Shown: in pieces, positions 1 through 64,000 of the stretch
Layout: every line of letters starts with the position of its first letter
How positions within the stretch are numbered: position 1 is the stretch's first letter
Made by a program: the position numbers and the translations under genes
Notes under the pieces: model-generated
Seen by the model: only the letters and a program-made list of their open reading frames with translations
The model's database searches: none
What the model was told of the DNA's origin: nothing
DNA from: Azolla caroliniana
Lineage: Eukaryota; Plantae; Polypodiophyta
Reading direction: 5' to 3'
NCBI GenBank assembly: GCA_043228905.1
Contig: JBHGNT010000001.1
Location: 29,946,001-30,010,000 of the forward strand
DNA: 64,000 nt

Positions 1-1686
1 GAGTCGAAGACCCATAAGAATATGCAAACAAAGAGCTAGACAAATACTCGCCAAAATAAAAGATTTTGCAGCAACATCCTTGTAGCTCCCTTGCAATTGC
101 CCAAATGGATGATCTAAAAGTACATGCCTTTTCACCTTGTTCCAACTTTCATGTGCGTAGAATCGTAAATAACTACTAATTGTTGTTGTAATGACTTGTA
201 AGAATGATCTCATAGCTTCATAACTCATTTTTCCAGCCATATCCACTGCAAGCTCACGATTACTTGGGATAGCTAAAGTCCTTGAAACCCCTTCAATAAA
301 TGTTTGCATTCCTCCCCTATCTCCAGTATCTATTTCATGATTGTTATTTACAATCAGATCTCCTAAGCTTGATTCCCTACTGATGCATTCTGGAAGACTC
401 TGGAGTTCAGGTATAACTTCACCTACGTGTGTGGTCTCCATTGATGACGACGATATCTGGTGTTGGTGTTGGTGTTGGTGTTGTGAAGAGAAACGAGGAG
501 AGTATTTCTCGACTTTCCATTTATACTTCTGCCCTTCATGCCTCTGTGCCAATGCATTCTTTTCATTGAAAAGAACAGTATATGAAGTCCTGACAAATGT
601 TTCTATCGCACCATTGCAAAGAGAAGTCAAAACATCTTTCATTTTATCTTTATGCAATGGATTGGTAATGCCAGCCACCATATCGTCATAGAAGTTCACA
701 TCCTTAGTTTTTTCTATGTAGATGGTCACAGCTGTACTAATAAAGATTTGTATGCACTCAGTGATCAAAGCCCTGCATTTCTCATTGGCCATAACATCCA
801 GAAACTTAGAATTTAATGGCTTTTTCTCTGCATCTTTTCCTGCTTTGAACTGACTGTTTGATGGCAATATGCCACCCAGGCTTTGTGCAGATTCTTTTGA
901 AAATCCATCGAAGAAAGCTAGCACAAAATTCCTTGCAATGGCTCCAGCAACAGCTGACACAAACCCTACAGCAGGATCACTGAGCAACTTTGAGAGAATC
1001 CTGTCTGACAATTCCTCAGAAGCTTTCTTTCCTTTCTGTCTAAAGCTTACAGGTTCATAATTAGATCCAACAGAGTAACATTTTTGGGTTTGCTCCTCGT
1101 AATCACATGCAGATTCCTCTAGATTTGACAATCCAGGGCCTTCTAATTCATGCTCCAATGAGCCATAGTTGAAATATCCACTCGATTCTTCTTCATTCTT
1201 GGTGACAAAGCAAACCTCTCTTATTTCTCTGCATGCCACATCTTCATTGAGAGAACCGCTATCCCTAGCCCCATGCATAGTCCTTAAACTATCAATATTA
1301 GGGACTTCAGATCCATGATTTTTTTTTGACTTCAAACCTTGCAAGAGGCCGCGAGTAAGAGCGGCAGAGAGAACTGTGGCTGTTTCCTGAAACTCATGAC
1401 ATTGACCTAACTTGAAAGCTTGCCTTAGGCTACGTGGCACAGTATCTTCATCAGATGATAAAAATTCTTTCAAATCCTTGGAAATTAAGGATATTGATTC
1501 AGCACTTTCAGATATGGCTTTGCCAAAGAGAGACATAGTGTTCATGATCTGAAGCAACTTTCTGCGCCTCTGAACAAATGCTGAAGAATTGTATAAACGA
1601 TAAGATGCATAACCACTTGCCACGATCACCACTGCAGCAAACAATACCTTGCGGTGACGGGTACGGTTTCCCAAGAAAAGGGACAT
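1..1686 (-). CDS. PHLOEM PROTEIN 2-LIKE A10-like protein, single coding exon, 3' end beyond window edge (>562 aa)
   Basis: ATG at 1686 with an in-frame TAG upstream; the frame stays open to base 1, which is why it is absent from the ORF track. Translation MSLFLGNRTRHRKVLFAAVVIVASGYASYRLYNSS..RRRKLLQ..SAESISLISKDLKEFLSSDEDTVPRSLRQ..KCRALITECIQIFISTAVTIYIEKTKDVNFYDD..NPLHKDKMKDVLTSLCNGAIETFVRTS..LAIPSNRELAVD..AAKSFILASICLALCLHIL matches my recollection of the PP2-A10 family. A probable 5'UTR exon ends at a G|GTAAG donor near 2730. Confidence 0.85.
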   Translation of the reverse strand, partial: MSLFLGNRTRHRKVLFAAVVIVASGYASYRLYNSSAFVQRRRKLLQIMNTMSLFGKAISESAESISLISKDLKEFLSSDEDTVPRSLRQAFKLGQCHEFQETATVLSAALTRGLLQGLKSKKNHGSEVPNIDSLRTMHGARDSGSLNEDVACREIREVCFVTKNEEESSGYFNYGSLEHELEGPGLSNLEESACDYEEQTQKCYSVGSNYEPVSFRQKGKKASEELSDRILSKLLSDPAVGFVSAVAGAIARNFVLAFFDGFSKESAQSLGGILPSNSQFKAGKDAEKKPLNSKFLDVMANEKCRALITECIQIFISTAVTIYIEKTKDVNFYDDMVAGITNPLHKDKMKDVLTSLCNGAIETFVRTSYTVLFNEKNALAQRHEGQKYKWKVEKYSPRFSSQHQHQHQHQISSSSMETTHVGEVIPELQSLPECISRESSLGDLIVNNNHEIDTGDRGGMQTFIEGVSRTLAIPSNRELAVDMAGKMSYEAMRSFLQVITTTISSYLRFYAHESWNKVKRHVLLDHPFGQLQGSYKDVAAKSFILASICLALCLHILMGLRL

Positions 1687-3418
1687 TGTTTTTGGCACAA
1701 AAACCCTTGGTTTTCTTGTCAGAGAGTCATCCTAATGTTTATCTTTACCTTCAATCTAGTGAGGAATAACTTATGTTTCTATGAATATTCAATAGCCATG
1801 TTGGAATTAGTGTTGAAGATGCATTCCAGATTTCTATGAGAATATGATTGCAAAAAGACTTGAAAGGCATTTAGGATGTTTGTGTTTTTTTATGAACATG
1901 GTAGATTTTTATGAAGATATGATAGCAGCCAAAAATGTTTTGAATCTGTGCCAAAACAACATAGAACTCTGTATAGATCCAACTGCCATTGAATGTTTTT
2001 CGGGTGTCTGTGCTCAGGCTTGGTTCATGTTTATACAAAGATCTGACTGCAACACAACTTTTTCTTGTCCGAAATTCATGTATGTCTGGAAAAACAAGGA
2101 ACATTTTCAGAGAATGCAATGTTTCCTGATTTTTCACATCAGTGTTATTAATTTTTTGCTTCAAAAACAAATAAACAACAGACACATTGCGATGAATAGA
2201 GAATATTGATTGATCCCAAAATATCTGATTGGCATGTTTGGAAAAATTAGGATGTTGAAGACAAAACAAGGGTTGCAAAGGCATAAACTAAACATCGTGT
2301 TCACTTCATGAACAGAATCAATATCTGGCCTTAAAGATCGGAAATGTTTTTGAATGAATAAAGTACTCGTTTTTGTCAAGAACGACCAATAAAAAAGGAA
2401 AACATCCACAGCTAGCCATGATTTATCCTAAACGATACAGATTCTATGAAGATCTGATTGCAACAAACGTTTTCTGGACCTATCCATGTTTGAAAAAGCC
2501 GAGGAGATTACAAAAATTGCAATTCCCTCAGAGGTTTTTGATAAACTTATGCAGCCATCTATTTTCTTCACGTTCAATGAAAAAGAACCAGAGAATGGAT
2601 GTCGACCGTTAGGAGGATAAAGGTTTGAATACTGGAATTGTTTAGAAATAAATAATGAGTGACTTACTGTAAGAAAAAGCAGAAAAAGATCAGACATTTG
2701 ATGGGTAACTTTGAGAAAGGAGATCTTACCACGGATGCTGTTCTGGGGTAAAGGAACTACACGTGAAGAACAGGAAAAACTCAGAGAATCCATAGAAAAC
2801 CTTGAATCGGAGAGGCCATGGCTAACCTTAAACGGGATTGAAGATCGTGGCGCGTTTCCAAGCAGAGACGAAAGTGACCGTTCGATGGAAGAAGAAGAAG
2901 CAGCGGAGGATGAAGGGGAACGACAGAAAAACTCAAAAGAATCGATGGCTAACCTAGAAGGCAGGAGAGGAGATCTGGTCTGCCATTTTGTTTGTTTGTT
3001 TGTTTGTTTTTTTCCATGGATTAGGGAAGGAAGGGAGGGATGGGGGGGATTAAGAAGCAGAGAGCATTGGCCCCATTTTCTTCTTCTGTTTTTTATGTGT
3101 GTGGGATAAGGGCTTTTCTGTTCCTCTCCTTCTTTTCTGTTTTGGTAGATACATATATCATATATGTATTATTGATAGTCCTAGAGTAATCTCCATCCTT
3201 GATACAACAGCATACATATATAATGTCAAGTGTTCTATATAGACTACATATAGCCAATAGGATAGATCATAGGACATTCATAAGGGCTCTGGACCAATGC
3301 CCGGCCATGTGAACTTTAGGGGGGTCAATGCATAGCCATGTGAACTTGGGCCAACCTATCGTCCTGCTTTATGGACTCAATATTTTATACCTATAGGCAA
3401 GCTAAATTTCGCAAGAGT

Positions 3419-4043
3419 CCTATATATTTGGATGGCAGCTTTCAAAATTAGAGATGCGTCTCTTTGAATCGAAGTATACACTTGGAGCTCGTTAGGTCGC
3501 CACATATGTACATGGTGCAGCTGGACAATTCTAGAGAGGAGCATGCCATTATCTAACTTTTACCGTTGCTTGGAAAACAAGACAATCCTGGCAATAGAAC
3601 AAAGTGGGAGCATTGCATTTTTTTTATCTCGCCGTGTATTGTTTTTGCTAGCGAATCTTAAGTTGTGTATTTTTCTCATATAAAAACTTTGATCACAATG
3701 CTATCTTGAGATCATGGAATTCCTATATATTTGGATGGTAGCATACAAAATTAGAGGCATGTCCCTTTGAATTTAAGTATGCATTTGGAACTCGTTAGGT
3801 TGCAATATACATGGTGCAACTGGAAATTCTAGAGAGGAGCATGTCATTATTTAACTTTACCGTTGCTTGGAAAACAAGACAATCATGGCAAAGGAACAAA
3901 GTGGGAACGTTGCCTTTTTATGCAATAGTTGCTTACAAATTCGTCGTGTATGTTTTTGTGAGCGAATCTTAAGTTGTGGATTAAAAGTTGTGTGTTTTTT
4001 CATATAAAAACTTTAATCATAATTCTATCTTGAGATCATGAAC
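3419..4043. repeat. Diverged ~300-bp tandem duplication
   Basis: Copies ~3419-3720 and ~3722-4043 both start CCTATATATTTGGATGG, share GTTGCTTGGAAAACAAGACAATC, and end CTATCTTGAGATCATG. Confidence 0.9.
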
Positions 4044-4909
4044 ACTAAGATTTAAACTCTCCATGTATGCTATTTCCTTTTGATTTCTCCACCTTAAGAT
4101 TTTCAAGCTCAATGCCTCACATGCATTATTCCTAGGCAAGCTTCAATCAACCTTCCAAAATTTTGGCTAGACAATTTAATCTCAAAGGGATGGTGTTTAT
4201 GAGGGAAGTAACCCCAATTAAGCAAGACCAAAATTATAACAAGTTCTTAGTATTTGGGTTCGACATCACGTGTACTCGTGTGATGCCCTCTCCAGTCAAC
4301 TTTGACCTCGATGAGTTCACGTTTCTTAAACACGATATTGTCTATTGTTTAACTTGCACAAGGCTCGAGTTCATGTTTCCCAAGTGCCTTCTACTTTGTT
4401 GTTGTCAACCTTAATGAGCTCATGAGCTTCTACCACAATACACAATAAACTTCCAACAATTCTCTTCAGGTGTTTTTGCGTTCTTGATGGTTGTCGAAGG
4501 TTGTATATGACCTTCGAGTATTCCTTGGGCACATCGAGAACATGTTGTATTCAAATTCACCATACACACTAGTAATATAAGCCATGTCTCGAAAATAACC
4601 TTTAAGCCAAATATGAAGGGCCCCATTTATACTACTTCTACACAAGTAAATCACCATACAAATGCAAGGGGTGATGCTATGGCAATTTACAACATCGTCT
4701 TGTCCCTAGTTACACAGAGGTGCTAGAATAATAGGTTTTATAGCCTCGATTAACATATCCTTATCGAACAAAGAATTAAACACCACCAAGAAATTGTAAT
4801 AACAAAAGGGTTAAGGTAGTAAGACAAATATACTAGCATTAGCTCTTCCTTAATCAAGAAAGGTAACCTTGTCTTTCTTTAGCTGGGATAATGCTAAAAG
4901 AGGTAGTAT

Positions 4910-5385
4910 CATCTTACATGACATGTCAAAAGAAGAAAGGTCGATTAAACCATAATATTTTACATTGACATGCCAATATCAAGGAAACCCTAAGGATCGA
5001 TCTCTTACATACTGTATGCTAAAAGAGGCAAGATCCTAATAATCTCTGTCATTATGGATGCCAAAAGAGACAAGAATCAAGGAAACCCTCACAATCTTGT
5101 GTCAGTCAGAGGCGAGATCAAGGAAACCCTTAATAATCCGACATTATGGATGGCAAAAGAGGTGAGATCCAAGGGAAACCCAAAGAATCTTACATCAAAA
5201 GCAAAGATCCACGAAGTCCTAATAAATCTTATACATCAAGAGAGAAACGATCCAAGGAAACCAAAATCTTACACAACACAGTAGGGGATGCCCAAGGAGA
5301 CAAAGAGAAATAAGATAAAAATCTTACATGACACAAATGCCAAAATACAAAAAAGATCAAGGAAACCCTAGTAATCTTTACATGT
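4910..5385 (-). repeat. Degenerate 40-55-nt repeat array just downstream of the psaG stop
   Basis: About 11 units, most starting AATCTT(A)CA on + and many containing GATC(C)AAGGAAACCC and ATGCCAAAAGAG-like motifs. Confidence 0.75.
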
Positions 5386-5423
5386 AGAGAAAGAAGGTTG
5401 GGGGGGGGGGGGACGACACCCAT

Positions 5424-5912
5424 TTAGAATGTGGGGTCATATCCATTGGAGGCGGTGGCGAGGATGAAGAAGGCGACGGCGTGACCGAGGGCGCCCCAAG
5501 CGAGGACATCCACGAGTGTGAAACCGGCGGGGTCACCGGTCTTGAGGAAACCCGAGGCTTCGGCCGCGCGGGCATCTCCGGCCTCGAAGTGGGTCACTCC
5601 GTTCTGGACGGGGAGGCCCGCCTTCTTCACCTGAGACCTTTGGAAGGGTAAGAACACGAACCGGCCCAAGAAGAGCAATGCCCCATTGCTCAGAGTTATA
5701 ATTAGGGATGGGTTCAGTGCATCGCAGCGGACCTTGGAGATGCTTCTTGCGTTCTGTGTCTTGCCTGCGAAGCTCAGCTGGGTGCTTGAGCTGTGGGAGA
5801 TCCTTCGCATTGGGAGGAGAGAGCTTCCCCTCAATCCATTGAGGTGAAGAGGTAGTTGTCTGTTGCTGCTGCAAGCTACCATTGATGCTGAAGCTGAGCA
5901 AGAAGCAGCCAT
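5424..5912 (-). CDS. PSAG: Photosystem I subunit G (PsaG) precursor, intronless, 162 aa
   Basis: Ser/Ala-rich transit peptide followed by [72 protein letters not shown], typical PsaG. The ORF-track extension to 6068 is microsatellite UTR. Confidence 0.96.
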
Positions 5913-5917
5913 CTCTG

Positions 5918-5950
<33 letters not shown>

Positions 5951-6097
5951 GTCTTTTCTTTTCTGTCTGTCTGTCTTGTGTAGAATGCCTGCACGAGATA
6001 GAAAGAAAGAAAAAATGGTACAGATGGGATTTGGAAACAACAAATGGATTGGGTTTGTGTGCGTCCAATTGGCTTTCGTTTTTGTGGATTGCACACG

Positions 6098-6128
6098 CCT
6101 TTATCCTCTTGAGGGAAAGCTTATCCTT
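6098..6128 (-). promoter_or_regulatory. Paired GATA/I-box-like motifs upstream of psaG
   Basis: GGATAAAGG and GGATAAGC on the minus strand ~190-215 nt upstream of the ATG. I-boxes are typical of light-regulated photosynthesis genes, but the motifs are short. Confidence 0.4.
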
Positions 6129-7599
6129 TTGTTATATGATATATCTATGTCTATAAGACCATATGTATGTGTATATATGTATGTATATACATATATACAT
6201 ACATATATGGAAGAAAGAACTAAAATTCCTTCTCTCCTCTTACCAAGGAGATGCTCCAATGCATGCAGCACGGTCCGTCCGTAAGCCCCATCACACGTTG
6301 GAAAAGCTCTGAATTGAAAGTCTTACCAAAAAATCATTGCCCTCCATACCCTCTCATCCCAAGCATATTTGTATACAACTCTTATGTGCCACGAGTTTAG
6401 ACTTATCGATCTTCAGAAATGAGTGGCAATGGAGTTTGAAAACATGGTTACAATAGCCTTCACAAAACAAAGGAAGAAGAAGAAGAGGGGGAATCCGATG
6501 CAATCTCTTGGAACGGGCTCAAGTTCCATTGCTCAACCTTTAAAGATTTCGAATTTCGATGCTTGTATGGTACCCTTGAAAACCTTACTTATCATTGTAT
6601 GATGTACCATCAATCATCGTGAGCCCAACCCTATGTTCATCTGGAGTGCTCGCTCATATGGAAATATGCAATATGTTGGCGCAAACTTATTTGGTCACGA
6701 AGAATGTGGGTGACATGACATATTGTCTAACTTATGATCAAACCAACCCATGTCCAATTGTGAATAAGAGGGAGTTTTTACAATGTTATACATGTGTGTA
6801 TTTGTATCATGTTAGTTGATGAGTTGCATTTCCTCGTGCCATTTTATCTTGTGTGGAAATCTTTAATCTTTAATCCATTTTACCTTGCATATATCCTCTA
6901 TAATTCCTCTAACTCAAAGCAACATGCAACGTTTGACACTCCCATTGCTTTATGATGTTGATACATGTTGATGTTGACTATTTGCGCAATTTTGTAGATC
7001 TTTATTTAAACTTTTTATTTGGGTGGAATCTTAGATACGAGCTAATTCGTCGAGGGCATTTGCCCAACTTATCTTCCGATGCTATCATAGTAGCCTTGTT
7101 TTCAAAACATATGTTATCGAACAATAACGATTACATTAGTTGATCCAAATCTAGAAATAACGTGAAACATAAAATGAGAGATTGAATACAATACTTGTAT
7201 GGCAAGGACAGACTACACACGACTTAACATATGAGAGCCATTTGGAGTAATAGTTTCTAGTTGTCATGCTTGTTGCTATAGCAGTAAAATATTATTCACT
7301 TGTGCTTTACATATAACTTATAAGGCATGATATGGAATATCTCATTTGGGGTTGATTGACCTAGTAAAGGTGGTTGACAATATATTTTTCGCGGAAGTTT
7401 CTCCGTGATCTATTAACAATTTTAAATTGTCGATGTGTGTTGGCATCAATATACTTATGCATGTGGCAAGTTTAAATTACGCTGGGTGTTTGCATTCATG
7501 CACACAAACAAAAAGGCATTACGAGAGAGAGAAAGAAAGAAAGATATATCAACGTTTTCTAGAGAGAGAGAGAGGGTTGAAGATTCTAATTGCAAGTAA

Positions 7600-8060
7600 G
7601 GCTTGGTAAGTTTGAAAGACGCTATTTTAGAGTCACATAGACAAATGATGGCAAGTTCGATCAATGTGAAATAGGTTTCATTTACCACATGGATGTGGTT
7701 TATTTTGGCATTTCCTATTCTAGATTCCCCAAATCTAGAGGTGGTGGTCATGGAAACATGGAAAGATTGGACATTTGATAGTAAGAAAAACACTAGTTGT
7801 GGTGCACTCAAATGTCGTACACCATAAGTTGGTTGAAGTAGAGCTTGGTTAGCAAAGAAGGTTATGGATACATGGCAGGTCACCCACCGTTGTAAAAGTG
7901 TGAATGTGGACTTTTAGATTGCCAGATGACACTCTCATCATCCATTTTTGAGCATAGGCGATTCTTCGCCATGTGATGATGGGTGGGTAGGTCAGGGAGA
8001 TGCGAGACACAATTTCATTACATGTCTCGGTGGGTGGTGGGTAAGCCAACCATTTGGGTT
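7600..8060 (-). mobile_element. Decayed dispersed repeat, probably a LINE endonuclease fragment; related copy ~39730-40090
   Basis: Both loci share GCTATTTTAGAGTCA...TAGGTTT(C/A)AT(T/A)TACC...TCTCATC(A/T)TCCATTT. The minus strand gives a GESRI motif. No intact ORF. Confidence 0.4.
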
Positions 8061-8863
8061 GGTGATGCTATACACAATGTCGGGCATCGGTCGGTTAACT
8101 TGCATTGTTTCGTCATCTGTTTAATAGGGTTTCACAGAGGGAGTTAGAGTAGAGCTCTCTCTACCCAACCCCCCACCCAGCATATCGCGTGGTGTTCGAG
8201 TATGTGATGTGGTATACCGTATAACTATTGGAGCATGAGAGAGATGGGTTCTTGTGGTTTGATTATTGGACTGACTTACTTCGTGGGGTAAATAACATAA
8301 TCAGAATCATCATAATAATATTAATTTTCGTAATGTTACACACACAGACAGACCTTTACTTACTGCTACTGCTACTACTACTACTACCAGTAACAGTCTC
8401 TCTCCCTGTCTCTCTCTCTTTCTCTTTCTGCGTATGCGTGCAGGCGTGTCTCAGGCTGTCCATCGATCGATCGACTGAGGGCCGTCGAAGACAGACGAGG
8501 ACGGAAGGAAGAATGAAGCGGGACGCCAGCGCCTTCCTCTCTCCTTGATGAGCTCTTACCTCAGTGATTAGTTGAAGAAGACGAAGACGAAAGTAGGGTA
8601 CAGGCTTTCATCTCTGTTAGCGAGAAGAAGAAAGAAGGATAAAAAGAGAAGGGGCCACAGAAGAAAGAAGGAAGGAAGAAGAAACAAAAAAGAAAGATAA
8701 AGACAGGAGACAGAAGAAGAAGTAGTGAAAATAGGCGTTTTGTTTTTCTCTTCAAGCAAGAAGGAGAAGAAAAACAATCGTTTTTTCCCCTCTTTAAGCA
8801 AATAGAGAAGAAATCCGACGTTTCCACTCCATATCCATCTCTCTGTCTGCATCCATAGCAGCC

Positions 8864-11800
8864 ATGTACAACGGCATAGGACTTCAGACACCCCGTGGAT
8901 CTGGAACAAATGGCTACATACAGTCCAACAAGTTCTTCATCAGGCACAGACCTGTTAGGGTCGAGACAAAAGAGTTCCAGGAAGGTCAAGGCGCAGGCGG
9001 AATCACTAGGAAAGCAAACAAGGATATATTAGAACATGACAGGAAACGACAGATCGAGCTTAAACTTGTCGAGCTTGAAGAAACTTTAGTCGAACAGGGT
9101 TACACTGATGATGAAATCATTCAAAAGATTGAAGAGTCCCGGAAAGCCATGGAAGACATGCCTCCTGAACAAGAAAACGATTCCTCTTCCAGGTGAGTCA
9201 GGGGAAATTTTGTTTATTTATGTTATTTCTTTTTCTTTTTATACGTGTTCTTTTCAGGTCTGCCATTCCTATGCTAATTTGTCCAGCTGACTGTTTTAGG
9301 TTTTCGGTAGTCCTTACTCTGTTAGGTCTTCTGCTCATTTTTGTTCTGATTATGCTAGATTTTCTGTATTGCCCTAGGTGTACATCTAGTCAAATATTCT
9401 GTCTTTGATTCCTGTTTTTTTTATATGAAACATGTTTCTGTAGTTGTTTTAAGCCCTATTAGATTTTGTTTTGTCATGTCATAGATGTTTGGGCTATGTT
9501 TTGCCATATGATATATCGTACATTTTTCTTAAGTTTACTGTAGGCATGTTTTCATGTTTTCATGTTTCCTGTTTTGTAGGTTGATTTTAGACTTTGGTTT
9601 AGATTTTTAGATTTTGATTGTTCTGTTTTTTCCTAGATTTAATCTCTGTTCAAGTTTTTATTTTCTCAAAATTTACATGTTTACTTCTGTTTTTAGGGTT
9701 TTGATTTCAGAGTTTCTTGGCCTGCTTCTACGTTCTGTTTTTCACGATTGATCATTGGCCTGATTTTAAAGACTAGTAGTATCAAATTGTAGGACCATGT
9801 TTAATTCATCATCCAAACTCTACTTAAATAACATGGCTTATAAAAAAACTTATTTAGACGAACATCGATCAAGCATCATTACTTGATATCATATAAGAAC
9901 ATGACAAATGCGAAAGGCACTGGTGTGAATAGGAAAACAATTTTCACAAAATTGGGGAGAGTCATATTGTTTTGTGATGTAAAATAATGACACAGTCAGG
10001 GAGGGAATTGTTTGATTTTCCTTAATTCAATAAGTGTTTTTTCTCAGGACCCGCTATTGAGTAACTGTTTTTTCTCATGGAAAACTGTTAAGTTCTATTA
10101 GTCTGCAATCATTAATATTCAAGTAGCAAATGGACAAACTCGGGGAAGAAATTTTGGACAGTATCACAATCCTAATGTACAGTAGATAGTTGTATATAAT
10201 ACAATTGGGCATGCTCCAGAGTGGTTCACACCTTCTCACTCTCGTTTTCACCAACTATAGGGTGTCTGACCCCCCAAATGCGCTAGCAACTATCCAATGA
10301 GGCATATTTTTGTTGTATGCTAAGTAGGTAGGAATGAGCCCCTTTATACTTGACACATATTGATTGCATAAGATTTCTTCTTTTAGGATCTTTGGTAGTA
10401 TCATAACACAGTTGAAAGAATTTATTATACATCTGCAAGGGTTGTGTTTTCTTGCGAAGAACCAAAATTGATGTCCATTGGCTGCTCATTATTACCATTT
10501 ATGATGCAAACAAGTATTTTCAGCCTCCATAGGAAGCTTGAATAATTGTGCAATAATTACATGTGTTTTCAGTTTGTATTTCTGCAGTTAAATTAAGTTC
10601 TTTCATGTGCAAAAGGTCTTCCAGGTCTACTATGTAAAAATTGTATGCAGCACTTTGACTGATAGTTCTAACAGTCTAACAAGAGAATACTTTTTTTGTG
10701 TGCTTTTACTGAAGGCTTCCAGAAAATACACATCAGATTGCTGCCAAGAAGGAAAAACAGATTGAGATTTTGAGATCTGCCCTTGGCATTGGTGATGTGA
10801 AAGAGGGAGAAGCGTTTGATAGAGAACTTCAAGAACAGAAGAAACAAGAGAGAATTCTTGCGCGTGAAGAGAGGGAACGGGAGAAGGAGCTCAAGGAAGC
10901 TGAGAAAAAGAAAAAAGAGAAAGAGGAAAAGAAAAAACAGGAAAGGCTAGAGAAGGAAGAACAGAAGAAAAAAGCTGAAGAAATGAAAGCTGAAAAGAGG
11001 AGGAAAAAAGAGGAGAGACAGCTGAAGGAGCAACTGGAGGAAGAGCTTATTCGTCAAGAAAAGGAGAGGAGGGAAGTGGAATCTAAACAATCGAAATCAA
11101 GCAAGTATGACAAAGAGAGCAGAGACCATAAAAGGGAGAGAGATGCTAGAGAGAGCAAGGAAAAGAATGAGGACTTTGATGTAAGAGAGAGGAAAGAGGA
11201 AGATTATATGGATAAGGAGAGAAAGCACATTAGTAGAAAAGAAAGAGAGGATATAAACCACAGGGAAAAGGAGGAGAAGAATGACAAAAGAGAGAGAAAA
11301 GAAGAGGATGACAGGGAAAGGGTGAAAAAAGGCATTGATAGAAGAGAAATGAAAGAAGAGGAGGTCAAGGATAGAAAGTATGGTAGCAGAAGAGAGAGAG
11401 AGGATAGGAATAAGGAGGAGCATATTGATAAAAGAGAGGTAAAGGAGGAGGATGCCAGAGACAGGGTGAGAAAAGGTGTTGATAAAAGAGAAATTAAAGA
11501 AGAGGATGACAGGGACAGGGAGAAGAGCATTAGAGAGAGGGATAGAGTGGTTGCAGGTTTTAAGGACATGGAGAAAAAGGATATTGAAAAGAGAGAGAGG
11601 AAAGGTGAAGAGGTCAGGGACAAGGAGAGAAAACAAAGAGAGAGGAAGGATGAAGAGAGCAGAGATAGGGAGAGAAACTACAGAGAGAGGAGGGATGACG
11701 AGAGCAGAGACAAGGAGAGAATCCACAGGGAGAGGAAAGATGAAGAGATCAGGGACAGTGAGAGAAAGTATCCAGAAAGAAAACAAAGGAGAGATTGGGA

Positions 11801-12338
11801 AGTGAGGGAAGAAAAGAGTAATAGGCAGGATATGAAGGAGAGAGATGTGAGAAAAGGAGATGATGAAGATAAACAAGGTAGAGAAGAGGTAACTGGATTG
11901 CTAGGAAAGCGTGGAAGGAACACTGATGATAAAGAAGAGCATGCAATTGAAAGAAAGGACATAGCTTACACTGAGAGCAGCGAAGAAGAGGGTGAAATGC
12001 GCATGAGGAGAAATTCTGACTTTGACCAAAAGAAGGATTATATACGAGAGACGGAGAGTAAGAAAAGGCCTTACTCAGATAGCAGTGAAGAAGAGGACAA
12101 AGCCAGCAAGAGGAGAGATGTTAAATATGAGGAGCAGAAGCGTCATGGTAGACATGATAGGGAATATAAACTTGGGAAGAATGATGTGAGAGAAGGGCAT
12201 AATGCTGACAATTGGAGTGCCAGTGATGACAGGAACAAACGGAGGGAATCAAAGAACTATGAGGAAGGAAGGAAATCACATCGGGACGATGAAGACAGGA
12301 CTGATAGAGTGAAATCAAGGGATAGAGACCGGCACTGA
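8864..12338 (+). CDS. CWC21: Pre-mRNA splicing factor CWC21/SRRM2-like, 2 exons (8864-9192, 10715-12338), ~650 aa
   Basis: Diagnostic N-terminus [22 protein letters not shown] and cwf21 domain [23 protein letters not shown]|GTGAGT donor and GAAG|G acceptor are phase-compatible and give [21 protein letters not shown]. Long charged tail. Confidence 0.93.
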
Positions 12339-13350
12339 AATCATCTCTTTAGTTATGGCCCCAAAGTCTACATTGCGAAGGTCAGTGCTTGCTATAATTT
12401 GAGATATGTGCTATTTCATTACGCTGCATGTTAAAGAGAAACCCAGAGTACATCCATATTCTGATACATATATAATGTTAGCTCTGAAAGATTGTCAATA
12501 ATAAAACAATTTAATCAGAGGATAAATGCCAGCCTTTGAGAAAGAGAAGTGCTGAGAGTGTTTTCTCAGATGTGATTGTTTGTATACATACGAAACACTA
12601 TATATTTGTCTTGTATTGTTCTCCACCCTTGTATATATAGAACATCTACAAAACCTTTTTCGTAATGGCCTTTCAACATGAAACTGTGGTATCTGTTGAT
12701 TTCTGAAAAAAAAGTATCATTGTCCTTGTTATTAACCACCAAAAGCTAAATGCCATTTTGTATCTGAAAAGCAACTGATACTCCAAGTTCAACCCTGCTC
12801 TGTCTTCATGTTGCAGCTCAGTTTCCCTATCGAGATCTTGATTTCATCTGCCTATCCATAACAGAAACCCTAATTGTCTGAAATAGTTATGATTTGCAGA
12901 TACTCCGACTTCTTTAATTGTTCTTTCCATGGTCCCGGATGCTACTGCAGTCCCACTTAACGTTTGTTGTGGGATTGTGTGTTTCAAAAACGTTCCAGGA
13001 GAATTGCCACCTGAAACTGTGTTTTTTTGGCAATTTTCCACTGTTTGGGTTTATTTTCATTATTCGTTGTAGTTGACTGTTTTCTTTCTTGATTTCTTTT
13101 TGTGTTCTTGAACCCCATGGCTACAGCAAGTGGTACAGAAAAACAGTGTTGTTATGGGCCTTCTATGTATTTGTGTGGCCTGTTCCAAATGAACAAAGCA
13201 GGATGAACTACGATTAATTTATTATTCTGTGTACATAGATAGGAACAGTGGTTTGACTTCATGTTTCAGCTTTAGTCTTTCAGGGGCTGCAGCAATGTTT
13301 TTAGGGTGAAACATTTTGCATTGCTTCCGAAAGCTAAAACACATTGGTCA

Positions 13351-13538
13351 TTTTTTTTTAAGTCAATATCCTTCGTTCATTATTGTATATGCTTCTCCCT
13401 TGACATGAACTCAATAGTTATAGGCAAAAGTAAATATTTTCTTTGCCGTTATTTTTTAAGTTAATATCCTTTGTTCGTGAGTGTAGATGCTTCTCCCTTG
13501 ACACAAACTCAATAATTACAAACAAAAGTAAATGTTTC
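13351..13538. repeat. ~98-bp tandem duplication abutting the solo LTR
   Basis: TTTTTTAAGT(C/T)AATATCCTT...ATGCTTCTCCCTTGACA...AACTCAATA...CAAAAGTAAAT occurs twice. Confidence 0.8.
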
Positions 13539-13974
13539 TGTTAGAGATTATTCCTAGTGTAAGCATGAAATAAGGAAATAAATGATTGAGAGAAAGAAAG
13601 GTGCCGATCCACCCAACCACCCCCGAGTGAACCAATCGAGACGGAGTTGAGACTTGATCGGTGTCCCATACCACCACTATGGCATTGAGTTGTACTTGGT
13701 ACTGGCGCGCTCGCTACAAGATTTTCTTCACCACAAGATCACAGTCTCGACGTAGTCGAATGATGTCCCTAATTAGGGTAGCTAGGCCTCATATTTATAA
13801 TGAAACCTAAGGCCCCTAGGCAAGTTCACACTTGGCCCTTTCGGGTTGTCTCAATTCCTATAATTAAAAGTAATCTTCCCTTTACACTCTTGATCAACCC
13901 TTATACTTTATCCTTGTGTGTAGAATACTACCTTACAACTTACCACGGGATAAATTATGGTCATGCCCGTTACA
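13539..13974 (-). mobile_element. Solo LTR (436 bp) with 5-bp target-site duplication
   Basis: Termini TGTTA...TTACA, flanked by GTTTC (13534-13538) and GTTTC (13975-13979). TATAAATA on the minus strand at ~13792-13799 gives the orientation. CpG-rich relative to the flanks. Confidence 0.85.
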
Positions 13975-15429
13975 GTTTCTTTGCCATTAGAAATAACATT
14001 GAGTTGAATTCTGTGCTATTCTCTGTTGCCCAATTTTTTGTATTCGTAACTGTAATCAATTTGTAATAGTAAAGAGGATAGGTGTATGTAGCTTTGCAAG
14101 CTCCTTAGAATTTGACTTTAAATATAGACCAAGTCAAAGTCCAGATTTTGCATGGAAAGAACGGCAGTAATGTTGCCTTTTATGCTAAATATTATTTTTA
14201 AGTTGAATTGCACTAACAGGGACGTGTATACTGCATCACCTACATTAGACCCTGGTTCGCTGGAATGAAATTCTACATTTCTCTACCACCAGTCTCAGAA
14301 TTATTAAATATGGGGCAACTGAAAATATAGTTAAGAATCCAATGCATAACAATCAACCCTTCACCTAATCATAACAATTAGATGGCAAAACTGCTGTCAT
14401 TGTCTGTAACGTATGATGTATGTTGGCGAAACTGCTGGCTTCTCAAGAATTGTGAAGAAAACAAATTAGGAGCAGATTGAGACAGTCACTTTCATCATGC
14501 AATTTATTTCTATACTGATAATTTATTTTGTTTGTTAAGTAGTTTTTTATTAGATTTGTTTCTATTTAAAGTAGTTGCTAAATAGTCATTAATGCTCCTG
14601 CAGATTGCTGACACTGACTAAAGTAAAAAAAAAAGCTGCGCTGTTGGATAGGTCTTCATTGCTACCTATCTTGAGAAGTGAGGGAGAGGAGACCTTGTTG
14701 CTTTTTTAATATAGAAAATCCTCTTGTATAATGCAAGACGGTGTGTGTCAAAACTGTTTCAATTGGATGCAATTTACGTTTTAAACCTTGTGATGTGTCA
14801 AGACTAAGGTACTTCTATTATATCTTTGTCCTGTGGTCAATCTTCTGTAATTGTTACTGCTTTATTGAGGTCAATCCAATGAAATTAAAACTCAGATAAG
14901 GGTGCCCATTGAAAAAAAAATGATGCTTTGCTTTACATCCCCCGGAAGCCGTAGATCTTTTGATCGTTTTCTCAATCACAAGCATCTTTTGCTTTATGTT
15001 ATTGATATGTCCAGAAGTCTACATTATTGAGCTGATAGTTAGCAAGTGCATCGTCTGAAATAGATTCAAATGTTTTTAGTGTATGTGTACCAACTCAAGG
15101 TACATATGCATTGTTTCATATCATTTGTGTTTATGGAATGAGGTTCGAGTGAAATGAATGAATGCCGAACAAAGCAGTACCTGTCATTGACAATATCATA
15201 TATTTGGTTAGAATAGTGAAGTCAATGGCATGCATAATCAACTGGTTTTTGAATCAAGTGGGGAAGTGAGGGTTTCATTGTATTCTGCAACCCATCTGAC
15301 AATATTATGATTATTACGATTGGCAATCAGGATGAAGTTGTGGTGGCAGTGATCAAGTAGCTTTTAACTTATCTGCCAAAGATTATAAATCTGACAAGGG
15401 GGTAATTTGTTGAGGCATGTCTGTTGCAA

Positions 15430-15950
15430 CAAGTGCCTGCTTATGCAATCATTTCGTTTGTAATCTGAAATGATGACCACCAGTTGATCGATCATTACAT
15501 AAACACTAGTGTCACACCAGCTTGCTTATGCAATCCTTTCTTTTGTAATCTAAAAGATGACTACCATTGGGTCAATCAGGTCATATCATGCTCATGTAAT
15601 TAATTAGATATATTTTGTAATCTGAAAAGATGACACTACCAGTGGATAAATCATTACATAAACACTGTAGTGGCATGCCAGCATGCTTATTCAATCATTT
15701 CCTTTGCAATCCAAAAATATGACTAATAGTAGATCAATCAAATCATACCATGCTCATGTAATTAATTAGACACCTTTTGTAATGAGAAAAGATGACTACC
15801 ATTTTATCAATCACATTGTACCATGTATATGTTTATTACTAATCTTCATAAGAGATTACTACTGTTGGACCAATCGCATCAAAGAATGTGCATGTAATTA
15901 ATCAATCATGTCGCACCATGTCTGCGCCAGACATGTAATTAATCATATTT
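15430..15950. repeat. Degenerate tandem repeats of ~70-90 bp
   Basis: Recurrent TTTGTAATCT..AAAGATGACTACCA..TCAATCA and CATGTAATTAAT motifs. Confidence 0.75.
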
Positions 15951-16617
15951 CATAAGAAATTAATCACAATTCCACTGCCATTCAACTCTGTTAGAGAAAT
16001 TTTATTGAAATTGTTATCTCCCATGGAAGAATTACATGAAAATCTTACATTTAACATTCAATATATGAGAATCCTTTTACTGTATATTTGGTTCCATACT
16101 TTCCAGAAGAACCAAGTTCAGAGGTCTACACTGAATGCTAAAATAAAAAAGGAGAAGATTGAGCTTTAAGATTGGTGATAGTTTCAGATTTACAGGTCCA
16201 GGATCACCATCATTGTTGTAGAGAGAACCATGCAGCAGAAGAAAATGAAACACATCACAACATAAGCGTTCATTTTCCATTCCTGAATAAAAAGAAAGTG
16301 GAAACATATTACTACAAATATCCTACAGAATCAGAAGAATTTATATAAAACATGCAAACTTCGGGAGTGGATGGCCGCAGAAAATTAGGACTATTGTAGG
16401 CTGTCTGATTTCCTTGACTACTTTGTGATTTGTATAACATTGTCTCATACAACCATTCACCATATTTATATATAAATGGATCTCTATCAACATAATGCAT
16501 CAAAGAGCGATGCACCTTCAGATGTATCAGGTGGACCAAAGCGTAATAAAATATGTATTTAATGGTTAGCTCTTCCTTGCAAGGACTCTTACCTTGTAAA
16601 CTCTTCTGGATCATTTT

Positions 16618-18880
16618 TTATCTTGCATTGCCATAACTTGAGTTGTAATAAGGTCGTCGACCACCATTAATTGACCCTCCAATTGTTCGCAGACCATTTG
16701 AAGGATGCGATGTTATCATTTTCTGAGCTCTTTTACGTTCTTGCTCCTCTCTCTTCAATCTCTCCTCTCTTAACTCTTCAATTGTCTTTTTCCTTTTCTT
16801 TCCACAAGATGCTGATCAATTTTGAAGCAAAATTAAGTTAGATACAAAACATGCAACAGATTTCAAAAGAAACAGGTGCAAAAGTTTCAGTCGTATGTTT
16901 CCCAGAACTATAGCTGGATTTGCATATAAAGATGCAATCAATAAAAGCTGAGACAAGGAACAAATCAATAAATGATAAGACATTGGACAGACGAGAATAT
17001 CCAAATCACTAAAACTTTAGAAATCAATATATGGATATCAAAAAAAATAAAAATAGAAATTCAACCAACAAAAAATAAAGTAAACTAGAAATTCCTCATT
17101 TTCACTAAGAAAAATAACTACACTGCTTACAGGCCTAACTAGGAAGTATCAATCTAATGTACAATCCTGTGATATTCATAGTTCAGAAATATATTGTAAG
17201 CAGTTTAAGAGGATAAATTAGGAACAAGAAAAAACATAAAGTGGATATCTGTGATTTCGCAAAAAATTTGTTGATCTTACTACTACTACCACTACTACTC
17301 GGGTTCTTGGTGTGATCTAACTACTCACCAATCAATACTTTCAGACGGTTCTTTACTTTGATTTAAAATCTGCAAACCTTCCCTGAGTCAAGACTGATGA
17401 GCTTTTTCATGAGTAATGAATCGAGAACATGGTCATTCAATGATCAAAATTGAGATGCCAACCAAGAAAAGCTGTAAGAAACTTCTCATTTCATAAAGAT
17501 GAAGCGTGAATATTTTCGATTAAAAATAAGCTTCTAGGGTTGAAATCAATATCAAGGTCATTCAATGATCGAAAAACTTTATGTTTTCAGAAAGCTCAAA
17601 TTTCCTGACACAGATTTTCACCTAAATGAATGCACTTGGGGTTGGTCTGTACCATTTGAAACCCTTTCATTTGTGGATATTTAAGAAAAGATCATTCAAT
17701 GCTCAAAATCAACATGCCTACCAAGGAATGCTCTCTTTAAAATCTTTCGGACAGAATATGGCCTCCAAATATTTCTACAGAATCTCCCTACTTGAAGAGC
17801 TTACTGAACCTATCAGACAATACTTTCATCATATCTTAATTTGCGAAGGATGAAACATGGCTTTCAAAAAGTTGTTTTGCTTACATGAGGCCTGGAGTTG
17901 ATTCTCAGTTTCCCTTACTGAACCTGTTTCGGTTTTATCTGTCAAGGAGCTTCCATTAAGGTACCATGGCTTCTTCTTGTCCCTTCCCAAGCAACCATAT
18001 CCTAGCTTGTAATGCTCATCATCAGCTGTAATGCCATCTTTGCCAAGTCTTGTTGCTTCTTTCTCAGCTCTTCTGTAGAGCCTTTCAAGCTCCTTATCTC
18101 CTCTAAACATCAATTTCCTCTTCTTCTTTTTGTCCTCTTCTTCATCATCATCACCGTTATCACTTTTAAATTCAGAGCTTTCCATTCTGTCTTTCTCTCC
18201 GGGTCGCATTCTCTTGAAAGAAACAAGGCCTTCAAAAAGCTTCATCTCTTGAATGGAGACATCATCACCGGAGGGTTTCCTCTTCTCCATCTCTTGGATG
18301 AGGACGTCACCAGCCAGGGGTTTCTTTCCCTCCTTATCCTCCTCACCATTTTCCTCTCCTTTGATCTCATCAAACAAAGATGATGAAGAAGATGCATACC
18401 TGTATTTTTATTGCACCAAACTAAGTAAAAGAAGACAGTAATTTCTAACCGTATCAAAAACAAAAAAAAAGGAAGAAATTGCAGTAGGAGAAGGAGAATA
18501 ACTGGATTTTTCCAATATCATGAAACAAAGAAGAAGAAAATACTTGTCTTTTCCAATCCAATCAAGCAAAGAAGAAAGAAAGAAAGAAAAAGACGCAGAA
18601 CCAAGCAATAACATTTTTTCAATCTCATAAAGCAGAATAAAAGAATCAGATAAAAAGAAGAAAACAAAGAAACAAAAGAAGAGGAATACCTTTGTTGCTT
18701 GACTACTTGTCTGAGCTTTTCGAGCCGAGATTCTGCATCTTTCTGTCTTTCTTCTTGTCTGCGAACGTGTTCCCTCTGCGCTGCTTCTTCTTCGTCTTTC
18801 CTCACCTTCTCTCTGTTGTCGAAGTTGTACACGTTCCATTTCTTCTGCGGAAGGATGTTGAGTCCACCGTGGCCTCCCAT
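16618..18880 (-). CDS. Cir_N-domain (LENG1-like) protein, 3 exons (18880-18690, 18399-17924, 16811-16618), ~286 aa
   Basis: MGGHGGLNILPQKKWNVYNFDNREKVRKDEEEA is the N-terminal motif of the Cir_N/LENG1 family. Also YKLGYG..KKPWY, KKTIEELREERLKREEQERKRA and a YNSSY-type end. All GT-AG junctions are phase-compatible (861 nt total). Confidence 0.88.
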
Positions 18881-19484
18881 CTTCTTCTTCTTCTTCTTCT
18901 TCTTTCCTCCGTCTGCTTTCTTCTTCTTAAATTCTACTTTCTGCAAGTCGTCGTCTCCTTCTTTCTGCTTCTTCTGTCCTGTGCGCGTTGTCTGCCAGTC
19001 AGGTCTAGGTCTAGGTCTAGGTCTAGAGAACGTTTGAAAGAAACTCCCGAGGCATGTTCAGGTGGACATGGCCTCCCATCTCCACCCCTTCTTCTTCTGC
19101 TCCTTCCACGTCGCCTGCGTCTGGCGTCTGCGTCTGCAGACTGCGTCCGCGAGCAGAAGGATGAAAGATTTCATAAATTCCAGGAAATACCCTCCGCGCC
19201 GCCTCCATCATCTCCTTTTTAAGAATTCCCAAGAATACCCTCCTCCTCCCTCTCTTCTCTCTTCTCTCTTCTCTTTCTCCTCCTACACAACACAAGAGAG
19301 GCTCTTTTTGTTTCGATTTGTTGTAAAATGGCTCACTGACTTTAGAGACATATATATTCTCGTGAGCCGCCGGCTAAGAGGCGTGTGCCAATGAACCTGA
19401 CACCCTTGTAACGACCATAGACCAACACAATGTGAACACCACACCCTATCCAGGCGTCACTAATGATGCCCATATGAGCCCACC

Positions 19485-19863
19485 TAACAATCGGCAACGG
19501 TTCGGTTTGAACTGAACCGAACCGCTAAATCGTGGCTTAACGGTTTAAACGGTTCGGTTTGGTTTCAACAGTTAGAACTGCGGTTTAGCAGTTTTATTAT
19601 TTTTATTTATTTTTTAAAATTTAAAAAAAAAATTGTAAAATTTTGTTTTTAAACAATCTTTTCATTTTCATGCCTTATTCTCACATTTTAGTAAAATCTT
19701 TAAAATTTTGAAATTTTAAATAATGAAATATTTTAAATTTTAAATTTTGACCTAAGCTGAAAACTGAAACCGAACCATGAAACCATGGTTTTAACAGTTT
19801 GAAATTTTTTTAATGGTTCGGTTCGGTTTTGATCCTCTCGAACCGAACTGTTGCCAATTGTTA
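19485..19863. mobile_element. hAT-type MITE (family A) with perfect 8-bp TSD
   Basis: TIRs TAACAATCGGCAACGGTTCGGTT / AACCGAACTGTTGCCAATTGTTA, subterminal AACCG repeats, TSD AGCCCACC at 19477-19484 and 19864-19871. Confidence 0.92.
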
Positions 19864-20039
19864 AGCCCACCCTCCACACACACACACACACAAGGATTGA
19901 ACTCTCCTTGTCCATGTTGTTTGTCATGTTTGCCACCACCACCACCAAACTTTGTTTTAAGTCCAAAGAGATCATCACACACGGTGTTATTGTCATAATG
20001 TTACTGAATATTACTATTGTGTGTTATGTATACTATTGT

Positions 20040-20250
20040 GGGTTACCTAGTCCCCTTTACATAGCCCAAATTCTCAAGACTCCCAAACCACCCACATGTT
20101 CTCATGCATCATACATAGGCCCTTCTGGGTTTGTGTAAACATGTCATGATGAAGGGGGTTGCCTAGTCCCTGTTACATAGCCCAATTTCTTAAGGCTCCC
20201 AAACCATCACATGTTCTCATGCATCATACATAGGTCCTTCTGGGTTTGTC
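20040..20250. repeat. ~118-bp-period tandem duplication
   Basis: CCTAGTCCC..TTACATAGCCCAA..CTCCCAAACCA..CACATGTTCTCATGCATCATACATAGG.CCTTCTGGGTTTGT occurs twice. Confidence 0.85.
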
Positions 20251-20929
20251 TAAAGTAACTAGCTTCCCAGTTTTCCTATCCATACAACCATGAATAATAT
20301 ACATCTTAATTTGTTCCCTAAGGTCATGCATATAACACATGGCGAGCAAATTATGGAATGGAAGGACTTGACGGAGCTCAATCAAGTCATCTATGAGAGT
20401 GGAAAGACAACAGAAAAAGAAGCATTGAAAGAGGTCTATCTTCCAGGAAACCGTGGCATGTAGCAACAATATCAAGCTAGCAAATTTGATGCTTTTGAAG
20501 CTACGTCGAGAAAGCAAATAGCAATATTCAAAAAGTGGGCAAAATAATCAACACATGCAACACGCATGGCAAAGCTAATCATATGTTGGCCACAAATGAA
20601 AAACAAATGTTGCAAAGACTAACCAAGTTGGCCCTTTAGACACATTATCGATAAGAGAGAGCTCAACGCAAAGCGAAGGCCAAGTTTTTTGAGATGAATA
20701 AATTTGGGGGTTCATCCTCTATGGAAAGAGGTATCCCATGAGCACGTCAAGGTGTTCCCTTCGTAGGGTTGGTGAATCCACTTGGGTGGGTGAGCATTGT
20801 GAACATTACTACATAAAAGGAAGGAATAGACTATATATAGAGAGGACATCTAAATATATCAAAACATAATAAGTAGGATATGGGGAGAAAGGAATGATTA
20901 TAATTTATGACCAATATGATACATACATA

Positions 20930-21177
20930 CATAGTACGTAAAATTCGTGTTCGTCTAGAATAACATTCGTTTTTATACGTTGGGAAAAGAATGCGAATGT
21001 TATTCAAACGTTCTTGTGTTTTATTTTTGTTTTTTTCCTCATTTTTTTAATGTTTTTTTCCCATTTGTTTGGCTTATTTACCTCATAATAAACAGTTAAT
21101 GCAAAAGTATGATATTTATCATTCTTTGAGGGAGTTTTTCTTACACGAATGCGAATGAACGTATGGTTCATACTATG
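20930..21177. mobile_element. MITE (family B, CATAGT termini), probably hAT-derived
   Basis: Ends CATAGTAC...ATACTATG. Similar in reverse orientation to 60568-60792. TSD not clean. Confidence 0.65.
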
Positions 21178-22142
21178 CATGATACATACATTACATGCAT
21201 ACATATATCATTATATGTATGTATATTATATGTATGTATTGTATTTATGATATGTTCTGACTTACTGCTATGGAACATACAGGAAATCCAGAAAAAGGGC
21301 CGCTTCTTCTACTTCCTCTCAACACCTCTCTCCTTCTCAATCAAAGGTATGTTCTTTCCATTTAGCTATCACATAAAGAGAAAATAAATTCACCGCTGGA
21401 TCGATTAAAGCATGTATACATCATACCCTATTAATGCCTCAGCATTTCCATCTCTTGCTTCTGTGCGCATGGTTTTCTTATGGACCCCAGTTGCCTATAT
21501 TTATCGTAAACAGGTATCTCTTTTTCGTGTCTGAAAATAACAGGGATTTGTGAGAATATATCACAAATTATGGTAGGAATTCTTTTGGAAAAACCCACAA
21601 ATTTCATAGGACATTTGTGGGTTTTTCTCACTATGTCTGTAGTATATAGCGCATATGGATACACGAGCGTATGTATCTCTTCCGTTTTGAGCAGTTTGTT
21701 TTGTGTGGATCTGTGAATAGCCTAGATGGCACATGTTTGCATGTCCTGATTTTTTTTTTTCATGCATAAAATGAGAGGAAATTGTGGGAATATTGCAAAT
21801 TCATAGGAATTTTGTAGAAAATTTATCAGATTGTTTTCCTCCTTTATAAGATCTTGAAGCATACTAGAAGTGTCAGAAGTAAAGTTAAGACTGTGTAACT
21901 TCCAGTCATGGCTGTAGAATACTTAGCATACAATAAGCTCACAATATGTATGGTACCATATTCTAAGAGTATTCTCCCATTTTTAAAATACTTGGAATAC
22001 ATATTCTAAAGATAAAAAACGGTAAATACTTCTTATAGTCGTAATTCATCTAACAATTGTTTTTTGACCAAATTGCAATACGTTAAATGCATATTAAATG
22101 CGTAGAATGTATGAAACATTTTAAAACGAGTCTAAAACGTAC

Positions 22143-22560
22143 AATACTTCAGGGTATTCTAAAAGAGATTTTAAACATAAAATGTGCATTTTTTAAACAA
22201 CTATGCTTCCATTCATCAGAAACTAGGTTTAGTCATCACCATACTCTGATGCATTACTTTGAACTTTAGATGGCAAATCAGATTTCATTTTATATCCTCA
22301 AATGAAGTTTGTGCATCATTCTGAAGACAAAATTTGCCAAATGTCCACAAATGAAGGCTAGTTGAATACTTCAGGATATTCTAAAAGGTATTTTAAACAT
22401 AAAATGCACGTTTTTTTAACATGCTTCCAGTCATCACAAACTAGGTTTAGGCATCACATACTCTGATGCATTAATTTGAACTTTAAATGGCAAGTCAAAT
22501 TTCATTTTATCTCCTCAAATGAAGGTTTGTGCATCATTTTATGTTCACAAATGAAGCCTA
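22143..22560. repeat. ~225-bp tandem duplication
   Basis: AATACTTCAGG.TATTCTAAAAG...ACTAGGTTTAG...TACTCTGATGCATTA...CTCAAATGAAG.TTTGTGCATCATT occurs twice. Confidence 0.85.
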
Positions 22561-24237
22561 GACATGGCTCCAAAGACAAGATTTTCTTAATCTCCTCTGT
22601 ATATTTTGTAATGAATTCCATGTGTGGTTTTCTTCTTAATGAGATTTGTAAGAGCAGAAACCTAAATCTGCATGCCCAAAAAATGGCCAATAAAACTGAG
22701 CATTACTGGTTCTTGAATAGGCTTCACTTTGATTTCATCAAATATCAACTTGATATCACACAGTTTGTATCTCAAGAATTAAAAAATGTCCAGCCCAATG
22801 TAATTATGTTTTCTTTCTTTCATATGTAGAATAAGAATGTGATTTCCTTTATCAAAGTAGAATTGATATTCTCCAATGTCCATGTATTTGTTAGGTACAA
22901 CTCTTATGTTGGGAGATAAACAAGAATATCATCCAGATACGCACCGCAATGAAACAAATCATGTAGTTATTCCTTGTAAAAACTCAATTCAAATCCCAAG
23001 CTAGACTAGCAAAGAAATTGTATAGCTTTATGCTACATACAATGTTCCACTAAAGTGTTATCATTTAGTGAAACTTACATCACGTTCTTTTGATGGAAAT
23101 CTTTATAGAGGGAGCAAAAAATCTGAAAAAGAGTATTCTACTAAACTATACATTTCTATACATTTTTGTATCTCTCTCAATGTCATCTTCTTACTGCTTA
23201 AACTTCATTTCAAACCTTGCCAGTTACTGGAAGTTATATTTATAAAGAAGAACAAAATCTGATAAAAATGTAAACGAAGACAAATGTGGGGGAGTGACTT
23301 TTCGAAACCAATCTTCAAGTAGTTATACAAAGTCATACTCCTTTGAGCCATGGTTGACTAATAGTCTTAATGGAGATGACCAACTTAAATAAGCCCTGTT
23401 TACTTACTGAGAACATGTTGACATTAGTTAGACACCCTTCTGATGAAATAATGTGTTCTTTTGGAAAAAGATATTTTGCAGTTTATTTAGTTTATGTTTT
23501 TGGGGAAAAACTTATCCCTTACTAATTTAGTGGATGCTCTATGAAATGTTGGTTGAATGTGTCTCCTTGTATAGGGTGTGTGTTTATTTCATTCTGGATC
23601 CTCTGTTGCATTTTGTTAGTTAGATATTGTGCAGTGTTGTTGTACCTTAAGATTGTCTTTCCTTGGGAGGACGTTCAGAGAGGCAATTTATTTTTAAGAG
23701 CCCAAGTAGTCTGTAAAGGTTGGACATGAATAAGGATACAGACTATAGTTTTATGCTTTTTTTCTAGAAGTAGAGTTTCGTTTTCGAACTTTTAAGATTC
23801 TCTAATAATCAATGACTGGAATGTCACTAAAATTTTGCTTTTAAAGTTTCTTTATATCCCTTTTTTTCTTTTCTAGACGTACTTCATAATGATTTGCTAC
23901 TAATTCCTCTCTACTCCAATCTTTATATATTTTATTGATTCACATTTCATCAGGAGGTAAGAGTGCATTACATTATGTCCTTGCAATCACTGCCTTTTTA
24001 TAGTCCTTTAACTGCTATTAGTTTCTTAGTAGAAAGGTGTGCATATATATCAACCTCATGCGTAACTTTTCCAATCAAAATAGAAAAAATCTAGAATACG
24101 TTTTTAAGGGAATTAGCATGCATAAGAGGTTCTTTTTAATCTTCTGTAAACTATTTAGGTAAGAGTGCTCTTATAATGTTCTACATACATTCTTATGGCC
24201 TTGTTGCTTGTGTAGCCGTTAAGAAAAACTCCTCAAG

Positions 24238-24635
24238 ATGCCAAAGATAAATGCTAAATATGCACCAAAGAATGAGCATGATTGGATCCCCTGGCTGATT
24301 GCTGTTCTTCTCATTGCACACCTTCTGGCATTCGTATCCTTAAACAACATATTTTAGGGGAAAACGCCTAAAATATTCTGAACTTGTTTTCGGCATTTAC
24401 CAGAATAGCCCTTTTTACAATAAATTAACTTCCATGAGCATTCTGTTACTTTTTTGAAAACTTAGAGCTATTCTGTTAAATACTGCAAAAGCTGGGAGTA
24501 TTTTAGTTTTTGCCATACTGTTTATACATTATTATTGAGCATTTTTTTGATGGCTTTAAACTATCAACATTTTAGATATATTGGATGTATCGCTTAGCGG
24601 TTGAGAAACCTTCCACTCGAAGGAAAATAAACTAA
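24238..24635 (+). CDS. 51-aa single-transmembrane microprotein, 2 coding exons (24238-24333, 24576-24635)
   Basis: MPKINAKYAPKNEHDWIPWLIAVLLIAHLLAF|IYWMYRLAVEKPSTRRKIN*. Phase-0 GT..TTTTAG intron and an in-frame TAA upstream of the ATG. Resembles, from memory, a small uncharacterised plant protein with an AH..A..YW.YRLA.EK..RRK motif. Candidate UTR exon donor AAG|GTATGT near 21347. Confidence 0.75.
24357..24514. mobile_element. Small Mutator-like fold-back MITE in the microprotein intron
   Basis: Imperfect long inverted repeats GGGAAAACGCCTAAAATATTC / GAGTATTTTAGTTTTTGCC and CATTTACCAGAATAGCCCT / AGAGCTATTCTGTTAAATA. No clear TSD. Confidence 0.5.
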
Positions 24636-25646
24636 TAGTTTGGGAGTAGTGACACATCAAGCAAAATTAAGATCCTAATGTGGATTTGAAGATATCTTCT
24701 AGAAGTGAAAATCATTTCCAAAGAGTTTTATAGTTCTGTTGAATGTTTTTTACCGATTTTTTCAAGGAATTCTTTATAGAACATAAAGAAACCTGGCTTG
24801 GCTTGGTCACATGACAATTAAAAGCAAGTTATTCTATCTTTGATATCATGATAATTAATTGAAAGCTTGTGTCCATTCTTTCTTGGAATTCTTGAAAGAG
24901 CATAAATACTTGTCATGGTCTGATGATTATTAATATAGTTACGAGTCACACATCAGCTCACATGCATCCATGCCTTAGTAGGGAATGTAAAAAGGAGTGC
25001 ATTGTGTTTAAATGAATATCATAATACCAAAATTATGCTAACAATGGAATGGAATTATGAGAATATTTAATGATTGACTAATCATGGTGCTTGATAGTTT
25101 TGCTTATTTTTGCTTGGACATTGAATGTTGGCATAATTTCAGCTTAGACATCTAGTCAATGCAACTTCATGAAGCTAGCTCAAACTTGATCTAGACAATG
25201 GCAGTGAATGTATTGTACTGGCATTGCCTAGAAAAAATAGAACAAGGATACATGTTTATCAATGTTTGGAAATTAATTTTGAGCCAAAATATCACTTCTG
25301 CATGCAATAGCTCCAACTACTAGTGTCTGATGCTAATAAAATACATTCAAAAGTGATATTGTGATGGCATGGTCTCTTTATATACATTGTTGATAGGCAG
25401 TGTTCATGTTAAGGTTTTGAATGGGATGAAATGGCATGAGGGTTCACATGTATTGTGTGCAAACTAAGTGAATAACAAGCCATTTCAATTTAAAGTGAAT
25501 AACAACCCATTTTAATTTAAGAGAATAACAAGCCATAATAGAGTGCATCCTTCATCTAGAAAGTTATGCTAAAAGTGATTGGTTAGTGGATCATAGTTGA
25601 TCATGTGTTGTTTCTCACTTCACATGAGCACAATAGTTGCATGCTA

Positions 25647-25998
25647 GCTCCAAGGCTTTCAAAATGGCTTTTGAGTAGCACTCAACCATTCTCCAAGCAA
25701 GGACATATAGTAAGTATTGTTACATGAAAACTTGGAGAGATGCATTTTGAGATTGCAGCTTTTAAAGAATATGAGAGTGCTCCAAGGCTTTCAAAATGGC
25801 TTTTGAGTAGCACTCAACCATTCTCCAAGCAAGGACATATAGTAAGTATTGTTACATGAAAACTTGGAGAGATGCATATTGATATTGCAGCTTTTAAAGA
25901 TTATGAGAGTGCATGAGAGGGATAAGCATCAAACTGATCTTTTTGCACATCTCATGCACTCTCATATTCTTTAAAAGCTGCAATCTCAATATGCATCT
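25647..25998. repeat. Near-perfect 132-bp tandem duplication followed by a ~48-bp inverted copy of its end
   Basis: Copies 25647-25778 and 25779-25910; hairpin arms ~25870-25918 and ~25950-25998. Confidence 0.9.
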
Positions 25999-28900
25999 TT
26001 ACAATGTAGCTAGAACAATTGCACAATGTTGTGGCCTAGGTGCATACAGTTTACAAAGTTCTCAATTCAATTTATTGAGTTATGGCATTTTACCTATGAT
26101 TACTAGACGATATTTATGTTATAGTTCCACTTTATGTGTTTTGGTGTCAAGTTTGTTTTTAAGTATGTGTAAAATAGAATATTTTTGTCCGGAAAAGTTT
26201 AGCACTAGGTTTATTTCAAGAATGAGCCAAGGTTACCAAAGTATTTAAAATATGATGCAAAAAAGAACAAGGTTTATTGTTGACTTGCCATGCAAGGTGT
26301 GACTTAGTCAATCTCCAAATTGAAGTTTTTTTGTCTACATTTGATGCAAATACAAAGGGTGGCCATGTTTGTCTAGGGGAGTTACTTTCTTGAAGAAATG
26401 TAATGAAATGGAAGACGTTCGACAACATCTAACCATTATGGTTCACCGTCTAATATCAATGCATATTTCACACAAAATAATGAGTGAATGTGATGATGAA
26501 ATGAGAAATGCCACACGCCTCCTATAAAAGTATAATAAGATGACCCTTCCTATTGTTGAAGTAGCACATTCATCTACAAAAAGGGATGGGCATAACCAAA
26601 TTGAGGAAAAAAAGTCTTTGCATCATTAGAAAAGAAAAAACGCACTTAACCTAGGCACACTATTGTAAAATTTTAGGGTAGTATTACTCACTTTGTATAC
26701 TTCTATTTTACCAATGATTAATTATTCAAGTATACATGGCATGAATCAAGATCGTCCCGCACTACGAAATATCAAATTCCTATTCATTAATCAGTTGCCA
26801 TAAGATCCATCACATTCCAATTTCACAATTCAAGAATTGATGGAGTTGTTTGACAATTATTCATGGTAATTAATGTCAGGTAGTGTATATGATGTTCTTA
26901 CATTGTGCAAAAACCAAGTATTATGTGATTGTTTGAAACAACCAAAGACAAGCTTCTTTCGCAAATATTCATTGTTGGAGGATCCACACATGGGAGCTAA
27001 TGTGTTATATATTACTATAGATGCATAAAATGGAAATATTGTTGGGTAGTACCGTCAACATATATTGATGTATGCTATTTATTCCATTAGAATATTCCAC
27101 ATAAGAGGGTGTTGAGAGTGATCCTTCCTATTGTTGGATATATGTTGAAGCCATTGAAGAAATATTTGCTAGTGACTTTGTTTTTGGACCAATGACTTTG
27201 GGTAGTTTCTTTTTGAAATTGTCAACTTGAAAACAATTTGCAAGTTCACCACTTAACAATGGAAATTCTGAAGTACAAATAATTTCTAGTTTATTATGAG
27301 ATTCTTGGAGGCTTCTCGTGTTTGTGCTTCTAATAAATGTTTAAAACAAGTCCCCGGATAATGTTATGCAAATAGGCTACAATTTCTTTATATTTAAAAT
27401 CTTTGATGCAATTCTCTCTCTTTTTTCAAGTTTCAAAGTACAGTTGAAATTATGGTCATAAGGCCATATATTATATTCCCTATTATATTACATATGTTGT
27501 CGGGGCCAACCAATTTATCGATCTAGCTTAGTATGTTTTGTAAAGTATGGGAATGCGTGAGTCAAAGACAACCTGCACCATTCGCCACTCCTTTATGTTG
27601 TAAATTCTACAAGTATTAACCATTGCATTGTATACCACTGCTTCCTTGTGCCCATGTAAACTTTCAATTTTCTTGTTCACTTCTAGAGTTAAATGTCAAC
27701 CTTTTGTCATCACTTTTAAAGCATTGCTCGGTCAAATTTTTGATAAAATGGTATACTTTTGGCAACACACCTTGGGTGTATCTAGCATGAATTTCTCGTT
27801 TGTTGAGCATTTTGTTTTGACTAGAATTGGCAAACTTGTAGACAGCTAAGCGTTGGTTCTTTGGCAAAGTTTTCAATGACTTTCTCGTGATATTGTTTTT
27901 GCATTTTACGTGTTGGGAATACAACTCTTTTTGCAAATGGGCTCTTGGATTATTGGTGGCATCATAATTACAATATATACTAGTGGTATCCCATGTTTTG
28001 CATCTTGTCTCGAAGTTTATAGTTGTTTTATGAAACCACCTATCAAGTGTAATTGAACCCCAACAATAGGTCTTATTTAGGACACATGTTGAGAGTTCAT
28101 ACCTGGGATGTTGAGAGTGATGATTTATTACTTGAATTGACATTGTTATACAAAATGGGGACAATTTATGTGGCTCAATTTCAAATCCATCTTGTGCTAA
28201 AAAACACACATGACTCATTTGGAAACATTTAGGTGTTGCTCAAAAGAAAGAATAAGATGCACTCATTGAATAATGTTCCATCAACATTCTTTGATTAAAA
28301 ACTCGGGTCCAAAATATTTATAACATATCATTGATCAATTGTTATTCCATGTTGTGTCTATTTAGGTTGAACTAACACTCATATGAAAGCCACATATCAT
28401 GAAGCATTTTGTGTCATGTTATTGGGAAAACAGAAATAATTCATTTTGAGGCGCATACACAAAAGCCACATGAATGCAAAAAAATTTAATTGGAGGAAAA
28501 GAACAAATGGGGCTTGAAGCTTTACTACTTGACAAGGAAAGTAAACAAGTTCATATTGAATTGGACCTCCAACATAAATTTGTACTGGGAGACCACATGG
28601 CAGAACATGCACCATCACCTAGTGTAGCATGTGGGCTATTCAATCAATTAGTAAAGTTTTGTTTATTGTCTCTCCTACCCAATGAGACAATATACCCATT
28701 GGGCTAGGTAGGAGAGCCGATTATTGTTTTCTCTTCCTAATGACTAGCTTTAAATACTATTGTGAGTAGCTAAACATGAACCCAAACTTGCAATAAAACA
28801 TGTTTATCTATAGGGAGAATGAAAGAAGATGCAAATTTAGGTTACCATGTGAAGGATAAAAATAAGAATGTTTGTGTAGAGAGAGAATATGACAATAAGG

Positions 28901-30855
28901 TAGGTTTGTGTAGAGGCATAGTATGACATGCCTTTTTCAGTGTCGATGAGGGTACTTGATCCATGGGATTAAAGCACAACGTTTTAGGGTTTTTTGTAAC
29001 AAACAAGTGTGGGATTAAGACCATGTGTCAAGTTGTTTTCTTTATGTTCTATAGGATGACTCTTATAATAAGATCTTTGACTAGTTTAACATATTCTTCA
29101 GGAGTATGTTGAAGCTCATCCTGCTTTGTGAGACATGTCGGGAAATGTGCACCAATGAGTTCGTATATTTGGGAACTATAGAAGTACACGTGCCTTGGGT
29201 GTAGGAGGAGCTGGATATCATGGAATGACTAGATTGTCTGAGCAACTAAGGTGGAAAACCACGAGACAATTAAAGTATAAGCATGGATTAAAGTAACTAC
29301 TTGCAATCTCAAGTTGTGCTTGTAGTTGGCAACACTTGTCTCAAGGACTTGAAAGCAATATCCAAGAGCATATCCCATTGGGTCATCCTCTTAGTATTGA
29401 CATTGGGTTGTGATGGTGTCTTTGGCAATAATGATCCACTTAATCATGAATGAAATACAAACGAGAAGATAACATGATACATATCCCCAAATAATGATTA
29501 ATAGAATATTATTAAGACTCCCTATTGATTAGTATCCATCCATTATTTCATTCAATGGAGTTGTAAATAACACTTTTGCTCACTTAAGATTTAGTAAAGC
29601 TTACTCTCTAAATTCACCCAATAAACATGCCCGATTACTCTAGGAGATTGACAATATAACATCTACTCAAGAAGGAGAGAGTATTTGATAACAAGTGCTT
29701 AATGCTTGATCACTCAATAATACATAAGCAACGATAATGTTTGGAGGGTTCTATAGAGCAAGTGTGATTGAGGGTCAAAAAAGCTACATCATGGTGTGCA
29801 CTGTGCGCAACATACATCTTTCGATGAGAGGAAGAGACCAGAAGAAAGCTTATGACATAATGCAAAACAAGGATCTAATTTTGATCAGTATGGCATGCAA
29901 CTTAAGATAAGTGCATTTGAGAATATAGATTTGAATCCAAGACCTTGAATTGATAGCATTTATAGCCCACAACTAAATAAGGCTTATTATATAAGATGTT
30001 TTGCCATCATATTGACTAAACCCAAATTCAATATCAAGCATATTATTGAACACAATTTCAAGATAAGTAACAATGACACAACTCACTTACCATTGTTGAG
30101 ATGACCGATGGAGGGGAAGTGATGCATTATTTAACAAAGATGCGTGAAAGGATTTGATCTCGCGACATTATGTTGATATTTTACTAACTTACCAATCATA
30201 TGTCCAAATTATTTCTTTTACTTTGCTCAAAATCATTACATCCGATGGATAAATAACCACCATGTTAGTTTTTTCATTATGTGTATCGTGTAGGTTCGAA
30301 AGGAATGCTTTTATGTAGCATCAAGGATCTCGTAACAATCTATGTAGCTTCTGAGTGTTTGGGTCCATCCATTTATTCCAATTTAAGGACAACAAACCAT
30401 TCTCCGAAAGAACTCAAACCGACCCGGATGATCTTCTTGTTAACTTATGATTTACTAGAGCTTCCTATGCGTGATCCATTTCTAGCTCTCTTCAGCATCA
30501 TCCAACAATATGGGAGGAACTCACTGTGACAAGAATTTTTTTCCTTTTTCGTTGTTGGTCTAGCTCGTTTCTTTTATGCATGTGGTAGCAATGTACACTG
30601 TACTGGGGGGGGGGGGGATGGCATATCCTTGACTTTGGTGCACCATATCACGTGGGCTTCCTCATGAGGACCGTAGCATTCATCATGCATGTGAAGCAAC
30701 AATAATCTTCTAAAGCACTTTTGCTCTGCATATGGCCTGGCGCGGGGTGCCTACGGCCTAACAATCTTTGACGGCCAATGCAATACAATACGGTGAAGAT
30801 TATACGGTGTATTGGGTAATATTCTAGAGCACAAAGGTGAAGAGGAGGTTTTCAC

Positions 30856-30857
<2 letters not shown>

Positions 30858-30920
<63 letters not shown>

Positions 30921-30941
30921 AGAAGATCAAAGTGAGACATG

Positions 30942-30975
<34 letters not shown>
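30858..30975. repeat. Two (GA)n microsatellites in the putative promoter of the trihelix gene
   Basis: Visible GA runs. A pyrimidine-rich leader exon follows, ending ACAG|GTAAAT at 31209. Confidence 0.9.
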
Positions 30976-30980
<5 letters not shown>

Positions 30981-32449
30981 ATGGGTTTTCCATAATGAAG
31001 ATTTGGGCTTATTTATCTCTTTATTTTATTTGCTCTTTTCTTTCTTTCTCTCTTTCTTCTTCTTCTTCTTCTTCTTCTTCGTCTTCTGAAACACTCGCAG
31101 AGTACTACTTCTGCCACTCTTCCTCCTTCGATTTGCTGAAGAAACGATGTGAGACATAGCGCTCTGTTCCCCCACTCTTTCCTCTTTCTGTCTACTTCGC
31201 TCTACACAGGTAAATTCTTCTTCTTCTTTTCCTTCTGCTCCTCTCTCTCTCTCTCTCTCTCTCATTTTTAAACGAACAAATCTAACTAGCTCGTTCAATT
31301 TCCATTGTAATTTATTTCATTCTATTTTTATTTGGTTTTACTGCTCTAATTCACCAAAATTCTCCCAGATCTGCTCAATCTGGCTTGGTTTCTCTTTTCT
31401 AAATGAGTGAATTATGTATGCTTCATAAACTCTTTATGGCTTCTACAGTCCCCATATTTTATAAGATCTGTTTGTATTTAATCCTCATTTAGAAGAAGCA
31501 GAGAAGAGATTTTTAAGGCTTTAATGTAATTCAAGTTTTTTAAAGCTTTTAATGAGAATTTCAGGGTTTCTCATACCCTTTGATGAATTTTTCAGCTGTG
31601 TAAGGAATTTTAAGATTTTGTTGAAAATTTGGAAATTGTAATACAATTCGGGATTTCTGTTAGAGATTTTAATCAAATTTAGGGTTTAGGATTTGGATAC
31701 GATTTTGGAACTTTACACTTTTGTCAGTATTTAGTTAGATTTTTTGATGAAACTCAACGAAATTCAGTATTCTTTCTAAGGTTTTGATGGAATTTAGGGA
31801 TTTTGTAAGCCTTTGATAGAATTTAAGAATTTTAAGCTCTTGGTGATGAATTTTTATTCAAACATATTAGGTATAGAGTCTTTTGCTTTTTCACTCAATG
31901 GGAAACGTGGTTGCCATTTGCTGTGTGTGATTCAATCTGGCTTAAATTGTTTCTTTTGAGGTTGATTTCATTTTCTTGAGATGTCATAACCTCCAAGTTT
32001 TATGCTGAGCTCAATTAATTCAATGCCAAGTTTTGGTCTCCTGAACAAAGCAAGTGGACACTTGCTATTATGATTTGCCTTTGGAACTAACAATGTTTTC
32101 TATAAACACAATGATGAGAAGCATATTACAAATGATGGAAAATTCCTCATGAAGTTATGCATTACTTACTTGGCAGTTGTCAGGATTTAAAAGAATAAAG
32201 GGTTTGGCAGGAGAAATCCAGTGAAATTGCCCATTTCTCTTGAGGATAATGACAAGAAGAAGCCACAGGCTCTATTTGTGCTCAATAGGGCAATGGAAAA
32301 AGCCAGGACTGGGGCGTAGTTCTTGGAAATTTCCCAAAAGGTTTTCTTCTAAAGATAACGAAGAACCTTATGTGTTAAGCACAAATAATAGAATCTTTTG
32401 TTTCTATGCGTGGCATATGGAATTGTAAAAGTTTATTCTGATATAGGAG

Positions 32450-35400
32450 AGCAATAGCCATGATTTGGTTGTTCAAACGATGCAGACTATTTTGAAAGAA
32501 AAATTCATGTAATCTACATGTTTAAGTTTGGAACCGCAAAGGATTTATGCCTTTGGAAACTGGAATATGCAGCCATGGGTCATAGTTGATAGCCAAAGCA
32601 AGCCCTCGAAAGGGTCATGCAAGGAACTCATATAGAGATTTGATTGTGGATCAATTGACAATCGATATAGTTTTCCCCAATGCATCATCAGTTATTGCTG
32701 CATTTGTTTGCAGTCTATCAGCTGAATGAGAGATTTGCATCACCTTTGCTCAAGAAGAGGGTTTGCTTATCCTTTCCTTTGTCATAGACCACTCGTTCTC
32801 TACTTAGAAGATGCCTGATGAAAGCTTTGTTGCTGCAACTGATATGTACTGATTTTTTATGTTTAGAAGATGATATGATTACATTCTATTATGCACAATT
32901 GCCTTCTTCAGAGGAGCATGCTTTCAGCTAAAGACATGTTTATTCCCAGATCAAGGAAACTAATCAGCAAAATCTCGTATGTGCTTAATTGATCTGATAG
33001 ATGTTCCAGTTTTGGGAGGCATTGATGTCTGACGTGTCTATTGTTTCAGATCCATGTATGAAATGCTGGAAGTGACAAACTTGATCATAATTTCCATCCA
33101 CACTTATTCAAGCGCAGTTATCACATGGATAATAAGTCACTATTGTTCAAGGGTCTCAATTCATTATTGGTTGTAAGCGATTGTGACCTCAATGCCTGGA
33201 TGTAGTGGCATACCTCATGGGTGGTCTTTATCTGGTTGCATACTCCTTGACAGGGGTTCTGACCCCAATGCGCCAAAATTTTCCTTGCAAAATCCTGCAT
33301 TGCTTCTGGCTCTGAACTGACTGGTCTCCACCCATGGTATCCAGAGTATATTATGAAGGGTTTTGAACCTTGTCAGTATCCACAGTTCCCTGTTACCTTG
33401 GCTTTCCTCGATTTCTGTTGTATAATTGCAACATGTGGTGATAGGATTAACATTCTGATAAGAATATCTGATCTTGTCATCTCGTTCTGCTTATTTCCAG
33501 ATATCCTTGGATTCAGGTCTATGGGGGCCTCGCCTGCCACTTCCATCACATTCTTTTACAGTTCAATGTGGGGCGGAAGTGGTTATCTAGATGCCAGCTT
33601 TGTTATCCGCAAGCTCCTCCTTGCAGTCCTACTTCTCCTCTGTTACCACCTAGTGATTTGAAATCTACCTCCCACTTTTTAGGATCAATTAATGTAAGAT
33701 TCAGCATGGGCCATTTTGATATCTGAACAAGAAAGGTCATTTTGGCAATCAGAGAATGTAGGACATTTAGAAAAGATAATTACTTTATGAGGGATAGACC
33801 GTCAAGGTAGTCCGCCGTTTTCCCTTGTATAAAAAATCCTGCCCGAGCCTCGAAAGGCAAAGAAGAGTTGGTGTAATTTTAACGGAGCACTATTGCCACC
33901 ATATTGCACCATTGCTGTTGCTTTCTTTGAGTGTAATAAGTTATACTGGTTTGATTATTTAGATTTCTTGCTTTGCCTACTAACCAGTATGCTTCTGATG
34001 GCATGTTACAATCCCTGCCTAGGAGGATCAACATCTTTGTATCTGGTTTTCATAATTGATAATAGATATGGATCCATGCATTGTGTCATGGAAAAAAATG
34101 AATTATACCTCACAGGCCCGCCCAAACTTTTGACACATTAAGATAAGTAACATCACAGAATTCTATAATGGCTGATTGGGAAAGAGTTGCACTAGCTGAC
34201 CTGTCATGGATTCAAAAGGCAGATAGAATGAATAGCAATTCAGTTGCAGTCTTTCATCAGTGTCTGGTGGGATTCTACATGACATCCTTCCAAGACAGTA
34301 AGGATACTCAACATACTGAATTTGATTTTGCCACTAATTCTATTCAGAGCTTCTCTGGGAGGAACTGACCTCAGATGAGACAAAGCATGCACTAGATGAA
34401 CTCTGTTCATATGTTTGGCCAATAGTGTATCCAGATGCTGCCCATTCTCATTTGCTTCCTTTCATTGAAATGATGCTGCTTATGCGTGGAGGATCAATCC
34501 CTGGGGCTTGTCCTAGGGATGGACTTCTGGACTTACTCGACAAATTTTCTTGGAGTTTTGGGCCGTTATCTGCATTCCAGATCTTCCAAATGCTATTCAT
34601 GGTGGTTTTCTGCTTCTCTATACTGGAATTTTTTTCTGTTATTATAAGGCTTTTGAGCATGCTAGAGAAAAACCTTATGACAGTGAGAACTCGGAATTCA
34701 TGGAAGCCTTGTTGCTGCATATGGCTTTTCCACAATGTTAAGTCACTACCGTGAAGGATTCTATCAAGATCCGGCAGGTATATAATGTCATTATGGCTAT
34801 TATCTGGACAGTCTTACTTTGCTTGGGTTTCAGGGCAGTGTATATGTTTCACCCTTTACATAGAAGCAGTCACTTGTCCAAAGCCTTTGTTTGGATCTGA
34901 TGGTTGAGTGGATACTCTGCCTTGCATGACTTAATAGTGTTTCCTCTCAACTTATAGGGTAGCTTGGGGTTTTAGATCCTAAGATGCAACAGTAGGTACA
35001 TCCTGTCCAACCTCTTCATCCAGGGGCTATTGTTGACTAAGGAGTTTTTAAAACTTTCCACTTGCCTTACTCTCTTGCGATGGAAGAATTTAGTTCAAAA
35101 TTTAGATTCCTCTTCAGAGGCATTTCATCTTTCCTATTGCATCCTTCTCACACTTCATTTTACAGAGATGTTTTTTTTTTTACTTCGTTCAGATCCTTTA
35201 TTTATTGCCATTTAGAGAAGAGATTCAGTGGCGATCTCTTATTGGAGTACATCTATCAGACATTGAGTCAGTGTTGATTGGGAGACATGGGGCAGAAGAA
35301 TGCCCACTATGTTCAATTATGATCCCACTTGTGTATATAGATGTGAATGATCACGTACCAAAAATCACAGGTTCAATGTTTATAGCTCTTCTCTCAGGCT
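32450..35400 (+). mobile_element. Highly decayed L1-like LINE inside the probable leader intron of the trihelix gene
   Basis: Remnant motifs: KPYDSENSEFMEALLLHMAFPQ (~34670-34740, cf. KAYDRVNWEFL..MGFP), GACP.DGL (~34500, cf. KSPGPDG) and LGVLDP (~34963-34980). Boundaries are approximate. Confidence 0.55.
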
Positions 35401-35733
35401 CACAGTTCAGTTTATGAGTTTCGTGATGTGGGATTTACATTTGGTAGCTTTCTTGGGGAGCATTCTGCAAAGGCCAGGTATTTGTTTTATCTTATGATAA
35501 GAATTGATGGAACTCCATCACTGAGCTCATAAGATTAGGATATTCCACAGGCACATTGCAATGTGGCATTGTGATGATTCAAGAGACTATAAAATAAGTC
35601 TTTTGTAGAGTTTCCACCATCACCGTGTGGTGTGTCAAGAAGTGTATATGCTCTAGTTGGTAATGAGTGCCATGGCATAACTTGGTTCTAGTATGCAGAG
35701 TAAGTGGGATACTTACGCCGCTCCAGAGGCAGC

Positions 35734-36048
35734 TGTTACGGGCATGACCATATAATATCCTGTGGTGAGAATTTATTGTAGTATTCTATACACGTGGATA
35801 AGTGTGAGGGTTAAAAGAGAGTGAAAGAAGGGGAGGATTACTTTTAATCCTCAGGATTGAGACAACCCAAGTGTGAACTTGCCTGGGAGCCTTGGGTCAC
35901 ACTTGGCCTAATGGGTTGTCTCAATCCCGAGGATTAAAAGTAATCTTCCCCTTCTTTACACTCTCTTTTAACCCCCACACTTATCCACGTGTATAGAACA
36001 CTACGGTAAATTCTCACCATGGGATATTATATGGTCATGCCTGTAACA
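35734..36048. mobile_element. 315-bp palindromic (fold-back) element derived from an LTR end, with 5-bp TSD
   Basis: Arms 35734-35869 and 35912-36048 are inverted repeats. Termini TGTTAC...GTAACA; TSD GCAGC at 35729-35733 and 36049-36053. Arms are homologous to 13806-13974. Confidence 0.9.
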
Positions 36049-36825
36049 GCAGCAGAGGAAAGAAGGCAAGATTTCCTCACAACTTGGGGTTGGTCTGGGC
36101 TTCTCTTGGATTCAATCACAGCAACATGACATGGAGAATCTTCTCTTGTGCACACATCTTCTCAGCATTCTCATAGAGCGACCTTCATTGCTGCAGTTGT
36201 ATATAGCATGTTTGTACTGTCCTCAAAATTACGAAGCAACAGCAAATTTTTACCTGTTTTCCATAGAGAGAGAGAGAGAGAGAGAGTGACCAGAGGGATG
36301 TAGGTCAGTTTTATACTGTCTGGCAGAGACCAGAAGTTCATGTATTCAACACCTACATTCTGCAAAGCAATTCTTCAATGTGTGTGTGTGTGTGTGAGTG
36401 AGTGAGAGAGAGATAAAGAGAGAGAAAGATTTTAGAGGTGTTTATGCAGCTGCAGATTGAAGAGTTGTGAGGAACTACGTGCTTCTAAAGGTTTGACAAA
36501 TGTCGGGTGATGTGATGGCTTCAGGTTTTTACTGCATACCCTAATCTTCTTGAGTTCATCAGATAATTCAGGATAGTCAAAATCTTTTCTCATTTTTCTT
36601 CCTCTGTTAGATGCCGCTTCTAGTGTAGTTCTAGCATCTATAAAAGTAGAGGAAAGCATCGCCGAACCAAATAATGGAACCCCGCTCCCTCCATCATCAA
36701 TAGATGCACACAGTTCTCAAACTGAACAAGTTCAAATTCAAGCGCAAGCGCAAGCTCAAGCTCAAGCTGAACCAATTCCTCCAACTGTGGTTGCATCCAA
36801 TTCGGTTTCACCATCTGAAGCAACT

Positions 36826-37821
36826 ATGGGATCTGTTGGGAATATTTTATCTTCAGTTTCAGCTCCGACCAGTAGCACATTGATAGTGGAAGGAAGTAAT
36901 ACCATTCAACCAACCTCGGCCTCCACTTCTGTTCTACCTAACTCTACTCCTCTTTTAGAGAGTGCCCATTTGGTACCCGAACGAGGAGAGGATATCTCAC
37001 TTAATGAAGAAACACTGGTAGACAAATCAAAGGCCAAGAAACGGTCAAAACGAGCATCACTCGACCCTGAAGGTCGGGATGTAAATAAAACGAAGGAAAA
37101 GATCCGATGGAAAGATGTGTGGGTAGCTCAGCTTATTCATATACGAGGAAGAATGCACCCAACATTCACTAATCCTCAAAGGCAAAGGGTAGACCTGTGG
37201 CAAATCGTTGAGCGTGAGATGACCAACAGTTGCTTTGGATTTGATAAGGATTCGGAAGCTTGCCGGAAAAAGTGGCTCAGAGTCTATAAAGAATACAAAG
37301 ATGATTTGCACCTCTCTAATAAAGACGAATCACAAAAGTGTCGATTCTATGATTTGATTGACTTTTACATGGGGGCTCGTGCCATGAGTAACAATATCAA
37401 TAATAGTAATAATAATAATAATCACTTGTTCCATGCGGAGGTTGTGCCTATATCCAAGCATCCTCCATTTCCTCTCATGAATGAGGTAAATGTAAAGGGT
37501 GAAGATAGTGGAGCTATTATATTACATCCAAATCCAGATGGTATTAGAGCTTCAGAGGGGATAACAAAGAAGCAACAAAAAAGACCTCGGGTTACTGAGA
37601 AACCTCTTATAATAGAGAAGCCACAACCAATGCCAGAGCCAACAGAAGCTTCCCCTCCACCCACAAAAAAAGCCCATACAAAAACGGTCCACACCATGCT
37701 CTCGGAACTTGTATGTATTGGTAAGGAAATGCTCCAGGCGACGAGAGAATATGAGAATGAGAAGATTTCAGTCCTCCATTCGATGAAAGATATGCTCGGC
37801 CGCATAGCCAAGAAGATGTGA
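36826..37821 (+). CDS. Trihelix / Myb-SANT-like DNA-binding protein (331 aa from the first ATG; N-terminus may extend upstream)
   Basis: RWKDVWVAQLIHIRG..DLWQIVEREM..KDSEACRKKWLRVYKEYK..CRFYDLIDFYMG shows the GT-1/Myb-SANT W..W..C..KW..FY..D pattern. Helical C-terminus. The frame is open back to the acceptor at 36611. Confidence 0.85.
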   Translation: MGSVGNILSSVSAPTSSTLIVEGSNTIQPTSASTSVLPNSTPLLESAHLVPERGEDISLNEETLVDKSKAKKRSKRASLDPEGRDVNKTKEKIRWKDVWVAQLIHIRGRMHPTFTNPQRQRVDLWQIVEREMTNSCFGFDKDSEACRKKWLRVYKEYKDDLHLSNKDESQKCRFYDLIDFYMGARAMSNNINNSNNNNNHLFHAEVVPISKHPPFPLMNEVNVKGEDSGAIILHPNPDGIRASEGITKKQQKRPRVTEKPLIIEKPQPMPEPTEASPPPTKKAHTKTVHTMLSELVCIGKEMLQATREYENEKISVLHSMKDMLGRIAKKM

Positions 37822-40521
37822 TTTTTTCTTTACTTCTCTTTAGTTGTTTCCTTTTTATATAGGTAAAGAAAATGTTAAAATGTCATGCTAGCACTACTTT
37901 CTGTTAATTTTAGTTTACTAATAGAACTTACCACGTTGACATCACGAGAATGGCAACAGGCAATTGACTCAAAAACTCTTGATTTTTGGAAGTATCTCTA
38001 CTTATGTCTATAGTAGCCATTTCTTTGTAGTTGGGGGTCAGGGGGAGGGGGGAAGAGGAATGGGGGAATATGGAAATTTGAACTTAAAAAGGCTTTCTTG
38101 CCGATAAGGTGTTGGAATTGAAGAATCAGCGGAAAACACGAGAAAGCTGAAATCACTGGAAAGCTTCGAGGATCTTCGGAAATTATGATATTTTTTTCCC
38201 AAAATGATTTTATCTTCATGCAATATATACATGCTTTTTAATGGCATTATCAAGCCATCTTGAGAGGTTTGAATGGTCAAGAATCTCTCTTATCCAGAAG
38301 AATGTAAACATGCAACCGATGAAATCTTCAAATAGTATCCAGCATAATGTCACACATTAATGTTTTACTTTTGGTTTGCAAACATTCTCTTAATTTTGGG
38401 TTTCACGTCTAAATTTGAGTAGTCATTACTTTTTATCATGTGATTTTTGCATACTATGATTTTTCTTTTCCAAAATTTATGAATCTTTCTTGCTTAATTT
38501 GCAATATGGTCGTTACCATGAGAATCCATCTATCTTTAATCTATAGAATCAGAAAGGGTATAACTTTGTCATTATTGGGCAGAAGATCATGGCATGTGAT
38601 TTGAAGGATCTAAATCTTTGTTTGAGTCCTTGTACGTACTGTTGAAACTAAGACATCAGAAAAGTGGTGTTGAGTAGGGCACCATGTTGACTCCTGTCTC
38701 CAACCTTGGGTCCCCTCAGGAAATACAACAATTCATGCAGCTACTACCTGCTTCACTATATGAGTCTACCAAGATACGTAAACCCTGTGATGTGCATCTA
38801 CATTTACTTTGGTAGAAAACGTGACAGTTCCATTTATGAATCGAGCCATGGGTTAAGTCAAGAAAAGTACAATCATGTGTATGTATCCAATCATATTTTG
38901 ATGAAAAGGCAGCCAATGTGGCATGGCGTGTCCTACCAATAATTTATATTTATCAAGTATAAGTTGATTGAACCAAAGAAGTAATCACAACATGAATTGG
39001 TCATTCCAAATGATTTGCAAATTGAACATTTGAATAAAGTAAGTCACATTCTGCAAAAAAATAAACTCCCAAATTGGTTCGCTTACGGTAGATCCTCAAT
39101 TGAATCGCTATAATATGGTTTGAGGTAGCTCTCAAGTTGGCCTCAAAAAATTTGAGTGGAAAAAATAAAGTAAAAAATAAAATCAGTTGTTATCTTTAAT
39201 TTAGAAGTGCTTTGGTCATCATGTCCTTTTTGAGTTAGCATTGTATCCAATAAAGATAAGATGGTGAAATGGAGTTTTGTCAATTGATTGTTGTGACTTA
39301 TAAAAGCATTCATTCGATCATAGGATTTTGGATAAATTCTCAATATATTCCTTGGATCATCAAATCCTCAAATGGATTTATCGTACCATCAAAATAATTG
39401 TTGGACAAAAAACTTGTCTAAGGATTCACCAGCTGAGTATTTGAGCAACACAAATACAATGTGTAAATATGACATCATTGTTTTCAAAAGTATATTAATC
39501 TATTTATCAAGAAACACAAGGCCTAACATCGTCGACTACTTGCAAAAGGGGTGTGTATATATACCAAAGTGAACCTAAACAATAGGCACAATATCACTAA
39601 GTACCAAAATGCACCATTTGAAGCCAATGTATAGCTGAGGTTACAAAAACTATTCTTTCAATTTTTTTTAAAGAATATATTGTTTTCTGCTCTACTTTGA
39701 GTGTTTATAATTTAAACTCAAGGCAATGCAAAATGCTATTTTAGAGTCATGCAAGTAGACCATGGCCTTTAGAACTATGGAACCTAGGTTTAATATACCT
39801 CGTGGGTATGACCATATTTGGATTGCCTAGTCTTTTGGCCCAATTCTAGAATTAACGAAAATTTTGGTCATTCATTACAAAACAATTGATCTTCATTATG
39901 CACGCCAATGATATCTATTATAAGTTTATATTAAATATAGAGCTCTTTGAGTGATGAAGGAATCTAGCACATGGCACATTACTTGTTTCATAAAGTGGTG
40001 ACCTCAAGCGTATGATTTAGGATGACAATCTCATCTTCCATTTCATGCAAAATTGTTTCGTTGGTGGCCAATGGTGAACATGTGGTCTTTGGTAGTGGAT
40101 GTTTTTTATATATATATAATGATTGAAGAGTTGCTAGAGATAGATTCCTTTTATGCCCATTCGTAAATCATGGGCTTGTTAATTTTGTTAACTAGGAAAA
40201 TCATTACCTACCGAACACAATGTTTTCCCTAAATAGATTTTGTTTAAAACTAATAAGCATACCATTTTCATTGATTGTGTTAGCCTTTGAAAGGGTTTTC
40301 GCTCATAGAGATAGAGCTTCATTGTACTCATCATATATGGTTATGTTTGAGTACCTTAGGTACGGGGTTTGTGGAGTATGAGAAATGGGTTCTTGTTCGA
40401 TGTTCTCCATGGACTATCACAATAGGCCCTAAGCTAAAAGGAACTTTGATTAGGAAGTTTTCGCAACTAAGCTCTCTCTTGGGCACCTTATCCTCATTTA
40501 TGTCATAACATCTTCATTATC

Positions 40522-40525
<4 letters not shown>

Positions 40526-40582
<57 letters not shown>
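40526..40582. repeat. (GA)n microsatellite
   Basis: Long GA run seen directly. Confidence 0.95.
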
Positions 40583-40585
<3 letters not shown>

Positions 40586-43500
40586 TGTGTTTCTTTTGCT
40601 AAATGGATGTGGAGAATAGTAAGCATCAATTTGTTTTTGGTTAATAGCACGATTGGTTTGGAATGCAATATGTGGAGAGTAGAGTGGGGCCCAACTTCAA
40701 AGTTATTGTTGAGTACTTAAAGTATTGGGGGCTATGGTTCTATTGGAGTATAAGAAATGCCTTCAATTTTGTTTTGCAAGTTGGGTTGAAGAAATACGTT
40801 ACGAGGTTAAAAGGATTTCTTTTGTGGCAAATTTCATTGTTGTAAAATCAGGGAATCTATCACATGAAGGGCAACAAGGGCATAAGATCTCCACCATAGC
40901 TTGATGTGGCGAAGGTGATAAAAATACATTACAATAATGTGCAATAACATTTCTACTCTCAAACTAGATCTATCTTATAAATTAAGTCCCAATATTTGAG
41001 AAACTAAACACATCAAGTGGAACATGGTTATAGTTACATGATCAAGTTACAAGATACACATTTTCCTACTCCTTGATAGATGCATGTTTTCGGAAAATAC
41101 ATTATTATCTTCAAAAATATAAATATATTATTAAGGAAAAAGAAAAATCCCTTTAAAAAGAAAAAGCGAGAGATAAAACAAATATATCATAAGTGAATAG
41201 CATTTTATGGAATTCCAACAAAGATTCCTATTCTTGAATCTTCACAAACAAAAGAAATTGGAAATTCTTTTTGTTTCACTAAGAAAAAAGAATGTCATAT
41301 GGTGGTGGCATTTCCATTTGGCATGGTCTAAAGACATTATATTCACTCAAATTTCACGGGCTTTGGTGTGCGGTCTGTTAATGTTTGAACTTGGCATGGT
41401 ATGTAAAGAAAAAAGGCTTTGATGAACCCAATCCATCACAACCTCAACGATGAACTTGTCACACAAACACTTTCAAGGATGAACATTGTTACACCATGTA
41501 TAATGCAATGCCTTTGGTGCAGTAGAAAGATGTTCCTCTTGCTTTTTATCATGTCAGTTTTCATTATTGGCATGACTATATCTTTCATCCAAGGACCAAC
41601 ACCTCATTCAATTCCACAATTTTGTTGTACAGAACCAACCTAGAAGATGACACGTTATATTTTCGCCATTTTCCAAAGTGTAGTCCTCAAAGAACAAACA
41701 TAATCTAGCCACATACATATTGGTACATGTTGAGAGCAATGTGTGATAAAGGCTTGTTGCCTTTTGATTAAAAAAAATAGATTTATTGAAACATTTCCCC
41801 ACATTGTTTCAATATTTTAATATATTTGAATTTAGTCGTGTTACTTCCTTTGATGCAATGCAAAACTTGGAATTTCATGGAAATGTTGGATAATAAGAGC
41901 ATTACTCAATCAAAATTCTCATATTTTTGACGATATATAGAGATTAAAATATTATAGCTTGCACCACCATAGTTATTCTATAGCAAGGTTCTCTCATTCA
42001 CTTATTCCTAACCTTGAAACTTAATGACAATTATTCTATAGCAAGGTTCTAAGGGTGGCAAGAGAAGTAGCAGGAAAAACTCTAGAAACACCTTTGGATT
42101 CCAGCAAATGTCATAATTTATCAATATTTTGCAAAATGCCCTTGTCAAACAATTTTATGCACTATTTAAATAATGTCAATTTCCTTTTTCTCAATTACAT
42201 ATGTCATTTGAGCTAATAGGGCAATACCAAGCAACATCACGAGGAAAGAAAAAAGAAAAAACCAAGGGTATGTTGAAGCTTTTTGCTTGAGTAAAAGATC
42301 ATGTTTGCAAAGCTATATCGAAAGTATTAGGAAAACCACCCAATTTTCAAATATGATGAATGTGAGCATTATGACAAGGTGCACTTCCCAAGTAGGCTGA
42401 CGCCACAGCTAACTTACAATTGCAAGAAATTGATCTTGAAAGTTTAATGTATGTAAAATGCTTTAATTTTCAATGTAAATAAATGGTTTTGATTGACTCT
42501 AAGGTACTTTGCCTCTCACTCTCTTTAAAAGTTAGCTAAAAAGTGTGAAGTATTAAAGGATTTTAAGAGCATCTAAGGAATGACATCCTTTTCAAATGCG
42601 ATAAAGGTGAACCGATCTCATTTTAATCCATTGCCTCTCTGCTATTAATTTGCTTTCCTTGTGTTCCATCCGCTTTATTCTCTTTAAGTTGCACCCTAGA
42701 ATTTTATGAGATGTTTGCCCCATATATAGGCAAGTAAAAATCTTTTTGTGCTTGTCCACTACCTTAATATAGAGACGGTCGTGTTTTTATTCCCTCGACC
42801 AAAATGTCAAGGCATTGGTATGCCTTTTGCATGTTGTAAAAGGTTCTAGGATTGACACACTAGCTAGTTGGTTTTTTTTCCAAACAAGTTGATTGTGTGT
42901 ATTCTATGAAACGTCTCATTAAATTAGCAAATCAGCATGTCATAATTGTCCAAAAGATAAAGTGGAACACCTATTTGGGTCGACGAAGCGTTATAGCAAA
43001 TTCAATCTCCAAATCTTCTTAAACTAGCTCTTGATGATTATAGTACGAACCCTCAAGAAATGCCTTGAATATGAACCATATGAATACATTACGGCTAGTC
43101 ATCATGATGTACTTATTAGCAAACTTCAGCATTTTCCATGACAAGTTTTTGTGAAATACTGCGTGTTTCTTGGAATGTTACTCAATATATTGTTATAGTC
43201 ATTGGGAATGATCAAATCAGCATTCCTTTTTTGCAAAGCTAATTCATAGAGTTAACATTTTGAGAAAGGAGTGTCCATATGTTTTTCTTTTTTAATTTGG
43301 ATATTTTTTTGTTGTAAATTTCAAAATTGATTGCCCATTCTCCCTTTTGTTTGTTAATCCCATAATGGATTTACAAACTCTCTAATATTAAGCATAACCA
43401 CATGGGAACTCAAACTTTCGTCCTAACCATGAGATAGACTTTATTTTCTTATACACCAATTACTCAAACTTTAACATGTGACTGTTCATCTATCCATTCC

Positions 43501-46087
43501 CCTTGGCATCCACAAACAAAATCGTATTCGTTTCGACACTATTCCATCCCTATAACTCAACTCAAATTTGTACAACTAGTGCTCACTAGCCATGGCACTA
43601 TGTGACTTTCAATTAATCAACATAAATTGTGGATAGGATGAAAATGCAAATAATTTCGTCTTTCTTCAATTTATGTGGCATTTGATGGATAATTTCAACT
43701 CAAATGTTTTCTTTTGGAACTCATTTAATGAACTGTCAATTTTTGAACTAAGTTCATGCTACCTACTTTCTTTATTTTGGAAAGGCAAAGAGTACTACTA
43801 GATGTTTCCAGTCGTCATTAATATAATTCACATGACAGTTTTGTCTTCATTATCAACTAGCGGATTGTTGTTCTATTCTTCAATAGAAAATCTCTACAAA
43901 GTCCGCAAGTGTTAAAGACACATCATTCCTTACCAATGGTACATATGTTGTGCTTTCAAGGCTTCTTCCCTTTTCCATAGGAATATGAATATGTGTATCA
44001 TCATGTTAAGTTGTTTCTCAATTAATATAACATGAAAAGAAAGTGTGCTCTCTTACAATTCTTCATGATTACTACTTTTTCCTATCCCCAATTCTTACTT
44101 GGCCCAAAATTGTCATTGTTTTGTAAGGCTTTTGATTGTTTCTGAGGGTAGCCTTAGGTCACCCCCTAAAATGAATTGAGAGTGCCTTTTTCATTAGCAT
44201 GGGAACAATGTTATGTCCACCATAACCATGATGGCAATGTATGGGGGTGTAAATCTTGGAATGGTGGTTCGACTTGCTACCTAGTATTGCAAAGCCTTGG
44301 AACCCTATGAGTACCATGTTGCACCTTCATACATGAGAAGTTGGAAAACTTTACAATGAGCAAGTTAGGAAATTCATTTCTTTGTATGACACTTTCACAA
44401 ATCATATCAATTGATTGCCTTCCATAAGCCATGGGTATGAGATTTTGAAAGTTGAAAAGCATTATGATCTTCTCAACTCTTTATCATGTTGGGGAAAAAA
44501 GTTTGTAACTAATAAACCAAGTAACTCAATCATTTTGATGACATTTCTAAAATGTGAGGAAAAGCACAAAGTTTTACATAGGCAACTTGAAAATTTCATC
44601 ATTTGGCATTAGGTCCACTTATTTTATATTATGAATAGACATTTATTGTGTCTTGTGTCTCATCGCTTCAGAACAAAACTTTGGTATGGGCAAAGTGTAT
44701 ACTTCATCATTAGAAGTTGTCACGAGCTATGTCATAAATATTGGCATTTTATGGTCTCAGTGTAAAGAAGTCCCGGTCTTTAATAAAAAGGTACAAAACT
44801 TGTATGCTATAACACATTAAATGTGTGAAATTGAATGAACGACATATGTGCTCATTAAAGATCCTTACCTAGCAACACCCATGCTCAATATATGTAAAGC
44901 AATGAACAATCCAAGCATCCATTAAGATAGTTATGTAAGCACACGGAAGTTATGCTCAATAATGTTTCGTATCGGGCATATAGTAAAAAAAACTATCTCA
45001 TGCATATATATGTTGTGAAGCCAAGCCAAAAATACAATTGGTATTGTGTTCCTAAAATCAACCGACCAAACGTCATTTTTTTATCTCGACTATGCTATTG
45101 AACCCACTGAAAAGGTTTTCACTTTATAGACGGTCACAATGTACTTTTAGTTAGTAGATATTTCACCCTCCTTTATGCAATATCATGTAAAAATTGTGTG
45201 CTACATATTTAATTGATCCTCTAGATGTTATGTTGTTAGTGATAAATACTTGAAGATATTGAATGACCTTTGAGTATCCTAAATGATGTAAAATCATTTT
45301 CTCGTTGATTACTGGTTTAAGCATCATCATCATGGAGAGCTCACAAATCATTCATGAAACTTGTCTTGGTGACTTATTTTAAATATAGTGATGCTCCAAC
45401 TACAAAAATGTAAATAACAATGATGTTCCAACTACTGTAATTTATGTTGTTTTGTTCTGTTGCCATGAAAACTATAACTTTTAGTTACATGTACATGTAC
45501 AACTATGTGCATACCACATATAAATACAAATACAAATACAAATACAAATACACACACACATCTTATCACAAACAAAAAAACATGCACTTGCAGTTATATG
45601 CATATATAAATTTGCACTTACTGTGTACTACAAAAGTAAAATAAAACATTGGCAATTTATGGCTAATGGTTAAATGTTGGCTTATTTGAGAGTATGGATT
45701 GTGCTTTTTACATGTTTGTACAGTCTATGTCCACGTCATTCTATAATATGCAATGAATATAGATTTTGCCTATTAGTGTCAACAACTGAGAGATGCATTA
45801 AAGACTTGGGGGTGTCACAATTAGTTTGTTATGTATGGTTTAAAGAACTTGTTTCTCTTACTTCCGAAGATAAACTATATAAGATTGACGTGATGTTGGA
45901 GAGTATCTAAAGCTCTATGTACATTCACGTGTAAAGTTGATGTGTTCACCTTGAAAATAAGTTAGCATTCATTTTCCTCATCTATAAAAGAGCATTACAT
46001 AATGTTGGAAGGAGAAGTCATTCACACCGAAGTTGATTTATCATTCTTAGAGTCATACAATGTAGTACTTGGGGCTAGTGATCTATC

Positions 46088-49000
46088 ATGTATTTAGATA
46101 ATCAACAAGTAGCAATTAGCTTTCCCAACCAACAATACTCACTTAAAACCCTAGAAATGGAACCCAAAGAGAGCTACAATAATAATTTAATAGAGAATCC
46201 TACGGTAACAAGCCGTTCTAATGCCTACAAGGTTATGAGTAATTCTCATCACAATGATGTGTTTGAGAACAATAGTCATGGAAACTTCTTAGAGAACCTA
46301 GAGATTAATGGAGTACGTAGTTGCATGAATCATATTGGTGGCAATGAGAATTGTAGCTCCAAAAGGAAGAGGGACTGGTTGAGTACCTTACGTACTCCTA
46401 GCCAATATAGTGCAAAGAATTGTGTAAACTCCTTGATCACTAGTGTCAAGGTTAGCAATGGATCGAGCTTGCCTCCAGGATGGGAACAATACATGGATCT
46501 CAAGGTACATAACAATTTATATTAAGACATTTAAGACTTTCATTGATAATTTATAAATTTGTCTTTAGTTTTATAGTTTTTTTTAACTAGTTTATAACTC
46601 CTCATTTAATTGGTTTATGACTTATGGATAAGCAATTTCTTATTCTTAACATGGTGGGGATAATTGTTACATGACTAATGGTTTTGGACTATATATATGC
46701 ACAACTTAGTAAATGAGGCTTGTGTAAGCCGTTTACTTTGAATATAGAAAAGAGACTTTGGTATCTCTATAAATATGGTTCTTCTTCAAAGCCCAAGTGA
46801 AGTTAGCTTCAATTGAAAAGTCTTGGCCAACTATTTCCAAGGTAGGTTATCTCTGAATCTATAGTCATTAATGGTGGCCCAAACTACTTCCTATAGAAAA
46901 ACTCATATGGTGTTTATGACTTATGGATAAGTAATTTCTTATTCTTAACATGGTGGTAATAATTGGTACATGACTAATGGTTTGGACTATATATACGCAC
47001 AACATATTAGTAAATGAGGCTAGTGTAAGCCGTTCACTTTGAATATAGAAGAGAGAATTTGGTATCTCTATAAATATGGTTCTTCTTCAAAGCCCAAGTG
47101 AAGTTAGCTTCAATTGAAAAGTCTTGCGAAGTCTCACACTTCTTAGTCTTTCCAAGGTAGTTTATCTCCAAATCTATAGTCCTTAATGGTGGCCCAAACT
47201 ATTTCCTATAGAAAAACTCACGTGCTTGGGTTGTTAGAACAAGTTTGCCTTCTATATGTATTAGTATTTCCAAAGTGATTATGGTATTGAATAAGGACCT
47301 CACATTAGCATGTAATTATCATAATGAAGAGGACCGAATGATCATGCATTCAACCCGTATATTCCGCAATGACATCTAGTAAGGTAGTTGTGAGTTTTGA
47401 AATTGGATGCATGGGTTTGTAGCAATTTGGCTTACAACTACGGTATATGATAAAAAACGAAGAGATAGACTTGAGATTATGTGACATTTTTTACACACAC
47501 ACCCCAAAAATTTAATCATCTCTAGAGTGCCAATATGTGACATCTCTAATTTCAAACTTCCTTTAGATGAAAAATTATGCCGATTTTTACGTGCTCACCT
47601 TGAGGGAATGAATCCATCTGGAAGATAAAGATTTCCATGTAGTTTGCTTGCATCAATGTAAGTAACAATCGGCAACGGTTTGAACTGTACCGTGAAATCG
47701 CGGCTTAACGGTTTGAACTGTTCGGTTCGGTTTCAACAGTTAGAAACTGCGGTTTAAATGGTTCAACGTTTTTTTGTTTAAAAAAAAAAAGGTTTTAAAA
47801 TTTTAAAATTTTGTTTTTAAACAATCTTTTTATTTTCAGGCCTTCTTCTCACATTTTGGGAAAATCTTTAAAATTTTGAATTTTAAAATAATGAACATTT
47901 AAAATTTTGAATTTTGACCTAAGTTGAAAACTGAAACCGAACAACGAAACCACAATTTTAACAATTTGAAATTTTTTTAACGGTTTCGTGGTTTAGTTCA
48001 AGTTTCAAAAAAATTTAACGGTTCCGTTTTGACAAACCGAACCGTTGCCGATTGTTAAATATAAATCATCTGTGGAGCTGCCCTTCTAGAGACAAATCTA
48101 TAAGTCATCCTTTTCAAACGTAATATCTAAAGAACTAGGGACGAATAAATTGTATACAATAATATTTACTTTTATGTAGGTGACATTGTATATTTATAAC
48201 CTCTCGGATTTATTTTTTCTAGCATTTCGTTGAGAGCTGCGTGTGATGAGTTTCCATGTTAAACTCATTCACAAAATGCAAAAATATTTACCAAATGTGC
48301 AAAGATGAGACAATTTATTTATCACATTGTACATTGCTTATAATGACTTTTTTGTGTTCAAGCCTAGGCTTGAAAGGTGTGACAAAGGGAGCATTGATTG
48401 CTAGCATAGAATTCACTAGGCCTTTAAACCAAAATAAATCATGAGACTACTTAACAAGCGAACGAAATCAGTAGTTGGCCATGCAATTCCAATATCATTA
48501 TTAGCTCATCTAGAAACTTATCCCAAGATGAACACTTCCTTGGGGAAGAAGTTGTGGTTCAAGCAAAACCATTTCTTTGGCTCAACGAGAGTCCAACTAG
48601 AAGAAGACACTTGGTACTTTCCAAAAGAGATGCTAACAATTTTGAAAATCATATAAAAATAAACTTATAAGTTTCCTATGAGTAGAATGGAATGCAAACT
48701 AATTGCAAATACTTTTAAATTGACTGATGAATCCTAAATTAAAATGTGCATTTGCTTGTTTAAAATTAGAATAATCAAGTTATTATTTTGGTTTAATATG
48801 TTGAGATTAGTAACCAATGATATTGACAATCATTAGAATGGAATGCATTTAAGTAATTGCAATACGTTTTTAGTGATGACTCCTAAGTTAAAAACGTGCA
48901 TTTGTTGTTTAAACTTAGAATAATCAAGTTATAATTTTGGGTTAATATGTTGAGATTAGTAACCAATGATATTGACCATCATTAGAATGGAATGCATTTA

Positions 49001-49717
49001 AATAATTGCAATACTTTTAAATTGAGTGATGACTCCTAAATTGAAATGTGCATTTGTTGTTTAAACTTAGAACAATCAAGTTATAAATTTGGGGTAATAT
49101 GTTGAGATTAGTAACCAAATGATATTGACCATCAGAATCTCATTTCAATTTAACAGTCAGGCGAGACATACTATGTGAATTGGAAGACCAGGACAAAGCA
49201 TTTGAGGATACAATGCCCTGAGGTGCAGAAATGCTTAGCAGAAGCCATGGCATCTAGTCAAAGAGCATGTGACAAAGCTAGCACCATACAACAAGATGAG
49301 CACACATCTAATTCGAGTACAGAAAGATGGCTGTCGAAGATGACAGCTACGGCATCAGCACTTGCTAATGGCGCTAAAGATACCACAACACCTAAAAGCC
49401 CAAACACTCCGACCATCCAAACCCACCATAGCGATCTCATGAATTTCTCCATGCCCCCTACTCAAAATCACGCAACCACAGATCTATTAGGGAGCCTCAT
49501 GCGTAAAAATATAGAGAAACCGAGTTCAATGTCTCAATTTGACGATCGGAACTCAAATCGAGGGGATCCACAAGTTCAGCCGCCATTAACGACCGTTGTT
49601 TGTGGTGTTTGTAATATGTTTGTCATGTTGTCCTCACATTCTTGCCCTAATTGCAATACTGTCATCCTTGGTACATCGCCCTCTGATCATATTGCCAGCT
49701 CTACAACATCCACATAA
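46088..49717 (+). CDS. CURLY FLAG LEAF 1-like WW-domain protein, 2 exons (46088-46504, 49157-49717), ~325 aa
   Basis: A phase-0 intron splits the WW domain LPPGWEQYMDLK|SGETYYVNWKT. The C-terminal CGVCNMFVML..CPNC Cys cluster is characteristic of the CFL1 family. Confidence 0.85.
46613..47220. repeat. ~300-bp tandem duplication in the WW-gene intron
   Basis: GTTTATGACTTATGGATAAG...GGTGGCCCAAACTA.TTCCTATAGAAAAACTCA occurs twice with high identity. Confidence 0.9.
47663..48057. mobile_element. hAT-type MITE family A, second copy
   Basis: TIRs TAACAATCGGCAACGGTT / AACCGTTGCCGATTGTTA. Colinear with 19485-19863. Degenerate TSD AATGTAAG / AATATAAA. Confidence 0.88.
48684..49133. repeat. Three ~150-bp tandem copies just upstream of the exon-2 acceptor
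   Basis: AGAATGGAATGCA...GTGCATTTG..TTAGAA.AATCAAGTTAT...TAATATGTTGAGATTAGTAACCAA..GATATTGAC occurs three times. Confidence 0.9.
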
Positions 49718-51438
49718 AAATAATGCTATACTTGGCGGCCTTCATCTTGTATAGTCTCCTTTGTTATTGTAGCCTAGTATCCTATCCAAAAAAAACAACT
49801 TTTAATAATATCTTTTGCTTATCACCAACTTGATCAACGTATTTGATGCTAAAATTATTCACGCATGGTGCATGATTTTTGTTGCATATCGCATGAGCTG
49901 AAATTATTCAACAATATTACAACATATTTTTCCAGGTGATGAAGCTCAATTGAAACAACCAAACAAGTAGCATAATGCCAATAATCCAGCCCAAGAATGA
50001 TAGCAAGTATCTGAGCATTTCCATTACTATTTTATTCATCTAAACATAAAGAGTATGAGAAAACAAGGGGAAACCGTATTACTTACAAGGATTACCATTA
50101 AATTTTATATAAATTACATTACCTAGGGCAAAATGTATATTAATGAGGATAGATACATTATTACATTCAACATGAGGGGCATTCTCCATGTTTTCCTCAA
50201 GAAGATCTAGTTGGAGTTTCTCTTTTTGTATAATGGTAATCTCAGACCCAACAAGACAAGATATAAACAAGTATCTTTTCCCAACATAAAATGGCCCTTA
50301 ATCGTCTCAATTTCACATGAAAAGGGCACATTGTACTAAAGTTTAAGTTATATCATCGTGGACATGGCACCAATTAGGTCTGACATCAGCATTCATCTTG
50401 ATCCTAGAAGAGGTCCAGGCTTGCACCACTTACTTCTTAAACATTCATTGCTTTTATGTATCCAAATCCATTATTTATTCATTCTACAAATGATGTCCAA
50501 TGTTGATGATCCAATGGCAAAAGTATGTATTAAAGGTTTCGATCAAAGACAAATTTAAGTCAAGCACCAGCATGTAAATCTTTGTCAAACACAATTATGT
50601 TGATAGGTTTTCCGTTAGTTATACCACAGTTATATTGATCCTGATATTGGCAAACATTGTTCAGGATAGCTACTCCAAGCAACAAGTGTCATATACACAA
50701 ATTTGTATATGAATAGCCTGAGCATTATTTTGGCAAGTTCCCTATCTTTGTGTGCATATTTCAGTGCATGTTTATCAGTGCCTCAACGTTTGTTCACTTT
50801 AAGCAAAAAAGCATGTTTTGGGTATACACTCCTGATAAAGCTCGTATTCATTTATCTTTACAAAAAACTTTCCAAACAAGTCTGGAGAAACAAGACTCTT
50901 CCCAGCACAAGATATATACATCACGTGATATTTAACTTGAAGAAAGTTCCACATGTAAAGGATATCAATGAAAATACACAATTATAATCATAAAAGAAAT
51001 GTCGCCAGTAGGAATCGGTTTTCCTCCACAAGGTAAAGATGATTAGTTCAATTCCACTACTGTCAAAGAAAATGATGCATTACACCATATGATATATGTT
51101 TACATTAATAAATGCTTCTTTAGCGTAAGTAGAATACCATTCCAACAATAATATCTCATGATTGTATTTGAATATTGTACCCACTATTATGAAGAGTCCA
51201 TGAAAATTATTGCTGTTCTGAACAGTTTGTCTACAATGAAAATCACTTCAAAACCGTTTCCTTTTCACCGAAGATTTCAGGCTGTCTTTCAAAACTAGGG
51301 CCTCAATAAATGAGATTTGATTTCAAGGCAGATCCATCTTATGAAGGTAAGTGGGTTGCTATGGTAAGAATAAAACCTCATGTTGAGAGATCTATGGTAC
51401 AGGGAAAATGCCTACAATTTTTTTTCCAAAAAACCATT

Positions 51439-54400
51439 TCACACCTTCACATGGGATCTAGAGTTACTTACAAAATCAAGAACAATCACACTAGTGTTGT
51501 CCTTTGTTCGCAATGTGCGTGCTTTATTGACAAGCATCTCAGCAATAGATTTAGCTGGCAGTGGGCCTATTTCAGCTCCATCGGCTTGGTAATGATGATT
51601 CTCTCTTGCCTAAACACATGACCAGAAGAAATTTTACCATTAACCACATTTTATCGCGGAAAACTATAGCAACAGACAAACTTTTTCTTTTTCTTTCTAG
51701 ATATAATATGTTAAAAAGAACCTGCAAAGGCACACAAAAGCAAAAACTCCAAAGCCATGACAGTTTGAGCTCAGTTGGTAAGTTTTCTAGCGAAGACAAC
51801 GGCGTGCATCCAACCTCTACATTCTACAGGGATATCTAAATTAATACCAAGATGGTGCATGTGCATGTGCAAGTAAACATCTAGCATACCAAGATTAGAC
51901 TGGAGCCCTAATATGAGAGAAAAACTTTTCATCACCATTGGTTTCCCCCAAAACTGCAGTGCTTAATTTTCATGATCAATGTCATTACTGTATTCATGTC
52001 AACGCATGTAGAAAGAGACCCATTAGGCAGTCTTGAGAAAATTAAATCTCAACAATGCAGTGTCTGATTTAATGATTGATGTGATTACAGTATTCACATA
52101 AATGCATTTAGAAAGATGTTCATCAGTCCGCATAAACCCTGTTCAATCTCACAATGCAGTGCCTACATTCAGGTCAATGCGTTTAGAAAGAGGCACATTT
52201 GTCAGCCTCAATAGGACCTAGGTGGGTATTGTTAGTGCAAATCCCCCATGGAAGACATTTCTAGAATTCATACTTAGAAACACAAATATAAATAACGAGC
52301 ACCATGCCGCTCTATCTCATCTATTTTGTATACCATCACTGGTGCATTTATGAAAATCTTGTGCTCTTTGAGAGATGCCACAGCTCCAGCCCTCATTGCA
52401 GCAAATAAAATCTTTCTTTGCACCATGTTCTGGATACAAATAAGGTGATCCTTGTGGAACAAATAATAGGAAGCCTTATATAAATTACCCCTCTAGACCC
52501 TCTAGAACTAGTATCCATCAGTCTCTAGCAATTCTTCATTCATCTTCCTTTCATAAAGTAGCAATAGGTACCTTCTGTAACTATTTCAGGCATCTATCCC
52601 CTGTCCTTAGATGACTGATAGAGAAATAAACACCCTGCTTTCAAGTGTCTAAACAACAGAATTTTCTGAAATGCTAGGCCTAAATGAGTGAGAAGCAAAA
52701 ACGAAGATCCAATAAAAGGTATCTATTCTTTTAATGTGACAAACCTCAATGGCCAGCTGTAGGACGCGCCGTTGGCTGAGTACATCCCAAAGCCCATCAC
52801 TGTATGGCAAACATGTAAAAATGACTGATATGTATCACATGAGACAAATAAATAATAGCCAAGAAGTAAAATACCTTGCCATGACCGCTAATGCCCTGCT
52901 CTCTTGAGTTATTTCTAATACTTCACTAACAAATGGTGTAGATGAAAATCGTGAATCTTCTTGCTTTAAAAATTTATCCCCCAGTGCACGAGCAATATTC
53001 ATGCCTGTTATTGCCAAGATACATTTATTAATTGAGTTCAAACGCAGTCGAAAAACTTGATATGCACAACACATACCACATAGGCGTGTCTCGCCTTCAC
53101 CTAGTTGATTCCCCATCTCTAACATTCGAGACCTTTCTGAAATGCTTGTCAGACGATGATCTTCAGTCATGGTAACAGATCTTCCTTCAATACTGCATTC
53201 CAGAAAAAAGTTTCCATTCCAATGGTTTTCAAGTAAAAGATAATCTAACAATGCTGCCATCTTTAACTTTACATTTAGTTTGAACTAAATATATATTAAG
53301 TAGCAATAATATGGCTACCCTTGATGCTTATCACTTCTACTGATGATAACATGCCTAACTGGCTTTTCCCAGAATGACCCATTTGTGCCAACACTTTTTC
53401 TTATTATTATCCCCAACGTGAAACAACTGGAAATGAAACTCGAGAGTAAATAAAGCTGCACAAATTAGCTTTGTGAGTAGTCATTGTAATAACAAAAAGA
53501 ATGCCCTACATTAGTGATAGTCTAACAACTACCCTATGCACATGCCAGTCAGTTAGTTTATGCAAGAATACTTAAGAATTCTCATTATCTCTACAGTAAT
53601 GCATTACTATGATGACAACTATATGTACCGTCTTTTCTTTAAAGATATAACCTTACAGATATGCATAACAACCCCAGTTTGGCAGCCCAAACTGCAATCA
53701 GTATTAACTTTTGCAATCTTATATTAAGGTCATCATATTTATTGTGCTTTAACATTATTTAGCATAATGGAAAATTCTGTATAGAACTGTTGACAGTAAA
53801 ATAAACATAATTATAAGATAATCGACCAGGACAGCACATTAACATCATTCTGTTCTAAAGAATGTTTAAATTTATGGGAACAGAAAGTTACCTGAATATA
53901 CATGCCGAGTCACCAACATTTGCACATTGAGCATATACAACCCTAGAAGGCCCCAGCCAAAGTAAGAGCACGGTGGCAGTGCAACCCTGACAACGTACAA
54001 ATGAAATAAATGAATTTCAAGCTTATAACATGGTGTTCAGAAACGCATAAGAAATCCTAGGCCTTGGTTTGGAAATAAATGGAAAAACAGTTTCTATGAA
54101 ACAACCTGGTTGGCAAATAAATAACCGTTTTCATAAAAAGAGAGAAACAGAGTTCACCTGTGCAATAACAGAAAATCATGTATCTTGGTATCCACAACTG
54201 CATGAATTATATCAGTGGACACATCGTCTAAAAACACATTCCTCATACACCCAAATTATCAGATTAAGCATGACTTTTGAACATTATGTTGTCAAAAAAC
54301 TAGAGTGGTATATGAATACATTATTTTTACATACTAGAGTGAAACATGCATATAATGTTTTGGTCCAAGAAGATTCCAGATCAATTAAGCCCTAATAAAC

Positions 54401-57400
54401 ATCAGCTCTTCGATTATCACAATTAGCCCGTTCATAAAAGTTACATGGATCAAAGAAATTCATCAGTCAAAAAAGAAAGGGTCCAACTAAACCTCATATT
54501 GATGATCCAAAGCTGCCTCTGTTTCATTAAATGCTGCTCGCAAGACATCTGTAGCATCCAAGTTGAACAGAACTTCGGTCCGTTTTGCATCTACTTCGAG
54601 AATATCCCTCAATTTCTGTGGCATTATCCTGCAGAAAATCATAAATAATCAAGGCGACGGCACTCTTGAGTCAAAGATTGAGGGATTTCTAGTATCAAAT
54701 TCAGATTCATGACACGAGTGAAATGGCCAGAGGAGCTATCAAGTAACTATGACCCCAGATGCACAACTAGTGGCGAGCGTAACTACATGTACTAGACACG
54801 CATGAACCAAGAAAAAAAGGAAAAATTCATTCCACTCTCCAAGTAGAGACAACACTTGGGAAATTCTGCTTGATCCTTGAACCATTCCAAACTCTGGGGA
54901 GACATGGGGGACAAGTTTTTGAGAAAGTTCATCAAAATACCAGAGAAAAGAGATGCACACATAAGTTTCAACCAACAAAGCTGCTTCTCAAATGTGAAAT
55001 TGGAAATTAATTAGCAATGAGGGAACAAACTTAATCAATGAAAACTGGAAAGTTGGATATGGAAAGCCCACTTTGATGATTTGACAACTTTCACAATGCC
55101 CAAGTCTATGTATGTGACTAAATTTAAAAAGTGCCAACATATCCCATTTCATAAAAGGTGTGGCAGGTTATTTTTTAAGAAATGTTTTCACTTATTTTTT
55201 AATTTCAGTGTCTCTTGTTTAGAAGCTTATCACATGCCCATCATATTTAGGAAATTGTTTCTAGAATTAAAGACATGTAACCCCTTTTAGGATCAAATTT
55301 AATTTTTCTAGAGAAAGAGTACTATCGTTGAATTAGATAATCACATTTAAGTTCAGATTCAATTTTTCAGAAGAAAAAGTACTATCTTTTTCTAGGGGTT
55401 TTCTTATGTTTTTTTATTTCCCAAATGCCCCAGAGATTTCATTTGTTCCCACACGCCCTTGGTCAACTCCTAAGAGACAGATAAAAGTTGTCCTAATGAT
55501 GTCAACACATGGTGTGCACCTTGCCTACACCAAACCAACTTTACACATGTGATGGTGCGTGTGGGAAGGAATTTGTGCTAAGGGTTAGACTAGAATTTGT
55601 GTGGCGTTTTATATGCATTTGGGGGTCATCTCTCAGTTCAAAGCTTGGCAGTTCTACCCCAGTGAACACAATCTGTAAAGTAACTCGATAACAGGATGAA
55701 TCGACCATATAATTGCTCTTTCGGTGTTTTTTCAATAGCATTCAGGAAAATAACACGCTCTTGGGGGCATTTGCAGAAATAAAGAAAAACACAGGCGATT
55801 TTGGGAGTTTTCCTTTAACTTTAACCTTAAAAATAAATTCCCCAAATTAAATAGGTGAATAGCCTAACTTTATATCTTTTGATTACCATGTGAATTAACA
55901 ACCATAAAAAAGAAAATGGTTTTCTTCATTAGAGGAACTCACTGGCTAGCAGCTATGGCAGCATCACCACCACCATGACCATCAAAAATGCAGAAAACGC
56001 CAAACTAGGGACAAAGAAAAGAGAATCATTATAACGACGCAAGGGATAATCAGATCCCTATTTTTATCTTTAACAATACTACAGCAGACCTCTTGAAGAC
56101 CCCTTAGGGGCCACTCATAAATGCAGACATCCTCCATTGGAAGCCGTCTTCCACCTCTTCGCAGAGCCATGGGATCAGCTGCAACACCCACATCAAATGG
56201 ACAAGACACGATAGGAATATCAGACCTTGATCCATTGACATCATCACAAGTGTGTACCTGAAATAAGAAAAGCTGTTATTTATTTCCTTTTCCAGATCTT
56301 AAATCCACATGCTAAAGTAAAAAGATATTTTATGGATATTTCCTATATTGATAAGAAATGTGGCAAGAATGTCTCCTACTGTCACTCAACACACATGAAC
56401 TTTGTAGTTATGTTAGCTATATAACTCTTACTGAAGGCAACCAAGCTATGTAAAAATGAAAATTAGCAGCCAATTATTCAAAAAGTTAATTTGTAGTACT
56501 AAATAATATTTTATGCTAATTTCTTTTTACTGTGGCCAAAAGATACACTAGAGACTACAAAAACAGATGACAGCTTACCAGTATTTGTGATGTAGAACCC
56601 AATAACAAAATGTCACCGGTTTCCAATCCTATTGGAATGCTATGTTTTCTTTTAGCCTCACCCCTTGATCGATCAAAGGGCACAGACTCATTGTTCACAT
56701 GTGTTCCATTTAGACTACCAAGATCTATCAGCTCCCATACTAGACTCTGGATATGAGAAATTTGCAAAAGCTTGTTAAGTTTGAGATATACAGCATAAAA
56801 ATGTTAAGTCTAGATTCACCTTCGAGTTCCATTTGATAGAGGCATGTTTCCCAGAAACCTCTGGATCATTCAAGACCAGATTGTTTGTGGGTACTCTCCC
56901 GATTGTGAGGGGTTGTCCAGGGGCCTTCGTAAAGACAGTACCAATTGACGGTCCAGAGACAACCTTCAGAGTTAAAGTACTCCCTGTAATCATGGATTAA
57001 TTTAAGAGATGCAATCCTGTGTAACAGTTAAAACAAATAACAGGAAAAACTGAAATATGTAAACCAGCTGTAATGTTGCTAGTGTGATTAATATTCCTAG
57101 TGTTATGTACAAATGACCTCCATTAAATAGAGCCTGTGTATACTTGCAGACCATTGAATATGTCTAGCACTAGGAATATTAAATTTAAATCTTGGTCATC
57201 ATAATTGCTTATATCCTGGTATCCTGGATTTCGTCAAGTGGCTGGAACGTCCACTATTAGAGGTTTTTAGACAAGCAAATTAGACAAGAGTGTATACCTT
57301 GACCCAACTGTGGTTGCTTTTTCTCTTGATCAACGCTGCCAGCTTCAAAAACTTCAGAAACCTTGATCCTTCTATTACTATCTTGTCGTGGAAGGATAGG

Positions 57401-58425
57401 TAATGCTCTCCTTTTTAGAGTCTGACCAGCTTCTAAAGCCAATAAATCAGATTCATCCACATCATCATCCCCCTCAATTTGTGAGCACAGAGGCTGAGAC
57501 ATGTCACTTGGCTAGAATCCAAACATCAGATATTAGAGGTAACTAAGTGGTAGGATTCAATGTCAAGTTATTACAGTTAATAAAACAATTCTTTCAGATT
57601 AATTCTCAACACAGAAAATAACCACATGGTGTGGCTCATTAGTTTGGCTACAGGTATACGTACTAAAACTAGGAGCGTCTAGCATACACCTTGTGTGAAA
57701 AATAAGAGATGGAATAGAAAACATATAAGAAATAATCACCCATTTGATTGGATTTAAAAACTGTGAAAATATGCTTACTTTTGTAACAAATGATTTAGCT
57801 TCATGTAACCTTGCATACTCGTAAGCCTTGTTACAAAAAAGTAGGGACTGTAGTCGAGGCTTCATCAGAATAATTTGCATAAAGTGAGCCCAGTTGGATT
57901 TAAATCAATGCCCAAACAAACACACAAATGTTGGATTTTACAAAGCACCCCATTAACCATTTATCACTCATGAATATTGCCATGATTTTCCACATAGTTT
58001 ATTCCATAAACCTTAAGTCTACTGTTCAGATAAAAGATAGTAAACATGTGCAGGACAAAGCCATTCACAAGCAAATGAGTTATCGTTCAGTAAAATGGGC
58101 CTCTTTCTGGCCATGGTGTTGACTTCCAATATGATCGCATAGCTATCTAGACTACACTGATAAGGCCATAAAAATGTAAATGTGGCCTTTATATTCTTAA
58201 TGTTGTTCTAGAGCAGCTTATGTGTGTACACATAAAACAAAGTATGAACAGAAAAGCAAAAGGTCAAAACCCAATAATAAGGACAAAAAATGGAACTATG
58301 GATTGCCTTACCTGTGCCTTTGTGAGTTGACGTATAGACCAGCAATGCCAAAATTTCCAAAATGTGAGCAATAAAATAAATGTGGCAACAAGAAAGATCC
58401 CTGCGAATATCCCTTTCTCGAGCAT
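51439..58425 (-). CDS. KAPP: Kinase-associated protein phosphatase-like (TM anchor + FHA + PP2C), 12 exons, ~530 aa
   Basis: Exons 58425-58312, 57511-57298, 56983-56820, 56746-56579, 56257-56090, 56004-55943, 54628-54493, 53986-53892, 53192-53077, 53004-52875, 52799-52745, 51609-51439; all GT-AG, phases consistent, 1593 nt total. Motifs: hydrophobic N-terminus; FHA IGR..EVSGKHA..DLGSLNGT; PP2C PMEDV, FDGHGG, GCTAT, ANVGDS, ARALGD, SDGLWDV, RTKDNTS. Probable 5'UTR exon donor near 59007. Confidence 0.93.
55395..55815. mobile_element. Possible Mutator-like MITE in a KAPP intron
   Basis: Imperfect inverted pair TTTTTATTTCCCAAATGCCCCAGAG / CTCTTGGGGGCATTTGCAGAAATAAAGAAAAA. Ends and TSD unresolved. 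Confidence 0.4.
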
Positions 58426-59300
58426 CTTGCAGCATCTCTTGCATATCTGAATGTTTCTCAGATCATGTGGCTAACCATTCAAACGACCAAAAACAATCCT
58501 TCCCAATGTGTCTTAGATTATATGATGAACCGTCCAGTAAACAGACAGAATTTGTTTCAAATTAAAATATCCTCCTCGACCAGTCTCGTAACATCTCTTG
58601 CATATCCCAATGCTCTCAGATCACGTGATTAACAATTCAGAAAAGACATGAAATTTCCTCGCAAGCAAAGGATCCACAGTTTTACCTGATATTCAAAGAA
58701 AGATAGGCATGAATAAAGGCAATATAGCATGTAAATGTTCTTAGAGTTCAAAAAGAAGTCACAATTGTCGCTGTACCAAAGAAAAAAACCAAAACCTACG
58801 CCTACCATTTTGGATTAATTTACTCGCATACCCAAAAAAAATACCAGATAGCACCATGGACTAGCAATTGGTTGAAGCCCAACAAACATTCTGATGATTT
58901 TTTAAAAAGTGAGGGTTGTCGTGGTAAATATCCAAGAAGCTAGGGGTACTTTGTCGTGTTCTTCCTATCAAAGAGCACACTTGAAAACAAAATATGCATA
59001 GAAATACCTGATATTTACAGAGATATAAAGCACACAGCGTGCAAATGTCGCTTCTTTAAGAAGAAGAAGAAGAAGAAGACACCATCGCTGTAGCTCGGAT
59101 AAAAGAATGGGTTTCTGCTCGCTCAGTGAAGAAAATCTGACTCTCCCCTCTCTATGTTTCAATCTGGACAGGCGATGGAGAAGGGGGGGCTCTGTTTAAC
59201 CTTCGATTCTCAGTCAAAATAAGAGAGATTTTTCATCTGTCGACGATCACATAAACATATATGATGAATGTGTATATATTTTTTCACACACACACACACA

Positions 59301-59331
<31 letters not shown>

Positions 59332-59759
59332 TGAGTCTCTGATGCAGAGCTATTTCTCCGCTCTCTTCTGTCTCTCTCATCCTTAACATTTTGAGTTTGA
59401 GACTTTGGGTGAATGATCCTCCTGGGTTCGAATCCGAATCAGCCCCCCACTTTCTTCATTGAGTTCAAGCCTATAAAAATAAAAATTTACATGTACATAT
59501 TTATGTAATTAGAAGTTAGAACCCCAACGTTTATTGTACCTTGTTAAGTCCTCATTCATTCACAATCCTTCACAATGGGCTCTCTCCTCCCGCACTTACC
59601 TATTCCTTGCTTGTCTACTCGACCCATGATCAAAATATATGATAGCTATTCCTTGCTTGTCTACTCCACCCATGATCAATAAGAGAGCACTTGTAGACTT
59701 TTTTTTAAACCGTTTCGTAGGAGAGTTAGTGATGTTATTGCCATGTACTTCAACCACAT

Positions 59760-60170
59760 CAAGAACCATGAATATACCAATGTGTTCAAAGGTATTGCTT
59801 GAGAACCCTAATAGCTAGTTTCTCCACCATTACATGTCCTCTAATTCATCATTAACACTCTTTCCCGCTTCTAAGTAGTAGGTATTGCAATCATTCCATC
59901 TACAATCTCATGCCCCAATTACTTCAAGCTTTCTATGGTTTCAAGTGACTCGTTATTATGTTCAATGCTTTCTTTCATCCATATCCAAGGTTTCTAACAG
60001 GGCACCATATCAAAAGCTTTTTTGAATTTTATGAAGCAACCATATAGTCCCTTACCTTTCAAACAACTTTCTTTCGTTAACATTTGGAGAGTGACAAGGT
60101 GATCGATAGTGTGCCATTCCTTATCAAACCATTTTTTCATTGAACTATATTTATTAGTATCATTGTCAAG
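59760..60170 (-). mobile_element. LINE reverse-transcriptase remnant
   Basis: HTIDHLVTLQMLTKESCLKGKGLYGCFIKFKKAFDMVP resembles the non-LTR RT motif (STIDH..TL...LY..FVDFKKAFD.V). Flanks are disrupted. Confidence 0.75.
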
Positions 60171-60567
60171 CATATGCTTAACAAAAAACATTTCTCTTTG
60201 TACGAAGAAATCATGAAAGCTTTCTATTCTAGTGTCGTGCCATTTTCCAACTTATCTTTAGTAACATATCCTTGAGCATATAAGCATATGCACAAATATG
60301 GTTGACGTTGAATATGGTTTCACTTCATATACACAACTCCTTCCATATATTTAAGATGAAATCATAAAGTCACGTGATCTTATTCCAAAGTCCATATGTG
60401 CTCTTTTAAAAGTCTATCACAATGGGAGAGTGTGGGACATGTGATGCATCCACTTCATTCAATATAAGAAATATCCCTTGTAGTTACTATAAGGGAGAAC
60501 TTTAACTCGTGTGCTCGAAGAAGAGAGTGTTCACATCAAGTTGAATGGTTCAGCTCCATATCTGAAC

Positions 60568-60792
60568 CATAGTATGAACCATACGTGTATTTGCATTCGT
60601 GAACATTACAATCATTCAAGTATGGCAAACACCCTCAAAGTATGGTAAATACCATACTTTTGTATTCATTATTTATTATAAGGTAAAAAGTGTAAAATAT
60701 ATATATAAGAATGTTTTGATAACATACACATTCATTTGCATTCGTATGGAAATGAATGTTTGCCAATGCATTCAAGTATATTACAGACTATG
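60568..60792. mobile_element. MITE family B, second copy
   Basis: Termini CATAGTAT...AGACTATG. Near-TSD ATCTGAAC / ATCTGGAT (6/8), consistent with an 8-bp hAT TSD. Confidence 0.65.
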
Positions 60793-63700
60793 ATCTGGAT
60801 TCTAAACAATAAACAAGCAAGAATACATGTTTTTTATAATCATGTATTCTACCAATATCTAGTAAGTGAAGGGAATCAATTAATGGCCCACATCTAATAT
60901 TTGGTATTATACTCTCTTAAGATTGAATTTTTTTTATACAAGTGTAATAATACCATCACATTTAACATTGTAGTATGAGGGGCATACCCTTGTAGAGGAA
61001 TTAGAGGAAAGGTAGGGATGTTAAGAAGAATTATTACCAATATGTAATAAAAGGAACTTTGTATATGCAAGTAGTGAGAATTCATAGTATGTAATCTATT
61101 GTTGCAAACTCTCATACATGTGATGAACAAAACATAATAGTTTTGCTCGCACTTATGACCCACAAACTTATTTGCAGGGAATGTTGTAATTGTAGCAGAA
61201 AACAATGTTTGGCTGGACAGAACCACAACATATATAGGATGCTTTTACTAATCCTTTCTTATGAAATTTCAAATTCCAAACAGTAAGCTATTATTCCAAA
61301 ATCTACCACCCAAAAGCATGAATATAAACAAATATAAATTCCACGATTCTCAATCCAAGATGAAGTGACTAAATGCATAGCATCCAATGTTACAAATTTA
61401 TATTTAGCTTATTTGATACACATTGAACTTGTGCTTTACTGAGCTAATCCACGCTCCAAGACAAATAAAGATGCCTAGAGAAATCATCCCGTTGTTCTAT
61501 CCTTCAAAGGATGAACATGTTGTATTATCCAAAATCTCAAATTTCAAGAACTTCAAAAGTGTCACGTAATTTCTGAGATAATCTTGCTTTTCTTGTTCTG
61601 TTCATAATTGAGATATAATTATCCTGTCAATCTGGCACATCACAAGCAAACATTCATATCCCAATAGAACCAGCCATTACTGCTTCCATCATTGAGAACT
61701 CTCGCCTGTTTTTTCTTGAGTTCTATCCTACTTCGTGACCCATTGAACAAGTCCATTATCATATGAGCCATAAAAAGGAGTATATGAGTAGCAGCGCCCC
61801 AAAATAGAAAAAGAGTTATGCTTCTTTCTGCATAATTGTTCAATGAAGCAAGCATGCTACACGTATTTAAGCGTGATGTGTATAAAACATAAGATCCCTC
61901 ATATACATAATTTGCAGTAAGCCTAATGGATTATACACAATACAGAATATGGGAAATGAAAAATGAAAAATATGTATGGAGGAGAGTACAAAGAAGTATC
62001 CCCCATAATTTCCAATAAGCCTAGGTATTATACACAGTATATGATATGGAACGAAAAATGATACCAGATGATTTTGAAAAAATATTGATGAAAATGAAAA
62101 CAATACAGTAGAAAATTCTAGCCTGAATAGTTGCTAATCTATCTATACACAATGATATGGATAATCATCAAATGACATGCCTGGAAAAACTGATATGAAA
62201 AAATCCCACATTGTATTAATGAGAAATAATTGTATTTAAGAGCATTATAAGAAAACATATTTTATTGAGCCTTAGCTTTTAAACACGTTGTTCCTTCTCT
62301 GAAATGAGATGTCTTAACTAGCTGTCAAATCATATCAGGAACCTGCAAAAGATAGTAAATACCATAAATCAATATTCAACAACAAGATAATTACTGAAGA
62401 AGAATTCACAGTATCAAGAAATGAAATGACTTAAGAATCATGACATATACTTTTCATGTCAATATTTACAAATCATTATGTAAAACAATTGAGCACAAAT
62501 GTATTTGCAAGAAGCTTTTGTTTGATGAAACAAATGCAAAACCAGATGATAGTAATGATCTAGTAATGGAGGCCAAATTTATCTCTGTAGGACTACGTAA
62601 TGTTGGGATATATGCAAATGATTATGTGCTCTTACAAATCATTTAAGTATGCTGAAAAGATAGGCAAATCACAACATAGTTTGATGGAGTAATGAAAGAA
62701 AAGTTACTGTAGAAATGAATATACGTTTCTGGTTGGATTGAACATTGTGACTTTGAAATGACATCAGTCGAATGGTTTACGACAAATAATTACACTTCCG
62801 AAATTATCATAACAGATGTATTCCCTCAGATATAAAAGCAGGCTTATAATATAAAGCTTGCAGAGTTTTCCATTGGATCATGAACCATGAAAAAGCTTAT
62901 CTTTTTCTAATTTTAGATCTAGGTTTTGCTCTAGGAATTCACCTTTGATGTTTCAACTGAAGAGTAGTCAAGATGAAATGAAGACTGCCGATATATGTTC
63001 AACTAAGAAGAGAGTCACAATAAAAATTTGACTCAAAGCTTGGGCCATGGACATAATCAGTAAGAATAACTTTGATTTACGATATTTGATTTAAATGCAT
63101 ATTAGAACACTGAATGCTCATCTATTGATAGTATTCACAAATCCGTGGGTTTACTTCCTTGTATCATTCATTTAGATCCTACCTTCAAATCTGGCTACTG
63201 AAACCATTAGTCATAATCAAACTTTGGTTACTTATAAAGCTTTGCAAATACAATTACTGTATTATATTGAATATTTTGGTTCCTATTAAGATTAGATTTC
63301 GAATGTTCCCAAAAAAGGCTATTTGGTTGAAATTTAGAAACTGTGTATTCCACATATTTCGATATCAACTTGTTTTAACTACAACAAGAAACGAATAGCC
63401 GTATAAAAGGAACCCTTACATGATAAGAAGACAAGAGGAAAGTTTTCTAATTTACAAAGACATTTTGTTTCAAGGATTGTGGCAACATTCTATTGCTCCT
63501 ATTTTATCTCTATTTCTTATGTTCCTCTAATTACAAAAATACTGTGAAGTTATCGAATTTCTCCACTTATTGGAGAGAGATTTTGTCAACAACAGCAACA
63601 GTAGCAAACTTATCATCATCTTCCACAACATGAAGATGAAGGTAAAAACCGCAGTTTTCGTTTGAGAGCACACACTACAGGAAAAAGGAACGAAATCACA

Positions 63701-63842
63701 AGAAGAAGGAGAAGAAAACAGTAAAAAAGAGTACGCATAAGGGAAGGAAATCCCAGTCAAAGGTAAAGGATGGGAAGAGAAGGCTTACATGATCAGATAG
63801 ACGAACGGAAAGATGAAGAAAGATCTTCTGTCTACTGTGCTT

Positions 63843-64000
63843 TCAAGGCATCTTGTCATAAGGATCATGGCGGCCGGTAACATTGCTCATCTTGAGGTCG
63901 AGGAGATACTTGTAGTTGTATTTGTCAGTGGTCCAGTAGCCATAGGGTTTGACAGGATGAGCCCATCCTTCCTTCACCTTCTCGCACTGTGCTTTCGTGG
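63843..64000 (-). CDS. Mitochondrial complex I plant-specific subunit P1 (At1g67350-like), 3' part only
   Basis: ..KAQCEKVKEGWAHPVKPYGYWTTDKYNYKYLLDLKMSNVTGRHDPYDKMP* resembles P1 as recalled (C.K.KE.WA.P..PYG.WT...S.V.GR.DPYD). The start lies beyond the window. Confidence 0.8.
   Translation of the reverse strand, partial: TKAQCEKVKEGWAHPVKPYGYWTTDKYNYKYLLDLKMSNVTGRHDPYDKMP

Follow-up and report, generated by a model that had tools for sequence, protein, structure and literature searches.

A 315-bp palindromic insert carrying two U3 ends of a chromovirus LTR belongs to a recurrent class of fold-backs

How could a short palindrome, both of whose ends are the same end of an LTR, come to be inserted in a genome with a target-site duplication of its own? 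This question is raised by one locus in the 64,000-nucleotide stretch of Azolla caroliniana DNA analyzed here (the window). The window sequence contains a 315-bp imperfect palindrome at 35734-36048, with the termini TGTTAC...GTAACA and a perfect GCAGC duplication, as given in the preliminary description. The arms, which had been put at about 136 bp, are longer (U3 1-152 on the right and, with deletions, U3 1-173 on the left). The following features were identified:

35729-35733, no strand: left copy of the target-site duplication, GCAGC (from the sequence and from empty-site contigs in runs X3 and X11)
35734-35897, plus strand: long arm, U3 1-173 of a Ty3/gypsy chromovirus LTR (the LTR of locus L029 serving as ruler), minus an 8-bp and a 1-bp deletion, read from the TG att end
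35877-35896, plus strand: unpaired 20-nt spacer, U3 153-172, in single copy
35897, no strand: fold-back junction; one T is assignable to either arm, and an att end is on neither side
35897-36048, minus strand: short arm, inverted U3 1-152, terminating exactly at the att end (...GTAACA on the plus strand)
36049-36053, no strand: right copy of the target-site duplication, GCAGC (from the sequence)

Relative to L029, the long arm has 6 differences in 164 columns and the short arm 7 differences in 152 columns, and the optimal junction (x,y) on this ruler is (172,152) or (173,151). Self-alignment of the insert gave 85% over 325 columns. Folded as RNA, it reaches -240 kcal/mol (z -31.7), a value that 0 of 100 shuffles equaled, and an Rfam search of the window returned 0 matches. 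GCAGC is itself nearly palindromic. The insert stops a few bases short of the TATA box of the LTR and thus lacks TATA, R and U5, as well as PBS and PPT. There is no sign of function, mobility or self-spread for this copy.

Both arms match one end of a solo LTR located 22 kb upstream:

13539-13974, minus strand: ordinary solo LTR, 436 bp, TG...CA, from a more distant subfamily of the same family as the arms

Insert positions 1-164 align to the minus strand of this unit at 74.7% (E 6e-27) and positions 164-315 at 76.6% (E 9e-25). The homology ends a few bases before TATAAATA (13792-13799, minus strand, within the solo LTR), the point at which it had been said to stop. The unit is a true LTR, with TG...CA ends and a GTTTC duplication at 13534-13538 and 13975-13979, and its relatives show PPT and PBS context. 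It is about 79-80% identical to the LTRs of loci L029, L043 and L015. Judged by site differences, it is evidently not the parent subfamily of the arms, because these differ from it at 29-30 sites and from L029 and L043 at only 6-7 (95-96% identity).

The parent of the arms is a Ty3/gypsy chromovirus with integrase and chromodomain. We obtained 59 related loci from a motif scan of metagenome contigs, using a pattern anchored at U3. In L015, a collapsed high-coverage contig, a 478-aa integrase frame is followed by the PPT, 2 nt, the LTR and the PBS. Pfam domains identified in the frame are Integrase_H2C2, rve (slightly below cut-off), SH3_Tf2-1 and Chromo. A PPT adjoins the U3 end in L015 and L045 (a purine run, 2 nt, then TGTTAC), and TGGTATCAGAGC, which we take to be an initiator tRNA-Met primer binding site, adjoins the U5 end in L015 and L059. 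The TGTTAC end is U3, because the PPT adjoins it and the PBS adjoins the other end; the duplicated part is therefore on the U3 side, as first proposed, and the orientation of the parent element is fixed. Full gag-pol relatives were found at 80-81%. According to Neumann et al. (2019; PMC6317226), most Tcn1 members self-prime, and the presence of a tRNA PBS argues against the Tcn1 clade for the parent. The arm family is abundant, with 2703, 2970, 1827 and 45 contigs aligned from four public runs, and run X1 alone has 80+54 contigs in which the TGTTAC end adjoins unrelated flanks.

The high-coverage subfamily closest to the insert has a non-canonical att end, its U5 finishing in ...TAATA instead of ...CA, at the following positions:

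L015:1876-1888; L029:1711-1723; L043:2655-2667; L045 (minus strand, LTR end at 948): U5 ends in ...TAATA

It might be speculated that such an end could make U3-U3 substrates relatively better for integrase.

The history of the insertion was examined by aligning contigs of the four public runs (X1, X3, X11 and X13) to 35200-36250. An empty site, which the preliminary description had suggested be sought in relatives, was found in X11 (record 11, organism C) and X3 (record 27, organism B), where contigs join the left flank (to 35719) to 36049. These contigs have 10 letters between the flanks, where 9 would be expected with one GCAGC and 14 with two. Record 1 of X1 is identical to 35200-35760 and passes the left junction by 27 letters (the bridging threshold is 31), and no listed contig of the four runs bridges the central or right junction. 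In X13 the insert is covered and the flanks almost not at all, and the small-share runs probably hold the repeat only. Left out of the evidence were 36064-36099, a stretch without coverage in X1, summed contig depth as a measure of copy number, and joints with coordinates summing to about 71782, which reflect just the two arms. In X3 (organism B), both a window-identical and a diverged haplotype are present at 35232-35459 (records 24 and 25), as in a hybrid, polyploid or mixed sample.

The two arms of the insert differ by 9 substitutions in 143 columns, all 9 of them transitions (K2P 0.067), and by the 8-bp and 1-bp deletions, both in the left arm. Six of the 9 substitutions are in CG or CCG context and, compared with two real LTR copies, each arm carries changes of its own. 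An assembly flip would give identical arms; thus, the insert is old, has decayed like methylated DNA and is not an assembly flip. The rice LTR substitution rate is 1.3e-8 per site per year. At this rate the insert would be about 2.6 Myr old, a figure that uses a rate other than that of the host and that is inflated by CG decay.

A one-off aberrant integration had been considered at the outset, and it does not describe the family, in which such products are found repeatedly. Twenty-eight of the 59 loci could be resolved, the other 31 ending inside the LTR. U3-U3 fold-backs account for 10 of these 28, a fraction inflated by the easier assembly of short diverged inserts relative to long young LTRs and by a few sites that were assembled twice. 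L010 (a nested piece in the same orientation) was left out of the fold-back count, L024 and L055 (inverted U5 piece) were counted as resolved and not as U3-U3 fold-backs, and U5-U5 products fall outside the count of a pattern anchored at U3. The fold-backs are:

Complete short fold-backs (seven): L002, 120 bp; L003, 121 bp; L034, 91 bp; L044, 88 bp; L057, 119 bp; L058, 120 bp; L060, 130 bp
Other fold-backs: L021 (~285 + 32); L037 and L039, cut by contig ends

The 5-bp flanks match at 5/5 positions in L002, at 4/5 in L003, L057 and L060, at 2/5 in L044 and at 1/5 in L034 and L058. A target duplication matching at least 4/5 is thus present in four of the seven complete short fold-backs (chance P 5.8e-6) and absent in the other three and in L021. 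The inverted piece stops at the att end in 10 of the 11 cases with a visible far end, window insert included; the exception is L024, in which it falls short of the att end. In the 8 cases checked, the copy overruns into the flank by only 0-2 nt. All 10 junctions connect interior U3 to interior U3. Inverted microhomology of at least 1 nt occurs at 9 of the 10 junctions (background 43-44%), of at least 2 nt at 6 (background 16-17%) and of at least 4 nt at 2 (background ~2%), counts based on the best parent among 10 copies, a choice that favors matches.

Junction registers recur, with x+y of 120-121 in L002, L003, L057 and L058 and of 88-90 in L034, L044 and L039. Although L002 and L058 fold in a common register, they differ from each other in the subfamily marks of both arms (0-2 transversions within an element and 2-5 between the two), and L034 and L044 likewise differ in subfamily marks. 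The marks are common to both arms in the 5 elements compared; the arms of L021 are from different subfamilies. Because the junctions differ and the arms mostly carry their own LTR-subfamily marks, the fold-backs likely arose repeatedly and independently in related DNA. Some of the joins are probably chimeric, as L003/L024 and L044/L026 are each a pair of conflicting low-coverage assemblies of one flank that disagree on one side. Among the joints listed on the window, nine more read as fold-backs, two of which match the L002 and L034/L044 junctions.

Neither the 28 resolved loci nor the joints listed include a second copy of the 315-bp junction. Contigs that leave the insert at 35897 continue as normal LTR (21 in X1, 21 in X3 and 34 in X13), and the best-supported 15 of 165 joints on the L029 LTR reference include no inversions. 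The copy number of this junction is likely low. Two short junctions at 4-5x flank depth leave some room for amplification (35755>35982 in X3, 36 vs 7-9; 35754>35976 in X11, 49.6 vs 10). Viral contigs gave a single match, a chance 19-nt one in a phage structural gene, and genome contigs gave 0 matches.

Other rearranged forms of the LTR were also seen. L051:66-135, L042:1489-1660 and L049:906-1045 are internally deleted solo LTRs in which the U3 start is fused to the U5 tip; the duplication is 5/5 in L051 and 4/5 in L042, and two of them break near U3 46-50. L055:1972-2329 has an inverted U5 end piece ahead of U3 5-270 and is either another inversion product or a chimeric contig. At L029:1272-1328 (joint in X1, X2 and X3) and at 35989-36040 of the window (X11), contigs return from U3 ~60 to U3 4-9. 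These joints suggest a tandem array of ~57-bp units from the LTR start, at ~27x flank depth in X11.

We consider it probable, with appreciable doubt, that a plus-strand cDNA switched template within U3, acquiring two U3 ends, and was inserted by the integrase of the element itself. A cDNA with two U3 ends fits because of the precise att ends, the 5-bp duplications and the interior-to-interior junctions. Plus-strand synthesis, which starts at U3 base 1 (PMC2939329), would begin at the PPT, giving a new strand with U3 base 1 at its head. Around U3 173, immediately ahead of the TATA box, this strand would re-prime with its 3' end on U3 152, either its own or that of a sister plus strand, and copy back to the U3 start. 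Synthesis of the second strand, possibly by mutual priming of two plus strands or by hairpin re-priming, would then give a short linear duplex bearing U3 att sites at both ends, which integrase would join to a target cut 5 bp apart. The other fold-backs would likely be separate products of the same route. The insert is predicted to have been dead on arrival, because TATA, R, U5, PBS and PPT are missing. There is precedent in Ty1, for which PMC2939329 reports that integrase inserts non-Ty DNA ending in TG...CA and leaves a 5-bp duplication, and explains composite inserts by faulty priming and strand switching.

The two window arms have in common an A at U3 ~83 that is absent in the 20 other copies spanning this site, which points to one template for both arms. 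In a tree of 23 U3 copies, no branch was starred, and the two arms were grouped in 0% of 200 bootstrap trees. Microhomology at the junction of the window insert is 1 nt only, which counts against a template switch. This junction is at the base of a predicted DNA hairpin (U3 132-173), yet out of register with it. We also considered whether the short junctions, most of which fall within the U3 1-100 hairpin, are driven by a strong hairpin in U3. Folding energy does not support this idea, as U3 1-100 did not fold more stably than its shuffles (z -1.0 to 0.3 in 9/9 copies). The template switch is a likely mechanism that we infer from the junctions.

The main rival explanation is that host repair formed the palindrome inside a solo LTR after insertion. 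The LTR would break, its U3 side would fold back, a host polymerase would copy it as far as the LTR start, and the end would be rejoined to the right flank via the short terminal inverted repeat, with loss of R-U5 and with the target-site duplication inherited from the original insertion. Yeast breaks do give local fold-back inversions, of 2 to ~150 bp, by microhomology priming and end joining (PMC11724301), and the family includes internally deleted solo LTRs with duplications (L051 and L042, above). The near-palindromic GCAGC adds 2 nt of terminal homology at the window site, but the addition is just 0-1 nt at other sites, and the four closest LTR contigs (L015, L029, L043 and L045) end in ...TAATA rather than ...TAACA, which weakens terminal homology. 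Repair also demands an exact stop at the att end and a loss of ~280 bp every time, and 10 of the 11 inverted pieces end at att. The sites in relatives are empty rather than filled by a solo LTR, although that merely dates the insertion. Overall, we regard repair of this kind as unlikely. Alternatively, the U3 ends of two cDNAs may have been integrated in one concerted reaction, after which the host trimmed the inner ends and joined them by microhomology. This would explain the precise ends, the 5-bp duplication and the short junction homologies equally well, and host-completed aberrant integrations are known in retroviruses (PMC5041404). The L021 arms, which derive from two subfamilies, would fit as well, but this locus lacks a duplication and is possibly a chimeric contig. 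As arms share subfamily marks in 5 elements, and the window arms a private base, the two donors would always have to be sister copies. Furthermore, the products are short (88-315 bp), as expected of early plus-strand DNA and not of trimmed kilobase cDNAs. An origin from two donors is thus quite improbable.

Two origins had been offered in the preliminary description, a snap-back cDNA inserted by a retrotransposon integrase, which is the one that we favor, and a promoterless non-autonomous family, against which speak the lack of a second 315-bp junction among the 28 resolved loci and the joints listed, and the differing junctions and subfamilies. In its broader form, the latter would be a self-propagating, LTR-derived, MITE-like family that is excised or recopied by integrase or another transposase. 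The recurring registers (L002, L057 and L058; L034, L044 and L039), two of which are also joints in X3/X13, are consistent with such a family, as are the two joints at ~4-5x flank depth (X3 and X11). However, elements of one register stem from different subfamilies, the X11 joint of highest depth is on a contig with a tandem repeat, and the window arms decayed independently. The 315-bp junction is found in 0 of 28 resolved loci, contigs exit at 35897 into normal LTR in X1, X3 and X13, and none of the best 15 of 165 joints on the LTR reference is an inversion. We give a MITE-like family very little credence. Autointegration, which yields inversion circles in plant particles (PMC7197481), leaves an att end at the new junction; because the junctions here (10/10) join interior U3 positions, it is largely excluded. 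So too is an ordinary TIR transposon, as the arms are LTR sequence with PPT/PBS context and not the TIRs of a class II element. An assembly artefact might be suspected where no listed contig spans the central junction of the window insert, but a flip predicts identical arms where 9 transitions and 2 deletions were found, and the empty site matches the insertion boundaries. That any of these last three accounts for the insert seems exceedingly improbable.

The inserts combine features of several known systems. Like the LTRs and solo LTRs of Ty3/gypsy chromoviruses (Neumann et al., 2019; PMC6317226), the insert consists of LTR sequence and has TG...CA ends and a 5-bp duplication, the length reported by that source for 93.4% of the plant LTR elements surveyed. 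Unlike a solo LTR, which has one U3 and one U5 in a single orientation, it has U3 twice, inverted. The comparison with Ginger transposons made in the preliminary description holds for the long TIRs starting in TGTNR (Ginger1/Ginger2; Bao et al., 2010; PMC2836005). The 152-bp arms and TGTTA start fit the 40-270 bp and TGTNR stated for Ginger and GingerRoot. It fails for the transposase and the duplication. Ginger elements have an integrase-like transposase between the TIRs, whereas the insert has just a 20-nt spacer, and the sole integrase found adjoining these ends precedes the PPT of the LTR element. The duplication is 5 bp in the insert, but 4 bp in Ginger1/2 (PMC2836005) and 6 bp in GingerRoot (PMC6839031); in the pertinent part of PMC2836005, only TDD-4/5 are given a 5-bp duplication. 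Bao et al. suggested that Ginger1 TIRs might derive from two oppositely oriented LTRs (PMC2836005). The inserts are natural structures with LTR-derived inverted ends of the kind proposed for Ginger1, minus the integrase gene. The route described by Bao et al. is chance neighboring insertion, whereas here both arms appear to derive from one copying event.

Non-standard Ty1 inserts (PMC2939329) are alike in their TG...CA ends, 5-bp duplications and strand-switch composites, although natural U3-U3 palindromes are not described in the relevant sections of the Ty1 and retroviral sources (PMC2939329, PMC5041404). The aberrant retroviral proviruses of PMC5041404 differ in having one integrase-made and one host-made end. 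The inversion circles formed by autointegration are likewise inverted cDNA rearrangements, within particles, but have att ends at the junction, whereas the insert has outward-facing att ends and a junction between two interior positions (PMC7197481). MITEs resemble the insert in being short, non-coding and hairpin-forming, with TIRs and a target duplication. However, MITE ends come from a class II transposon and not from an LTR U3, and MITEs form amplified uniform families, whereas the insert has no second 315-bp junction in the 28 resolved loci and the joints listed. TRIM-like elements (PMC13570524) share an LTR origin, but have two LTRs in direct orientation that enclose a PBS and a PPT, in contrast to inverted partial LTRs with neither. 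A literature search with little coverage of subscription journals found no published description of recurrent U3-U3 palindromic inserts, and the relevant sections of PMC3212995 contain nothing on LTR-derived palindromes.

A neighboring open frame is found downstream:

36577-37821, plus strand: open frame with a Myb/SANT-like (trihelix-type) DNA-binding domain (Pfam PF13837, E 2e-11)

This frame is ~0.5-0.8 kb downstream of the 315-bp insert. Of the 43 listed frames in 32000-36600, 17 were searched against Pfam, with no match above cut-off. At 31050-31210 the sequence is CT-rich, and a GT donor occurs near 31210. This stretch may be the untranslated first exon of the Myb/SANT-domain gene, in which case the palindrome would be in a 5' intron and would be transcribed as a hairpin. 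Elsewhere in the window, the best named matches of PsaG are moss, lycophyte, fern and liverwort proteins (58-68%), which points to a seed-free land plant as host. An AT-rich element whose inverted ends start with TAACAATCGGCAACGG is present in two copies (82%), at 19485-19863 and 47663-48057, the former with an 8-bp duplication (AGCCCACC); we take this element to be a likely hAT-type MITE. A 132-bp tandem duplication (98%) at 25647-26004 overlaps a 55-bp inverted repeat with a 31-nt spacer. Local tandem duplications with units of 150-300 bp (78-89%) in AT-rich DNA were identified at 46613-47220, 48683-49134, 3418-4040 and 22143-22538.

In summary, the insert is a member of a recurrent class of chromovirus copying by-products and not a demonstrated mobile family. 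A bolder version, in which the chromovirus routinely turns its U3 end into short TIR elements that are inserted by its integrase, and in which some of these (the 88-91 and 119-121 bp classes) are re-mobilized as DNA, strikes us as improbable; if the short palindromes were re-mobilized, they would constitute a new LTR-born class of MITE and a living example of the LTR-to-Ginger transition. Annotation pipelines for transposable elements would probably call such inserts MITEs or miss them. The spectrum of junctions would record the in vivo slip sites of reverse transcriptase. Each insert is potentially a ready hairpin against a very abundant family and, if transcribed, could give rise to silencing RNA. 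An LTR retrotransposon can repeatedly leave inserts that resemble DNA transposons, with long inverted ends, integrase-type tips and a 5-bp duplication, and the route from LTR to TIR proposed for Ginger (PMC2836005) becomes testable within one genome.
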